Source: Acidobacteriaceae bacterium (GTDB lineage Bacteria; Acidobacteriota; Terriglobia; Terriglobales; Acidobacteriaceae). From it: a stretch of 40,890 bases of DNA. Below are positions 1 to 40,890 of the stretch, one piece after another (positions within the stretch are counted from its first letter, which is position 1; the number at the start of each line of letters is the position of its first letter). A model generated the notes under the pieces. It was not told the origin of the DNA. It ran no database searches and saw only the letters and a program-made list of their open reading frames with translations. The translations under genes and the position numbers were made by a program. The stretch covers positions 1 to 40,890 of the forward strand of contig PNAR01000205.1 in the NCBI GenBank assembly GCA_003169715.1, read 5' to 3'.

Positions 1-1836
1 CCAGTGGGCGCGGGCTGCATAGATCCGGCTCGTGAGCTGAAAGTTTGCGGGATCAAATTGAAACACCGAAAGGCTGCCAAACTGGGCGCGCTCCGGATCA
101 AACAGCTGATAATAATAAATCGTGGAGTGTTCCCCGAAAATCCATTTCCGGTCGGGATTTAAATACGTTTGGGGCGGCTTGCCCTTAATCCGGTTCCGCA
201 ACGCGTCCTGCCGCTTATTAGCGCGCGGCAGATAAAACTGGTCAAAGAAGAACAACCCGCCTGCGATCAGAGTTGCGGCAATCAACAAGGGAACGATGAT
301 CCTGTAAACGCTGATCCCCGTAGCCTTCATGGCAGTGATCTCATTCGTCCGCTGCATCAATCCCAATGTGATCAGGACGGCCAAAAGGATTCCGTAATGG
401 CTGATGTTGTAGAGAAAATATGGTGTGACGTTCCACAAATATTCCCCCACCACCACGGGCGAAACGTGATTTCGCAGAATATCTCCGAGCAACTCGAACA
501 GCGTGAATACCAAAAGCAGCATGATAAAAGCAGAGAGCACCAATGCGAGATTTACAAAAAAGTCTCTCAGAACATAGTCATCGAGAAGCATCGGGAAACG
601 TGCGCTGAATACCCGTCGCCGTGACGCGACTCGTTCGAAGGCATCTCTATTGTCGCCATTGCGGGGACTCTTCCTTCTCTCATGCGGTTCCTTCTTGAAG
701 GGATTCCGAATACGCAGTGAACCAATCTCAAAAGGCCGGCGTTCCACTCTCCATAGCAAAAATGCGCCCAGCACGAGAAATACAATGTCCGCGAGCCATA
801 CCCCCAAACCTGGGGGAACCTTCCCCTGTCTGGCCAGAGAAATTCCGAACAAAGATACAAAGTAATAACCGAAAACCAGCAGGATCGTCATCACGAACCC
901 GCTGGACTTGCCTCCCTTTTTCGAGGACAGCCCAAGAGGAATTCCCACCAGCGCCAACACCAGGCACGCCGTTGGCAGAGCGAAGCGGCGATGCAATTCG
1001 ATGTAGTACCAGCGCGAAAGAGCCGGATTCCGTTTCGTTCTAGCCTCAGAAAGCAAGTTCCGCGTGGACAATTGCGTCAGAGGAGCTGGTTCCTGTTCTC
1101 GAACATTTTCCTGTTGAGGTAACGCAATTGGGAAGTCTGTCTGCTGAAAGGTCGAGACCTGGTAGTGATCGGGAGACGCGGCGTCAACTTCGTGCACAGA
1201 GCCATTCGTCAAATGAAGTTGCAGAGTATGCGGACCCTCGCTGATTAAAATTCCTTGCTGCGCCATGGTAATGCGAGGGGCGGATGGATTACTGATATCG
1301 GCGATGAATACGTTCTTCCATATCGCGGCCTTCTGTGCCCCTTTCACATCCTGCACATAAAGGACTAGCTTGGGGAATCCTTCGTAAAAAACCCGGGGCT
1401 GCACTTCAAAAGATACTTGCGACCCCTTCAGCCTGTCCTGTAAGCCACTTAGGGCAGCCTGCGAGCGGGGCACCAGATAGGCTCCGTTGAAAAGTGCCAG
1501 CGCCCATGCGCCAGCAACAAAAATAGAAATGATTGCCAGGAACGACCAGACGCCAATGCCGCTCGCCCGCATCGCCGTGATCTCGCTGTCCGCGGCGAGA
1601 CGGCTCAGCCCAATCAGAATTCCTACGAGGACAGCCATGGGAATGGTGTAGGTGAGCGTGGAAGGCAGGCTTAAGAAAAACACTTCCGCCACCGAAGCCA
1701 GCGGTGCACTATTGCGGATAATCAACTCGAGAATGTGTCCCAAATCGCGCGTAAACAGCACAAACGTGAAGACGCCGAGCCCGATCAAGGCGTGGGAGGT
1801 AACTTCGCGCAAAATATAGCGAGTGAGAATCCGCAT
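1..1836 (-). CDS. lptF/lptG: LPS export ABC permease, LptF-like and LptG-like halves fused in one reading frame (C-terminus runs off the left edge)
   Basis: The minus-strand frame is open from the ATG at 1836-1834 to base 1 (612 codons). It is absent from the ORF track because it has no stop in the window. The hand translation starts MRILTRYILREVTSHALIGLGVFTFVLF and contains ELHRRFALPTACLVLALVGIPLGLSSKKGGKSSGF, the YjgP/YjgQ permease core. After a basic linker (about 50 aa) a second YjgP/YjgQ N-terminus follows: FPMLLDDYVLRDFFVNLALVLS...NEITAMKATGISVYRII. I re-checked the frame codon by codon across the junction at 598-660. Confidence 0.85.
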   Translation of the reverse strand, partial: MRILTRYILREVTSHALIGLGVFTFVLFTRDLGHILELIIRNSAPLASVAEVFFLSLPSTLTYTIPMAVLVGILIGLSRLAADSEITAMRASGIGVWSFLAIISIFVAGAWALALFNGAYLVPRSQAALSGLQDRLKGSQVSFEVQPRVFYEGFPKLVLYVQDVKGAQKAAIWKNVFIADISNPSAPRITMAQQGILISEGPHTLQLHLTNGSVHEVDAASPDHYQVSTFQQTDFPIALPQQENVREQEPAPLTQLSTRNLLSEARTKRNPALSRWYYIELHRRFALPTACLVLALVGIPLGLSSKKGGKSSGFVMTILLVFGYYFVSLFGISLARQGKVPPGLGVWLADIVFLVLGAFLLWRVERRPFEIGSLRIRNPFKKEPHERRKSPRNGDNRDAFERVASRRRVFSARFPMLLDDYVLRDFFVNLALVLSAFIMLLLVFTLFELLGDILRNHVSPVVVGEYLWNVTPYFLYNISHYGILLAVLITLGLMQRTNEITAMKATGISVYRIIVPLLIAATLIAGGLFFFDQFYLPRANKRQDALRNRIKGKPPQTYLNPDRKWIFGEHSTIYYYQLFDPERAQFGSLSVFQFDPANFQLTSRIYAARAHW

Positions 1837-1985
1837 CGGCGGCAGCTTGCAAGGAAGTCTAGCATGTCAAAAGTACTCAGTTTCCCCGTATCCTCCGGAC
1901 GGTGAGCTAGAAAGCACCGTAGAGGTTCGGTGGTTAGTCCAGCGTTGCGCGTCGCGGACTTTTTACTTCTTGAAGCGTCTCGCAA

Positions 1986-4829
1986 ATGCCGCCAGTGTCA
2001 CCACAGTTCTATTACGCTATTGGTCGTATTACCTCCGTAATGTGCACCAAATTGCCCTTACCCATTAACCTGAAGTGGCAATCGGAATTCCGGGAGCCAC
2101 CTATCCTCACCGCCGAAACAACTAAAGGGACCCGCACCGCGTCTGCCCGTGCGTTCATCCATAGCCTCAACATTCTTATTAAGTATGTGCGCCTGTACGG
2201 TTTCGACCATAAGCGCACTACCGGCCAATTTGAAATTACATGGAACGAGTTGCAGCAAGGTCTTCCCAAAGATCGGGATGGAAACTTTCTGCTTGGAGTT
2301 GCGGAAAATCGCCTTCTCCTGGATGGCATTGCTCTCGAGTCCGGACAAGCCGAGCAAAGTTTCGCGAAGTTGCTGACCACCGCCGGCCTGGCGAGCATTC
2401 ATTTTTCCAACCACGTTACCGTTGATGATTTCGCGCAGCTCGTAAAAGCATTCTCGACGGCTGGTTCCAAAGCCCAGGACATCACCAAACAAATCAAAGA
2501 CACTTTTGGAAATAATAAACAGGCCAGCATCAGGATCAACGAAGTGAAGTTCGTTGCGGCCGATCCCGCGACTGGGGATGTCAGTATCGCCGCCCAAATT
2601 GCGGCGCAGTCTCTTGGCCCTGAATTCAAGCAATGGCTAAATGATCCGCAAAAGCTCATGCAGCTAATCGCCGCAGCCGAAGGCGCTCACAACGCAGGCG
2701 CTGGCGGGGGTGGAGGCGGCACCGGACCTAGCATGCCTCCCGGAAGTTTTCCCAACCCATCTCCCGGAGAGCAATCATCCGGCGGCGGAGGTGGTACGGG
2801 GACGGGTACCGGCGGTAACTGGAGCGGCGGCGTAGTTCCCTTGCAAGAGGAAGAAGTCATTCAAGCGATTCGCCTGCTGACCAGGTTCGGCGAAGTGGGC
2901 AGCGATCCTTCCGCGAAAACCGACGCCCTACAGGGCGAAATCAGCAAGACCGACGCCAACACCAAAATTAATCTACAGCTGTTGCTGCAAAGCCTGGCCT
3001 CCACGGTTCCCGCGCAACAGACCGACACGCCTCTTCTAATGAAGGCTGCCGAACACATGGCAATTCGCTTCGCCCTGGAACGCTTCCAAAAAGGTGAAGT
3101 GAAAGTCAACGCGGTCCACCAGATGCTCGAGCACATGAGCCGGCAGATGGACAGCTTGCGCCAGATCCTGCGATTGCAGGAAGACAAAATGAGCAAGGCT
3201 GGCATCCTGGTGGAATCCCACGCCGACATTCTTGATCGAATGTTCTGGGCCGAGGTTCCCGACGCTGGCAAGAAAAGCGTGCTGCTGTCCGACGAAGCGC
3301 CCTGCGTCCCCGCTCGTAACGTACGACAATTCGTAGAGCTCCTGCTCGACCGGGACGAGAAAGAAACAGCTTCGGACATTCTGCGGAACTATGCATCGTG
3401 CCTGAACGCCAAAGATCCTGAGCCTCGCCGCAAGATTGCCACCGGTATCGGTCAACTCGCCGATCTCTTTGCCAGTTCGGATGAAAAACTGCTGGGGGCT
3501 ACTGTTCGCGCCCTCGCCGACGCTCTGGTTAAGGAACCGGATTCGGAGATGCAGAGCCTCTTGAGCGCGGCCTTCGTCCGCATGAGTTCTGAAGCAAGCG
3601 CACAAAAGCGCTATTCCGCGCTAAACGAAGTTTGTGACGCGATGGACACGGTCGCAAAACAGCGTCCTGTACTCGCCGATGATTTGCGTCCGCGCATCGG
3701 TATCGAAAATCGCTTGCCTGAATTTCTCGAAGAAGCGCTCCGTCTGCCGCAAGTTCCGCCTGAGTTGGTCATGGTATTGCGCCGCACATCGCAGGCTGCC
3801 ATTGAGCATCTCGCCGATCGCTTTTTCCGCTGCATGCGTCGTGATGAATGCGACCGCATGGTGAATCTCGTTAAAGATCTGGGACCTCCGGGAATGGCGC
3901 ACTTGCGCGAGATGTTGCGCATGGGGCCGCCACGTCAGGCCTCGTCAGTGATTGGTTTGCTCAGCCGCCTCGATGTTCCAACATTGTTGGAACTGCTGCC
4001 AACCCGCCTGCCCGAGTGGAATCGCTTTTATCACGATTTGGTCGTCCGCCAGATTGCGTATGGCGCCGCTCCAGATCGCGGGCGCTCACTGCTGGAGCTT
4101 CTGGAAATTCTCGATCCGCTGGTGTTGCCACAGGCCCTCGATGAGATTGGCATGAGTGGCGACAGATCGGCAGTTCCGCCGCTGATCGTGATGGCGGAGT
4201 CCGGAGAAACCGAAGGCCGCTCTCCATTGCTTCAACTAAAAGCTGTGGAATCTCTGGGAAGACTGCGTGAAGGCGACTCGATCACGGTTCTTCGAAATCT
4301 GCTCGAAGCGAAGAAAATGTGGAAGTGGATCCATCCGCGCGAATTGAGAATTGCGGCCGCGCAAGCGCTCACCAAGATTGACCCGACTTATAGCAGCAAA
4401 ATTATGGCGGAAAGCGGCTTGGAGCCTGCGGAGCTCGCGGTGGCAGCCCTTGACGCCGCCCCAGCCTGCCCGTGGGTACGGCAGCGGCGATATGAACGCA
4501 TTGCGCTGAGAAAACCGATTTCCGCGACCATTAGCAGTTCATGGGGAAAATCGGGCATCTCGGTTCACGAACTCAGTCTGGGCGGCGGGATGGGCACCAA
4601 GCAAGACAATCTCCGTGTCGGCTCGGAAGCTTCTCTCGATATGAAGGTTGGCATGAGCCACATCCGCGCCGACGTATTGTTGCGCCGCGCCAGGGTGAAT
4701 GAAGTAGGATTCGAAATCGTAAATACCGATCTCGAAAGCCGCTATCGCCTGCGCCGCATTCTGCTCGAAACCATGGGCAACACTCCCGACGAAAAGAAAG
4801 AGGAGTGGAGCGATATCCGGAAGAGCTGA
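1986..4829 (+). CDS. Large multidomain protein: unknown N-terminal domain, Gly-rich linker, HEAT-like helical repeats, C-terminal PilZ (c-di-GMP-binding) domain
   Basis: 947-aa ORF. The C-terminus has the PilZ signature RQRRYERIAL (RxxxR) followed by HELSLGGGMG (D/NxSxxG-like). HEAT/PBS-lyase-like repeats include LLQLKAVESLGRLREGDSITVLRNLLE and RELRIAAAQALTKIDP. A low-complexity GAGGGGGGTGPS...GGGGGTGTGTGG linker lies at about nt 2690-2830. The start is uncertain; an alternative ATG is at 2040. Confidence 0.75.
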   Translation: MPPVSPQFYYAIGRITSVMCTKLPLPINLKWQSEFREPPILTAETTKGTRTASARAFIHSLNILIKYVRLYGFDHKRTTGQFEITWNELQQGLPKDRDGNFLLGVAENRLLLDGIALESGQAEQSFAKLLTTAGLASIHFSNHVTVDDFAQLVKAFSTAGSKAQDITKQIKDTFGNNKQASIRINEVKFVAADPATGDVSIAAQIAAQSLGPEFKQWLNDPQKLMQLIAAAEGAHNAGAGGGGGGTGPSMPPGSFPNPSPGEQSSGGGGGTGTGTGGNWSGGVVPLQEEEVIQAIRLLTRFGEVGSDPSAKTDALQGEISKTDANTKINLQLLLQSLASTVPAQQTDTPLLMKAAEHMAIRFALERFQKGEVKVNAVHQMLEHMSRQMDSLRQILRLQEDKMSKAGILVESHADILDRMFWAEVPDAGKKSVLLSDEAPCVPARNVRQFVELLLDRDEKETASDILRNYASCLNAKDPEPRRKIATGIGQLADLFASSDEKLLGATVRALADALVKEPDSEMQSLLSAAFVRMSSEASAQKRYSALNEVCDAMDTVAKQRPVLADDLRPRIGIENRLPEFLEEALRLPQVPPELVMVLRRTSQAAIEHLADRFFRCMRRDECDRMVNLVKDLGPPGMAHLREMLRMGPPRQASSVIGLLSRLDVPTLLELLPTRLPEWNRFYHDLVVRQIAYGAAPDRGRSLLELLEILDPLVLPQALDEIGMSGDRSAVPPLIVMAESGETEGRSPLLQLKAVESLGRLREGDSITVLRNLLEAKKMWKWIHPRELRIAAAQALTKIDPTYSSKIMAESGLEPAELAVAALDAAPACPWVRQRRYERIALRKPISATISSSWGKSGISVHELSLGGGMGTKQDNLRVGSEASLDMKVGMSHIRADVLLRRARVNEVGFEIVNTDLESRYRLRRILLETMGNTPDEKKEEWSDIRKS

Positions 4830-4844
4830 CCCCTCTTAAGCAAT

Positions 4845-4874
4845 AAAAAGCCTCTACCAGCTTAGAGGCTTTTT
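4845..4874. terminator. Bidirectional intrinsic terminator between the convergent PilZ-protein gene and atpE
   Basis: AAAAAGCCTCTA (4845-4856), loop CCAGCT, TAGAGGCTTTTT (4863-4874). This is a perfect 12-bp stem with a GC core, an A-tract on one side and a T-tract on the other. Confidence 0.8.
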
Positions 4875-4890
4875 CTTTGCAGATCGTGAA

Positions 4891-5196
4891 TTACTTCACC
4901 TTTACGATGATGATCGCCAGCGTGTAAAGCGCCAACGACTCGATCAAGGCCAGACCGAGAATCAGCGCGAAAGAAATTCCAGGACGCGCAGCAGGGTTTC
5001 TCGCCAACGCTTCCGTAGCCGCCGCCGTCGCCCGCCCCTGCCCAATCCCACAACCAGCAGACGCAATCGCCATGGAAAATCCCGCGCTAAGCGCAACCCA
5101 ATTCACCGGATTCGAAGTGCCTCCACCCTGTGCGAATGCCGGTACCGCAAAGCACATGACCGCCAGCACCATAAATACATAACTCATTACACGCAT
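4891..5196 (-). CDS. atpE: F-type ATP synthase subunit c with an N-terminal hydrophobic extension
   Basis: Contains GCGIGQGRATAAATEALARNPAARPGISFALILGLALIESLALYTLAIIIV, i.e. the GxGxGxG helix 1, polar loop, and carboxylate Glu in helix 2. I place the start at the ATG at 5196 (MRVMSY) because AGGAGA lies 5-6 nt upstream. The track ORF extends to 5256. Confidence 0.9.
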   Translation of the reverse strand: MRVMSYVFMVLAVMCFAVPAFAQGGGTSNPVNWVALSAGFSMAIASAGCGIGQGRATAAATEALARNPAARPGISFALILGLALIESLALYTLAIIIVKVK

Positions 5197-5284
5197 TGTC
5201 GTCTCCTCTTCCTTTTTATGAAATTCCGCCAGTGGGTGGTTGACGTTACCGTGCAAACGCCCTCACGCTGAACGGATGTAACAA

Positions 5285-5464
5285 CAGTTTCGAGTGTCAG
5301 GTTTCGGGTTTCAAGTAAAAGGCTGAAAGTTTAAAAATGGCCCCTCGAAAACTCCAAACTGGGAACTAAGAACTGCTTTTCTATCTTTCGGTTTCCCTTT
5401 TTAGAGTCCATGCTTAACCCTCGAAACCGGCCGCTCGAAACTTGACACTTGACACTTGAAACTG
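5285..5464 (-). repeat. Inverted-repeat-bounded, GTTTCRAG-rich element filling the atpB-atpE spacer
   Basis: 5285-5301 CAGTTTCGAGTGTCAGG matches the reverse complement of 5448-5464 (CAGTTTCAAGTGTCAAG) at 15 of 17 positions. The octamer GTTTCRAG/CTYGAAAC recurs at least 6 times in both orientations between 5288 and 5462. CCCTCGAAA occurs twice (5342, 5418). Confidence 0.6.
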
Positions 5465-5467
5465 CAC

Positions 5468-6268
5468 TCAGTGCTCTTCCGCAACGGCTCCGGCCAGATA
5501 CACCGTCGTCAGGAGCACAAAAATGTATGTTTGAAGCAGCGCCACAAAAATGTGTAACCCCAGAAAAATGATGGGGACCCCGATCGCGACCATGGAAAAA
5601 AATGCCATGATTACCAGGTCCCCGGCAAACATATTGGCCCAAAGCCGGATGGTGAGCGAAAGCACGCGAGCCATGTGACTGATAATCTCGATCGGCAGCA
5701 TGAGCACCGCCAGCGGAATGCGAATTGCCCACGGGATACTCGAATCGGACGGCCCCAGGAAATGCGCCGCGTAGTGAACCAGACCCTTTTTGCGGATCCC
5801 CTGCGCGTGGTAATACAAAAACGCAAGAATCGCGCAGCCAAATGGTACTTCCGCCGACGCCGTAGGCGACTCAAATCCCGGAATCAGACCAATCAAATTC
5901 GAAATCAAAATAAACAGCATCAATGCAGCAAGAAACGGTGTGAATCCTTCGCTATGATGTCCAATAATCTCCTCGCTCTGCCCGTTCACGAAACCATGCA
6001 GCGCTTCAAAAGTATGTTGAACTCCTCCTGGACTTTCGACCGAAAGGCGCGTCCGCAGTAGGACAAACATCAATACCAGGAAAAGAAAAACCAATAATTC
6101 CATCGAGAACGCATTGGTAATCGGAGCCTGCGGATATTTAGGCTCAATATGCAATGCCCGCAACAAGTCGTCCACCGGACCAGCGAAAAAGCGATTCAGT
6201 ATCTCCGTAAACCAAAGTTGTTCAGGCATAGGAAAAACGCTGCTGGCCTCTAGCTTCTGGCTAGTCAA
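5468..6268 (-). CDS. atpB: F-type ATP synthase subunit a
   Basis: 266-aa polytopic membrane ORF with the conserved stator-arginine region ARVLSLTIRLWANMFAGDLV. It lies directly upstream of atpE. Confidence 0.9.
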   Translation of the reverse strand: MTSQKLEASSVFPMPEQLWFTEILNRFFAGPVDDLLRALHIEPKYPQAPITNAFSMELLVFLFLVLMFVLLRTRLSVESPGGVQHTFEALHGFVNGQSEEIIGHHSEGFTPFLAALMLFILISNLIGLIPGFESPTASAEVPFGCAILAFLYYHAQGIRKKGLVHYAAHFLGPSDSSIPWAIRIPLAVLMLPIEIISHMARVLSLTIRLWANMFAGDLVIMAFFSMVAIGVPIIFLGLHIFVALLQTYIFVLLTTVYLAGAVAEEH

Positions 6269-6291
6269 GGCAAATAACTATTTTGACGTCA

Positions 6292-6319
6292 TCCTGAGGG
6301 CCTTCAGGCCCGAAGGATC
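6292..6319. repeat. REP-like interrupted hairpin in the atpI-atpB spacer
   Basis: ATCCT-ga-GGGCC-ttca-GGCCC-ga-AGGAT, with two nested 5-bp stems. Confidence 0.55.
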
Positions 6320-6346
6320 TTGTGCGCTGCGGCACAACCCTAACCC

Positions 6347-6793
6347 CTAAATCCCGCGCGCCAACGCCATGTACAACTCGTACGCGGCCTCGCACAAAAT
6401 CGCCGCTACGGGCAGGAATAATCCCACCAAAAACCCATGAAGACTCGCCGGATAACTCGTCAGAATAACATAGGCCGCGCAAGCCACCGCCAGATAGCGC
6501 AGCACAAAACGCACCACGATTCCCTTTCCTGACTGACGATTCCCCGACACGACCGTGCGCTCGACAACTCCGCCCACTACTCGCTTCAATAAATGGAAAT
6601 TCGCGTATCCGATGCCACTTCCGCAAGCGAAACCAGCTGCAATCCGCCAGCCCAGAAGCATCCATGCGGCAGCAGCAAATCCGATCCCAAGCACAATCAT
6701 CCCACGCTGAATGCGCTCAAGCGCCCCCACATGAAACGATTCGTCAGTAATATCCAAAATCATGCGCGTGTTTGGGTTCTGTGGTGCGGACAC
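6347..6793 (-). CDS. atpI: Small membrane protein, ATP synthase protein I (AtpI)-like
   Basis: 148-aa ORF with 3-4 hydrophobic helices immediately upstream of atpB, the position AtpI occupies in F-type operons. The assignment rests on position and topology only. Confidence 0.55.
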   Translation of the reverse strand: MSAPQNPNTRMILDITDESFHVGALERIQRGMIVLGIGFAAAAWMLLGWRIAAGFACGSGIGYANFHLLKRVVGGVVERTVVSGNRQSGKGIVVRFVLRYLAVACAAYVILTSYPASLHGFLVGLFLPVAAILCEAAYELYMALARGI

Positions 6794-6823
6794 TCCTGTC
6801 CGCAGCCTTTGACTTATGCCCTA

Positions 6824-8065
6824 CTAGCTCTTCCCTTTCCCCGGCAAGCCCGCAGGATTCTCATGCGTCCGCTCACGGAACCCGCCTCTCATTCCTCCCG
6901 CCAGCGAAACGCTGGTCTCTCCAAACTTATCCCGCAGCCGGTCCGCAGCCGACAATGCCTGTTGCCATTTCTGCCGGCGTCCGTCTTCCAGCAAATCGCC
7001 CTGCCCGGCCATCTCTTCAAACCCAGACACATGCACGCCCAACAAACGTATCTCCGCATTCTTTTTCCAATTGTTGCGGAATAGCGCCCTAACCTGCTCG
7101 AAGATCTCTGTATCCAGTTGCGTCGGAGACGCCAAAGTATGCGCTCGCGTGATCGTAGAGAAATCCTTATACCGCAGCTTGAGTTGAATTGTTCGCGCAT
7201 ACGACCCATGCTCTCGTAACCGCCGGCCCACCATTTCCGACAGTCGCATCAGCGTAGATTCAAGCTGCGCCGGATCGCTCGTATCTTCGTTATAGGTGTG
7301 TTCATGGCTGATTGATTTCGGATCAACATCCGCGCCCACCTCGCTGTCAAACCATCCTCCCGCATCCTCACCGCGAGACTTTCCAGCCAGCGCCAATCCC
7401 CATTTTCCGAACCGTTCTTCAAGGAATGAGGTTTCAAACCGCGCAAAATCGCCCACCTTGCGGATGCCAAGGTCATTTAAATTCTTCTCCGTAACTTTCC
7501 CGACGCCCGGGATGTCGCGGACATCCAGCGGGGCAAGAAATTTCGCCTCGCATCCTGGGATGACCCAGAGCACCCCATGAGGCTTCGCCTTCGCCGACGA
7601 AACTTTAGCCACCAGCCGCGAGCTACCAATTCCTATCGAGCAATTCAGCTGGGTCTCCGCTTTCATCTTCTGATGCAGCCGATGGGCCGCATCCAGCACC
7701 GGCCCGTGCAGCCGCTCTGTGCCCGTCATGTCCAGATACGCTTCGTCAATCGAGGCCATTTCAACCAGCGGCGTGAACGAACCAAGCACTCCATACACTC
7801 GCTCGGAATATTGCCGATAGCGGTCAGGATGCCCATCCACAAAAATGGCCTGCGGACATAGCTTCGCCGCCGTCCGCAGCGGCATCGCCGAATGTACCCC
7901 AAACTTGCGCGCCTCATAAGACGCAGCAGAAACCACTCCGCGCTCGTGGCGCTGACCACCCACGACAACAGCCTTCCCCTTCAACTCAGGATCAAACAAC
8001 TCTTCCACCGACACGAAAAACGCGTCCATATCAACGTGAAAAATAGTCCTGGAAAAAACGGGCAT
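6824..8065 (-). CDS. dinB: DNA polymerase IV (Y-family translesion polymerase)
   Basis: N-terminus IFHVDMDAFFVSVEELFDPELKGKAVVVGG plus SIDEAYLDMTG and a DIPGVGKVTEKNL HhH-like motif, at 413 aa. Confidence 0.9.
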   Translation of the reverse strand: MPVFSRTIFHVDMDAFFVSVEELFDPELKGKAVVVGGQRHERGVVSAASYEARKFGVHSAMPLRTAAKLCPQAIFVDGHPDRYRQYSERVYGVLGSFTPLVEMASIDEAYLDMTGTERLHGPVLDAAHRLHQKMKAETQLNCSIGIGSSRLVAKVSSAKAKPHGVLWVIPGCEAKFLAPLDVRDIPGVGKVTEKNLNDLGIRKVGDFARFETSFLEERFGKWGLALAGKSRGEDAGGWFDSEVGADVDPKSISHEHTYNEDTSDPAQLESTLMRLSEMVGRRLREHGSYARTIQLKLRYKDFSTITRAHTLASPTQLDTEIFEQVRALFRNNWKKNAEIRLLGVHVSGFEEMAGQGDLLEDGRRQKWQQALSAADRLRDKFGETSVSLAGGMRGGFRERTHENPAGLPGKGKS

Positions 8066-8165
8066 GGGGAGTACTGGGATCGTGGCTGAATTCTATCAGC
8101 GGGTTATATAACGCGGACGCTCTTCTTCTTGCTTTTTTTCAACACCATTAAAAACTTAGGGTGCC

Positions 8166-8194
8166 CCATCCTTGCGCGATTTTCGCAAGGGTGG
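8166..8194. repeat. REP-like hairpin (CCTTGCG...CGCAAGG family) downstream of glgA
   Basis: CCATCCTTGCG-cgatttt-CGCAAGGGTGG, an 11-bp stem with one G:T pair. A related copy is at 18889-18907. Confidence 0.6.
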
Positions 8195-8257
8195 GCGGCG
8201 AGACTCCCGGAACAGATTCAGTTAGGCGGCCACCTGGAACGAATTGCTCGTCAGCCC

Positions 8258-9766
8258 CTACCGCCCCGCAAACGTCAACGTGTCTGCAACCGTGACCGAT
8301 GGCACCGCCCTAACCTGGCGCGCTCGCTCATAAACTCGCACGTATTCTTTCGCGGAAACGTTCCAGGAAAAATCTTTACTCATGCCATTGCGCATGAGAA
8401 TCTGCCACGAGTTCTGATCTTTGAAGGCTTGCAACGCCTGCTTGATCGTCAACAGAAGTTCTTCGCCGCTATATTCGGAGAACTTGAATCCCGTTCCCTT
8501 GCGAGTTCGCGGGTCCCACTGCTCAATTGTGTCGTCGAGTCCTCCGGTTGCGCGCACGATCGGCACCGTTCCGTACTTCAGGCTGTACATCTGGTTCAGG
8601 CCGCTGGGCTCGTATCGCGACGGCATCAGAAACATGTCGCTGCCAGCCTCAATCTTGTGCGCCAGCGCATTGTCGTACGCGATCCTCACCGCGATCTTTT
8701 GCGGAAACTGTTTGCTGATGCGTGTAAACATGGCTTCATAGAGCTTGTCGCCAGTGCCTAGGACCACGACGATCATTTCTTCCCGCGCCAACCGGTCCAC
8801 AATTTGTGCAAGGAGATCAAAACCTTTCTGCGCCGCAAACCGCGACACAATCCCAATCACAGGTAGGCAAATATCCGGATCAGTGACGCCGAACGAAGTC
8901 AGCAAATCTCGCTTACACGTGATCTTTCCGCTCAGGTCTTCAGACGAATAATTGGCCGCAATAAATTTGTCCGTCTCCGGACTCCATTCTTCATAGTCCA
9001 CTCCATTCAGGATTCCCGTCACCGTCGAGGAGCGATCCCTTAGGACGCCATCCAGCCCAAAGCCGAACTCACTCGTCTGGATTTCCTGGCTATACTTCCG
9101 GCTCACCGTGGTTACAAAATCCGCATAGACGAGCGCGCCTTTCAGGAAATTGACGTTGCCAAAGTACTCTAACTTCAAAATCGTAAACAGATCCCACGGC
9201 AACGTGAGGAGTGGCAGGGTGTCTGGCGGAAACAGTCCCTGATATCCCATGTTATGAATTGTGAACACCGTCGCCGTCTCGCGAAATGCGGGATCCTCGG
9301 CATATTGAGTACGCAGCAGCACCGGAATCAGCGCCGTCTGCCAGTCATGGCAATGAAATACCTGCGGCACGCCAAGAATTTTCGACGCCTCCAGCACGGC
9401 GCGGCAGAACAGCGCGAACCGTTCGGCGTTATCGGGAAAATCGCCCGCCGGCGTTCCATAAATCGTGTCACGATCGAAGTACGGAGGATATTCAACAAAG
9501 TGAAATTGCACCCCAGCGTGATTTCCGCCGGAGACGATGGAACAAAATCGGTAGTGGTCGTCGAAGGGCACGGTGATGCTTGGAATTACGGTGTGTGCGT
9601 CGTTGAGCTTGGTGTGATCAAGCTTGGGCTGCCGGTATCGGGGAAGAAAAACGCTGATCTTGTGGCCGGCCGCCGCCAGAGCCTTCGGCAATGCGCCCAC
9701 TACATCGGCCAAACCACCCGTCTTGGAATAAGGCACGCATTCGGAAGCGGCAAATGCAATATGCAT
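8258..9766 (-). CDS. glgA: Glycogen synthase (ADP-glucose type, GT5)
   Basis: MHIAFAASECVPYSKTGGLADVVGALPKAL is the classic GlgA N-terminus, and the length is about 500 aa. The ATG at 9766 is preferred over the TTG at 9772 because AAGGA lies 7-8 nt upstream. Confidence 0.9.
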   Translation of the reverse strand: MHIAFAASECVPYSKTGGLADVVGALPKALAAAGHKISVFLPRYRQPKLDHTKLNDAHTVIPSITVPFDDHYRFCSIVSGGNHAGVQFHFVEYPPYFDRDTIYGTPAGDFPDNAERFALFCRAVLEASKILGVPQVFHCHDWQTALIPVLLRTQYAEDPAFRETATVFTIHNMGYQGLFPPDTLPLLTLPWDLFTILKLEYFGNVNFLKGALVYADFVTTVSRKYSQEIQTSEFGFGLDGVLRDRSSTVTGILNGVDYEEWSPETDKFIAANYSSEDLSGKITCKRDLLTSFGVTDPDICLPVIGIVSRFAAQKGFDLLAQIVDRLAREEMIVVVLGTGDKLYEAMFTRISKQFPQKIAVRIAYDNALAHKIEAGSDMFLMPSRYEPSGLNQMYSLKYGTVPIVRATGGLDDTIEQWDPRTRKGTGFKFSEYSGEELLLTIKQALQAFKDQNSWQILMRNGMSKDFSWNVSAKEYVRVYERARQVRAVPSVTVADTLTFAGR

Positions 9767-9897
9767 GGGCAAATCCTTTTCAATGTCGGCTCTAATCGCC
9801 AGCGCAAGCTATCATAGAAGCGCGGCGGCAAATATCGGTTGTACCTTCCGCAACCGGCAAGCCGAACGCTAGTCTAACGCAAAGAAAGAGGGTCAAC

Positions 9898-10767
9898 GTG
9901 CCGAAGGTCTCCGCGGAACGACCGACTCGCAAACCCAAGCTCGGGCAACATTTTCTGATTGATGAAGCCGCCGCCATGCGCACCGTCGAAGCGCTGGGTG
10001 ATATAACTCAAAGCACAGTCCTCGAAATTGGTCCCGGACGCGGTACTTTGACTGGCCTTCTTGCCCGTCGCGCTCGACGGCTCATCGCAATTGAAACCGA
10101 CCGTGTTCTGGCGGCGCAGTTGCGAATGAATTTTTCATTGACGCCCAACGTTGAGATCATCGAAGGCGATATTCTCGCCATTGATTTCGATACCATCTTC
10201 GGTCCGAAACCGGGAAGCACGCGGCCCGGAATCAATCAGCAACCAGAACCGGCACGCGTCGTCGGGAATCTCCCCTACTTCATAACTTCAGATATTCTGC
10301 TGCGGCTTTTTCATTTTCGAAAATATATCGAGAGCATCGTGCTCATGGTCCAGCGCGAGGTTGCCGACCGTCTGGCAGCGAAGCCCGGCAAAAGCGAATA
10401 CGGCCTGCTTTCAGCCACGGCCCAGCTCTATGCTCGAGTCGAGAAACTTTTCACGCTTCCTCCGGATTCTTTTTCACCGCCGCCGAAAGTTCATTCCACT
10501 GTGGTCCGGCTCACGATTGATCCACGACTGGAAACCCTGCGGGTTCCGGAAGCCGAATTTGTTAAGTTCTTAAAACTGATTTTCGGACAAAAGCGCAAGA
10601 CGTTGTGGAATAACTTGAAATCCGATTACGAAACAGACGCCCTGCGAACCGCGCTAACAAAAGCCAATGTGAAGCCGAACGTCCGCGCCGAAGCACTCAC
10701 ACTGGAAAAAACCGCGGCGCTTTTCCGCGCACTGTCGAATGCACCGCTGGGCGCGGCAAACCTATAG
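9898..10767 (+). CDS. rsmA: 16S rRNA (adenine1518/1519-N6)-dimethyltransferase
   Basis: KPKLGQHFLIDEAAAMRTVEAL, VLEIGPGRGTLT (SAM motif I) and VVGNLPYFITS motifs. GTG start with AAAGAGGG upstream. Confidence 0.9.
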   Translation: MPKVSAERPTRKPKLGQHFLIDEAAAMRTVEALGDITQSTVLEIGPGRGTLTGLLARRARRLIAIETDRVLAAQLRMNFSLTPNVEIIEGDILAIDFDTIFGPKPGSTRPGINQQPEPARVVGNLPYFITSDILLRLFHFRKYIESIVLMVQREVADRLAAKPGKSEYGLLSATAQLYARVEKLFTLPPDSFSPPPKVHSTVVRLTIDPRLETLRVPEAEFVKFLKLIFGQKRKTLWNNLKSDYETDALRTALTKANVKPNVRAEALTLEKTAALFRALSNAPLGAANL

Positions 10768-10966
10768 CAGGCTGAGGAAAAACTTCGAGCACAGAAGCGG
10801 CGGGTCCGGCTGAAATAGGTGCCAGAAAACTCGAGCTTGCGGTTGTTGCTTGGCTTGGGAGTTGCATTGCTTTTGCGTGACGGATCGATTGCCGCTGCCG
10901 TTGGGCAGCGATTGCCGTTTGCTTTTGGGTGGCGCAGCGGTTCAAGTGTTCTGTTCGCCAGCCTGG

Positions 10967-11085
10967 CAACGTTTCGAACGCGGCGCTCCAATGAACTCTG
11001 GCAGATGGACTTCAAGAGTCCCAAAGGATGCCAGCAGCCTGTCGGTCCACTTTCGGTGATCGACGATCAAAGCCGCTACGTAGTG
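10967..11085 (+). pseudogene. Fragment of a DDE (rve-type, IS481/IS3-like) transposase catalytic core, frameshifted and truncated
   Basis: One frame reads QRFERGAP. The next frame reads NELWQMDFKSPKG...PLSVIDDQSRYVV, the W-x-D and DDxSR pattern around the first two catalytic Asp residues of rve integrase cores. No intact N- or C-terminal parts are present. Confidence 0.45.
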
Positions 11086-11345
11086 CGCTGGAAAAAACTG
11101 GAAGCACGCGGACCGAAGCCGTGCAGGAACGGCTGGAAGCGCCTTTCTCGCCTCTGTTCCCGCGTGATGTCAAATTGTCCGATGATTTCCTCTATGGAAG
11201 CCCCAGCTTAGAGGTTTTCAAATACGGAGGACACAGGCATGCGGGTATCGCGAAATACCCATGCGCCGCCGAGTCGTCCTGGCACGCTTTCAACCGCCGG
11301 GCATTGCGGCCAATCCGAACTTGCCATGCTATTACCGCTCTCCAT
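11076..11345 (-). pseudogene. DUF433-family (antitoxin-like) gene interrupted by one in-frame TAA
   Basis: Minus-strand translation from the ATG at 11345: MESGNSMASSDWPQCPAVESVPGRLGGAWVFRDTRMPVSSVFENL, stop (TAA, 11210-11208), then in the same frame AGASIEEIIGQFDITREQRRERRF... to the TAG at 11078-11076. The combined 89 aa follow the DUF433 pattern GG-x-P/W-V-x3-TR-x-PV-x2-V-x3-L-x2-G-x-S-x-EEI. Confidence 0.6.
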
Positions 11346-11436
11346 TTTGACCTTGCGAGGGCGAATTGAAACGTCTTTTTACCCTTGGAAGATAGCGTAA
11401 GAATATGCCCTCACATGCCCAATACGCAGCATCGTG

Positions 11437-11457
11437 GACGGGTGAGGACAACCCGTC
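11437..11457. repeat. GACGGGYG-type REP hairpin, same family as the two copies inside uvrC
   Basis: GACGGGT-gaggaca-ACCCGTC. Compare GACGGGCG-agga-CGCCCGTC at 21998-22017. Confidence 0.5.
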
Positions 11458-11589
11458 GCTACGCGAATCAAACCTCTCGAGGCTCGAAGTGACAGTGTTC
11501 TTTCAAAGTCCAACCTGAGGGCCGGGGCTTTCCTCAGGTACAATGAACACTCCAAATTATTCTCGGGCAGACCGAGAGCCCCAGCCAGC

Positions 11590-13206
11590 ATGGAAGTTCC
11601 TTCCCAGTTTGCGGTCATTTTCGCATCGCGCGGCGTGGGTCCATATATTCGCCAGCATTTTCTGGACACTACTTTCAAAGGCTTGTACCATCTCAACGGA
11701 TTCGACCTTGCGCTGCTGATCCCGTACTTCGTCATATTGACGCTTTTGGCGTCGTATGGCGCTCATCGCTATTTGCTGGTCTATCTTTATTATAAGAATA
11801 AGAAAAACCGCACTACCGAGCCTGCGAATCGCTTTTCTGAATTGCCTCGCATAACCGTTCAACTTCCAATTTTCAACGAGCAATTCGTCATTGAAAGGCT
11901 GTTGGAAGCGATTTGCCAGCTTGATTATCCACTGGATAAACTCGACATCCAACTGCTCGACGATTCAACGGATGAAACTGTCGCAGTCGCACGCGGATTG
12001 GTAGCGCATTATGCGGCGCAGGGATATCCAATTTCTTATCTGCATCGGACCAATCGGGAAGGTTTCAAAGCTGGGGCGCTGGCCGAAGGAATGAAAACAG
12101 CGAAAGGCGAATTTATCGCGATCTTCGACGCTGATTTTGTCCCGCCGAAAGATTTCTTGCTGCGCACGATCGATCATATGACCAATCCCAAAGTTGGGAT
12201 GGTGCAGACGCGTTGGACCCATATCAACCGGCATTATTCGTTATTGACTGAAGTTGAGGCCATCCTGCTCGACGGACATTTCGTATTGGAACATTCGGGA
12301 CGCGCCCGCAGCAGCGTCTTTTTTAATTTCAACGGAACTGCAGGATTGTGGCGGCGCACGGCTATCGAAGAAGCCGGGGGATGGCAGCACGATACTCTTA
12401 CCGAAGACACGGACCTTTCTTACCGGGCGCAGCTTAAAGGATGGAAATTTATTTATCTTCAGGACGTGGAGTGTCCCGCGGAGCTTCCGGTAGAAATGAC
12501 TGCGTTCAAGACCCAACAGGCGCGATGGGCGAAGGGCCTGATACAAACCGCCAAGAAAGTACTGCCACGCGTGCTGAAAAGCGACCAACCCTTTCACGTG
12601 AAGTTTGAGGCCTGGTATCACTTGACGGCGAATGTTAGCTATCCGCTGATGATTATGCTGTCGGTGCTTTTGTTGCCGGCGATGATTATTCGTTTCTATC
12701 AGGGATGGTTTCAGATGCTCTACATTGACGTTCCTCTTTTCCTGGTCTCGACATTTTCGATTTCGAGTTTTTATCTGGTCTCGCAACGCGAGCTTTTTCC
12801 TAGGAAATGGCCGCGCGCGCTGCTCTATATCCCCTTTCTGATGGCTCTGGGGATTGGGCTTACCGTCACCAACGCGCGGGCGGTATTGGAGGCACTCGTA
12901 GGTAAAGAGACTGCGTTTGCGCGAACCCCTAAATACAACGTGGAATCGAGAAAGGACAAAGTGCGATCCGGCACATATCGGCGGCGACTGGGATGGGTTC
13001 CGTGGGTGGAATTATTGATAGGTACTTACTTTGCGATGACTGTGTACTACGCGGTTGAAAACGAGAATTACATCACGGTGCCGTTTCTAGTTTTGTTCGT
13101 AGTGGGATATTGGTACACCGGCTTGATGTCGCTGCTGCAAGGGCGGTTCGCGGGGCTTTCTCTCGCCGGCGAGAGAGAGACGAAGCCGTTCCCGGTTGGG
13201 GTGTGA
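11590..13206 (+). CDS. Membrane-integrated family-2 glycosyltransferase (processive beta-glycan synthase, CslA/cellulose-synthase-like)
   Basis: 538 aa. Motifs are LLDDSTDET, FDADFVPPKDFL, TEDTDLSYR and QQARWAKG (D, DxD, TED, QxxRW), with N- and C-terminal TM helices. Confidence 0.85.
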   Translation: MEVPSQFAVIFASRGVGPYIRQHFLDTTFKGLYHLNGFDLALLIPYFVILTLLASYGAHRYLLVYLYYKNKKNRTTEPANRFSELPRITVQLPIFNEQFVIERLLEAICQLDYPLDKLDIQLLDDSTDETVAVARGLVAHYAAQGYPISYLHRTNREGFKAGALAEGMKTAKGEFIAIFDADFVPPKDFLLRTIDHMTNPKVGMVQTRWTHINRHYSLLTEVEAILLDGHFVLEHSGRARSSVFFNFNGTAGLWRRTAIEEAGGWQHDTLTEDTDLSYRAQLKGWKFIYLQDVECPAELPVEMTAFKTQQARWAKGLIQTAKKVLPRVLKSDQPFHVKFEAWYHLTANVSYPLMIMLSVLLLPAMIIRFYQGWFQMLYIDVPLFLVSTFSISSFYLVSQRELFPRKWPRALLYIPFLMALGIGLTVTNARAVLEALVGKETAFARTPKYNVESRKDKVRSGTYRRRLGWVPWVELLIGTYFAMTVYYAVENENYITVPFLVLFVVGYWYTGLMSLLQGRFAGLSLAGERETKPFPVGV

Positions 13207-13231
13207 GCCGCTTTTTGTTTCTGGGATATAT

Positions 13232-14581
13232 ATGAAACAGTTCGCAGTTCTCAGTTCTCTGCTAATAATGCTTTCTATTGGAGTTGGAGCGGCGCTTGCC
13301 CTTGAGCGCCAGCCGAATTCCGACTACCGGGCGAGACGTGAAGCCCTGGCGGCCAAGGCCAAAGGTGGCTACGTACTTCTCTTTGCCCCGCCGGAAGCAG
13401 AGGGGCCAAACGATCTTTACGGGTATCGTCCCGACGACAATTTCTTCTACCTGACAGGATGGACCGAACCTGGCGCCGCTCTGCTGATCGCTGCGGCCGC
13501 GGATGCACAGAATAATTTCCCAGCGCATCCTTACACCGAAATCCTTTTTCTTCCGAGCCGCAATCCTTCTCAGGAGCAATGGACTGGACCGAAACTCGGC
13601 CCGGATAATCCTGAGGCCTCGCGCTTAACCGGATTCGACCAGGTCGATGCATTGGATAATCTGCGAAACGCTTTGCTCCGTCTGCTTGCGCAACGAGCGA
13701 CCATATATACCGACGTGCCCGCTTACGGCGAGACATCGAATTCCAACGCTCCGCTCGAATGGCTGAAGCAGGCAAATGCCTTTCCGGTGGGCATCTCATT
13801 TCAAGATGTTCGACCAATGCTTTCTTCTCTTCGCACGTTTAAAGACGCAGGCGAAATTGAACTCATCCGCAAGGCGACCAATGCGTCCATCGCCGCCCAA
13901 CTCGCAGCGATGCATGCCATGAAGCCCGGCATGAGCGAGCGCGAAATCTCAGCTTTGGTGCAATATGAATGGGGCAAGCGTGGATGCGAACGTCCGGCAT
14001 ACGCACCGATAGTGGGTGCTGGAGCGCATTCCACTGTGCTGCATTACTCTGACGATTCAGGACCCATCAATGCGGGAGATGTCGTAGTCATTGACGCAGC
14101 CGGCGAATATTCTATGTACGCTTCCGACATCACCCGCACTTTGCCGGCGTCGGGCACGTTTACCCCGCGGCAGCGGGAAATCTACAACATTGTCCTGGGG
14201 GCGCAACAGGCTGCGATCACGGCGTTTCAATCCGGCAAGTCTACGCTGTTGCGGAACACTCCAGACTCGCTTCATAAAGTCGCTTTCGACTACATTGATT
14301 CGCACGGTAAAGACCTGCACGGCAACTCGCTTGGGAAATATTTCATTCATGGACTGAGCCATTATGTAGGCCTCAACGTTCACGATCCTGGGGATTACGA
14401 AGCGAAGCTGGGTCCCGGCGCGGTTTTCACAATTGAGCCAGGAATTTATATTCCAGAAGAAAAGCTGGGGGTACGCATCGAGGACATTTTCTATGTTGAT
14501 CCCAGTGCCAAGCTCATCAATCTGACCGAATCGTTGCCGCACACCGCCGAGGATGTCGAACGCGCCATGGCAGAAAAATAA
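13232..14581 (+). CDS. pepP: Secreted Xaa-Pro aminopeptidase (M24B)
   Basis: Signal peptide MKQFAVLSSLLIMLSIGVGAALA. M24B metal-ligand blocks are VVIDAAGEYSMYASDITRT, HGLSHYVGLNVHD and FTIEPGIYIPEEKLGVRIED. The start was moved from 13196 to the ATG at 13232. Confidence 0.85.
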   Translation: MKQFAVLSSLLIMLSIGVGAALALERQPNSDYRARREALAAKAKGGYVLLFAPPEAEGPNDLYGYRPDDNFFYLTGWTEPGAALLIAAAADAQNNFPAHPYTEILFLPSRNPSQEQWTGPKLGPDNPEASRLTGFDQVDALDNLRNALLRLLAQRATIYTDVPAYGETSNSNAPLEWLKQANAFPVGISFQDVRPMLSSLRTFKDAGEIELIRKATNASIAAQLAAMHAMKPGMSEREISALVQYEWGKRGCERPAYAPIVGAGAHSTVLHYSDDSGPINAGDVVVIDAAGEYSMYASDITRTLPASGTFTPRQREIYNIVLGAQQAAITAFQSGKSTLLRNTPDSLHKVAFDYIDSHGKDLHGNSLGKYFIHGLSHYVGLNVHDPGDYEAKLGPGAVFTIEPGIYIPEEKLGVRIEDIFYVDPSAKLINLTESLPHTAEDVERAMAEK

Positions 14582-14641
14582 TTACGCGACTTCGGGTCCG
14601 TCGCACGAGCCGTCGTTTTGATATGCTAGGGCATTGTGCGG

Positions 14642-14788
14642 ATGATGTGGTGGTTTTTGATCCTGGCCTGCGGCATTGCGGCAATCGCGTGGGCTGGCGT
14701 ATCTCTCTATTTTCGCGTACGCCGCCACATGAAAGCTCCAAAAGGAACTTTGCAAATTCCTCCCGGAGGAACCGAACACGAAGATTGA
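14642..14788 (+). CDS. Possible 48-aa single-pass membrane peptide
   Basis: ORF MMWWFLILACGIAAIAWAGVSLYFRVRRHMKAPKGTLQIPPGGTEHED in the pepP-bioY spacer, below the 60-aa cutoff of the track. It has one TM helix plus a basic tail. No clear Shine-Dalgarno. Confidence 0.25.
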   Translation: MMWWFLILACGIAAIAWAGVSLYFRVRRHMKAPKGTLQIPPGGTEHED

Positions 14789-14816
14789 CTTGAAACCGTT
14801 AGTGGACGGAGAAGAC

Positions 14817-15392
14817 ATGACAAAAACAACCACGCAGACTCTCGGGAGCGGCGGTCGAACTCTCGATCTGGCGCAACAAGGCGCGATTATCATTGGAGCA
14901 AGCTTGTTCGTCGCAGTCTGTGCACGAGTCTCTTTGCCGCTTCCGTTCACCCCGGTTCCATTAACTCTACAAAATTTCGGGGTGCTGCTGGTTGGTCTCA
15001 CGTTGGGGAGCCGTCGGGGGTTTGCCGCTCTTCTTCTTTATTTAGCCGAGGGCGCGGCGGGACTCCCGGTATTTAGCATCGCCGGTCTCGGAGGCATCGC
15101 GCAGTTGCTCGGCCCGACCGGGGGGTATTTGTTTGCTTACCCGCTTGCGGCTGGGATAACGGGGCTGATTATGGAGCGTGGTGCAACAACCTTCGCTCGT
15201 GCGGCCATTGCCAGCATATTCGGAGAGATTGTGCTGTTCGCCGGCGGAATCACATGGTTAACGGTGTACACACATTCTTTCGCGCTAGCGATTCGTTACG
15301 GCCTTTACTGGTTTATTTTTGCTGAAGTCATTAAGGTCATGTGGGCTGCCGCAATCGCAACCGGATGGCAACGTTTCTTTAAACCGCAGTGA
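14817..15392 (+). CDS. bioY: Biotin transporter S-component BioY
   Basis: LPFTPVPLTLQNFGVLLVGLTLGSRRGF...LLGPTGGYLFAYPLAA is the typical BioY core. The ATG at 14817 is preceded by GGAGAAG. Confidence 0.85.
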   Translation: MTKTTTQTLGSGGRTLDLAQQGAIIIGASLFVAVCARVSLPLPFTPVPLTLQNFGVLLVGLTLGSRRGFAALLLYLAEGAAGLPVFSIAGLGGIAQLLGPTGGYLFAYPLAAGITGLIMERGATTFARAAIASIFGEIVLFAGGITWLTVYTHSFALAIRYGLYWFIFAEVIKVMWAAAIATGWQRFFKPQ

Positions 15393-15452
15393 CTTGTTCC
15401 ACGCATCTAGATTCCTATACTTCGCCCCTCCGGGGACTCTAAAGGATTTGCA

Positions 15453-16313
15453 ATGTCCAGCAGTACCGTCGCAGAAACTCGTGAAATAACCGTCGCCCAC
15501 AGTCCTGATTCCGATGATGCCTTCATGTTCTACGGGCTCGCGACCAATAAAGTCCGTGTGCCCGGACTGCGATTCACGCACACCCTCTGCGATATCGAGA
15601 CTCTGAATCAAAATGCACGGCAGGGAGAGGGGGTGTATGACGTGACCGCGATCTCGTTTCACGCCTATCCCTACATTCAGGACAACTATGCCTTGCTTCC
15701 GAGCGGGGGCAGCGTCGGGGATGGTTATGGTCCCATGATCGTCGCTAACAGGACCTACTCCCACAGCGAGATTAAGCGAAAAAGAATCGCGGTGCCAGGC
15801 ACTTTGACGACGGCTTATCTCGTTCTCAGGCTTTTTGCCCCGGGCATTGAGACTGATGTGGTTCCCTTCGATCAGATTATTCCTGAGGTTCTTGAGGGAA
15901 AGCACGAGGCGGGGCTGATCATTCACGAGGGACAATTGACATACGGCAAGGCAGGCTTACACCGCATCCTTGATCTGGGGAAATGGTGGCACACCGTAAC
16001 TGGGCTGCCTCTGCCATTGGGAGGAAACGCTATCCGCCGCAGCCTCGGACCCGAACTGATGGAAAGCGTTTCCAATGCGCTGCGCGAAAGCATCCAATAC
16101 GCTCTCGATCACCGCGAAGAGGCCTTGGCTTATGCGATGCAGTTCGCGCGCGATCTGGACACGCAACTCGCGGACAAATTCGTTGGAATGTACGTCAACG
16201 AGCGCACACTGGATTATGGTGCGGATGGCCGCGAAGCCGTGCGGCGTCTGCTGGATATGGGGTATACGGCCGGAATCATTCCCACCGCGGCGAGGGTGGA
16301 TTTTGTAGGGTAA
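15453..16313 (+). CDS. mqnD: MqnA/MqnD-family protein, closest to 1,4-dihydroxy-6-naphthoate synthase (futalosine pathway)
   Basis: [24 protein letters not shown] and [35 protein letters not shown] match my recollection of MqnD (FSPCPNDTFIFYAL...ETLN...SFHAY...YALLPSG). The Cys-to-Asp difference in the first motif leaves the subfamily uncertain. Confidence 0.6.
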
Positions 16314-16367
16314 GAAGTGTCTGGCCGCCGGCTACCGCAGGAAAGCTATTGATTGCAACACCCCGGT

Positions 16368-17180
16368 TCATTGCGGAAGAAAATCGGCAAATACAAATCC
16401 ATCGCGCTCCACGACTTCTCCCGGCTCCACTGCAATGGGACGAGAAAAGACCGGCGCATCATATAGGAATGTGTGAAATTCGCCATTCTCGCCGCATGGA
16501 TCGACCCCAAACGGAAGCGCCTGAAGGAAACCCATGTCGTACTCTTTGCCGGTAAAGGTTTTTGCGAGCTTCGAGGGGTCCACACAGGTAATCTTCGCCT
16601 TAAACCCCGCCTCGATCATGTCCCGGCCGAGTTGATCCGTGGGGATTTGCCAAAGAGGAAACAGCGGCTCAAGGCCGCTTCCCTTCAGTTGCCGGATGCG
16701 GTAATCGCGAACATCCTGAAGAAACAGGTCCCCGAACGCTAGAGCGGTGACGCCCTCTGCCTTGGCGCGTTGACAAACGTCGCGCATTCGGTCTTCATAT
16801 TCCAGGTTAGAGCAAGGCCAGGGCAGGTCCACTGCCCAGAGTGGAATTCCGGTCCGTTCGGCTTGCGCTTCTACCAACGCACGCCGAACCGCATGCATCG
16901 CAACACGATCCGCTGCGGAATTAAATGTCGTGATGAGCGCTGCCACTTGGATACGTGGCTGTTGCCGCAGCAGATGCAGCGTCCAGGCGCTGTCTTTGCC
17001 GCTGCTCCACGATAAAGCAACCTTGCTCAAACTTGGCTCATGCTTGTCCGTCGTGAATCCCCGGCAGGCGCTTGGAGACCAACGTCGCATTGTAGCCCGC
17101 TCCGCAGTCATTTGTATCCGAAAACCGGCGGCAAGGTTTGAGAATGGCCGGGAATTCAGCGGCGGTTTTCCCCACCTCAT
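16368..17180 (-). CDS. PP-loop ATP pyrophosphatase, Dph6/MJ0570-like (ATP_bind_4 family)
   Basis: ALSWSSGKDSAWTL (SGGKDS-type PP-loop), then FGDLFLQDVRDYRIRQL and GENGEFHTF motifs. The start is uncertain: the long form overlaps the upstream stop (ATGA at 17177-17180), and a TTG about 45 codons downstream would give the canonical MSKVALSWSSGKDS N-terminus. Confidence 0.75.
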   Translation of the reverse strand: MRWGKPPLNSRPFSNLAAGFRIQMTAERATMRRWSPSACRGFTTDKHEPSLSKVALSWSSGKDSAWTLHLLRQQPRIQVAALITTFNSAADRVAMHAVRRALVEAQAERTGIPLWAVDLPWPCSNLEYEDRMRDVCQRAKAEGVTALAFGDLFLQDVRDYRIRQLKGSGLEPLFPLWQIPTDQLGRDMIEAGFKAKITCVDPSKLAKTFTGKEYDMGFLQALPFGVDPCGENGEFHTFLYDAPVFSRPIAVEPGEVVERDGFVFADFLPQ

Positions 17181-17797
17181 TTACGGGAGTCGTTTGCATC
17201 GATGGGTGTGGACTGCCTCGGCGATGGGTCATTAATCGCCTCTTTCTGCTTCAGCTTTTCCATGGCTTTTTGTGCTTCTCCTGCGGAGGGTCCGTGCGGC
17301 AGGATCTTCAAGTAGTTCTGATAGTGTGCCACTGCCTGCGGTGCATCGTTTGTTTTCTCAAACGCCTGCCCTAAACGAAAGTTGGCTTCGGCGTCGTTGT
17401 CCTTCCACAGCAATGCATCCTGATACCGGGCGATGGCAGCGCGATAATTCTTTCGCTTGAAGTAAAAGTCGCCGACCTCGACATCCTTGGCGGCTTTGTG
17501 GGGATCCCAGGGGTGAAATGATGGCGAGTCCGTTGATGCGTCCCCCACATCTGACTCGGACGCATCGCTGAAAGGATGATCCTTGGCATCATCTTTCGGA
17601 GGGCTCAAATCAATTTTCGTATCTCGACTGGAACTTTCTCCCGCCTCTTTATCGCGGTCGTAACGCGGCGGGGCCTGATTCTGTCCCGGGGCCTTGTCCG
17701 GGTGGGGAACTTCTTCAATCTGGGCCGCAGAGTGCCTGGGAAGGAACGCCAACGCAAACAGCAGCGCTAGAACTACCGGAAATACTCTTCGGAACAT
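17177..17797 (-). CDS. Secreted TPR-repeat protein
   Basis: Signal peptide MFRRVFPVVLALLFALAFLPRHSAA, an acidic/Pro-rich linker, then TPR-like helices (GDFYFKRKNYRAAIARYQDALLWKDNDAEANFRLGQAFEK...AVAHYQNYLKI). Confidence 0.75.
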   Translation of the reverse strand: MFRRVFPVVLALLFALAFLPRHSAAQIEEVPHPDKAPGQNQAPPRYDRDKEAGESSSRDTKIDLSPPKDDAKDHPFSDASESDVGDASTDSPSFHPWDPHKAAKDVEVGDFYFKRKNYRAAIARYQDALLWKDNDAEANFRLGQAFEKTNDAPQAVAHYQNYLKILPHGPSAGEAQKAMEKLKQKEAINDPSPRQSTPIDANDSRK

Positions 17798-17913
17798 GCT
17801 TACATTTTACCCCGACTCGGGGCCAAGTGATGCGACGCTCCTCCGCTTCGGTCGGATGACAAGAGGCAGACTTAGCAAGCTGCGTCTGTGCTGTGGATCA
17901 TCTCTCAATGCCG

Positions 17914-18669
17914 TCACTTCATTCCATTCAAAATTGATCCGACGATCCCCCCAACGACTCCTCCCTGGGCAGATTCCCTTGACGGGGAGGGCATGTATTC
18001 CATCAACTGATGCGCTAATTTTGAGATTGGAAGAGTTTGCAGCCAGACTTTCCCCGGCCCAGTCAACGCTGCGAGAAAGATCCCATCGCCGCCGAAGATC
18101 ATATTCTTAATGCCTGGAATTCTCGTGATTTGAAAAGAAACATTCGCTTCAAATGCCCCGACATGTCCCGGATGAACTCTTAGGACTTCGCCCGGCCTTA
18201 GCTCCTTCAGGATCACCTCACCTGATAGTTCTAACCACGCAGTGCCTTGCCCGCTGATCTTTTGCAGCAGGAATCCATCGCCGCCGAAGACCCCTGCACC
18301 GAGCGATTGCTGGAAACCAACTCCAATCTGAATCTGCAGCGTCGCGCACAGAAAGCCATGCCGATGCACCATGTGTTCGTGCCCTGGGCCGATCTCAACC
18401 GGCAAGATGTGTCCCGGCACTTTGGTGGCGAAAGCGATCTCGCCGCTAGCGCCAGTGGCTCGATATTCGGTCATGAAAAGCGTCCCGCCGCCGGCAACTC
18501 TTCGCAGCACTCCGAAGATTCCACCGCCCCCGCCGAGTTGCGTGTGGGTCATGAGCTGGATGGAGCTGCTCATCCAGGAGAGTTCTCCCGCCTCGGAGAT
18601 GACCGACTCATTGGGTTCCAGGGTGAATTCGAGGACGGGCATGGTTGTGCCAGTGATGCGACTCTGCAT
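17914..18669 (-). CDS. AIM24/TIGR00266-family protein (unknown function)
   Basis: PVLEFTLEPNESVISEAGELSWMSSSIQ and repeated beta-rich blocks with GGDGF are typical of the AIM24 (DUF124) family. AGGAG lies 6 nt upstream of the ATG at 18669. Confidence 0.75.
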   Translation of the reverse strand: MQSRITGTTMPVLEFTLEPNESVISEAGELSWMSSSIQLMTHTQLGGGGGIFGVLRRVAGGGTLFMTEYRATGASGEIAFATKVPGHILPVEIGPGHEHMVHRHGFLCATLQIQIGVGFQQSLGAGVFGGDGFLLQKISGQGTAWLELSGEVILKELRPGEVLRVHPGHVGAFEANVSFQITRIPGIKNMIFGGDGIFLAALTGPGKVWLQTLPISKLAHQLMEYMPSPSRESAQGGVVGGIVGSILNGMK

Positions 18670-18888
18670 GATGTACTCCTGTGGAAGTGTTCTATGGCTT
18701 TGATACGACTCGAAAGTCAGGCTTCGCGAGCGAAGAAGTGAGTATATATCGTCACCCCCTGCGGAAATTCAGCAGTGCTGGAACAAAAAGAAGCTGACCT
18801 GTCGCGGTTTCAGCGAGTGGAGTTCGCGCCCTCGAGCGCTTTGGCTTAAGGAATCAGAATCCTTCTCTGCACACACTCCGAGTACCAC

Positions 18889-18907
18889 CTTGCGAAAACC
18901 TCGCAAG
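18889..18907. repeat. REP-like hairpin (CCTTGCG...CGCAAG family)
   Basis: CTTGCGA-aaacc-TCGCAAG. It shares its core with the element at 8166-8194. Confidence 0.5.
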
Positions 18908-18978
18908 TCGGGACTGCCTTACGCACTAACCACATACCCTTGGCAAAGCCTTTCTCTTGTCGAGGGCGCCCCCAGACT

Positions 18979-19710
18979 CTAAGCCGCAGTGTGCTGATAG
19001 TAATCGGTCGCCCAAATAGTCTGTTGAGGACAAGCAAAAACCGACACGTAATTTTCTTTCTTGCCCACCAGCCAAAGAATCACGTCCCGATGTTTCGAAG
19101 GATTAGAAACCGCTTTCCCTTTGGATGTGGAGTACTTCGCATAAACAATCTTGAAACCATTTGCGGCAAAACAATCGATCAATCCTTGAGGATTGAATAC
19201 GTGCAATCCATGGCCGTAGTAGCCATTAATCGGCGTGTGTAGCAGGTAATATCCGCCGAGGCGGACCATACGAAAACAATTTTCCAGGCATCGGGCGGTG
19301 TCGAACAGATGTTCCAAGCTTCCAATGTCGATCAATGTTCCGTATTTGTTGTATTCACACTCGGGTATTGGCCGGTTCATGTCATAGCGTAGGTCTGCGT
19401 GATCGTCGAAATAATCTACTGTGGTTGAGGGGTAGCCTTTCGCAACCAAGAACTCCGTGAGAGACATGTAATCGAAGTCTTTTGGCACCGGCCGGGACAA
19501 CTTACCCCGAGCAAAGGCGGTTAGACGACGCATCTTTCCTCCGGAGGCGAGGAACCGTCGTAATCTCGGAATAAACGGATTCGGCGGACGCGGCCCTCTG
19601 CTCTGCGCGTCCTCTATTCCTTGACATCCAAACGTGAGTACTGGAGCCTGCAAAAAGTCGGGTATTGCAAAAATCTCCCTATAAAACGGGAAGTGCCATT
19701 TCAGTACCAT
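18979..19710 (-). CDS. Putative class I SAM-dependent methyltransferase-like protein
   Basis: 243-aa ORF. VLTFGCQG resembles SAM motif I, and LIDIGSLEHLFDTARCLENCFRMVRLGGYYLLHTP resembles motifs post-II/III of Methyltransf_11/23-type enzymes. Weak, motif-level only. Confidence 0.45.
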   Translation of the reverse strand: MVLKWHFPFYREIFAIPDFLQAPVLTFGCQGIEDAQSRGPRPPNPFIPRLRRFLASGGKMRRLTAFARGKLSRPVPKDFDYMSLTEFLVAKGYPSTTVDYFDDHADLRYDMNRPIPECEYNKYGTLIDIGSLEHLFDTARCLENCFRMVRLGGYYLLHTPINGYYGHGLHVFNPQGLIDCFAANGFKIVYAKYSTSKGKAVSNPSKHRDVILWLVGKKENYVSVFACPQQTIWATDYYQHTAA

Positions 19711-19954
19711 CGGTATTCCTCATTGGCCGTTAACCTTCGTCTTGCCGAGCAAGAAAGTTTAGCACGCAGGAACCCGGGGAACACTGGACGTTCGTAGTAT
19801 TCGGAACTGGCAATGAAGAGCTGATGGCCGACGTTACGCTGGTTTAAATGGGCGTCTACATCTGCTGCGTTTGCCGGATGTGCGGCCTCCCCCGAGGCGG
19901 GCGGTGCGCCCCTCCATTCCAAAACCGGAAATCTGTCTCAACTATTTTGTCCAT

Positions 19955-19991
19955 TAAAAAAATGGCCGCTCCACGGGGGAATGGAGCGGCC
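19955..19991 (-). terminator. Intrinsic terminator of the OmpA-like gene
   Basis: GGCCGCTCCA (19964-19973) pairs with TGGAGCGGCC (19982-19991), a perfect 10-bp stem. On the minus strand it is followed by T8, seen as the plus-strand A-run at 19955-19962. Confidence 0.85.
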
Positions 19992-20028
19992 AGTGTTGGC
20001 GAAATCCTCCGGAGAGGAGGCAAATGTC

Positions 20029-20769
20029 CTACATTGACGGCGGCGCTGCCTGATTAGTCGCAGCCGGTTGCTGTGACGGTGTCCCACCCTCTGCCGTGTT
20101 GCTCATTAAATGAACATCAACGCGGCGATTGGCGGCACGTCCTGCACGAGTTTTGTTGGTGTCTACCGGTTTATCTTTACCGAGCCCGATCAAATAAATC
20201 TTGTGAGCGGGTATCCCGTGCTCTGACGCCAGGTACTGAATCACAGCATCTGCTCTGCGCTGGCTCAGTCCGTAGTTATAGTCTGCGCTTCCGACCGAGT
20301 CGGTCGCACCTTCCACGGTTAAAATGTAGCCCTTTGTGTTAGGGACGGCTTCGGCCATCTTGTCCAAATCTTCCCGGGCCTCTTTCGTCAAACTGTCTCT
20401 ATTGAATCCGAAATGAACCGAGGCGGTACTAACCTCCCGATAATTGTCGAGATTGGCGACCGTATTTTGCAGCACGTTTACGCGGTTGACCGCATTGTCA
20501 GCCTGGGTTTGGGCCTCGGTTGCCTGTTGTCCGGCAGCCTGAGCCTTCTGGTCAACTTCGGCCGCCTTGGCCTGCACCTGCTGAATTCCAGCCTGAGCGC
20601 GCGCGTCCATGTCTTTAATGTCTTTAGTGTTCTTTGCGGTCATGTCGTCCAGCTCGTTGGTCTTGTTGATCAACGGAGTCGTCTGGTTGCGGACATAATT
20701 CTTGCTCGAACAACCTACCGTCGCCGCCATGGTAGCCGCCAACAAAATTATTAACGAAGTGCGATTCAT
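20029..20769 (-). CDS. OmpA-domain lipoprotein with coiled-coil linker
   Basis: Lipobox LAATMAATVGC, a Q/A-rich coiled-coil segment, and a C-terminal OmpA_C peptidoglycan-binding motif GATDSVGSADYNYGLSQRRADAVIQYL...NRRVDVHL. Confidence 0.85.
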   Translation of the reverse strand: MNRTSLIILLAATMAATVGCSSKNYVRNQTTPLINKTNELDDMTAKNTKDIKDMDARAQAGIQQVQAKAAEVDQKAQAAGQQATEAQTQADNAVNRVNVLQNTVANLDNYREVSTASVHFGFNRDSLTKEAREDLDKMAEAVPNTKGYILTVEGATDSVGSADYNYGLSQRRADAVIQYLASEHGIPAHKIYLIGLGKDKPVDTNKTRAGRAANRRVDVHLMSNTAEGGTPSQQPAATNQAAPPSM

Positions 20770-21065
20770 CTTTGAGGGCTCCTTCCTCTAGTTTCGTAAA
20801 GAACCTTTTTGCGTACAGAACCTTCGATGCGAACAGCGGTCTGCGGGTTCATTCCGCTTTGTTCGCTATTGTACTGTGCACGAGCGATGCCAACCGAAGC
20901 AATAGCTACGATGGCACCTAATCAATAGATATTGAACTAGTTACTGGCGCGCAAAACTTTGCGAAGCGGGCCGGCGAATTAAACTCGAGGGAAAATTTTA
21001 TACGATCCCGCTCACGTTTGAATCACCGTCGCCGCTCGCTGTCTCTAATAAAATAGATCAGTCAA

Positions 21066-23000
21066 ATGGATTTCCCTGCCAAAATTCGCTCCCTGCCTAC
21101 TTCGGCCGGAGTGTATCTATACAAGAATGCGGAAGGCGATGTCATTTACGTCGGCAAGGCGGGGAACTTACGCAATCGCGTCAGCTCATATTTCCACCAA
21201 AGCCGCGTGCAGGACGCGAAAACTGACACCCTGGTGCGCGAGGCGGTAGACGTTGACTACATCGTTGTCGCCAATGTCAAAGAAGCGTTGGCGCTCGAGA
21301 ATCACCTCATCAAACAGAAGAAACCGCGTTTCAACATCCTGCTGCGAGATGACAAGACTTATCCATATGTAAAGCTAACCTTGGCCGAACGCTTTCCCCG
21401 CGTTTACGTGACTCGCCGTCTTAGCAAGGATGGCGCGGCTTACTACGGCCCCTACTTTCCAACCAGTCTTGCGTACCGGCTGGTGGACTTAATTCATCGC
21501 CACTTTCTGATTCCATCCTGCAAAGTGGATCTGGGACACTTCCATCCGAGAGCTTGCCTTCAGTACTACATTGGGCGTTGCCTCGGCCCGTGCGTCGAGG
21601 GACTCGGTACTCCGGAGGCTTATCAGGAAGCGGTACGGGATGTGAAACTGTTTCTCGAAGGCCGGCCTACTGATCTCTCTCGATCTCTGCGGGAACGGAT
21701 GGAGAAAGCCGCGCAAGCCCAGGAATTTGAACGTGCGTCGAAATATCGCGATTTGATTTCAACAGTCGAACAATTTCAGGAGAAGCAGCGGATTGCAACG
21801 GTCGAAGGCGACGACGCGGACGTGTTCGGTTACCACTATGAAAATGGAATGTTGGCGGTGAACTTATTTCATATGCGCGGCGGGCGCGTGCTCGATCGCA
21901 GAGAATTTTTTTGGGAAGACCTGCCAGAATTGAATAACGCCAATGGAGAGACGGGCGTCCCCGCCCGTCCAGATCAGAACTCGAATGCGCAAACCTTGAC
22001 GGGCGAGGACGCCCGTCTCTCCATTGATTCGTTCAATTCCGGTGATTCATTCAATCCCGGCGAATTCTTTTCTGCCCTGCTCAAGCAGCTTTACATCGGA
22101 CAGCCTTACGTTCCGCGAAACATCTATCTTCCGGTGGATTTCGAAGACCGCGCCACTCTCGAAGAAGTTCTGTCTGAGCAAATAACTAGGGATAACTCGC
22201 GACCGGCGCGCGTCCATCTGCTGGTTCCGCAACGTGGAGACAAGCGATCCCTTCTCGACTTGTCGGCGACCAATGCCAAGCAGTCTTACGATCAGCGCTT
22301 CCGAATCATGAAACCAAATACCAGGGCTATCCAGGAGGCTTTGCAAGATGCCCTCGGAGTTCCCGAACTTCCCGAGCGGATTGAATGTTTCGACATTTCG
22401 CACATTCAAGGCGCGGAAACGGTGGCTTCTATGGTGGTCTGGGAAGACGGGCGAATGAAGAAGTCCGATTATCGCAAATTCATCATTCGCAGCGTCGAAG
22501 GCGTGGATGACTTTGCTTCCATGCGCGAAGTCGTAACCCGGCGTTATAAACGCATTCATGACGAAAAGAAAAAAATGCCGAGTCTGATCTTGATTGATGG
22601 CGGATTGGGACAGTTACACGCCGCGGCCGAAGCGCTTGGAGCGTTGCAAATTATCAATCAGCCGCTCGCAGCTATCGCGAAACGCGAGGAAATCATTTAT
22701 GTTTATGGGCAGGAAGATGATCCGGTGGTTCTCGACCATCATTCGCCGATGCTTCATCTGATTCAGTTAATCCGGGATGAAGCACATCGCTTTGCGGTGA
22801 CATTCCATCGCAAGCGGCGTCAGATGCGTGACCGCGCAACGGAATTGCGCGAAATTCCTGGCGTAGGCATAAGGACCACCCGTCGCCTACTCGAGCATTT
22901 TGGAAGCGTGCAAGCCGTAAAACAGGCCGACGTCGCGGCGTTATCCGCGGTGGTTACACGAAGTCAGGCGGAAGCGATTCTTGGGCATTTTCAGAAGTAG
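21066..23000 (+). CDS. uvrC: Excinuclease ABC subunit C
   Basis: GIY-YIG N-terminus (GVYLYKNAEGDVIYVGKAGNLRNRVSSY), a UVR domain (QEFERASKYRDLISTV), the RNase H-like endonuclease region (IECFDISHIQG) and C-terminal HhH2 (IPGVGIRTTRRLLEHFGS). 644 aa. Confidence 0.95.
   Translation: MDFPAKIRSLPTSAGVYLYKNAEGDVIYVGKAGNLRNRVSSYFHQSRVQDAKTDTLVREAVDVDYIVVANVKEALALENHLIKQKKPRFNILLRDDKTYPYVKLTLAERFPRVYVTRRLSKDGAAYYGPYFPTSLAYRLVDLIHRHFLIPSCKVDLGHFHPRACLQYYIGRCLGPCVEGLGTPEAYQEAVRDVKLFLEGRPTDLSRSLRERMEKAAQAQEFERASKYRDLISTVEQFQEKQRIATVEGDDADVFGYHYENGMLAVNLFHMRGGRVLDRREFFWEDLPELNNANGETGVPARPDQNSNAQTLTGEDARLSIDSFNSGDSFNPGEFFSALLKQLYIGQPYVPRNIYLPVDFEDRATLEEVLSEQITRDNSRPARVHLLVPQRGDKRSLLDLSATNAKQSYDQRFRIMKPNTRAIQEALQDALGVPELPERIECFDISHIQGAETVASMVVWEDGRMKKSDYRKFIIRSVEGVDDFASMREVVTRRYKRIHDEKKKMPSLILIDGGLGQLHAAAEALGALQIINQPLAAIAKREEIIYVYGQEDDPVVLDHHSPMLHLIQLIRDEAHRFAVTFHRKRRQMRDRATELREIPGVGIRTTRRLLEHFGSVQAVKQADVAALSAVVTRSQAEAILGHFQK
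21945..22022. repeat. Pair of REP-like hairpins inside the uvrC coding frame
   Basis: A perfect 16-bp inverted repeat, GGAGAGACGGGCGTCC (21945-21960) and GGACGCCCGTCTCTCC (22007-22022). Each arm also forms its own hairpin: GACGGGCG-tccc-CGCCCGTC (21950-21969) and GACGGGCG-agga-CGCCCGTC (21998-22017). Confidence 0.8.
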
Positions 23001-23001
23001 A

Positions 23002-23769
23002 TCATTGCGGTATTTTGATGGATGTCGCTGCGGCATCGCAGATCTGCGATTTCCTATCCTCGGATAAATGCGATTCCTCCAGAATTCCTCTGGCCACAGC
23101 CGCGGGAAGTGATCCCATCAGCTCTATCGCCACAGCAATCGGTATGTTGTCGTTCCGCAGCAAAGCGATCGTGATGTCAGTGCGAACTTTCCATTTTTGA
23201 TGAATGCAAAGTGCATTGATAAGCTGCGGGTCTGTGGTTCGCCTCGAAAGTTCCCTGATCACCACCCTTTCGGTGAGCCTCGAATTCTGAAGCGCTGCAT
23301 CAATCACTCGCGGTTCGGAGTCGCGCAACAAAGCCCCAGCCACTCGTCCCGAAGCACGACGCGCCAAGGAAAGCTTTTCTCCCAATGATAGTTTGTCCAG
23401 GCGATTGATCAGGCTCTCTTCGGCCGCTACCTTGATATCGGCCGCGATGGTTGGCACTAGCGCTACGCGCATCAGATCAAATGTAAACAGATGACGCAGC
23501 AGTGGCAGCAATACATGACGGGGTGTCTTAGGATGCTCGACCAAAGCCAGCTTCACTTTCCGGCTCTTCATCAAGCCGCTGTTCTTGCTAATCCTCTCCA
23601 GAGCGTCCCGTTCCAGATCCGGACGCTTCAATAAAGCCAGCGCAAGATCGTCGGATAATTCTGTATTGGAAGCGTGTGTTTTGACAGCTTCGACGTCGCC
23701 AGTCTCTCCTCCGCCGGGAGTTTCAGATTTTCTCTCGTCATTTTCGATTAGTTTTCGTTCCACGCTCAA
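23002..23769 (-). CDS. Hypothetical protein with LRV/HEAT-like helical repeats
   Basis: 255-aa ORF convergent with uvrC. Repeats of the type ALLRDSEPRVIDAALQNSRLTERVVIRELS. No enzymatic motif recognised. Confidence 0.5.
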   Translation of the reverse strand: MSVERKLIENDERKSETPGGGETGDVEAVKTHASNTELSDDLALALLKRPDLERDALERISKNSGLMKSRKVKLALVEHPKTPRHVLLPLLRHLFTFDLMRVALVPTIAADIKVAAEESLINRLDKLSLGEKLSLARRASGRVAGALLRDSEPRVIDAALQNSRLTERVVIRELSRRTTDPQLINALCIHQKWKVRTDITIALLRNDNIPIAVAIELMGSLPAAVARGILEESHLSEDRKSQICDAAATSIKIPQ

Positions 23770-23813
23770 AACCCCTGCGAGAAAAACCCTATCCCTTGTT
23801 ATTCCAAACAGCT

Positions 23814-24743
23814 TTAGCTGTGAGGAATCTGCTGTTTAATCCCACTCCTCGCTAAATCCAACGCTCCTCGAACCGGCTCGGCTATTTTGCCGTCTATCGC
23901 AACTTGCGGGCACGCCTGCTGCAACTCATCGCAGAAAGCCTCTCGCACCAATGCGCTGTTACGAAATACACCGCCGGACATGGCCACCGGAACTTCTCCG
24001 GCACCTGAAAAGAGCCTGCCGACGACAATCTTGGCGAGGGCCGCCAACTCTTCTCCCCCCCGGCGCAAGATGCCGCCAGCTAACTCGTCGCCTGAATCAG
24101 CGGCAATCAGTACCGCGGGGAACAAGGCAGCGAAATGCGCCGCAGGAGAAGTGTTCGCCTTCATCACGAGTGCATCACGAGTTTCAACATTCCAGGCCTT
24201 CATGACCGCGCGCAACAATAAGGCTCCCGAGCCAACACTCTCATCCTCGGCACGCAATGCAGCCATTAGAGCCGCGCGCCCAATCCAATGGCCAGATCCC
24301 TCATCCGAAACGGCAAATCCCCAGCCGCCGGCTCGCGCCGTTTGTCCACGAGCGTCGCGTCCGTAGGCAATGGAGCCTGTTCCGGCAATCACCACGACTC
24401 CATATCCTTGGCCAAAGGCCGCGTGCAAAGCAATTACCATATCTCCGACAATCCCAACGTCGCCTGAAATTATTTTCGCCAATATTTTGCGGACTATGCT
24501 CGCCACTTCTGGTCGTGCGGCTCCGGCAACTCCGACACAACAACGAGTGATCTGTCCGGGATCAATCTTTGCCGCGCTGCATGCTTCCTGAATGGCGTTC
24601 AACAAGGATGTTCTCGCCTCCGCTTCCCCAACCCGCAGCACATTGCTGGCTCCAGCCGTCCCTGAACCCAGTTCAGATTTTTCGTCGCCAATTACACACG
24701 ACGTCTTGGTTCCTCCGCCGTCAATTCCAAGAAAGATTGCCAT
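23814..24743 (-). CDS. BadF/BadG/BcrA/BcrD-type ATPase (N-acetylglucosamine kinase-like)
   Basis: MAIFLGIDGGGTKTSCVIGDE (ASKHA phosphate-1 motif), VVVIAGTGSIAYG and FAVSDEGSGHWIG motifs. Confidence 0.8.
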   Translation of the reverse strand: MAIFLGIDGGGTKTSCVIGDEKSELGSGTAGASNVLRVGEAEARTSLLNAIQEACSAAKIDPGQITRCCVGVAGAARPEVASIVRKILAKIISGDVGIVGDMVIALHAAFGQGYGVVVIAGTGSIAYGRDARGQTARAGGWGFAVSDEGSGHWIGRAALMAALRAEDESVGSGALLLRAVMKAWNVETRDALVMKANTSPAAHFAALFPAVLIAADSGDELAGGILRRGGEELAALAKIVVGRLFSGAGEVPVAMSGGVFRNSALVREAFCDELQQACPQVAIDGKIAEPVRGALDLARSGIKQQIPHS

Positions 24744-24875
24744 CAGCGTAGTTCTATCATTTTCCTAATGCGGATCCGCGCAAGCCATCACGAAACTATA
24801 GTGCACCTTTTTTGTTGCAATTTAACATTCCTGCAACATTTCCCCTACTATTATGTGAATTGGAGGCAATCTTAC

Positions 24876-25391
24876 TTGGCGACGCCGCGACCTTCGCAAT
24901 TCGCCCTGCCGCTGCAAGTAGCGGCCATCTGCTACCGCGTGCGCGAAAATGGCGTGCAGTTCTTACTCGTCAAGACTCGCGGAGGCAGCAAGTGGACTTT
25001 TCCTAAAGGCGACCCAGATCGCTCTCTGACGCATAGTCAGGCGGCCGAGCGGGAAGCGTGGGAGGAAGCCGGAGTGCATGGAATGATCGAGGGAAAGCAT
25101 TTCCATTTATATCTACACTCAAAAGGTGTTTTCTGGAAGCCGTCAGGAATCCGCGAATACGTAGTGAAGGCTTTTTTGCTTGAAGTAGACGAAGTAGGCG
25201 ACTCGCACGAAGATGATCGGAATCCAACCTGGTTCTCGGCTGACGATGCGAGAAATATCCTGGCGAAAGGCCGCCAGGCGAAATACGCAAAAGAGATTCA
25301 AGCCGTGGTGGACCGGGCACTTCATCACATCCAAGCACTTGCGACCGTACCAAGCCAGAAAACACAGAAAGATTTCCTATCCCGCGCTTAA
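24876..25391 (+). CDS. Nudix hydrolase
   Basis: Nudix box GDPDRSLTHSQAAEREAWEEAGV. The track ORF starts at 24768, but the in-frame TTG at 24876 has GGAGG 9 nt upstream and removes a non-homologous N-terminus. The start is uncertain. Confidence 0.75.
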   Translation: MATPRPSQFALPLQVAAICYRVRENGVQFLLVKTRGGSKWTFPKGDPDRSLTHSQAAEREAWEEAGVHGMIEGKHFHLYLHSKGVFWKPSGIREYVVKAFLLEVDEVGDSHEDDRNPTWFSADDARNILAKGRQAKYAKEIQAVVDRALHHIQALATVPSQKTQKDFLSRA

Positions 25392-25467
25392 GAATCTAAG
25401 CCACAATCTCTCCGCTCGTTCCGATGTGCATTCAAATCCCTTCTCATGAGACGATTGAATCAGTCGA

Positions 25468-27417
25468 ATGATTCAGCTCTCCGGCGCCGGAAAACGTTTT
25501 GGCCACAAGCTCCTTTTCGAAGGGGCCGACTGGATGATCACTCCCCGCGATCGCATGGGGCTTGTCGGCGCGAACGGCACCGGTAAATCTACGCTGATGA
25601 AGGTTCTCGCCGGCCTCGAAACTCTCGATTACGGCTCGGTCAGCTTCGCCAAAGGAATCAGCGCCGGATATCTTCCCCAGGACGGTCTCACTCTGTCCGG
25701 TCAAACTGTCTTCGCCGAATGTATGTCCGTATTCTCCGACCTTCGCGCCATGGAGCAGGAGATGGAGGATCTGACGGGACGCATGCCGGAGTTGGACCAC
25801 ACTTCTGCTGAATATGCGCAGGTGGCGGATCGCTATCACAAGATCGAGCACGAATTTCAAACTCGCGAGGGGTATGCGATTGATGCCAAGGTAGGAACGG
25901 TGCTTACGGGGTTGGGTTTCCGCAAGGAAGACTGGGGCCGGTTGACCGATGAGTTTTCCGGCGGATGGCAAATGCGTCTTGCGCTCGCCAAACTCCTGCT
26001 TCAGCAGCCAAATCTGCTTTTGCTCGATGAGCCCACCAATCATCTCGATCTCGAAGCGCGGAACTGGCTGGAAGAATATTTGACGCATTATCCCAACGCT
26101 TTCATTCTGATTTCCCATGACCGTTATTTTTTGGATATCACGGTGAATAAGATCGCCGAAATCTGGAACAAGCGCATTCATCTTTACAGCGGCAACTACG
26201 AGAAATATTTAAACCAGAAGTCCCAACGGCTGGAGCAACTTCAGGCTGGTTATCGCAATCAGCGGGATCGAATCGAACAACTGGAAATATTTATCAATCG
26301 CTTCCGCTATACGGCAACCAAGGCGAAACAAGTCCAGAGCCGAATCAAGGAACTAGAAAGAATGGAGCGGATTGAACTTCCGGAAGAAGAGAAGACGATT
26401 CACTTCTCTTTTCCTCAACCGAAGCCCAGCGGCAGGATCGTGGTCGAATTTGAAAACGTTGCGAAATCCTATGGCGAAAAAGAAGTCTTTCGCGATGTCA
26501 GCTTTATGATCGAGCGCGGTGACCGAATTGCTTTAGTTGGCGTGAATGGCGCTGGCAAATCAACTCTAATCAAACTGTTGGCCAGAGAGGAACCGCTGAC
26601 CAGCGGCGAATATCGCGAAGGACACAACGTGCAGGCCGACTATTTCGCACAAGACCAGTACAAAGAATTAGATCAGGATGCGCGCGTTCTCGACGATCTG
26701 GGCGAAATCTCTTCCCGCTCCACCGAGACCGAACTGCGCAGTTTATTGGGCTGTTTTTTATTTTCCGCCGATGACGTTTTCAAACGCATCGGTGTGTTGT
26801 CAGGGGGTGAGCGCAATCGCTATGCACTGCTGCGCATGCTGCTTCATCCCGCTAATTTCCTATTGCTGGATGAGCCCACAAATCACCTCGATATGCGTGC
26901 CAAAGATGTTCTGCTGGAGTCCCTCACGAAGTACACCGGCACCGTCCTCTTCGTTTCCCATGATCGTTATTTTATTGACAAGCTGGCCACCCGAATCTTC
27001 GAGGTCGGCGATGGCCGGGTGGAAGTTTATCCCGGCAACTACGAGGATTACCTTTGGCGAAAGCAGGGTGGGGCTGCCGCATTGGAGCAAGCTGTGGCGG
27101 CATCCGCGAAGCCTGCCATCCCGAAACCCACGCCGCCAGCCAATGGTAGGCAAACCGAAGCCGCACAAGAGCGCTCTGACGATACCCAGAGGCGACTGAA
27201 TCCCATCAAGCGCAAGCAGATTGAAGACAGAGTGCGCGAACTTGAGATCGAGATATCTCGCTTGGAACGCCGCATCGGAGCCTGTGAGACCGCTTTGCAA
27301 ACGTTCGTGAATTCCGGCGAAACCGAGCGCCAAAGCCGTGAATTGAATGACTGCCGGAAGCGATTGAAGGACTGTCTCGCGGAATGGGAAGAACTTAGTC
27401 AGACGCTGCAAGCATAA
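25468..27417 (+). CDS. ABC-F family ATPase (Uup/YheS-like, two ABC domains plus C-terminal coiled coil)
   Basis: Two Walker A motifs (GANGTGKST, GVNGAGKST), two signature motifs (FSGGWQMR, LSGGERNR), no TM segments, and a C-terminal coiled coil RVRELEIEISRLERRI. Confidence 0.9.
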   Translation: MIQLSGAGKRFGHKLLFEGADWMITPRDRMGLVGANGTGKSTLMKVLAGLETLDYGSVSFAKGISAGYLPQDGLTLSGQTVFAECMSVFSDLRAMEQEMEDLTGRMPELDHTSAEYAQVADRYHKIEHEFQTREGYAIDAKVGTVLTGLGFRKEDWGRLTDEFSGGWQMRLALAKLLLQQPNLLLLDEPTNHLDLEARNWLEEYLTHYPNAFILISHDRYFLDITVNKIAEIWNKRIHLYSGNYEKYLNQKSQRLEQLQAGYRNQRDRIEQLEIFINRFRYTATKAKQVQSRIKELERMERIELPEEEKTIHFSFPQPKPSGRIVVEFENVAKSYGEKEVFRDVSFMIERGDRIALVGVNGAGKSTLIKLLAREEPLTSGEYREGHNVQADYFAQDQYKELDQDARVLDDLGEISSRSTETELRSLLGCFLFSADDVFKRIGVLSGGERNRYALLRMLLHPANFLLLDEPTNHLDMRAKDVLLESLTKYTGTVLFVSHDRYFIDKLATRIFEVGDGRVEVYPGNYEDYLWRKQGGAAALEQAVAASAKPAIPKPTPPANGRQTEAAQERSDDTQRRLNPIKRKQIEDRVRELEIEISRLERRIGACETALQTFVNSGETERQSRELNDCRKRLKDCLAEWEELSQTLQA

Positions 27418-27609
27418 TCTTTCAAGATACGAGACCCGTCCAAGGCCGGTCGGCCAACATCGGCGACCCAGGTCCGAGCACTTCCGTAACTCTGCATTTC
27501 GCGAGTTCCGTGCGATATTCAAATTGGCCCTTGGGCCGCAATCCACACACCTTGGCATACGGCGGCGATCACGGCCTGGCTGGAATGCGAATAAGGAAGG
27601 TCGAACTCC

Positions 27610-28125
27610 ATGTTGCAATCTTCGGACAGCATTCAAAGATTTTCGTCGAACATACCAACCCCAGCGAAAACCGTCACTACGCCGGTGGAACAAGCCACGA
27701 TAGGGCGATCCCTGGTAATCAAGGGAGAGGTTCGCGGCGAGGAATCTATTTACATTGACGGCCAGATCGAAGGTACAATCCACTTCGCCGACCATCGCGT
27801 CACCATCGGACGAAATGGAAAAGTGAACGCCAACATCTCCGCTCGCGAGGTCGTTGTCATGGGAAAGGTCAAGGGAAACGTTCAATGTACCGACCGCGTG
27901 GACATTCGCGCGGAAGGCTGCTTGACCGGCGATATAGTCACGCAGCGCATCAGCGTCGAGGATGGCGCGGTGTTGACAGGGAGTGTGCAGATTCGCACGG
28001 CTGAAGCTAAGGCAGAAAACAAGAAAGACAAATCGCAGAATCAAGCGCAGGCGACAAAAACCGTGGATGAGGTCCCGAGCGTTGGCACAAAAGAAGAACT
28101 CCTGGCTGCGGTCGCGGGAAAATAA
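27610..28125 (+). CDS. Bactofilin (polymer-forming cytoskeletal protein)
   Basis: Beta-helical repeat core IKGEVRGEESIYIDGQIEGTIHFADHRVTIGRNGKVNANISAREVVVMGKVKGNVQCTDRVDIRAEGCLTGDIVTQRISVEDGAVLTGSV. AAGGAAGG lies upstream of the ATG. Confidence 0.85.
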   Translation: MLQSSDSIQRFSSNIPTPAKTVTTPVEQATIGRSLVIKGEVRGEESIYIDGQIEGTIHFADHRVTIGRNGKVNANISAREVVVMGKVKGNVQCTDRVDIRAEGCLTGDIVTQRISVEDGAVLTGSVQIRTAEAKAENKKDKSQNQAQATKTVDEVPSVGTKEELLAAVAGK

Positions 28126-28152
28126 TCTGTTTCACAATTAGCGACCACCTTG

Positions 28153-28187
28153 AAGCCCATTCGAAACCGGATGGGCTTATGTTTTTT
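28153..28187 (+). terminator. Intrinsic terminator after the bactofilin gene
   Basis: AAGCCCAT (28153-28160) pairs with ATGGGCTT (28171-28178), followed by atgTTTTTT. Confidence 0.7.
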
Positions 28188-28201
28188 CGGCAGAAATCTC
28201 G

Positions 28202-28624
28202 TCACTTTTTCGGGTCGTCGCCCTTCAAATCCAGCGAAGCCGAGTTCATGCAATAACGCAAACCTGTCGGCGCCGGGCCATCTTCAAAAACGTGGCCGAG
28301 GTGCGCGTCGCACTTCGAACAGCGCGCTTCCGTCCTGACCATCCCAAACTTGCGGTCGCTCTCTTCTTCGATAGCACCCGGCTCCAGCGGCTTCCAGAAA
28401 CTGGGCCATCCCGTTCCGGAATCGAACTTCGTGTCCGCACTAAATAATGGCTGCCCGCAACAGGCGCATTGATAAGTACCCTTGTCTTTCGTGTTCCAGT
28501 ATTTTCCGGTGAATGCCGGCTCGGTTCCGGCTTTTCTCGCAACTTGATATTGTTCTGGCGAGAGCTGCTTCTTCCACTCTTCGTCGGTTTTGATTAGTTT
28601 ATCTGCCGTTATTTTTTCTGCCAT
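28202..28624 (-). CDS. msrB: Peptide-methionine (R)-S-oxide reductase
   Basis: Two Zn CxxC pairs ([21 protein letters not shown]) and the catalytic RYCMNS motif. The start was moved to the ATG at 28624 (MAEKIT), which has GGAGAGG upstream. Confidence 0.9.
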
Positions 28625-28771
28625 TGGCTGCCTCTCCGTCTTCTGGTAGTAGATTAGTTTGAAAATATGAGGCTTCATCCCGAGCCGCGAGGGATTTCGC
28701 GCGTAGCAAAAACGCGCTGAACATGAGCACGATACCAATCCCGGCAATGTCCTTAGCGAAATTATCCTTCG

Positions 28772-30424
28772 TCAGAGCGAGACCCCTCGCTTCCATGGAA
28801 TGAAGTCGGCTTGCGCTTTAATCTCGGCTTTGGTGTGAACTTCTCCGCTGGCGACTTTGATCACCAACTCTAAAATTTCTTCGCCCATTCGTTCGATTGT
28901 AGTTTCGCCAGAAACGATTCTTCCGGTATCAATGTCAATGATGTCGCTCATGCGCTGCGCCAGGATTGAATTGGTCGCTAGCTTCACGACAGGAGCGATC
29001 GGATTTCCTGTCGGAGTGCCCAACCCAGTTGTGAACAGGACGATGTTTGCGCCCGCCCCCACTTGCGCTGTGACACATTCCACATCGTTACCCGGTGTGC
29101 ACTGCAAATTCAATCCCTGCTCAGTTGCATATTCGGGATAATCAATCACAGCGACAACTGGGGACGTACCGCCCTTCTTTGCCGCGCCCGCTGATTTCAT
29201 TGCATCCGTAATTAGGCCGTCGCGAATGTTTCCAGGGGAAGGATTCATGTCGAAGCCAGACCCGACCGCTTGGGCGCGGGCATTGTAGCTTTGCATCAAC
29301 TGGATAAACCGGTCGGAAATCTCTTTTCGCGTGCTGCGATTGATGAATTGTTGCTCCACTCCGCACAATTCGGGAAATTCCGAAAGAATGGTTTTGCCCC
29401 CAAGAGCTACGATCAAGTCAGACGTGTGTCCGATAGCGGGGTTGGCGGAAATGCCGGAAAATCCGTCGGAGCCCCCGCACTTCAGGCCGACCGTCAAATG
29501 TGCGAGCGATGAGGAAAGGCGCCTCGCTTTATTGGCCTCGGCCATTCCAGAAAAAGTCTGGCGAATCGCCTCAGAAAGCATGGCGAATTCCGTACCGCTT
29601 TGTTGCTGCTCCAATATGAAGAGAGGCTTGTCGAAATTTGGATTGCGGCTTCTGATTTGCTGCTTAAGAATCCCGGCCTGCGCATGCTGGCATCCCAGGC
29701 TGAGGATTGTGGCTCCCGCGACATTTGGATGATTGATGTAACCCGCAATCAGGCCACAGAGATTGTTCGAGTCTTCGCGGGTTCCTCCACAGCCGCCTTC
29801 ATGAACAAGAAACTTGATGCCATCAATATTCTGAAAAAGCCTTCGAGGCGAAGAGTCCGAACCGTTGCCCGGCACGCTGTGGGCGCTAATAGCTTCTTCG
29901 GCCTTCCCCTCTCGATACAGCCGCGCCAATTCGGCGACCTGCTGCCGGTAAACTTGCGGAGCGGCGAAGCCCAATTCTTCTTCAAAAGCCTGCCTCAGCA
30001 CTGCGATATTTTGGTTCTCGCAAAATACCAGGGGTACGACCAGCCAGTAATTGCGGGTTCCCACTTGTCCGTCTGAGCGCGGATACCCTAGAAAGGTTCG
30101 ATCTCTCCAGCGAGAAACGTCTGGAGCCTTCCAGTGAAATTCCTGCGACTTTGCCTGAAACGGCGCTGTCTGATGATGAACGTTGTTCGTAGTCAGGAGC
30201 GATCCCCGGGGAATTGGTTTCGTAGCACTCCCGACGATTACCCCGTACATGGTCACGGGCGCGCCAACTTGGAGATCTTCGGTGGCGAATTTGTGCTTGG
30301 CGGGAACGCTCGACAGCAACGTATAACTATTTTCCGAAAAATCCACTTCCTCGCCCAGTTTCAAATCAACGAGCGCGATGAGGACGTTATCCCTCGAGTC
30401 GAGTTGGAGAACTTTTTCTTGCAC
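28772..30424 (-). CDS. UxaA-family sugar-acid dehydratase (altronate/galactarate dehydratase-like)
   Basis: N-terminal SAF domain (DSRDNVLIALVDLKLGEEV) and a large C-terminal GD_AH-type domain (FLVHEGGCGGTREDS, GLKCGGSDGFSGISANP). 550 aa. Confidence 0.8.
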   Translation of the reverse strand: MQEKVLQLDSRDNVLIALVDLKLGEEVDFSENSYTLLSSVPAKHKFATEDLQVGAPVTMYGVIVGSATKPIPRGSLLTTNNVHHQTAPFQAKSQEFHWKAPDVSRWRDRTFLGYPRSDGQVGTRNYWLVVPLVFCENQNIAVLRQAFEEELGFAAPQVYRQQVAELARLYREGKAEEAISAHSVPGNGSDSSPRRLFQNIDGIKFLVHEGGCGGTREDSNNLCGLIAGYINHPNVAGATILSLGCQHAQAGILKQQIRSRNPNFDKPLFILEQQQSGTEFAMLSEAIRQTFSGMAEANKARRLSSSLAHLTVGLKCGGSDGFSGISANPAIGHTSDLIVALGGKTILSEFPELCGVEQQFINRSTRKEISDRFIQLMQSYNARAQAVGSGFDMNPSPGNIRDGLITDAMKSAGAAKKGGTSPVVAVIDYPEYATEQGLNLQCTPGNDVECVTAQVGAGANIVLFTTGLGTPTGNPIAPVVKLATNSILAQRMSDIIDIDTGRIVSGETTIERMGEEILELVIKVASGEVHTKAEIKAQADFIPWKRGVSL

Positions 30425-30518
30425 TCTAGTCAGTCAAGTAAATAGTTACCCTAATTAGATGAAGCTCAGACGAAGACGATTGCGAAATCATGGCCGCCCC
30501 GGATGACGAATATTGAAC

Positions 30519-32462
30519 TCAATTCGTACTCGCCGGATGCCGCGCCTGCGAATCAATCGTTGTTCCCGATAGCGTCGCCCACCCACGGCGCGAGAGATCC
30601 CAGAAAATCAGGTAACCGGCGATCCCTGCAATCGCCAACAGCACGCCGCCCCACAACCATTGCTCGAAGACTAGCTTGCCAATTCCGAAAAGACATCCGT
30701 AAACAAGGATAACGCCCATCAGCCAGTTGAAAGAATTGCCAGCCACGTCACGAATCTCTGGCAATTCAGGAACTAGTCTCGCAATTTTCTTCCATCCGTA
30801 AACCGTCGGATGAACCCGCTTGTAAAATGCAATCAACGTTTGCTCGGATTCCGGGCGAGATAAAAACGTCGCCATCAGCCACGCAATCGTCGTAATTCCG
30901 CCGGTGATCAGAGCACTTTTCGCGTATACAACCGCGCTATTGCCACTGAACGTAACTTTGCTGAGCCAGATGGTGACCGCGGCTGCAACGACCATGGCTG
31001 ATATCTCGCTCCACGCGTTAATCCGCCACCAATACCAGCGCAGTATGTATACCGCCCCCGTGCCAAAGCCGATATTTAAAACCAGGTCCCAGCCTTGCTT
31101 AATAGAAGTCAATTGCATGGCGGTATATCCGCTCGCAAGTACGAGCAAGACGGTAAACAATTTACTGACGAGAACGTAATGGCGTTCAGTTGCGCCCCGC
31201 ACCATGAAGCGTTTGTAGAGATCGTTCACCAGATACGAACAGCCCCAGTTCAATTGCGTCCCCACGGTTGACATGAAAGCCGCGAGAAATGCGGCAACCA
31301 TTAGCCCCCGCAATGCGGGAGGCAGGTAGTCGCGTAAGACCATTACGTATCCCTGCTCCGGGTTCGCGGCAAAAGCCGCACTGGGATGAATGCCACCGTT
31401 TGGCGAATAGACGACTATGGCGACCAGCGCGGTAATGATCCACGGCCACGGACGCAATGCATAGTGGGCGATGTTGAACCACAAAGTTGCGCCGAGAGAA
31501 TTTTTTTCGTCTCTGGCGCTGAACATCCGCTGCGCCACGTAGCCGCCTCCGCCAGGTTCCGCACCGGGATACCAGGCCAGCCACCATTGCATGACCAAGT
31601 ACACAAAGAAGGTAAGCAGTGGAAGGGTCCAAAGAGCGTCGGTTGTCAGTCCCATATGGAAGTCTGGCAAAAACGCGACTGGGTTCGCCGTTTGCACACC
31701 GGTCTGATGAACATTATGTTCGATCACGACCAAACGCGCCTGAAGCGCTTGCATCCCGCCTATTTTCGCCACCGCGACCCAAGCAAGCACGATGATCATT
31801 GCCATCTTCAAAATGAACTGGAACAGATCGGTAACCAGCACTCCCCACAACCCGCCGATGAAGGTATAGATGCCAGTGAATGGAATGATCACGAAGATGC
31901 ATAGCAGCAGCGACGTTGTGTGCGGGGCGCCCAAAGTATATTGAAGAGTATGCCCCGCCAAAGCAAACTGCACCACCCGTCCTTCGGCGATGGCTGGACC
32001 CAGCAGAACAGTAATGATGTTAATCATCGCCTGCGTAACCCATCCCAGAATGAAGCAGTTCATGAACAGGCCGAGGTAGATCGCCTTGAAGCCGCGCAGA
32101 AAGGCCGCGGGCTTGCCTCCGTAGCGGATCTCGACGAATTGCACATCTGTCAGTATTTCTGCGCGACGCCAATAGCGGGCGAAGAAGAATACAGTCAACA
32201 TTCCCCCGATGCAAAAGCCCCACCAGATCCAGTTCCCGGCGATTCCAGATTTCGCGACGAGACCGCAGACCAGCAACGGAGTATCCGCGGCAAACGTAGT
32301 CGCCACCATTGACGTTCCAGCGAGCCACCAGGAAACATCCCGCCCTGAAATAAAAAATTCCTCGGTATTTCCGCTGGCCCGGCGCCGGTAGTAAATGCTG
32401 ATCAGCAGATTGATCAGCAGATATCCGGCGATGACCATCCAATCCGTCGAAGTGAGTGGCAT
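30519..32462 (-). CDS. Sodium:solute symporter (SSS) family transporter
   Basis: 647-aa polytopic ORF with an N-terminus of the type DWMVIAGYLLINLLISIYYRRRASGNTEEFFISGRDVSWWLAG, typical of the SSS family. It is adjacent to the sugar-acid dehydratase gene. Confidence 0.8.
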   Translation of the reverse strand: MPLTSTDWMVIAGYLLINLLISIYYRRRASGNTEEFFISGRDVSWWLAGTSMVATTFAADTPLLVCGLVAKSGIAGNWIWWGFCIGGMLTVFFFARYWRRAEILTDVQFVEIRYGGKPAAFLRGFKAIYLGLFMNCFILGWVTQAMINIITVLLGPAIAEGRVVQFALAGHTLQYTLGAPHTTSLLLCIFVIIPFTGIYTFIGGLWGVLVTDLFQFILKMAMIIVLAWVAVAKIGGMQALQARLVVIEHNVHQTGVQTANPVAFLPDFHMGLTTDALWTLPLLTFFVYLVMQWWLAWYPGAEPGGGGYVAQRMFSARDEKNSLGATLWFNIAHYALRPWPWIITALVAIVVYSPNGGIHPSAAFAANPEQGYVMVLRDYLPPALRGLMVAAFLAAFMSTVGTQLNWGCSYLVNDLYKRFMVRGATERHYVLVSKLFTVLLVLASGYTAMQLTSIKQGWDLVLNIGFGTGAVYILRWYWWRINAWSEISAMVVAAAVTIWLSKVTFSGNSAVVYAKSALITGGITTIAWLMATFLSRPESEQTLIAFYKRVHPTVYGWKKIARLVPELPEIRDVAGNSFNWLMGVILVYGCLFGIGKLVFEQWLWGGVLLAIAGIAGYLIFWDLSRRGWATLSGTTIDSQARHPASTN

Positions 32463-32583
32463 TCAATCTCCGATTCGCTTAATATCCGAGTCATCTCGTC
32501 AACATCCTGATTCAGCGTTCGCCCGCGGCACGAAAGCCCTTCGCAAACTCGGGATGGCGCCGATAGTAACTTGCGCTTGAACG

Positions 32584-32835
32584 CTAGACTTCGGCCTGGT
32601 CAATGTAGCACCATCGCCAATCCTCGCCCGGCTCAAAGGATCGAATAATCGGGTGCTTCGTCTTATGAAAATGCTTAGTGGCGTGCTTGTGAACGGAACT
32701 GTCACAGCAACCAACGTGCCCGCACTCGAGGCAAAGGCGCAGGTGTACCCAAGTGGCTCCGATTTTCAAGCAATCCTCGCATCCCTGCGCCGAAGGCGTT
32801 ACTTCGCGGATTGTGTTCAGGTGAGTGCAACTCAT
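32584..32835 (-). CDS. Stand-alone UBP-type zinc-finger protein
   Basis: MSCTHLNTIREV...CEDCLKIGATWVHLRLCLECGHVGCCDSSVHKHATKHFHKTKHPII carries the C/H spacing of zf-UBP domains. The ATG at 32835 has GGGGAGAAAA upstream; the track ORF starts at 32859. Confidence 0.75.
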   Translation of the reverse strand: MSCTHLNTIREVTPSAQGCEDCLKIGATWVHLRLCLECGHVGCCDSSVHKHATKHFHKTKHPIIRSFEPGEDWRWCYIDQAEV

Positions 32836-32950
32836 GATTTTCTCCCCATTAGAAACCACGTCGTTTCAAGAACATATTAGACCAGAGTTTCCGTAGGCTG
32901 GCGATATTCCCGCCTTAGCAATACAAAGCAATCCACTGGATGCGCTTGCG

Positions 32951-33010
32951 TTGACGCCTTTCCATGCACCTTCTATCCTTAAATAGAAGAGGTAGGTTCA
33001 GTGACAACCT
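32951..33010 (+). promoter_or_regulatory. Candidate sigma-70-type promoter with two palindromic operator candidates upstream of the FTR1 operon
   Basis: TTGACG (32951-32956), a 17-nt spacer, TATCCT (32974-32979). Palindrome P1 is CTTCTAT-ccttaa-ATAGAAG (32970-32989) and overlaps the -10 element. Palindrome P2 is AGGTT-cagtgac-AACCT (32994-33010), whose half-sites equal those of the DtxR/IdeR box but with a 7-nt rather than 5-nt spacer. Confidence 0.4.
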
Positions 33011-33057
33011 GCCGTTTGAGCAGGCTCGTTCGTTCGAGCCATGGAGAATCGGTTTAA

Positions 33058-34305
33058 ATGTTACAGGCATTCATCGTAACCTTGCGCGAGGGCGTCGAAG
33101 CTGCCCTGATCGTCGGCATCACGCTAGCCTACCTCACCAAGATAGGCCGGGCTGATCTTCGCAAATATGCCTACTGGGCTCTTGTTTCAGCATTTGTTGC
33201 CAGCATTGGCGTCGCCATCCTCCTTTCTCAGACGCATTTGAATGAGGACGTTTTCGAGGGCTGCGTCATGCTGGCGGCGGCAGCGTTTGTCGTCACCATG
33301 ATCATTTTCATGATGAAGACGGGACGCAAGCTCAAGGGAGAAATTGAAGGCAAACTTGGATCGCTCGCTGGCAAAGGCTCGGCGGTTGGAGTTTTCTTTT
33401 TCGTTTTCTTGATGGTGCTGCGCGAAGGCGCCGAAACAGTATTGATTCTGTCGGCAGTTTCACTGAACTCTACCGAGCTGATGAGCTTTCTGGGAACCCT
33501 CTCGGGCATTTTCGTGGCGGTGTTATTCGGAGTGATGTTCGTTAAGGGAAGTGTTCGCATCAATCTGCAAAAGTTCTTTCGCATTACCAGCGCCATTCTG
33601 TTTTTCGTCGCCGCCCAATTGCTGGTTTCCGGACTGCACGAGTTATCAGAGTACGGAGTGCTTCCCTCTTCCAAGCGCGAGATGGCTCTGATTGGCCCGA
33701 TCGTGCGCAACGATTTCTTTTTCGCGGTAACTATTCTCGCGTTGGCCGCGCTCATGGTTTTGTTGGAGGTGAAGCGCCGGCAACCTGCTTCACTTCCTTC
33801 ATCTGGTGCGGAGCGACGCAAAGCCGCTTGGAGCGCCCGCCGCGAGCAATGGTGGATGAGGTCGGTTTACGCCAGTTCGTTTGTTTTCATTCTGCTCATC
33901 ACTGCGGAGTTTGCTTATACGAAAAGCGTTAGCGCGCTTTCTCCGGCGACCGAAATTCATTTCACAAACGGTCAGGTAAGTATTCCGCTAGCTAAGGTTT
34001 CTGACGGCGACCTTCACCGTTTCGCCGCTCTCGAAAACGGTACGACGATTCGTTTCTGGCTGTACAAAAAACCCGACGGAAAGATCGCCACGGTTTTCGA
34101 CGCCTGCCAGATATGTGGCGGCGTTGGCTTTTACAAAAGCGCGAATGGAGTCGTTTGCAAGAACTGCGCTTCGCCAATTAATGGGCAATCCATCGGAACC
34201 AAGGGCGGTTGTAACCCCGTACCTCTCATCGCGCAGATGACATCGGATGCCGTCATCATCAAGGAGGCGGACATCGCGACCGGCATCAAGATGTTCCAAA
34301 AATAA
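33058..34305 (+). CDS. FTR1/EfeU-type iron permease fused to a DUF2318 (Cys-rich, FetA/Cj1660-like) domain
   Basis: Two REXXE motifs (REGVEA near the N-terminus, REGAET at about aa 122) in a 6-7 TM FTR1 core, then an extra TM. The C-terminal domain reads FDACQICGGVGFYKSANGVVCKNCASPINGQSIGTKGGCNPVPL, the CxxC...CxxC...GGCNP pattern of DUF2318. Confidence 0.8.
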   Translation: MLQAFIVTLREGVEAALIVGITLAYLTKIGRADLRKYAYWALVSAFVASIGVAILLSQTHLNEDVFEGCVMLAAAAFVVTMIIFMMKTGRKLKGEIEGKLGSLAGKGSAVGVFFFVFLMVLREGAETVLILSAVSLNSTELMSFLGTLSGIFVAVLFGVMFVKGSVRINLQKFFRITSAILFFVAAQLLVSGLHELSEYGVLPSSKREMALIGPIVRNDFFFAVTILALAALMVLLEVKRRQPASLPSSGAERRKAAWSARREQWWMRSVYASSFVFILLITAEFAYTKSVSALSPATEIHFTNGQVSIPLAKVSDGDLHRFAALENGTTIRFWLYKKPDGKIATVFDACQICGGVGFYKSANGVVCKNCASPINGQSIGTKGGCNPVPLIAQMTSDAVIIKEADIATGIKMFQK

Positions 34306-35567
34306 TGTTTGTTCGTCTCGTGTATGAATCGTTTCGGCGGCAGAAGCGAAGCAAACTGCTGGCTGGCGCCGCCATTGCTTTAGGCGTGACCGTAGCCACG
34401 GCAATGATTGCCGTTGCCACCGATGTAGGCGACAAAATCAATCGCGAACTGCGCAGTTACGGCGCAAATCTCGTCGTCACCCCCCAGGACGATACTTTGG
34501 ATGTTCAAATCGCCGGAATCAACCTCAAACCACCCAGCGACGGCGCTTACCTGGACGAGGCCGATCTTCCGAAAATCAAAGGCATGTTCTGGCGCAACAA
34601 TATCGTGGGTTTTGCGCCCGTGTTGCCGGTGACCGTCACGGTCAATAAAGGCACCGCAAAGAATGTCACTCTTGTTGGTACATACTTTGCGAAGCGATTG
34701 CGCTTTGGCAACGAGAATTTTGTAACGGGCGTGCGCACAACCTATCCATTGTGGAAAGTTCAAGGCTCATGGCCGGATGACGATTCCCGTGACGTATTGA
34801 TCGGCGAACAGTTGGCTGCGGCTCTGAGAGCAAAGCCCGGAGCGAAAATCAATATCGAGGGAGAGAATCTGCAAGTAACGGGCATTCTTTCAACAGGAAG
34901 CACGGAAGACAACGAAATCGTCGCACCCCTCTCCTTAGCGCAACAGATGCTGGGAAAGCCGGGTGTAGTCCGCAAGGTTTATGTCAGCGCCCTGACCAAG
35001 CCCGAAGACGCATTTGCCCGCCGCGATCCAAAGACACTCAGTCCTGATATGTACGACCGGTGGTATTGCTCTCCCTACGCCCAATCCATCGCCTTTCAGT
35101 TGCAGGAAGCGATTCCACATTCTCACGCCGAGCAAATTCGTCAGGTCGCTCAAACCGAGGGCACGATTCTGACGAGGATCAAAGGCTTGATGCTGCTGGT
35201 CACGCTGGCCGCCCTGTTTGCGTCCGCGCTGGCAGTTTCGGCAGCAATGGCGACAACCGTTTTTGAGCGACGCCGCGAAGTTGGGTTGATGAAGGCTCTT
35301 GGCGCCGGTGGGCTCGCAGTGGCTTCCTTCTTTTTCGCGGAAGCCGCATTATTAGCACTTCTTGGAGGCGCGGCAGGCTTCGCAGGCGGCTCGTTTCTGG
35401 CATACCACGCGGGGCGCTGGATATTCGATTCCCCAATCAACATTCAGCCAGTGCTGCTTCCGCTTATTCTGATTATCGCGGTGATTGTAACTTTTGCGGG
35501 TAGCGCTACCGCCATTCTCCGCGCCGTGAAGTTTGATCCGGTATATGCATTGCGCGGTGAAGGATGA
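34305..35567 (+). CDS. MacB-type (FtsX-family) ABC permease 1 with large periplasmic domain
   Basis: N-terminal TM (KLLAGAAIALGVTVATAMIAV), a periplasmic domain of about 250 aa, and a C-terminal FtsX 3-TM bundle (ERRREVGLMKALGAGG...LRAVKFDPVYALRGE). Its start overlaps the upstream stop (TAATG at 34303-34307). Confidence 0.85.
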   Translation: MFVRLVYESFRRQKRSKLLAGAAIALGVTVATAMIAVATDVGDKINRELRSYGANLVVTPQDDTLDVQIAGINLKPPSDGAYLDEADLPKIKGMFWRNNIVGFAPVLPVTVTVNKGTAKNVTLVGTYFAKRLRFGNENFVTGVRTTYPLWKVQGSWPDDDSRDVLIGEQLAAALRAKPGAKINIEGENLQVTGILSTGSTEDNEIVAPLSLAQQMLGKPGVVRKVYVSALTKPEDAFARRDPKTLSPDMYDRWYCSPYAQSIAFQLQEAIPHSHAEQIRQVAQTEGTILTRIKGLMLLVTLAALFASALAVSAAMATTVFERRREVGLMKALGAGGLAVASFFFAEAALLALLGGAAGFAGGSFLAYHAGRWIFDSPINIQPVLLPLILIIAVIVTFAGSATAILRAVKFDPVYALRGEG

Positions 35568-36715
35568 CGAAACCTCTACCAGGCGGCCGTGCAGGCGCGC
35601 AGCATACCTCAATGTTTTTCCGCATGCTGGTTCGGGCCGCGATTCTCCGTCGCGGCCGCGCGGCATCCGCTTTGCTGGCCATGATCGTCGCAGCGACCGT
35701 CACGACGGCATTGTTGAATCTTTTTGTGGATGTGCAATCTAAGCTGCGCAGAGAATTTCGGAATTACGGCGCCAATGTCGTCGTGATCGCGAAAGACGGA
35801 AAGACACTTCCTCCCGATGCTCTTGCTAAAGTCGAGGCGACGGTTGGCAGGGATCCCCGTGCGAAACAGAGCGTTGCGGTCCCCTTTGCTTACGTCGTGG
35901 CCCGAACCTCCAACGATCAGCCGGTTGTCGTCGCCGGCACCGATCTTTCTGCTGTCCGCAAGCTGAACAATTGGTGGTCAGTAACGGCATGGCCGAAGCA
36001 GCCCGAGGAAGCTCTCCTTGGTGTTCGAGCGTCGGCCATCGTAAATCCGCAGGGAAAGTCTTTCGATCTCACCTTCCACGGGCGCACGATTCATTTGACG
36101 CCCGCGGGCACTGTGGGCACGGGCGCGGACGAAGACAGTCGTATTTATGTATCATTGTCCGATTTCGAAGCTTGGACAGGCGTGCGGGCGTCAACAATCG
36201 AAGTGGATGTTTCCGGCCCGCCTGCTGATGTCAACGCAACGATCGCAAGACTCGCTCAGGTTTTGCCCGACGCCGATGTCCGGCCAGTACGGCAAATCGT
36301 GGAAGCCGAAGCTCGCGTGTTGGGAAAGACAAGGGCGACGTTGTTGGCGGCTTGTATTCTAGTCATCGCCACGGCCGCGCTGTGCGTTCTGGCAACGCTC
36401 ACCGGGTGGGTGCTTGACCGGCGCCGCGATTTCGCGATCATGAAGGCTCTCGGCGCATCGCAGCGGTTTATCAGTGGATTCTTCGCCGCCGAGGCTGCCT
36501 TTCTGGGGGCTTTTGGGGCATTGCTTGGCTTTGGTTTCGGAATCGGAATCGCGGCGTGGATTGGCAGAACTAACTTTCATGCGCCCGTAATGCCCCGATT
36601 CGAGCTGTTTCCAATTGTTTTGCTCGGGTGCATTCTGATTGCGCTGGTCTCCGCGATTGCGCCGATTTCCGCGCTGCGGCGAGTGCAGCCAGCTATGATC
36701 TTAAAAGGTGAATGA
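35564..36715 (+). CDS. MacB-type (FtsX-family) ABC permease 2
   Basis: Same architecture as permease 1 (DRRRDFAIMKALGASQ...LRRVQPAMILKGE). The ATG at 35564 overlaps the upstream stop (ATGA). The alternative ATG at 35612 (MFFRMLVRAAI) parallels the N-terminus of permease 1. Confidence 0.85.
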   Translation: MTKPLPGGRAGAQHTSMFFRMLVRAAILRRGRAASALLAMIVAATVTTALLNLFVDVQSKLRREFRNYGANVVVIAKDGKTLPPDALAKVEATVGRDPRAKQSVAVPFAYVVARTSNDQPVVVAGTDLSAVRKLNNWWSVTAWPKQPEEALLGVRASAIVNPQGKSFDLTFHGRTIHLTPAGTVGTGADEDSRIYVSLSDFEAWTGVRASTIEVDVSGPPADVNATIARLAQVLPDADVRPVRQIVEAEARVLGKTRATLLAACILVIATAALCVLATLTGWVLDRRRDFAIMKALGASQRFISGFFAAEAAFLGAFGALLGFGFGIGIAAWIGRTNFHAPVMPRFELFPIVLLGCILIALVSAIAPISALRRVQPAMILKGE

Positions 36716-36745
36716 AGCCATAAATACGGGGCGGCAGGGAAAGAC

Positions 36746-37972
36746 TTGATTCAGCTCAAACATGTAAGCCGGTCATATCCAGCTCGAGCGGAAGCTGGAG
36801 GGGCTATTCGTGCGCTGGAGGACTTCTCACTCGCCGTTGCGCCGGGCGAGTGGATTGCAATCATGGGCCCGTCGGGATCGGGTAAATCAACGCTTGTGAA
36901 TCTGATCGGCTGCCTTGATCGTCCGACATCCGGTGAAATCTGGATTGACGACCAGAATGTGGCCAGCATCTCCGCGGGCAACTTGAACCGTGTACGCGCG
37001 GAAAAAATCGGATTCATTTTTCAACAGTTCCACCTGATTCCCTACCTCACGGCGGTTGAAAATGTGATGCTGGCGCAATACCTGCACAGCATGACGGACG
37101 AAGAAGAGGCGCTGACGGCTCTTGATCGGGTCGGCCTGAAAGATCGCGCGCATCACGTGCCGTCGCAGCTTTCCGGCGGCGAGCAGCAGCGCGTATGTAT
37201 TGCTCGGGCGCTGATCAACGATCCCAAAATTGTATTAGCCGACGAGCCTACCGGTAACCTCGACGCCGTCAACGAAGAGATTGTGCTTCGTCTCTTGCGC
37301 GAGTTGCATCGCAGCGGGCGCACCATCGTGATGGTCACGCACGATCCGGTAGTGGCACGATTGGCCGATCGCCGGATTGAGCTGCATCATGGCAAGATCG
37401 CCGCACAGGAAGTTTTTGCCATGGCGGATGAAGAGCAATTCGACGAGGTACTCGAGGAACTTTGGGCGCTCGAGGAAAATGGGCAAATCGCCGAAACCGG
37501 CCGCATGGAAGTTCACGGGGCTCTACCGGTGAGCATTGCCATCGAAAAGATGACCGCCCTGGGGCTGGTCACGACGAGCGTGCACAACGCTCCAATCCCT
37601 GCGTCTAAGCCTTTTATTAATCCGTGCCACGATGCTCTCAAGCCGACTGGCGTTTCCACCGGCGAAGGAAGCATGATTGTCGAGCTGACCCTTCGGGGTC
37701 GCCAGCGCGCCGCCGATGTAATTCGCCGTCACCGTCTTGCCGAACGCCTGTTTACTGATAGCCTGGCTCTCGATAGCGAATCGGAAATTGAGCAGCAAGC
37801 CTGCAAATTCGAGCACATACTTTCGCCAGAAGCTACCGACAAGATATGTACATTCCTGGGACATCCGCGCACATGCCCGCACGGGGCACTGATTCCACCG
37901 GGGCCGTGTTGCGGTCGAAACGTTGCGGAATTAGCCGGTACCTTCCGAGCCAAATCGGATCGCGTTAGCTAA
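36746..37972 (+). CDS. MacB/LolD-type ABC ATPase fused to a C-terminal DtxR/IdeR-like metal-dependent regulator module
   Basis: TTG start. Walker A GPSGSGKST, Q-loop FQQFHL, signature LSGGEQQRVCIARAL, Walker B VLADEPTGNLD, H-loop VTHD (aa 1-220). From aa 226 the sequence reads MADEEQFDEVLEELWALEENGQIAE...IEKMTALGLV...VIRRHRLAERLFTDSLALDSESEIEQQACKFEHILSPEATDKICTFLGHPRTCPHGALIP. This parallels DtxR RKHRLAERLLTDIIGLD...HDEACRWEHVMS. Confidence 0.85.
   Translation: MIQLKHVSRSYPARAEAGGAIRALEDFSLAVAPGEWIAIMGPSGSGKSTLVNLIGCLDRPTSGEIWIDDQNVASISAGNLNRVRAEKIGFIFQQFHLIPYLTAVENVMLAQYLHSMTDEEEALTALDRVGLKDRAHHVPSQLSGGEQQRVCIARALINDPKIVLADEPTGNLDAVNEEIVLRLLRELHRSGRTIVMVTHDPVVARLADRRIELHHGKIAAQEVFAMADEEQFDEVLEELWALEENGQIAETGRMEVHGALPVSIAIEKMTALGLVTTSVHNAPIPASKPFINPCHDALKPTGVSTGEGSMIVELTLRGRQRAADVIRRHRLAERLFTDSLALDSESEIEQQACKFEHILSPEATDKICTFLGHPRTCPHGALIPPGPCCGRNVAELAGTFRAKSDRVS
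37421..37915 (+). other. DtxR-like module (winged-helix-like segment plus metal-binding/dimerisation domain) within the ABC ATPase ORF, with a possible internal in-frame start
   Basis: An in-frame ATG at 37421 is preceded by AGGAAG (37407-37412) at 8-nt spacing. No stop codon separates it from the ATPase domain. Confidence 0.6.
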
Positions 37973-37973
37973 C

Positions 37974-38798
37974 GTGACGACCCCTCGCCGCCCTGCCATC
38001 GGAGTGTTCGACTCGGGCTTTGGTGGCCTTACAGTACTTAAAGCTTTACTTGAGCTTATCCCGCATTCGGATTACCTCTACTTCGGTGACACAGCCCGCC
38101 TTCCTTACGGCTCGAAGTCTGCCGAAACCGTCGCGAGGTACGCCATCGAAGCAACACGTTACCTCGAGCAGCATGGCGCTCAACTATTAGTTGTCGCCTG
38201 CAACACGGCGACCGCACTCGCTCTGGACAAGATCGAAGCGCGGTCCGGGGTTCCAGTAGTTGGGGTAATAGAACCCGGTGCGGAAAGCGCCTCCAAAGAG
38301 AGTAAGAACCGGAAGGTGGTCGTCATCGGCACTGAAGCCACCGTCAGCAGCCACGCTTACCGCAGAGCACTTGAGCAACGGGGAATCCAGGCGAAAGAGA
38401 AAGCCTGCCCTTTGCTGGTTCCGTTGGTTGAAGAAGGTTGGATTGACCACAATGTGACCGAGCAAATCGCTCGCATCTATCTCAACGAAGCGTTTGCCGA
38501 TGGATTTGAAAATGGAGATACCCTCGTTCTGGGATGCACGCACTATCCGCTGATAAGACGCGTGCTTCGGAAAGTGGCTCCTGATCACGTCGCGATTGTT
38601 GACTCGGCGCAATCCACGGCCCAAGTCGTGAAAGATATGCTGGGAAAATCCCTCTCTGAGGCAACCGAGGACGAGCGCCGCAAAATGCCGCGGCTGAAGT
38701 TTTTTGCTACGGATTCAGTGGAGAAATTCCGAACTCTTGGAGCGCGTTTCCTGGGACGTGAAATCGAGGACGTTCACCACGTGGATCTGAAGGAATAG
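37974..38798 (+). CDS. murI: Glutamate racemase
   Basis: IGVFDSGFGGLTVLKAL, LLVVACNTAT and LVLGCTHYPL (the two catalytic Cys motifs). GTG start. Confidence 0.9.
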   Translation: MTTPRRPAIGVFDSGFGGLTVLKALLELIPHSDYLYFGDTARLPYGSKSAETVARYAIEATRYLEQHGAQLLVVACNTATALALDKIEARSGVPVVGVIEPGAESASKESKNRKVVVIGTEATVSSHAYRRALEQRGIQAKEKACPLLVPLVEEGWIDHNVTEQIARIYLNEAFADGFENGDTLVLGCTHYPLIRRVLRKVAPDHVAIVDSAQSTAQVVKDMLGKSLSEATEDERRKMPRLKFFATDSVEKFRTLGARFLGREIEDVHHVDLKE

Positions 38799-38822
38799 TT
38801 TCCAAACGCTGGCAGAAGACGA

Positions 38823-39836
38823 TCAGTACAGATTGAAACTGACTTCGACGCTGATCTCTACCGCGACCGGTTTTCCATCCTTTATGGCAGGTTTAAATCT
38901 CCATTGCTTTACCGCTTCAATGGCTTTTTCGTCCAGACCGAGGCCGACACTGCGAGAAACTGTTATGTTGCGCGGAAGCCCATCGGGACCGACGATTAAA
39001 GAAACTATCGAAGTTCCTGAATACTTCGCTTTGCGGGCCTCTTCAGAATACTCAGGCGAAGGATCGTAAAGGACGCTGGGCGCGCTCACTCCTCCTCCAA
39101 CGTGATATGCGCCTCCACCAGTGCCACCGCCATGTCCTTCTCCGACTCCGGGCCCGGAGCCGACGCCCACTCCGCCCAAGGAACCGGAACCAATTCCACC
39201 GCCGGATCCTGTTCCGTTGGAAGGAGGACCGGAGGGCAGCTTAGACATTGGAATTCCCAGATTGGGCAAGTTATTCATCGCCATCTTGATCTGCGGAGGA
39301 ACAACAACTGTAGGCACAACCGGAAGCTTCGGATGATCGTTCCGAACTATAACCGCCGGAGGCGTGATCTGCTCCATTGCCAGCTTGGGAAGTTTTCCTT
39401 TTGACGCCTGGAATTTGTCTCTGTCGCCACCCCCGCCACCGCCACCGGCAAGAGTCTTGGAGGGCTTCAGAACCGGAATGTCGTCAGGAGCGATGATTGT
39501 CGTCACTACGGATTGCTTCGGGGTCTCCTTCACTATCCTGCGAGCCCAAAGAGTGGCTCCAACGATAAGCGCAAACAAAATGATATGGGTTATGGTCGAA
39601 CCAAGCGCGCCATTTTTCTTGTTGTCGTAAAAGCCCCAGATGTCTTTAACCGGAATCGGCTTCGAGGTCAGTACAAGCGGTGGCAGTTTTTTGGGAAAAA
39701 AGAAATCATTCAAATTCTGAGTGAGAGACTTGAACAGCGATTGCTCAAAAGTGTTCGGAGGCAGAAGAAAACTCGGCACCGGAGTGGAAGCCGAGGAGAC
39801 GCTGGCGGGTTGCGATTCGATATCGAGGCTTGCCAT
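38823..39836 (-). CDS. TonB-family energy transducer-like protein with Gly-rich spacer
   Basis: C-terminal TonB_C fold motif PEYSEEARKAKYSGTSIVSLIVGPDGLPRNITVSRSVGLGLDEKAIEAVKQWRFKPAIKDGKPV. A single TM (ITHIILFALIVGATLWA) lies at about aa 82-98, and the spacers are Gly-rich. Confidence 0.8.
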   Translation of the reverse strand: MASLDIESQPASVSSASTPVPSFLLPPNTFEQSLFKSLTQNLNDFFFPKKLPPLVLTSKPIPVKDIWGFYDNKKNGALGSTITHIILFALIVGATLWARRIVKETPKQSVVTTIIAPDDIPVLKPSKTLAGGGGGGGDRDKFQASKGKLPKLAMEQITPPAVIVRNDHPKLPVVPTVVVPPQIKMAMNNLPNLGIPMSKLPSGPPSNGTGSGGGIGSGSLGGVGVGSGPGVGEGHGGGTGGGAYHVGGGVSAPSVLYDPSPEYSEEARKAKYSGTSIVSLIVGPDGLPRNITVSRSVGLGLDEKAIEAVKQWRFKPAIKDGKPVAVEISVEVSFNLY

Positions 39837-40091
39837 AATTAGTCGAAACTCTCCAGCATCTGTCCCTTCGTAAGAATGGATGAGTCCGGTGCTCCCAAAG
39901 TTGCTTTTACGAAAGGGTTACTCCCCCCAAGAGTACCGCTCGTTCGCCGCCGTCGCAACTGCCATTAGCGGCGCGGCTGACATTTTAGATGCTTAAAGTT
40001 GCCAAACGTCATCTTTCAAAATCGTACACTCGAATCGAAAATTTCCATAAGGCATTAAGGAGCACTTTGCGGTTCATCGGCCCCCTATAAA

Positions 40092-40120
40092 TGGACGTTC
40101 CCCGACTGGCTCCCTATAAT
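40092..40120 (+). promoter_or_regulatory. Candidate promoter of ileS
   Basis: TGGACG (40092-40097), a 17-nt spacer, and a perfect TATAAT (40115-40120), about 34 nt upstream of the GTG start. Confidence 0.45.
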
Positions 40121-40153
40121 GAAAGAAATCAATTATTTGGGAGAACTCAGCGC

Positions 40154-40890
40154 GTGCCGCTCGACCTTAAATCTACCATCAATCTGCCCAAAACCGACTT
40201 CCCAATGAAGGCGAACTTGCCTCAAAACGAGCCTAAAATCCTGGCCCGGTGGGAGGAGATGGGCATTTACGGCCAAATTCAGCAGGCCCGGTGCGGCGCT
40301 CCCATGTATGTTCTGCACGATGGGCCTCCCTACGCCAATGGACCCATCCATTTGGGTCACGCCCTCAATAAGTGCCTGAAAGACTTCATCGTGAAGTCAA
40401 AAAGCATGGCTGGCATGGACGCCCCATACGTCCCAGGTTGGGACTGTCACGGCCTGCCTATTGAAATCAAGGTTGACCAGCAACTAGGCGGCAAAAAGTT
40501 GCAGATGAATCCTGCTGACGTACGCATGGAATGCCGCAAGTACGCTCAAAAATATCTCGACCTTCAGCGCGAGCAGTTTAAGCGGATCGGCGTCTTCGGG
40601 CGCTGGGACAATCCTTATTCCACCATGACTCCGCAATATGAGTCTGTGGTTTTGTCCACTCTCTACGACTTTCTAGAAAAAGGTTTCGTCTACAAGGGCC
40701 TTCGCTCCGTCTATTGGTGCATTCACGACCGAACTGCGCTTGCGGAAGCGGAAGTCGAATATGACGACCACACCAGCCCCACGGTTTGGGTGAAGTATCG
40801 CCTTCAATCCGATCCGCGAACCATTGATCCCGCGCTGGCGGACGCTCGCATTCACGGCGACAAGCCGATCTTCACAATCATCTGGACAAC
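40154..40890 (+). CDS. ileS: Isoleucyl-tRNA synthetase (5' part; runs off the right edge)
   Basis: GTG at 40154 with GGGAGAA upstream. The translation reads PLDLKSTINLPKTDFPMKANLPQNEPKILARWEEMGIYG...LHDGPPYANGPIHLGHALNK (HIGH motif)...GWDCHGLPIE. It is not in the track because it has no stop in the window. Confidence 0.95.
   Translation, partial: MPLDLKSTINLPKTDFPMKANLPQNEPKILARWEEMGIYGQIQQARCGAPMYVLHDGPPYANGPIHLGHALNKCLKDFIVKSKSMAGMDAPYVPGWDCHGLPIEIKVDQQLGGKKLQMNPADVRMECRKYAQKYLDLQREQFKRIGVFGRWDNPYSTMTPQYESVVLSTLYDFLEKGFVYKGLRSVYWCIHDRTALAEAEVEYDDHTSPTVWVKYRLQSDPRTIDPALADARIHGDKPIFTIIWT

Follow-up and report, generated by a model that had tools for sequence, protein, structure and literature searches.

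A P19-less Fet-type operon of Acidobacteriota with a candidate metal-sensing module on its ABC ATPase

Four co-directional genes on the + strand of a soil acidobacterium (positions 33058 to 37972 of the window, the whole 40.9-kb stretch of 40,890 nucleotides that was analyzed) are best read, with a probability of about one-half, as a reduced importer of the Fet class that works independently of P19. Iron would take the FetA/FTR1 route with the assistance of a type VII ABC system, whose ATPase would be stopped by its DtxR-like tail once Fe2+ is bound. If the tail of gene 4 acts as a DtxR-type sensor, the pump may gauge the cell's own iron level. In agreement with the sequence-only reading of this DNA, no characterized example of the architecture was found in the searchable literature.

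Independent gene calling on the source contig recovers the same four genes as the ORF calls. Gene 1 overlaps gene 2 at TAATG (34303-34307), gene 2 overlaps gene 3 at ATGA (35564-35567), and gene 4, which starts with TTG, follows gene 3 after a gap of 30 nucleotides. The overlaps given in the sequence-only reading were exact, its operon structure and domain assignments are supported (Pfam), and the kinship that it proposed with the C. jejuni ftr1-p19/cj1660-65 locus (fetMP-fetABCDEF) holds as well: genes 1 to 4 show the same order as FetA, FetB, FetC, and FetD of classic loci carrying FetM and P19, with 30 to 40% identity. The absence of P19 noted there extends to the entire 40.9-kb window (tblastn), as does that of cupredoxin and thioredoxin. 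More than 60 loci of different species have the identical gene order, which is therefore not due to chance, and the operon is conserved across the Acidobacteriota with no P19 or thioredoxin gene nearby. The architecture is not rare, with thousands of metagenomic relatives under generic names across the phylum.

Gene 1 (33058..34305) encodes a FetA-type protein of 415 residues, in which an FTR1 permease domain and an eighth transmembrane helix precede a Cys-rich, FtrD-like domain in the periplasm. Pfam places FTR1 at residues 1 to 200 (E=7e-38) and the FtrD-like family (PF10080, formerly DUF2318) at residues 314 to 413 (E=1e-28). The FTR1-like membrane domain (residues 1 to 239; 33058..33774) shows seven helices in the pattern of an AF2 model of low confidence (pLDDT 61) and contains the motifs REGVE (33085-33099) and REGAE (33421-33435). 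It is followed by an Arg/Lys-rich cytoplasmic loop (AERRK...), a version of which is also kept in classic FetA, and by the eighth helix (residues 240 to 292; 33775..33933; from charge count and secondary structure); in the predicted topology, this segment would bring the C-terminal domain into the periplasm. The β-rich FtrD-like domain (33997..34296) has weak Rieske-like matches in Foldseek and carries a CxxC-x13-CxxC-x14-C motif (34105-34212) in agreement with the published motif of C. jejuni 1651/FetA. Both REGxE motifs and all five cysteines are invariant in 25 diverse homologues. One homologue has a YHS tail like that of C. jejuni FetA.

The earlier description of gene 1 as an FTR1::DUF2318 fusion is correct in that a single polypeptide holds both domains; it does not describe a novel joining of FetM and FetA. 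In hhalign comparisons, the membrane domain matches the FTR1 domain of FetM at 99.8% and, with larger profiles, the N termini of classic FetA proteins at 98.1% (E=7e-14) and 96.9% (E=2e-10), compared with at most 1% for reversed and unrelated transmembrane controls. This homology of FetA and FTR1 is remote: of five classic FetA proteins, only one reaches significance in a profile-to-sequence search, and E. coli FetA alone does not. A new or lineage-specific joining was rejected, because classic FetA itself has a remote, colinear FTR1-like membrane domain. Judged from its full-length colinearity with classic FetA and its position in the operon, gene 1 is a FetA orthologue in which both REGxE permease motifs are retained.

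The next two genes encode MacB-type permeases (Pfam). The product of gene 2 (34305..35567; 420 residues), with MacB_PCD and FtsX domains, is FetB-like and has FetB's place in the order of classic loci at 35 to 39% identity; that of gene 3 (35564..36715; 383 residues), with FtsX and a weak MacB_PCD match, is FetC-like and occupies the place of FetC. Gene 4 (36746..37972; 408 residues; Pfam and NCBIfam) encodes a FetD-like ABC ATPase (ABC_tran, E=8e-37) with a DtxR-like module, and its AF2 model reaches a pLDDT of 79. The nucleotide-binding domain (NBD) (residues 1 to 221; 36746..37408) is of the MacB/LolD/MJ0796 type, with Foldseek TM scores of 0.86 to 0.90 against these three; Walker A, signature, Walker B, and H-loop are intact, and alignment A1 shows no variation in the catalytic motifs. 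Solved type VII ABC members act on periplasmic or membrane-embedded substrates and do not use transbilayer transport. Together with the MacB/FtsX permease architecture, the MacB/LolD-type NBD, and the lack of a thioredoxin partner for electron relay, this makes it unlikely that the ABC part, instead of being a mechanotransducer, is an exporter that provides the periplasm with a reductant or small molecule and so powers the redox chemistry of the Cys-rich domain. Such an export would agree with the proposal of Richardson-Sanchez et al. for C. jejuni, in which reducing power comes from FetBCD via FetA, and the two CxxC pairs of the Cys-rich domain could indeed cycle as disulfides.

The module that follows the NBD is connected to it by only about 3 residues in the AF2 model. 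Its profile aligns with residues ∼9 to 135 of DtxR/IdeR (E=6e-24), and therefore both the winged-helix and the metal/dimerization domains (DtxR domains 1 and 2) are present. The metal-regulator module ascribed to the ATPase is thus real. Of the two DtxR domains expected from HMM searches, Fe_dep_repr_C was recovered by Pfam (residues 315 to 384; E=2e-24) and the Fe_dep_repress HTH model has no match in gene 4, where only the module profile covers both; homologues sharing both ABC_tran and Fe_dep_repr_C number in the thousands. The metal-binding and dimerization domain, together with an HPxxCPHGxxIPPGxCC motif (residues 373 to 389), spans 37688..37912. Among 50 homologues, the equivalents of DtxR C102, E105, H106, H79, and E83 are strictly conserved (E333, C353, E356, and H357 in 100%, H329 in 94%), and the equivalents of M10 (E/H) and H98 (E/H/D) are always ligand capable. 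Because these ligands are conserved, it is plausible on sequence grounds that the motor subunit reads the cytoplasmic metal status.

The tail might instead be a constitutive dimerization element or scaffold, or a cytoplasmic Fe2+ acceptor at the channel exit, with the Cys/His sites holding a structural metal such as Zn. The HPxxCPHGxxIPPGxCC cluster, which is specific to this family and not found in canonical DtxR/IdeR, resembles a structural Zn or Fe site and is 96 to 100% conserved in the same 50 homologues (H373, C377, H379, C388, and C389); in the divergent clusters P0252, P0259, and P0277, the canonical ligands are degenerate, and some clusters keep the Cys/His residues even so. Moreover, the tail, present in many lineages, is absent from Granulicella and Edaphobacter, where it was lost or never gained. 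Several such lineages keep an otherwise identical operon, so the module is dispensable and optional within the family. A pure scaffold would not need the strict conservation of regulatory ligands, however, and domain 2 of the DtxR family couples metal occupancy to dimer geometry, which leaves a role other than sensing doubtful.

DNA binding by the tail is unlikely, as the winged helix is acidic and devoid of the DtxR base-contacting residue. The degenerate region equivalent to DtxR domain 1 (residues 224 to 314; 37415..37687; profile alignment and AF2 secondary structure) averages a net charge of −11, compared to −4 for DtxR 1-64; the equivalent of Q43 varies among I, L, R, M, and K, R50 is lost, and tabulated insert lengths reveal a Terriglobales-specific, disordered insert of 31 residues within the wing (37583-37672). 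These features weigh against a membrane-tethered transcription factor that, when metal loaded, would bind a site such as AGGTT-N7-AACCT and repress the operon, making the ATPase self-regulating, even though the winged-helix fold of domain 1 is wholly retained. A promoter-like site upstream of gene 1 (−35 TTGACG, 17-nucleotide spacer, −10 TATCCT; 32951..32979, + strand; consensus scan) is also kept in the upstream alignments of related loci. Directly 3' of the conserved −10 element, 53 of 63 related loci show a Fur-like 19-bp palindrome, which shares 14 of its 19 positions, and also the 6-6-1-6 layout, with the E. coli Fur consensus, so that the operator of most fused loci is of the Fur and not the DtxR type. 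No Fur-like box was found at the window's own promoter; its position is taken by the imperfect palindrome AGGTT-N7-AACCT (32994..33010, + strand), kept only in the closest relatives. Its half-sites are IdeR/DtxR-like, but their spacing exceeds that of the IdeR box by 2 to 3 nucleotides and varies by 1 nucleotide between close relatives, and the pattern occurs at chance frequency within the window. A self-repressing ATPase is accordingly very improbable.

The ligands do not allow the metal specificity to be read, given E or H instead of Met at position 10 and the additional Cys/His cluster. The FTR1 family has non-iron members such as lead permeases, E or H at position 10 is reminiscent of Mn-sensing relatives, and boxes of the Fur family may belong to Zur, Mur, or Nur. 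A Pelobacter plasmid carries a DUF2318, FtsX, and ABC module among copper and heavy-metal resistance genes, and the module is therefore not inherently iron specific. Transport of Mn, Cu, Pb, or Zn, or detoxification or export in place of uptake, is still quite unlikely for this operon: the two invariant REGxE motifs are typical of iron permeases, the nearest characterized relatives are iron uptake systems, the relatives' upstream box is close to the Fur consensus, and Fe-responsive DtxR/IdeR, rather than MntR, typically have the Cys that is seen here at the C102 equivalent.

In the favored model of a P19-independent importer, iron would cross the inner membrane via the FTR1 domain of gene 1, and the periplasmic Cys-rich domain would serve as a center for redox or metal hand-off, replacing the absent P19 and thioredoxin partners. 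A permease heterodimer with two ATPases, a stoichiometry like that of LolCDE, would convert ATP into a periplasmic conformational step that offers iron to the channel. Below the ATPase dimer, the two DtxR-like tails may pair, and they would restrain the ATPase once their sites are occupied by Fe2+, or by a related divalent metal, from the cytoplasm. This would be a fast posttranslational feedback, by analogy with trans-inhibition in MetNI and ModBC, layered in most relatives over transcriptional control by a Fur-family repressor.

Among known systems, FetMP-FetABCDEF of C. jejuni (cj1658-cj1665/CJJ81176_1649-1656), homologous to FetMP-Flc of Y. pestis and the plasmid-borne FetMP-Fls of Salmonella and E. 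coli, shares with the acidobacterial locus a FetA-like protein with CxxC-x13-CxxC-x14/15-C and, after it in the same gene order, a pair of FtsX/MacB permeases and an ATPase resembling LolD; Fet versions of Firmicutes, Synergistota, and Treponema show 30 to 40% identity to this locus. In contrast, the acidobacterial operon contains no separate gene for FetM, P19/FetP, thioredoxin, TlpA, or an FMN-binding protein, its FetA-like protein retains both REGxE motifs lost in classic FetA, and classic FetD (226 to 249 residues, compared to 408 for gene 4) is devoid of the DtxR-like tail. In C. jejuni, each of fetA to fetD is required for iron-limited growth (PMC10783030; PMC6083913).

FtrABCD of Bordetella and Brucella and EfeUOB likewise feature an FTR1-family permease with REXXE motifs. 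The model for FtrABCD combines such a permease with a partner outside the cytoplasm that has a redox or metal-binding role, an arrangement shared by the acidobacterial operon, which uses an ABC system in place of P19 (FtrA), cupredoxin (FtrB), polyferredoxin (FtrD proper), EfeO, and EfeB. With LolCDE, MacB, and FtsEX it has in common two different FtsX-type permeases with a periplasmic MacB_PCD and a LolD/MacB-type NBD, which implies one copy of each permease and two ATPases; an FTR1-type channel partner and a putative metal-sensor tail on the NBD set it apart. Compared with DtxR/IdeR (PDB 1fx7, 7b24, and 1bi0), the gene 4 module shows domains 1 and 2 and the equivalents of H79, E83, C102, E105, and H106. 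Unlike these free-standing regulators, it is joined to an ABC ATPase, lacks the SH3-like domain 3 and the base-contacting Gln, has an acidic winged helix with a 31-residue wing insert, and carries Glu or His for Met10 together with the HPxxCPHG...CC cluster. In MetNI of E. coli and ModBC of Methanosarcina acetivorans, the NBD is followed directly, on its C-terminal side, by a regulatory domain that dimerizes, offers a cytoplasmic binding site for the transported substrate, and keeps the NBDs apart (PMC10710835). The acidobacterial system differs in being type VII and not type I, in a DtxR-like tail fold in place of the ACT-like C2 or TOBE domains, and in a ligand that would pass through the partner FTR1 channel and not the ABC transporter, with regulation being hypothetical here; like MetN and ModC, gene 4 carries its tail at the equivalent position and with a fold competent for dimerization.

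The four genes at 33058-37972 of the window can, on computational grounds and with a probability of about 0.8, be assigned to a Fet-type uptake system for a metal, most likely iron. The iron-uptake role is drawn from the characterized relatives, which serve iron uptake: growth of C. jejuni when iron is limiting depends on each of the four genes fetA, fetB, fetC, and fetD (PMC10783030, PMC6083913). The genes lie on the forward strand as gene 1 (33058-34305; 415 amino acids [aa]), gene 2 (34305-35567; 420 aa), gene 3 (35564-36715; 383 aa), and gene 4 (36746-37972; 408 aa, TTG start), and independent gene calling on the source contig, a wood-metagenome scaffold, yields the same four. The co-directional layout and the junctions (TAATG, ATGA, and a gap of 30 nt) described in the sequence-only reading are exact. 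A consensus scan places a promoter-like TTGACG-17-TATCCT at 32951-32979, no terminator-like site is found between the four genes, and no riboswitch or other RNA is detected with Rfam in the leader or the window. Pfam assigns FTR1 (E=7e-38) and FtrD-like (PF10080, formerly DUF2318; E=1e-28) domains to gene 1, MacB_PCD and FtsX domains to both gene 2 and gene 3 (a weak match for MacB_PCD in gene 3), and ABC_tran and Fe_dep_repr_C (PF02742; E=2e-24) domains to gene 4. These assignments agree with the domains proposed from the sequence; the HTH model of the DtxR N-terminal domain stays silent. By hydropathy, genes 2 and 3 show 1+3 transmembrane helices, matching a type VII permease with a large periplasmic domain between TM1 and TM2, and the gene 4 ATPase is nearest to MacB, LolD, and FtsE in NCBIfam.

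Gene 1 had been taken for a new FTR1::DUF2318 fusion but is instead an orthologue of FetA, the DUF2318 protein of the Fet system, since it is colinear with classic FetA and stands in the same operon slot, directly ahead of the FetB/C/D genes. Residues 77 to 415 align to residues 72 to 419 of a Ruminococcus FetA (E=2e-33), and the colinearity extends past the FtrD-like domain. In profile-profile comparison, the membrane domains of gene 1-type proteins match the N termini of classic FetAs at 98.1% (E=7e-14) over 253 colinear columns, and larger profiles (25 versus 6 sequences, the E. coli FetA included) give 96.9% (E=2e-10). Controls with a reversed profile or an unrelated FtsX transmembrane profile stay at ≤1% (E of 0.05 to 0.3). 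The gene 1 domain matches the FTR1 domain of the permease FetM at 99.6 to 99.8%, compared to 10 to 48% for the FetA N terminus against FetM. The Pfam FTR1 model gives no match to classic FetA, a membrane-only HMM of the gene 1 type finds one of five classic FetAs (E=3e-5) among 7654 background ORFs, and the E. coli FetA taken alone shows no significant match to the gene 1 membrane domain. As Pfam, the single-profile hmmsearch, and the lone E. coli FetA largely fail, the claim of FetA/FTR1 homology rests on the controlled profile-profile comparison, and the relationship is remote. On the simplest reading, all FetA family members consist of an FTR1-like domain, TM8, and an FtrD-like domain, and gene 1 would be the form of FetA in which the permease is predicted to be still functional.

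Gene 1 contains both REXXE motifs, which are missing from classic FetA. All 25 diverse gene 1-type homologues compared keep both REGxE motifs (REGVE and REGAE in gene 1) and all five cysteines of the motif CxxC-x13-CxxC-x14-C, which spans residues 350 to 385 of gene 1 and equals the motif published for the C. jejuni protein 1651/FetA. Hydropathy, an Arg/Lys-rich loop at residues 240 to 270, and the AF2 secondary structure point to seven helices, then a loop in the cytoplasm, an eighth helix, and a β-rich C-terminal domain, so that the Cys-rich domain would lie on the periplasmic side. The three-dimensional model, built from a shallow alignment, has a low-confidence pLDDT of 61, and it contributed its secondary structure alone to the topology. 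Repeated weak Foldseek matches of this model to Rieske [2Fe-2S] domains (E of 0.1 to 0.6) hint at a redox or metal center in the FtrD-like domain; no PDB entry is matched by the gene 1 sequence. A gene 1-type protein from an Acidobacteria MAG (locus L052, 6114-7535) carries a C-terminal YHS-like extension (CGMKV...YYFC), and a YHS domain has also been reported at the C terminus of C. jejuni FetA (PMC10783030).

The ATPase encoded by gene 4 combines a canonical nucleotide-binding domain (NBD) with a DtxR-like tail. The AF2 model has a pLDDT of 79, Foldseek gives TM scores of 0.86 to 0.90 to MJ0796, MacB, and LolD, and the catalytic motifs of the NBD are invariant in the alignment of homologues. 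In the model, the tail begins about 3 residues beyond the NBD and is built from a helix (residues 224 to 244), a short helix (residues 262 to 271), a β-hairpin (residues 275 to 279 and 310 to 314) whose tip carries a disordered insert of 31 aa, and three helices (residues 316 to 370). The tail profile aligns to residues ∼9 to 135 of DtxR/IdeR (E=6e-24), so that the tail corresponds to DtxR domains 1 and 2 and lacks the SH3-like domain 3. The winged-helix fold is present in both the model and the profile alignment, although the Pfam HTH model is silent.

Conservation in the tail was counted over 50 full-length fused homologues. The primary-site equivalents C353, E356, and H357 occur in 100% of them; the equivalent of Met10 is E234 (Glu in 35 and His in 15 of the 50). 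At the ancillary site, H329 is conserved in 94% and E333 in 100%, and the equivalent of H98, E349, is Glu, His, or Asp in 48 of 50. The family-specific motif HPxxCPHGxxIPPGxCC contributes H373, C377, H379, C388, and C389 (96 to 100%). Canonical IdeR reads SPYG where the fused family has CPHG; DtxR presumably has SPFG at this position, with a single cysteine only. The winged-helix region shows a mean net charge of -11 compared to -4 for DtxR residues 1 to 64, carries a wing insert, and has lost the equivalents of Gln43 and Arg50. With the ligands conserved, the metal sites look functional, and with an acidic winged helix lacking the Gln43 and Arg50 equivalents, DNA binding by the tail appears unlikely.

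Homologue searches gave at least 8000 candidates each for genes 1 and 4. Among the matches listed, the closest relatives are 93 to 97% identical and stem from Terriglobales (Acidobacteriota) MAGs and from soil, peat, and wood metagenomes. All listed matches share the respective two-domain architecture and bear generic names ("Fe-S-containing protein," "high-affinity iron transporter," and "ATP-binding cassette domain-containing protein"), so that the architecture can be described as common in nature but uncharacterized. Literature searches found no published description of a tailed ATPase, a REGxE-bearing FetA, or a P19-less operon, in line with the initial impression that a characterized example of this architecture is lacking, and a review of the Acidobacteria merely mentions the existence of FTR1 genes. 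An exhaustive search of representatives returned mostly fragments and tandem ABC proteins, with seven divergent fused clusters recovered. For the comparison of loci, 80 loci were fetched from one-genome-per-species contigs via an alignment of divergent fused ATPases, and six domains were mapped by blastp on all ORFs.

Three classes appear among these 80 loci. The first, classic Fet, is found in Synergistaceae, Ruminococcus, Clostridia, and Treponema and contains FTR1/FetM, P19 (PF10634), and FetA as separate genes. Behind these come two permeases, a ∼230-aa ATPase without a tail, and a small gene of the FMN-binding or another type; the E. coli plasmid pEC14_114 carries a classic cluster with a TlpA-type reductase. 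The second class, of acidobacterial operons, combines a gene 1-type protein and two permeases with a plain ATPase and occurs in Granulicella aggregans, Edaphobacter, and others. The third, the same operon with the DtxR-tailed ATPase, occurs in Terriglobales, Acidoferrales, Bryobacteraceae, Thermoanaerobaculia, one Eisenbacteria bin, and one "Udaeobacter" bin, all of them MAGs. The operons of L048 (a contig labeled Candidatus Udaeobacter) and L063 (Rhodanobacteraceae) nest among acidobacterial sequences in bins of other phyla, a placement that points to mis-binning or horizontal transfer. The NBD-DtxR fusion is present in all members of the tailed family, and fused and plain ATPases are interleaved in a neighbor-joining tree of the NBDs. 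This suggests either an old fusion with later losses of the tail or repeated gains. A Rosetta-stone check found no stand-alone DtxR gene beside plain ATPases at an E value of <1e-5. A further architecture is seen on plasmid pPRO1 of Pelobacter propionicus (L087, 5971-8301), where the genes for a short 154-aa protein with DUF2318 alone, for one FtsX permease, and for an ABC ATPase are surrounded by those for a CsoR-like regulator, a heavy-metal P-type ATPase, and HMA-domain proteins. The DUF2318 and type VII ABC module occurs here in a heavy-metal resistance setting, a caution against taking iron for granted across the wider family.

Upstream alignments of the related loci show conserved -35 and -10 elements, followed by GAAATTGAAATTCATTTTC in 28 loci and by GTTGCAACTCAGTTGCAAC-like variants after the -10 element in 25 loci, with intermediates connecting the two box types. 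In all, 53 of 63 related loci carry a Fur-like palindrome. The GAAATTGAAATTCATTTTC type differs at 5 of 19 positions from the E. coli Fur consensus, whose 6-6-1-6 hexamer layout it shares, and the box would belong to a Fur-family repressor. A regulon search of the window and the 20-kb loci revealed no further copies. The window and its closest relatives lack the Fur-like box and have in its place an imperfect palindrome of varying spacing. AGGTT-N7-AACCT was considered as a conserved DtxR-type operator and rejected: 62 other loci lack it, the spacing differs among the closest relatives, and it occurs in the window at chance frequency.

The genes around the operon differ between lineages. A divergent gene just upstream (32584-32859, minus strand) encodes a 91-aa zf-UBP (PF02148) zinc-finger protein, a position kept in the closest relatives L082 and L083 and not in more distant loci. 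Downstream, murI (glutamate racemase; 37974-38798) starts 2 nt past the ATPase stop and may be cotranscribed with the operon, as the gap is this short and contains no terminator-like site. The tonB gene (38823-39836) converges on murI. MurI and TonB were dismissed as components of the system because they are adjacent in only about half of the Terriglobales loci, a matter of local synteny. Neighbors sampled from related loci include unrelated genes, a secretin-like protein, and a small GBBH-like_N (DUF971, PF06155) gene, which follows the ATPase on the same strand in L038 (11687-12082), L065 (10758-11171), and L073 (10721-11107). In these Acidoferrales-type lineages, the GBBH-like_N gene accompanies tailed and untailed ATPases alike and may be a lineage-specific accessory component. 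The secretin-domain protein (1100 to 1300 aa) contains FG-GAP and Big_2 repeats; its gene lies ahead of the operon, divergently oriented on the minus strand, in the Acidoferrales-type loci L038 (2112-6086) and L065 (2845-6138). Elsewhere in the window, a 947-aa ORF (1986-4829, plus strand) with a Gly-rich low-complexity stretch has no Pfam or NCBIfam match; its C-terminal end resembles, by eye, the PilZ-type pattern RxxxR...(D/N)xSxxG (RQRRYER...ELSLGGG). Two ORFs of ∼250 aa on the minus strand (18979-19710 and 23002-23769) likewise match neither database.

From the architecture, genes 2 and 3 together with two copies of gene 4 would form a LolCDE-like assembly performing an ATP-driven periplasmic step that serves the channel and the Cys-rich domain of gene 1. 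On the model of the regulatory domains at the C termini of MetN and ModC, the paired DtxR tails may sense cytoplasmic Fe2+ and restrain the ATPase, a trans-inhibition step to which we give slightly less than an even chance. The complete scheme is more tentative and, on balance, doubtful: a self-contained importer of four proteins in which the FTR1 channel and a periplasmic Fe-S/redox domain share one polypeptide, with the FetA of pathogens as a decayed permease, the type VII ABC module gates or feeds the channel as a mechanotransducer, and cytoplasmic Fe2+ shuts the ATPase allosterically via the tail.

The Fet/P19 system is required for iron scavenging in Campylobacter, Yersinia, and plasmid-bearing E. 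coli and Salmonella. The function of FetA and of the FetBCD ABC module is still an open question (PMC10783030). The acidobacterial version would represent a Fet system cut down to its FetA and FetBCD parts, with the permease motifs back in FetA. This suggests that FetA derives from an FTR1 channel and may still work beside one, that this channel has the ABC module as its conserved core partner, and that the ATPase activity is important enough for metal homeostasis to have gained its own metal sensor. The four genes offer a minimal system in which to ask what a MacB-type ABC protein does in iron uptake, and the tail is a candidate for a new mode of posttranslational transporter control. If true, metal-dependent trans-inhibition of an ABC system would be seen here for the first time, as would a DtxR domain converted from binding DNA to controlling a transporter. 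The operon is very abundant in Terriglobales soil, peat, and wood metagenomes and is therefore probably a major iron acquisition route in acidic soils.

Compared with classic Fet clusters, the operon keeps the FetB/C/D feature, with two FtsX-type permeases and one ABC ATPase right after FetA, in the order seen in the classic loci L069 and L078 and in E. coli pEC14_114. The FTR1 permease lies within gene 1 instead of in a separate FetM. In tblastn searches with two verified P19 proteins, P19 (PF10634) is found neither in the window nor within ±10 kb in any acidobacterial locus, and matches are confined to the classic loci L069, L072, L077, and L078. The thioredoxin/TlpA or FMN-binding partner at the 3' end of classic Fet clusters (FetE/F) is also missing; its place is taken by murI and tonB in the window and by GBBH-like_N/DUF971 or unrelated genes in other acidobacterial lineages. 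The absence of P19 and thioredoxin genes had been noted by the sequence-only reading, as had that of a cupredoxin gene, and all three hold in the window. As P19 and the thioredoxin/FMN partner are two defining features, the locus is set apart from plain Fet membership. OFeT/FTR1 permeases such as Ftr1p and EfeU work with an extracytoplasmic oxidase or cupredoxin partner (Fet3p, EfeO/EfeB, and FtrB), whereas no such partner is encoded in the window or the flanks of related loci. The hallmark of type VII (MacB-like) ABC systems, FtsX-fold permeases with MacB_PCD combined with a MacB/LolD-type NBD, is present. DtxR, IdeR, and MntR are free-standing soluble factors acting on a DtxR-type operator, in contrast to the ABC-fused tail of gene 4 and the Fur-like operators of its relatives. 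In the trans-inhibited transporters MetNI and ModBC, a dimerizing regulatory domain follows directly after the NBD and, on binding substrate in the cytoplasm, inhibits ATPase activity and transport; the tail of gene 4 occupies the same position and is homologous to the DtxR dimerization domain, with a fold different from those of the MetN C2 and ModC domains.

Follow-up and report, generated by a model that had tools for sequence, protein, structure and literature searches.

What does a metalloregulator-like module do at the end of a transporter ATPase? We asked this of an open reading frame (36746..37972) in a 40,890-nt stretch of DNA from a soil bacterium of the Acidobacteriaceae, hereafter the window, in which all features described here lie on the forward (+) strand. 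The frame is uninterrupted over 408 aa; aa 1 to 223 form a complete MacB/LolD-type ABC ATPase, and aa 229 to 390 form a two-domain DtxR/IdeR-like module. An initial annotation of the locus had read the module as a sensor that shuts the ATPase when cytoplasmic metal is high and, as a compatible second possibility, as the source of a free repressor translated from a nested start codon.

We identified the two parts of the protein by profile and structure-database searches. Pfam placed ABC_tran at aa 24 to 169 (E = 7.7e-37) and Fe_dep_repr_C (PF02742) at aa 315 to 384 (E = 1.6e-24), and a phmmer search of aa 226 to 408 against the PDB matched IdeR and DtxR (E = 1e-14 to 3e-10, with IdeR at 1e-14). 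Together with intact catalytic motifs in the ATPase, these matches bear out the annotated fusion of a DtxR/IdeR-like module to a complete nucleotide-binding domain (NBD), and the residue numbers that had been quoted (M226, H329, E333, E349, C353, E356, and H357) are all correct. The combination of an NBD with a DtxR-like part is absent among the 50 best PDB matches listed. We found no publication on an NBD-DtxR fusion in the literature searched, and likewise nothing specific on FeoA-DtxR proteins or on FTR1/DtxR in Acidobacteria.

A fusion seen in one contig could be an assembly error, as the initial annotation had cautioned. We therefore compared the locus across 80 species-representative genomes, mostly Terriglobales and all labelled Acidobacteriota except one labelled Dormiibacterota. 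At every complete locus the ABC and DtxR parts adjoin in one frame, which rules out an assembly artefact or frameshift as the origin of the fusion. Stop-to-stop frames are at least 404 codons long, except in contig-truncated loci and in locus L010 (354 codons), which we excluded from the orthologue alignment. Split copies of the gene occur only in L001 and L002, and because neighbouring genes on the same contigs are also broken, we read these splits as frameshift errors. The fusion is kept in at least 73 related species genomes. The best 120 database matches to the full protein are 384 to 416 aa long (406 to 416 aa in 119 of them), and all carry both PF00005 and PF02742. A second Acidobacteriota clade is also fused, with proteins of ~360 aa in more than 100 clusters, including a Ca. 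Polarisedimenticolia record, and identity between the two fusion clades is only ~50% overall. Overall, the fusion is real and ancient.

The NBD (aa 1 to 223; 36746..37414) was assigned by Pfam, motifs, and AF2 as a FetD orthologue of the MacB/LolD/FtsE type. It contains Walker A (GPSGSGKS, aa 41 to 48), the Q-loop Q93, the signature LSGGEQQR (aa 142 to 149), Walker B with E167, and H199; these catalytic motifs are invariant in our alignment (A3), and judged by them the NBD is catalytically intact. Structure prediction with close orthologues only gave a pLDDT of 51 (model 1), and prediction with both fusion clades gave 79.8 (model 2), with ~85 to 95 across most of the NBD; the inter-domain geometry is uncertain in model 2 (pTM 0.59). 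The best structural matches listed for the NBD are MJ0796, MacB, LolD, FtsE, YbbA, and YtrE; Foldseek matched the E. coli MacB NBD with a TM score of 0.92, an rmsd of 1.6 A, and 45% identity. Residues 2 to 222 are 54% identical to FetD of an E. coli plasmid, a protein of 231 aa.

The fused ATPase gene stands last in an operon of conserved order, following an FTR1/EfeU permease-DUF2318 fusion and two FtsX/MacB permeases. The first gene (33058..34305) encodes an FTR1/EfeU-type iron permease with a C-terminal, Cys-rich DUF2318 (FtrD-like/FetA-like) domain (PF03239, E = 6.7e-38; PF10080, E = 1.1e-28; NCBIfam EfeU, E = 1.9e-45). Its translation contains the FTR1 REXXE motifs REGVE and REGAE and the DUF2318 motif CQIC-x13-CKNC-x14-C, for which the described form is CxxC-x13-CxxC-x14/15-C (PMC6083913), and the DUF2318 part is 33% identical to FetA of the E. 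coli plasmid. Permease 1 (34305..35567) is MacB-type, with a periplasmic core and a four-TM FtsX domain (PF12704, E = 1.7e-15; PF02687, E = 1.7e-12), is FetB-like, and recurs in this position at almost every orthologous locus with a contig long enough to include it. The start of permease 2 (35564..36715; PF02687, E = 6.7e-19), a FetC-like MacB/FtsX-type protein, and the stop of permease 1 share a 4-nt overlap. Across 89% of its length, permease 2 is 31% identical to the FtsX-like permease encoded in the fet cluster of the E. coli plasmid. Given that FTR1, DUF2318, two FtsX permeases, and the ATPase follow in the same order, we equate the operon with fetM/fetA/fetB/fetC/fetD; C. jejuni requires each of these genes to grow when iron is low (PMC6083913, PMC10783030). 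By gene content and order, then, it is a variant of fetMP-fetABCDEF in which the operon contains no P19 gene. Genes for P19/FetP, Fur, a second DtxR, thioredoxin, or FMN-binding proteins were found neither in the operon nor among the 31 larger ORFs scanned in the window, a scan limited to the window, so that P19 and thioredoxin/FMN-binding genes could stand elsewhere in the genome.

If the module senses metal, its ligands should be recognizable and conserved. The metal-binding/dimerization domain spans aa 315 to 390 (37688..37915), as delimited by the PF02742 match and PDB alignments to IdeR/DtxR. Candidate ligands are H329, E333, E349, C353, E356, and H357, together with a Cys/His motif, C368-x4-H373-x3-C377-P-H379-x8-C388-C389, which ends in an extra invariant Cys-Cys pair. 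These ligands and the motif are invariant in both clades, except for H329 (His or Gln in clade 2) and for E349 and E356, with one exception each. Among 74 Terriglobales orthologues the Cys-Glu-His site does not vary, and across 99 aligned sequences from both fusion clades C353 and H357 are likewise constant, while a single sequence departs from Glu at E356 (to Asp). We predict two conserved sites, site 1 consisting of E234, C353, E356, and H357 (5 of 72 clade-2 sequences have His in place of E234) and site 2 consisting of H329, E333, C377, and H379. C353, E356, and H357 had been assigned to the DtxR primary site, whose ligands we take to be a helix-1 Met or Asp, then Cys or Glu, Glu, and His (M10, C102, E105, and H106 in DtxR); the PDB alignments put C353 on DtxR C102, in agreement with that assignment. 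H329 and E333 had been matched to DtxR H79 and E83. H329 does fall on DtxR H79, but the pair is better read as half of a site of the MtsR/SloR type, which is completed by C377 and H379, residues the first reading had overlooked; the sequence CPHG aligns with C123-P-H125-G of SloR/ScaR. The corresponding published sites are D19/C108/E111/H112 in PgMntR (PMC4805248) and H76/E80/C123/H125 in MtsR/SloR/ScaR (PMC9253540). The claim that a Cys ligand indicates response to Fe/Co rather than Mn was too strong, and we dropped any assignment of specificity from it, since Cys ligands also occur in the Mn-responsive PgMntR, SloR, and MtsR (PMC4805248, PMC9253540). The domain is followed by a poorly conserved, variable C-terminal tail (aa 391 to 408 and the stop codon; 37916..37972; pLDDT 43 to 49), and Pfam gave no PF04023 match that would indicate a FeoA/SH3-like third domain in the fusion protein.

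Conserved ligands could also belong to a constitutive structural domain, a dimerization clamp with structural metal sites (e.g., Zn) that stabilizes the NBD dimer or docks a protein and does not sense metal. PF02742 is the dimerization domain of the DtxR family, the conserved C368/H373/C377/H379/C388/C389 cluster resembles a structural Zn site, and the N-domain surface, conserved within the clade, would fit a protein partner; in addition, several DtxR-family proteins dimerize without metal (PMC4805248). However, such a clamp hardly explains why both metal sites of DtxR, PgMntR, MtsR, and SloR are kept ligand for ligand in two clades with an overall identity of only ~50%, and the E. coli plasmid FetD orthologue works without one. 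We consider a purely structural role quite unlikely.

The N-terminal sub-domain of the module (aa 229 to 314; 37430..37687) is divergent and winged-helix-like, as judged by AF2 secondary structure and alignment to DtxR/IdeR/MntR. The predicted structure probably keeps the IdeR fold: on two-domain IdeR chains model 1 reaches TM scores of 0.75 to 0.79 (normalized to targets of 138 to 142 residues), with a helix-2 region (aa 245 to 261) of low confidence in both models. Helix 1 carries the motif DEVLEELW, which includes E234 and E237. The former recognition helix reads PVSIAIEKM, with Ile and Ala at the positions aligned with DtxR Q43 and R50; the initial annotation had called it only partly conserved, and in the module it is indeed degenerate. 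A clade-specific insert of ~30 residues (aa 280 to 309; 37583..37672), present in the Terriglobales clade only, had been thought to replace the wing, but it stands between the two wing strands (aa 275 to 279 and 310 to 314), both of which are kept (pLDDT 46 to 53 at aa 281 to 310). PF01325, the DtxR helix-turn-helix (HTH) signature, found no match even at E <= 10, either in the module or in stand-alone members of its subfamily, and the N-domain of the Terriglobales clade has on average 4 basic and 17 acidic residues. The recognition-helix region is nevertheless invariant in the 74 Terriglobales orthologues, which suggests that the N-domain has some conserved partner, DNA being formally a possible one.

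The promoter region provides a second view of DNA binding. Upstream of the FTR1 gene we recognized a candidate sigma-70-type promoter (32951..32979) by consensus match: a -35 element TTGACG (32951 to 32956), a 17-nt spacer, and a -10 element TATCCT (32974 to 32979). The pattern TTGAC[GC]-N16-18-TAT[CGT]CT is present in all five loci whose match was listed, and it can be seen 5' of the FTR1 start at the majority of 63 orthologous loci. Just 3' of the -10 element lies an inverted repeat (32991..33013), GGTAGGTT-N7-AACCTGCC, with the core AGGTT (32994 to 32998) and AACCT (33006 to 33010). The repeat is predicted to form a stem of 8 bp (the 82-nt leader as a whole has z = -2.3). The nearest relatives (L003 to L005) do not share the palindrome. 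By its sequence it may be an operator specific to the clade or a hairpin in the 5' UTR. We rejected a DtxR-type operator in 32951 to 33010, given that AGGTT-N7-AACCT has the wrong spacing, is not conserved in relatives, and may be a leader hairpin. At the same position, 42 of the 63 orthologous loci have a Fur-box-like sequence, TGAAATTGAAATTCATTTTCA, 16 have TTGCAAC-N-GTTGCA, and 5 have neither; no DtxR/IdeR-type box is common to the 63 promoters. The Fur-like box of the orthologues does not occur anywhere in the window at up to three mismatches, and an Rfam scan of the window gave no matches.

These data bear on the possibility that the metal-loaded, full-length ATPase is a transporter-tethered transcription factor, binding DNA through its winged helix and repressing the operon or other iron genes. 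The superposition on IdeR domains 1 and 2 includes the winged helix, the helix-3 region is invariant in the Terriglobales clade, the helix of the second clade keeps more Arg residues (consensus eRMRarG), and in the window the -10 element is followed by half-sites that look DtxR-like. Against this stand the missing HTH signature, Ile and Ala in place of Q43 and R50, the 30-residue insert in the wing, the 7-nt spacing of the AGGTT/AACCT repeat, and the lack of conservation of this repeat even in the nearest relatives, with Fur-like or TTGCAAC boxes in its place in orthologues; we regard a tethered repressor as extremely improbable. More generally, the lack of a PF01325 match, the substituted contact positions, the acidic N-domain, and the constancy of the helix despite differing promoter boxes make DNA binding by the module unlikely. 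Under the explanation that we favor, in which the module acts on the ATPase, transcription of the operon would be left to another regulator, Fur-like in most relatives.

The junction between NBD and module (37407..37429, as defined by sequence, orthologue alignment, and AF2) bears on both readings in the initial annotation. In the AF2 model the last NBD strand (aa 217 to 223) and helix 1 of the module (aa 229 to 244) are separated by a tether of ~5 residues (aa 224 to 228). The nested start that had been proposed does exist as sequence: an in-frame ATG (Met226, 37421 to 37423) is preceded at 8 nt by the Shine-Dalgarno (SD)-like AGGAAG (37407 to 37412). Ribosomes of Terriglobales may thus also start here and produce a free, soluble, 183-aa DtxR-like regulator, which could be a repressor or, more plausibly given the acidic N-domain, a heterodimer partner that tunes the fused modules, a reading compatible with control of the ATPase. 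All 74 Terriglobales orthologues have Met226, which aligns with DtxR residue 2, as would be expected of an ancestral stand-alone start. Moreover, the two most synonymously constrained of ~300 codons lie within four codons 5' of the ATG, namely, E222 (GAA, 37409 to 37411), with 2 synonymous changes compared to a mean of 13.5 for Glu columns, and A225 (GCC, 37418 to 37420), with 4 compared to 21.6 for Ala columns. Because of this constraint, we infer that selection acts at the nucleotide level at the junction. Its direction is ambiguous, however, since the constrained GAA makes a weaker SD sequence than GAG would, and the constraint could equally oppose internal initiation. The SD-like motif is at chance level, preceding 11 of 170 internal in-frame ATGs in the window (6.5%) and only 5 of 19 real starts, and mRNA structure does not dip at codon 226. 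Only 4 of 72 second-clade sequences have a Met anywhere near the junction, and Met226 is also missing in P0153 and P0134, so the family can do without it; since protein-level conservation covers all of AMADEEQFDEVLEEL, invariance of the Met alone is uninformative. Proteins of 181 to 183 aa catalogued from metagenomes as "DtxR regulators" might pass for the free form, but most lie on contigs of a few kb, and those that could be checked, including P0054 and P0009 on long contigs, are broken genes on error-prone contigs; we do not count them as free proteins. Overall, the free 183-aa repressor is weakly supported, and we judge internal initiation unlikely. The constraint 5' of Met226 hints at an extra layer that control of the ATPase by the fused module does not need.

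We propose that a DtxR-family sensing and dimerization module was recruited as a built-in regulatory domain of a FetD-type ATPase that would power a MacB-like (type VII) ABC sub-complex of the FTR1/DUF2318 iron-uptake system. With two ATPase copies seated under heterodimeric FtsX-type permeases, the DtxR-like modules could pair as DtxR proteins do. A rise in cytoplasmic Fe(II), or possibly Mn(II), would then fill E234/C353/E356/H357 and H329/E333/C377/H379, and the modules would take up a metal-bound dimer conformation. Through the 5-residue tether, this conformation would hold the NBDs in a state unfit for ATP-driven closure, shutting uptake within seconds. The outcome would be feedback (trans-)inhibition like that of MetN, ModC, or MalK with a different sensor fold. 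The trans-inhibition reading of the initial annotation is thus the best-supported mechanism, and we infer it from the conserved ligands, the short tether, the missing HTH signature, the acidic N-domain, and the lack of a shared DtxR operator. With middling confidence, we assign the C-terminal ~180 residues the role of an allosteric sensor of Fe(II) (or Mn(II)) whose feedback on the ATPase switches uptake off; inhibition, as opposed to activation, is our guess by analogy. The ABC systems known to be trans-inhibited are type I importers that move their substrate across the membrane. To the MacB-type FetBCD unit the feedback logic would apply only indirectly.

The location of the module beside an iron permease also fits a cytoplasmic metal acceptor, which would take Fe(II) leaving the FTR1 permease and pass it on in the manner of a metallochaperone rather than regulate the ATPase. 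Two predicted metal sites per monomer at the membrane, and the parallel association of a sister subfamily with FeoB, are consistent with such a role. The module is joined, however, to the ATPase and not to the permease that passes iron; we know of no DtxR-family member that acts as a chaperone, and every characterized relative uses such sites allosterically (PMC9253540, PMC4805248). A metal acceptor is, on this evidence, very improbable.

The sister proteins just mentioned are stand-alone DtxR-like proteins of ~250 aa with a FeoA domain at the C terminus, encoded immediately downstream of feoB in three of three informative loci. Since they adjoin feoB and the fusion sits in an iron operon, the DtxR-like subfamily appears to be repeatedly coupled to Fe(II) transporters, although a DtxR-like gene next to a transporter gene is also typical of ordinary repressors. 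Extending the sensor proposal, the whole subfamily, with its ExLExxW helix 1, acidic non-HTH N-domain, two metal sites, and CPHG...CC motif, might consist of transporter-bound cytoplasmic Fe(II) gauges that gate uptake post-translationally and are not transcription factors. Such gauges would dock FeoB via FeoA in many anaerobes and be fused to FetD in Acidobacteriota, and a free copy made by internal initiation could provide Terriglobales with a second, titratable layer. We offer this generalization as speculation that is unlikely to hold.

Trans-inhibition is known so far for methionine, molybdate, and sugars, and, to our knowledge and in the literature searched, no fused metalloregulator-type sensor has been described that controls an ABC machine for transition-metal uptake by direct allostery. 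If our proposal is true, trans-inhibition also covers iron and, beyond type I importers, reaches MacB-type mechanotransmitters. The FetMP/P19 iron system is widespread and virulence-linked, and a natural FetD wired to a metal sensor would argue that its ATPase activity must track cytoplasmic metal status; the fused protein, as a potentially metal-switchable ATPase, offers a biochemical handle. For the abundant Acidobacteria of soil and peat, which face fluctuating Fe(II), a rapid halt to uptake is plausible on ecological grounds. The locus also flags a large, apparently misannotated DtxR-like subfamily ("Mn-dependent transcriptional regulator") that lacks the HTH signature and stands beside feoB.

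Among known systems, the closest in gene content is the fet system (cj1658-1665, P19/FTR1) of Campylobacter jejuni and E. coli plasmids, which has the same gene order (FTR1, DUF2318, two FtsX, FetD) and, in C. jejuni (PMC6083913), a Fur-type box upstream like that of most Terriglobales orthologues. The operon studied here differs in that P19/FetP, thioredoxin, and FMN-binding genes are missing from it and from the window, the FTR1 part is EfeU-sized and fused to DUF2318, and FetD has a 185-residue DtxR-like extension, whereas E. coli FetD stops at 231 aa. The sister proteins share with the module the ExLExxW helix 1, an acidic variable recognition helix, and the motifs RRHRLAERL, ACxFEH, and CPHGxxIPxGxCC; unlike the module, they are free, FeoA-ending, paired with FeoB and not with an ABC ATPase, and named "DtxR family Mn-dependent transcriptional regulator" in databases. 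Compared to DtxR/IdeR/MntR, and especially PgMntR and MtsR/SloR/ScaR, the module keeps the PF02742 domain, both characterized metal sites, and, in the model, an overlay on IdeR domains 1 and 2, but it is fused rather than free, has neither the HTH signature nor most of the basic residues that the N-domains of DtxR, IdeR, and MntR contain, lacks the FeoA/SH3 third domain, has the extra pair C388 and C389, and has no cognate operator that we could find in the 63 orthologous promoters. In MetN (C2/NIL), ModC and MalK (TOBE-like), and FbpC, an extra domain follows a complete NBD in one polypeptide, as it does here, and of the 50 best PDB matches listed, MetN chains alone align over more than 320 columns, with a poor fit past the NBD (rmsd 10 to 12 A). 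As in MetN, ModC, and MalK, the domain is expected to pair beneath the NBD dimer, where it could bind the cargo of its own system on the cytoplasmic side and lock the ATPase. In contrast to those systems, the membrane partners are MacB_PCD and FtsX proteins (type VII) rather than a type I importer with a substrate-binding protein, the sensor is DtxR-like rather than NIL/ACT or TOBE, and its ligand would be a transition metal bound at Cys/His/Glu sites.

The ABC transporter ATPase and the DtxR-like module are encoded in a single unbroken frame of 408 aa (36746 to 37972, + strand) that opens with a TTG codon. Pfam places ABC_tran at aa 24 to 169 (E = 7.7e-37) and PF02742, the metal-binding and dimerization domain of the DtxR family, at aa 315 to 384 (E = 1.6e-24). 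By NCBIfam, the N-terminal half groups with the MacB, LolD, FtsE, and DevA ATPases, and a phmmer search of aa 226 to 408 against PDB sequences returned IdeR (E = 1e-14) and DtxR (E = 3e-10), with H329 aligned opposite DtxR H79 and C353 opposite DtxR C102. Scanning one genome per species yielded at least 353 relatives. We analyzed the best 80, all Acidobacteriota by record title (mostly Terriglobales) except one labeled Dormiibacterota. At every one of these loci whose contig reaches, the two parts abut in one frame; stop-to-stop frames span at least 404 codons, except at contig-truncated loci and at one locus (L010, 354 codons) that we left out of the alignment. The gene is split in two metagenome contigs (L001 and L002), which we read as indel errors because the adjoining permease genes are broken there too. 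The best 120 database matches to the full protein are 384 to 416 aa long (119 of them 406 to 416 aa), and all 120 carry both Pfam domains; they go only by the names "ATP-binding cassette domain-containing protein" or "putative ABC transport system ATP-binding protein". A second fusion clade of approximately 360-aa proteins, about 50% identical to the window protein, comprises more than 100 clusters and takes in a Candidatus Polarisedimenticolia record. The fusion is not an artefact.

The fusion gene is the last of a four-gene operon that is kept in nearly all related loci whose contigs reach. In the product of the first gene (33058 to 34305, + strand), an FTR1/EfeU-type permease bearing two REXXE motifs is joined to a DUF2318 domain that contains CQIC-x13-CKNC-x14-C; two permeases of the MacB_PCD plus FtsX type follow (34305 to 35567 and 35564 to 36715, both + strand). 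This set matches FetM, FetA, FetB, FetC, and FetD of Campylobacter jejuni fetMP-fetABCDEF (cj1658-1665), an iron-uptake system in which the genes for these five proteins are each required for low-iron growth (PMC6083913, PMC10783030). The annotated cluster on E. coli plasmids runs FTR1, P19, an Fe-S-containing (DUF2318) protein, two permeases, a 231-aa ATPase, and TlpA. Over aa 2 to 222, the window nucleotide-binding domain (NBD) is 54% identical to this ATPase, compared with 41 to 47% for the MacB, LolD, and MJ0796 chains among the Foldseek matches listed, and the plasmid ATPase stops at the point where the extension of the window protein starts. No P19, thioredoxin, Fur, or second DtxR gene was present among the scanned window ORFs.

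Three internal gene junctions of the operon overlap or almost abut (34305, 35564 to 35567, and 37972 to 37974). At the 3' end, a gene for glutamate racemase MurI (37974 to 38798) begins with GTG 1 nt past the ATPase stop, without a Shine-Dalgarno (SD) sequence (junction 37970 to 37976). Translation of this unrelated cell-wall gene may therefore be coupled to that of the iron operon; MurI lies 3' of the operon, at varying distance, in roughly half the related loci. The opposite strand immediately beyond encodes a TonB-like protein whose Gly-rich linker is long (38823 to 39836, - strand), and a homologue of it occurs near the operon in 42 related loci. A 947-aa ORF elsewhere in the window (1986 to 4829, + strand) has no Pfam match at E ≤ 1e-5.

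We examined domain architecture in the better of two AlphaFold2 (AF2) models, built from 99 sequences of the two clades (mean pLDDT 79.8). The model contains a canonical NBD whose final strand is aa 217 to 223, followed by a linker of about five residues that includes Met226. The NBD superposes on E. coli MacB with a TM score of 0.92 and an rmsd of 1.6 A (Foldseek), and the earlier model matched two-domain IdeR chains with TM scores of 0.75 to 0.79. Within the module, helix 1 (aa 229 to 244) is followed by an ill-defined stretch (aa 245 to 261) and the former recognition helix (aa 262 to 271), and the dimerization domain consists of a long helix (aa 316 to 338) and two further helices (aa 345 to 356 and 361 to 370). 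The initial annotation held that about 30 extra residues replace the wing; because modeled wing strands (aa 275 to 279 and 310 to 314) flank the low-confidence aa 280 to 309, we instead place this segment as an insert inside the wing. Alignments limit the insert to the Terriglobales clade.

On sequence grounds, DNA binding by the module is unlikely. PF01325, the DtxR helix-turn-helix (HTH), gave no signal even at E ≤ 10 in either the module or its stand-alone relatives, and, by alignment, Ile and Ala stand at the positions of DtxR Q43 and R50. The N-domain has approximately 4 basic and 17 acidic residues in the Terriglobales clade and approximately 6 and 12, respectively, in the second clade. 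The helix-3 region, HGALPVSIAxEKM, is nearly invariant across 74 Terriglobales orthologues; therefore, a cognate operator, if any, should be conserved as well. Upstream of the FTR1 gene in 63 orthologous loci, a promoter of the type TTGAC[GC]-N17-TATCCT recurs, yet the box just downstream of it is not constant. In 42 of the 63, this box is Fur-like, TGAAATTGAAATTCATTTTCA, which in our comparison agrees with the E. coli Fur consensus at 14 of 19 positions; the near-palindrome, TTGAAATTGAAATTCATTTTCAA, lies 2 to 9 nt past the -10 element and approximately 30 to 60 nt upstream of the FTR1 start (loci within L006 to L082). A TTGCAAC-N-GTTGCA box is found instead in 16 loci, and the remaining 5, among them the window, have neither, as is also true of the relatives closest to the window (L003, L004, L005, and L017); a search of the window for the Fur-like box gave no matches at up to three mismatches. 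The promoter hexamers have therefore persisted through at least two exchanges of the operator. An AGGTT-N7-AACCT repeat in the window is not conserved in the nearest relatives, and it also forms a hairpin in the leader.

Two further features accompany this promoter region. A CRP/FNR-type palindrome, TGTGATGCAAATCACA (TGTGA-N6-TCACA, at most one mismatch), lies approximately 60 to 90 nt upstream of the -35 element in 30 of the 63 loci (e.g., L037, L048, and L055) and is absent from the window; it suggests a second input, possibly redox- or carbon-linked. Divergent from the operon is a gene for a 91-aa zf-UBP-type zinc-finger protein (32584 to 32859, - strand), found only in the window's sub-clade (L003 to L005), the same sub-clade in which the Fur-like box was lost.

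The metal ligands are strongly conserved. E234, E237, H329, E333, E349, C353, E356, H357, C377, and H379 are invariant across the 74 Terriglobales orthologues, and the metal-site residues hold across both clades with few exceptions: H329 is His or Gln, E349 and E356 have one exception each, and E234 is His in 5 of 72 second-clade sequences. E234/C353/E356/H357 corresponds to DtxR M10/C102/E105/H106 and is a predicted metal site. Its composition is that of D19/C108/E111/H112 in Porphyromonas gingivalis MntR, which binds both Mn(II) and Fe(II) (PMC4805248); Cys ligands cannot tell Fe from Mn. The residues quoted in the initial annotation were all numbered correctly, but a second site had been overlooked. 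The window CPHG motif aligns with C123-P-H125-G of SloR/ScaR, and H329/E333/C377/H379 therefore reproduces the primary site of MtsR/SloR, H76/E80/C123/H125 (PMC9253540). C368, H373, C388, and C389 are likewise invariant in alignments of the fusion proteins, so that the whole motif C368-x4-H373-x3-C377-P-H379-x8-C388-C389 (37847 to 37915, aa 368 to 390) is unchanged in both clades; most stand-alone relatives also share its CPHG...CC core. DtxR and IdeR have no equivalents of C368, H373, and the C388-C389 pair, which could form a Zn or Fe-S site.

A free repressor had also been proposed to arise from a nested start at Met226. The sequence does contain an ATG at 37421 preceded at 8 nt by AGGAAG, and Met226 is invariant in Terriglobales together with the whole surrounding AMADEEQFDEVLEEL stretch. 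Its alignment with DtxR residue 2 is as expected for a relic start codon of a fused gene. GAA encodes E222 in 67 of 69 sequences, and GCC encodes A225 in 60 of 64. On a neighbor-joining tree, E222 has 2 synonymous changes (Glu column mean 13.5, next-lowest 8) and A225 has 4 (Ala column mean 21.6, next-lowest 15), making them the most constrained of approximately 300 codons; nucleotide-level selection at the junction is therefore real. Against the nested start, no Met occupies this position in the second clade or in the related proteins P0153 and P0134, and mRNA structure shows no relaxation at the site. In the window, SD-like cores also precede 11 of 170 internal ATGs, and a core (AGGA, GGAG, or GAGG) precedes only 5 of the 19 confident gene starts checked, so the organism seems to lean little on SD pairing. 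The constraint could keep a moderate internal initiation site or suppress one; its direction is ambiguous because an E222 codon of GAG, in place of the favored GAA, would make the SD stronger (AGGAGG).

When representatives at 50% identity were searched exhaustively, the module fell within a large DtxR-like subfamily, whose signature comprises an ExLExxW helix 1, an acidic variable recognition helix, RRHRLAERL, ACxFEH, and CPHGxxIPxGxCC. Most members are free proteins of approximately 210 to 260 aa, and all five free members scanned have a C-terminal FeoA domain. In all three loci with informative context, the stand-alone gene is directly downstream of feoB (L085, 2808 to 3578; L086, 952 to 2256; L087, 1997 to 2764). 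The L086 protein, P0267, is a DtxR-like, FeoA, and FMN_bind fusion, and FMN-binding genes correspond in Gram-positive bacteria to the Fet thioredoxins (PMC6083913); in L085 and L087, the subfamily member bears the sole FeoA domain beside feoB within the available sequence. All three proteins lack an HTH signature, carry the CPHG...CC motif and FeoA domain, and are named "Mn-dependent DtxR family transcriptional regulators" in databases. Association with Fe(II) transporters is thus a recurrent feature of the subfamily, and the neighboring FTR1 and FeoB point to Fe(II) as the metal. One further protein, P0197, combines transketolase domains with DtxR-like and FeoA domains and could be a gene-calling or assembly artefact.

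The most economical reading, by analogy, is that the DtxR-like module would act as a built-in metal sensor feeding back on the FetD ATPase. No structure or paper on an NBD-DtxR architecture was found among the PDB structure matches listed or in the literature searched. Of the leads from this analysis, the possible internal start and the sister subfamily linked to feoB hold the most promise. With respect to known systems, the lack of an HTH signature, of an operator, and of a free protein sets the module apart from DtxR repressors, and a different fold and transporter class set it apart from MetN/ModC-type regulators. Plausibly, the module works like the latter using the parts of the former. 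The role we propose is analogous to that of the regulatory domains of MetN, ModC, and MalK; the window protein differs from them in its DtxR-type fold, its type VII ABC machine, and the transition metal proposed as its signal.
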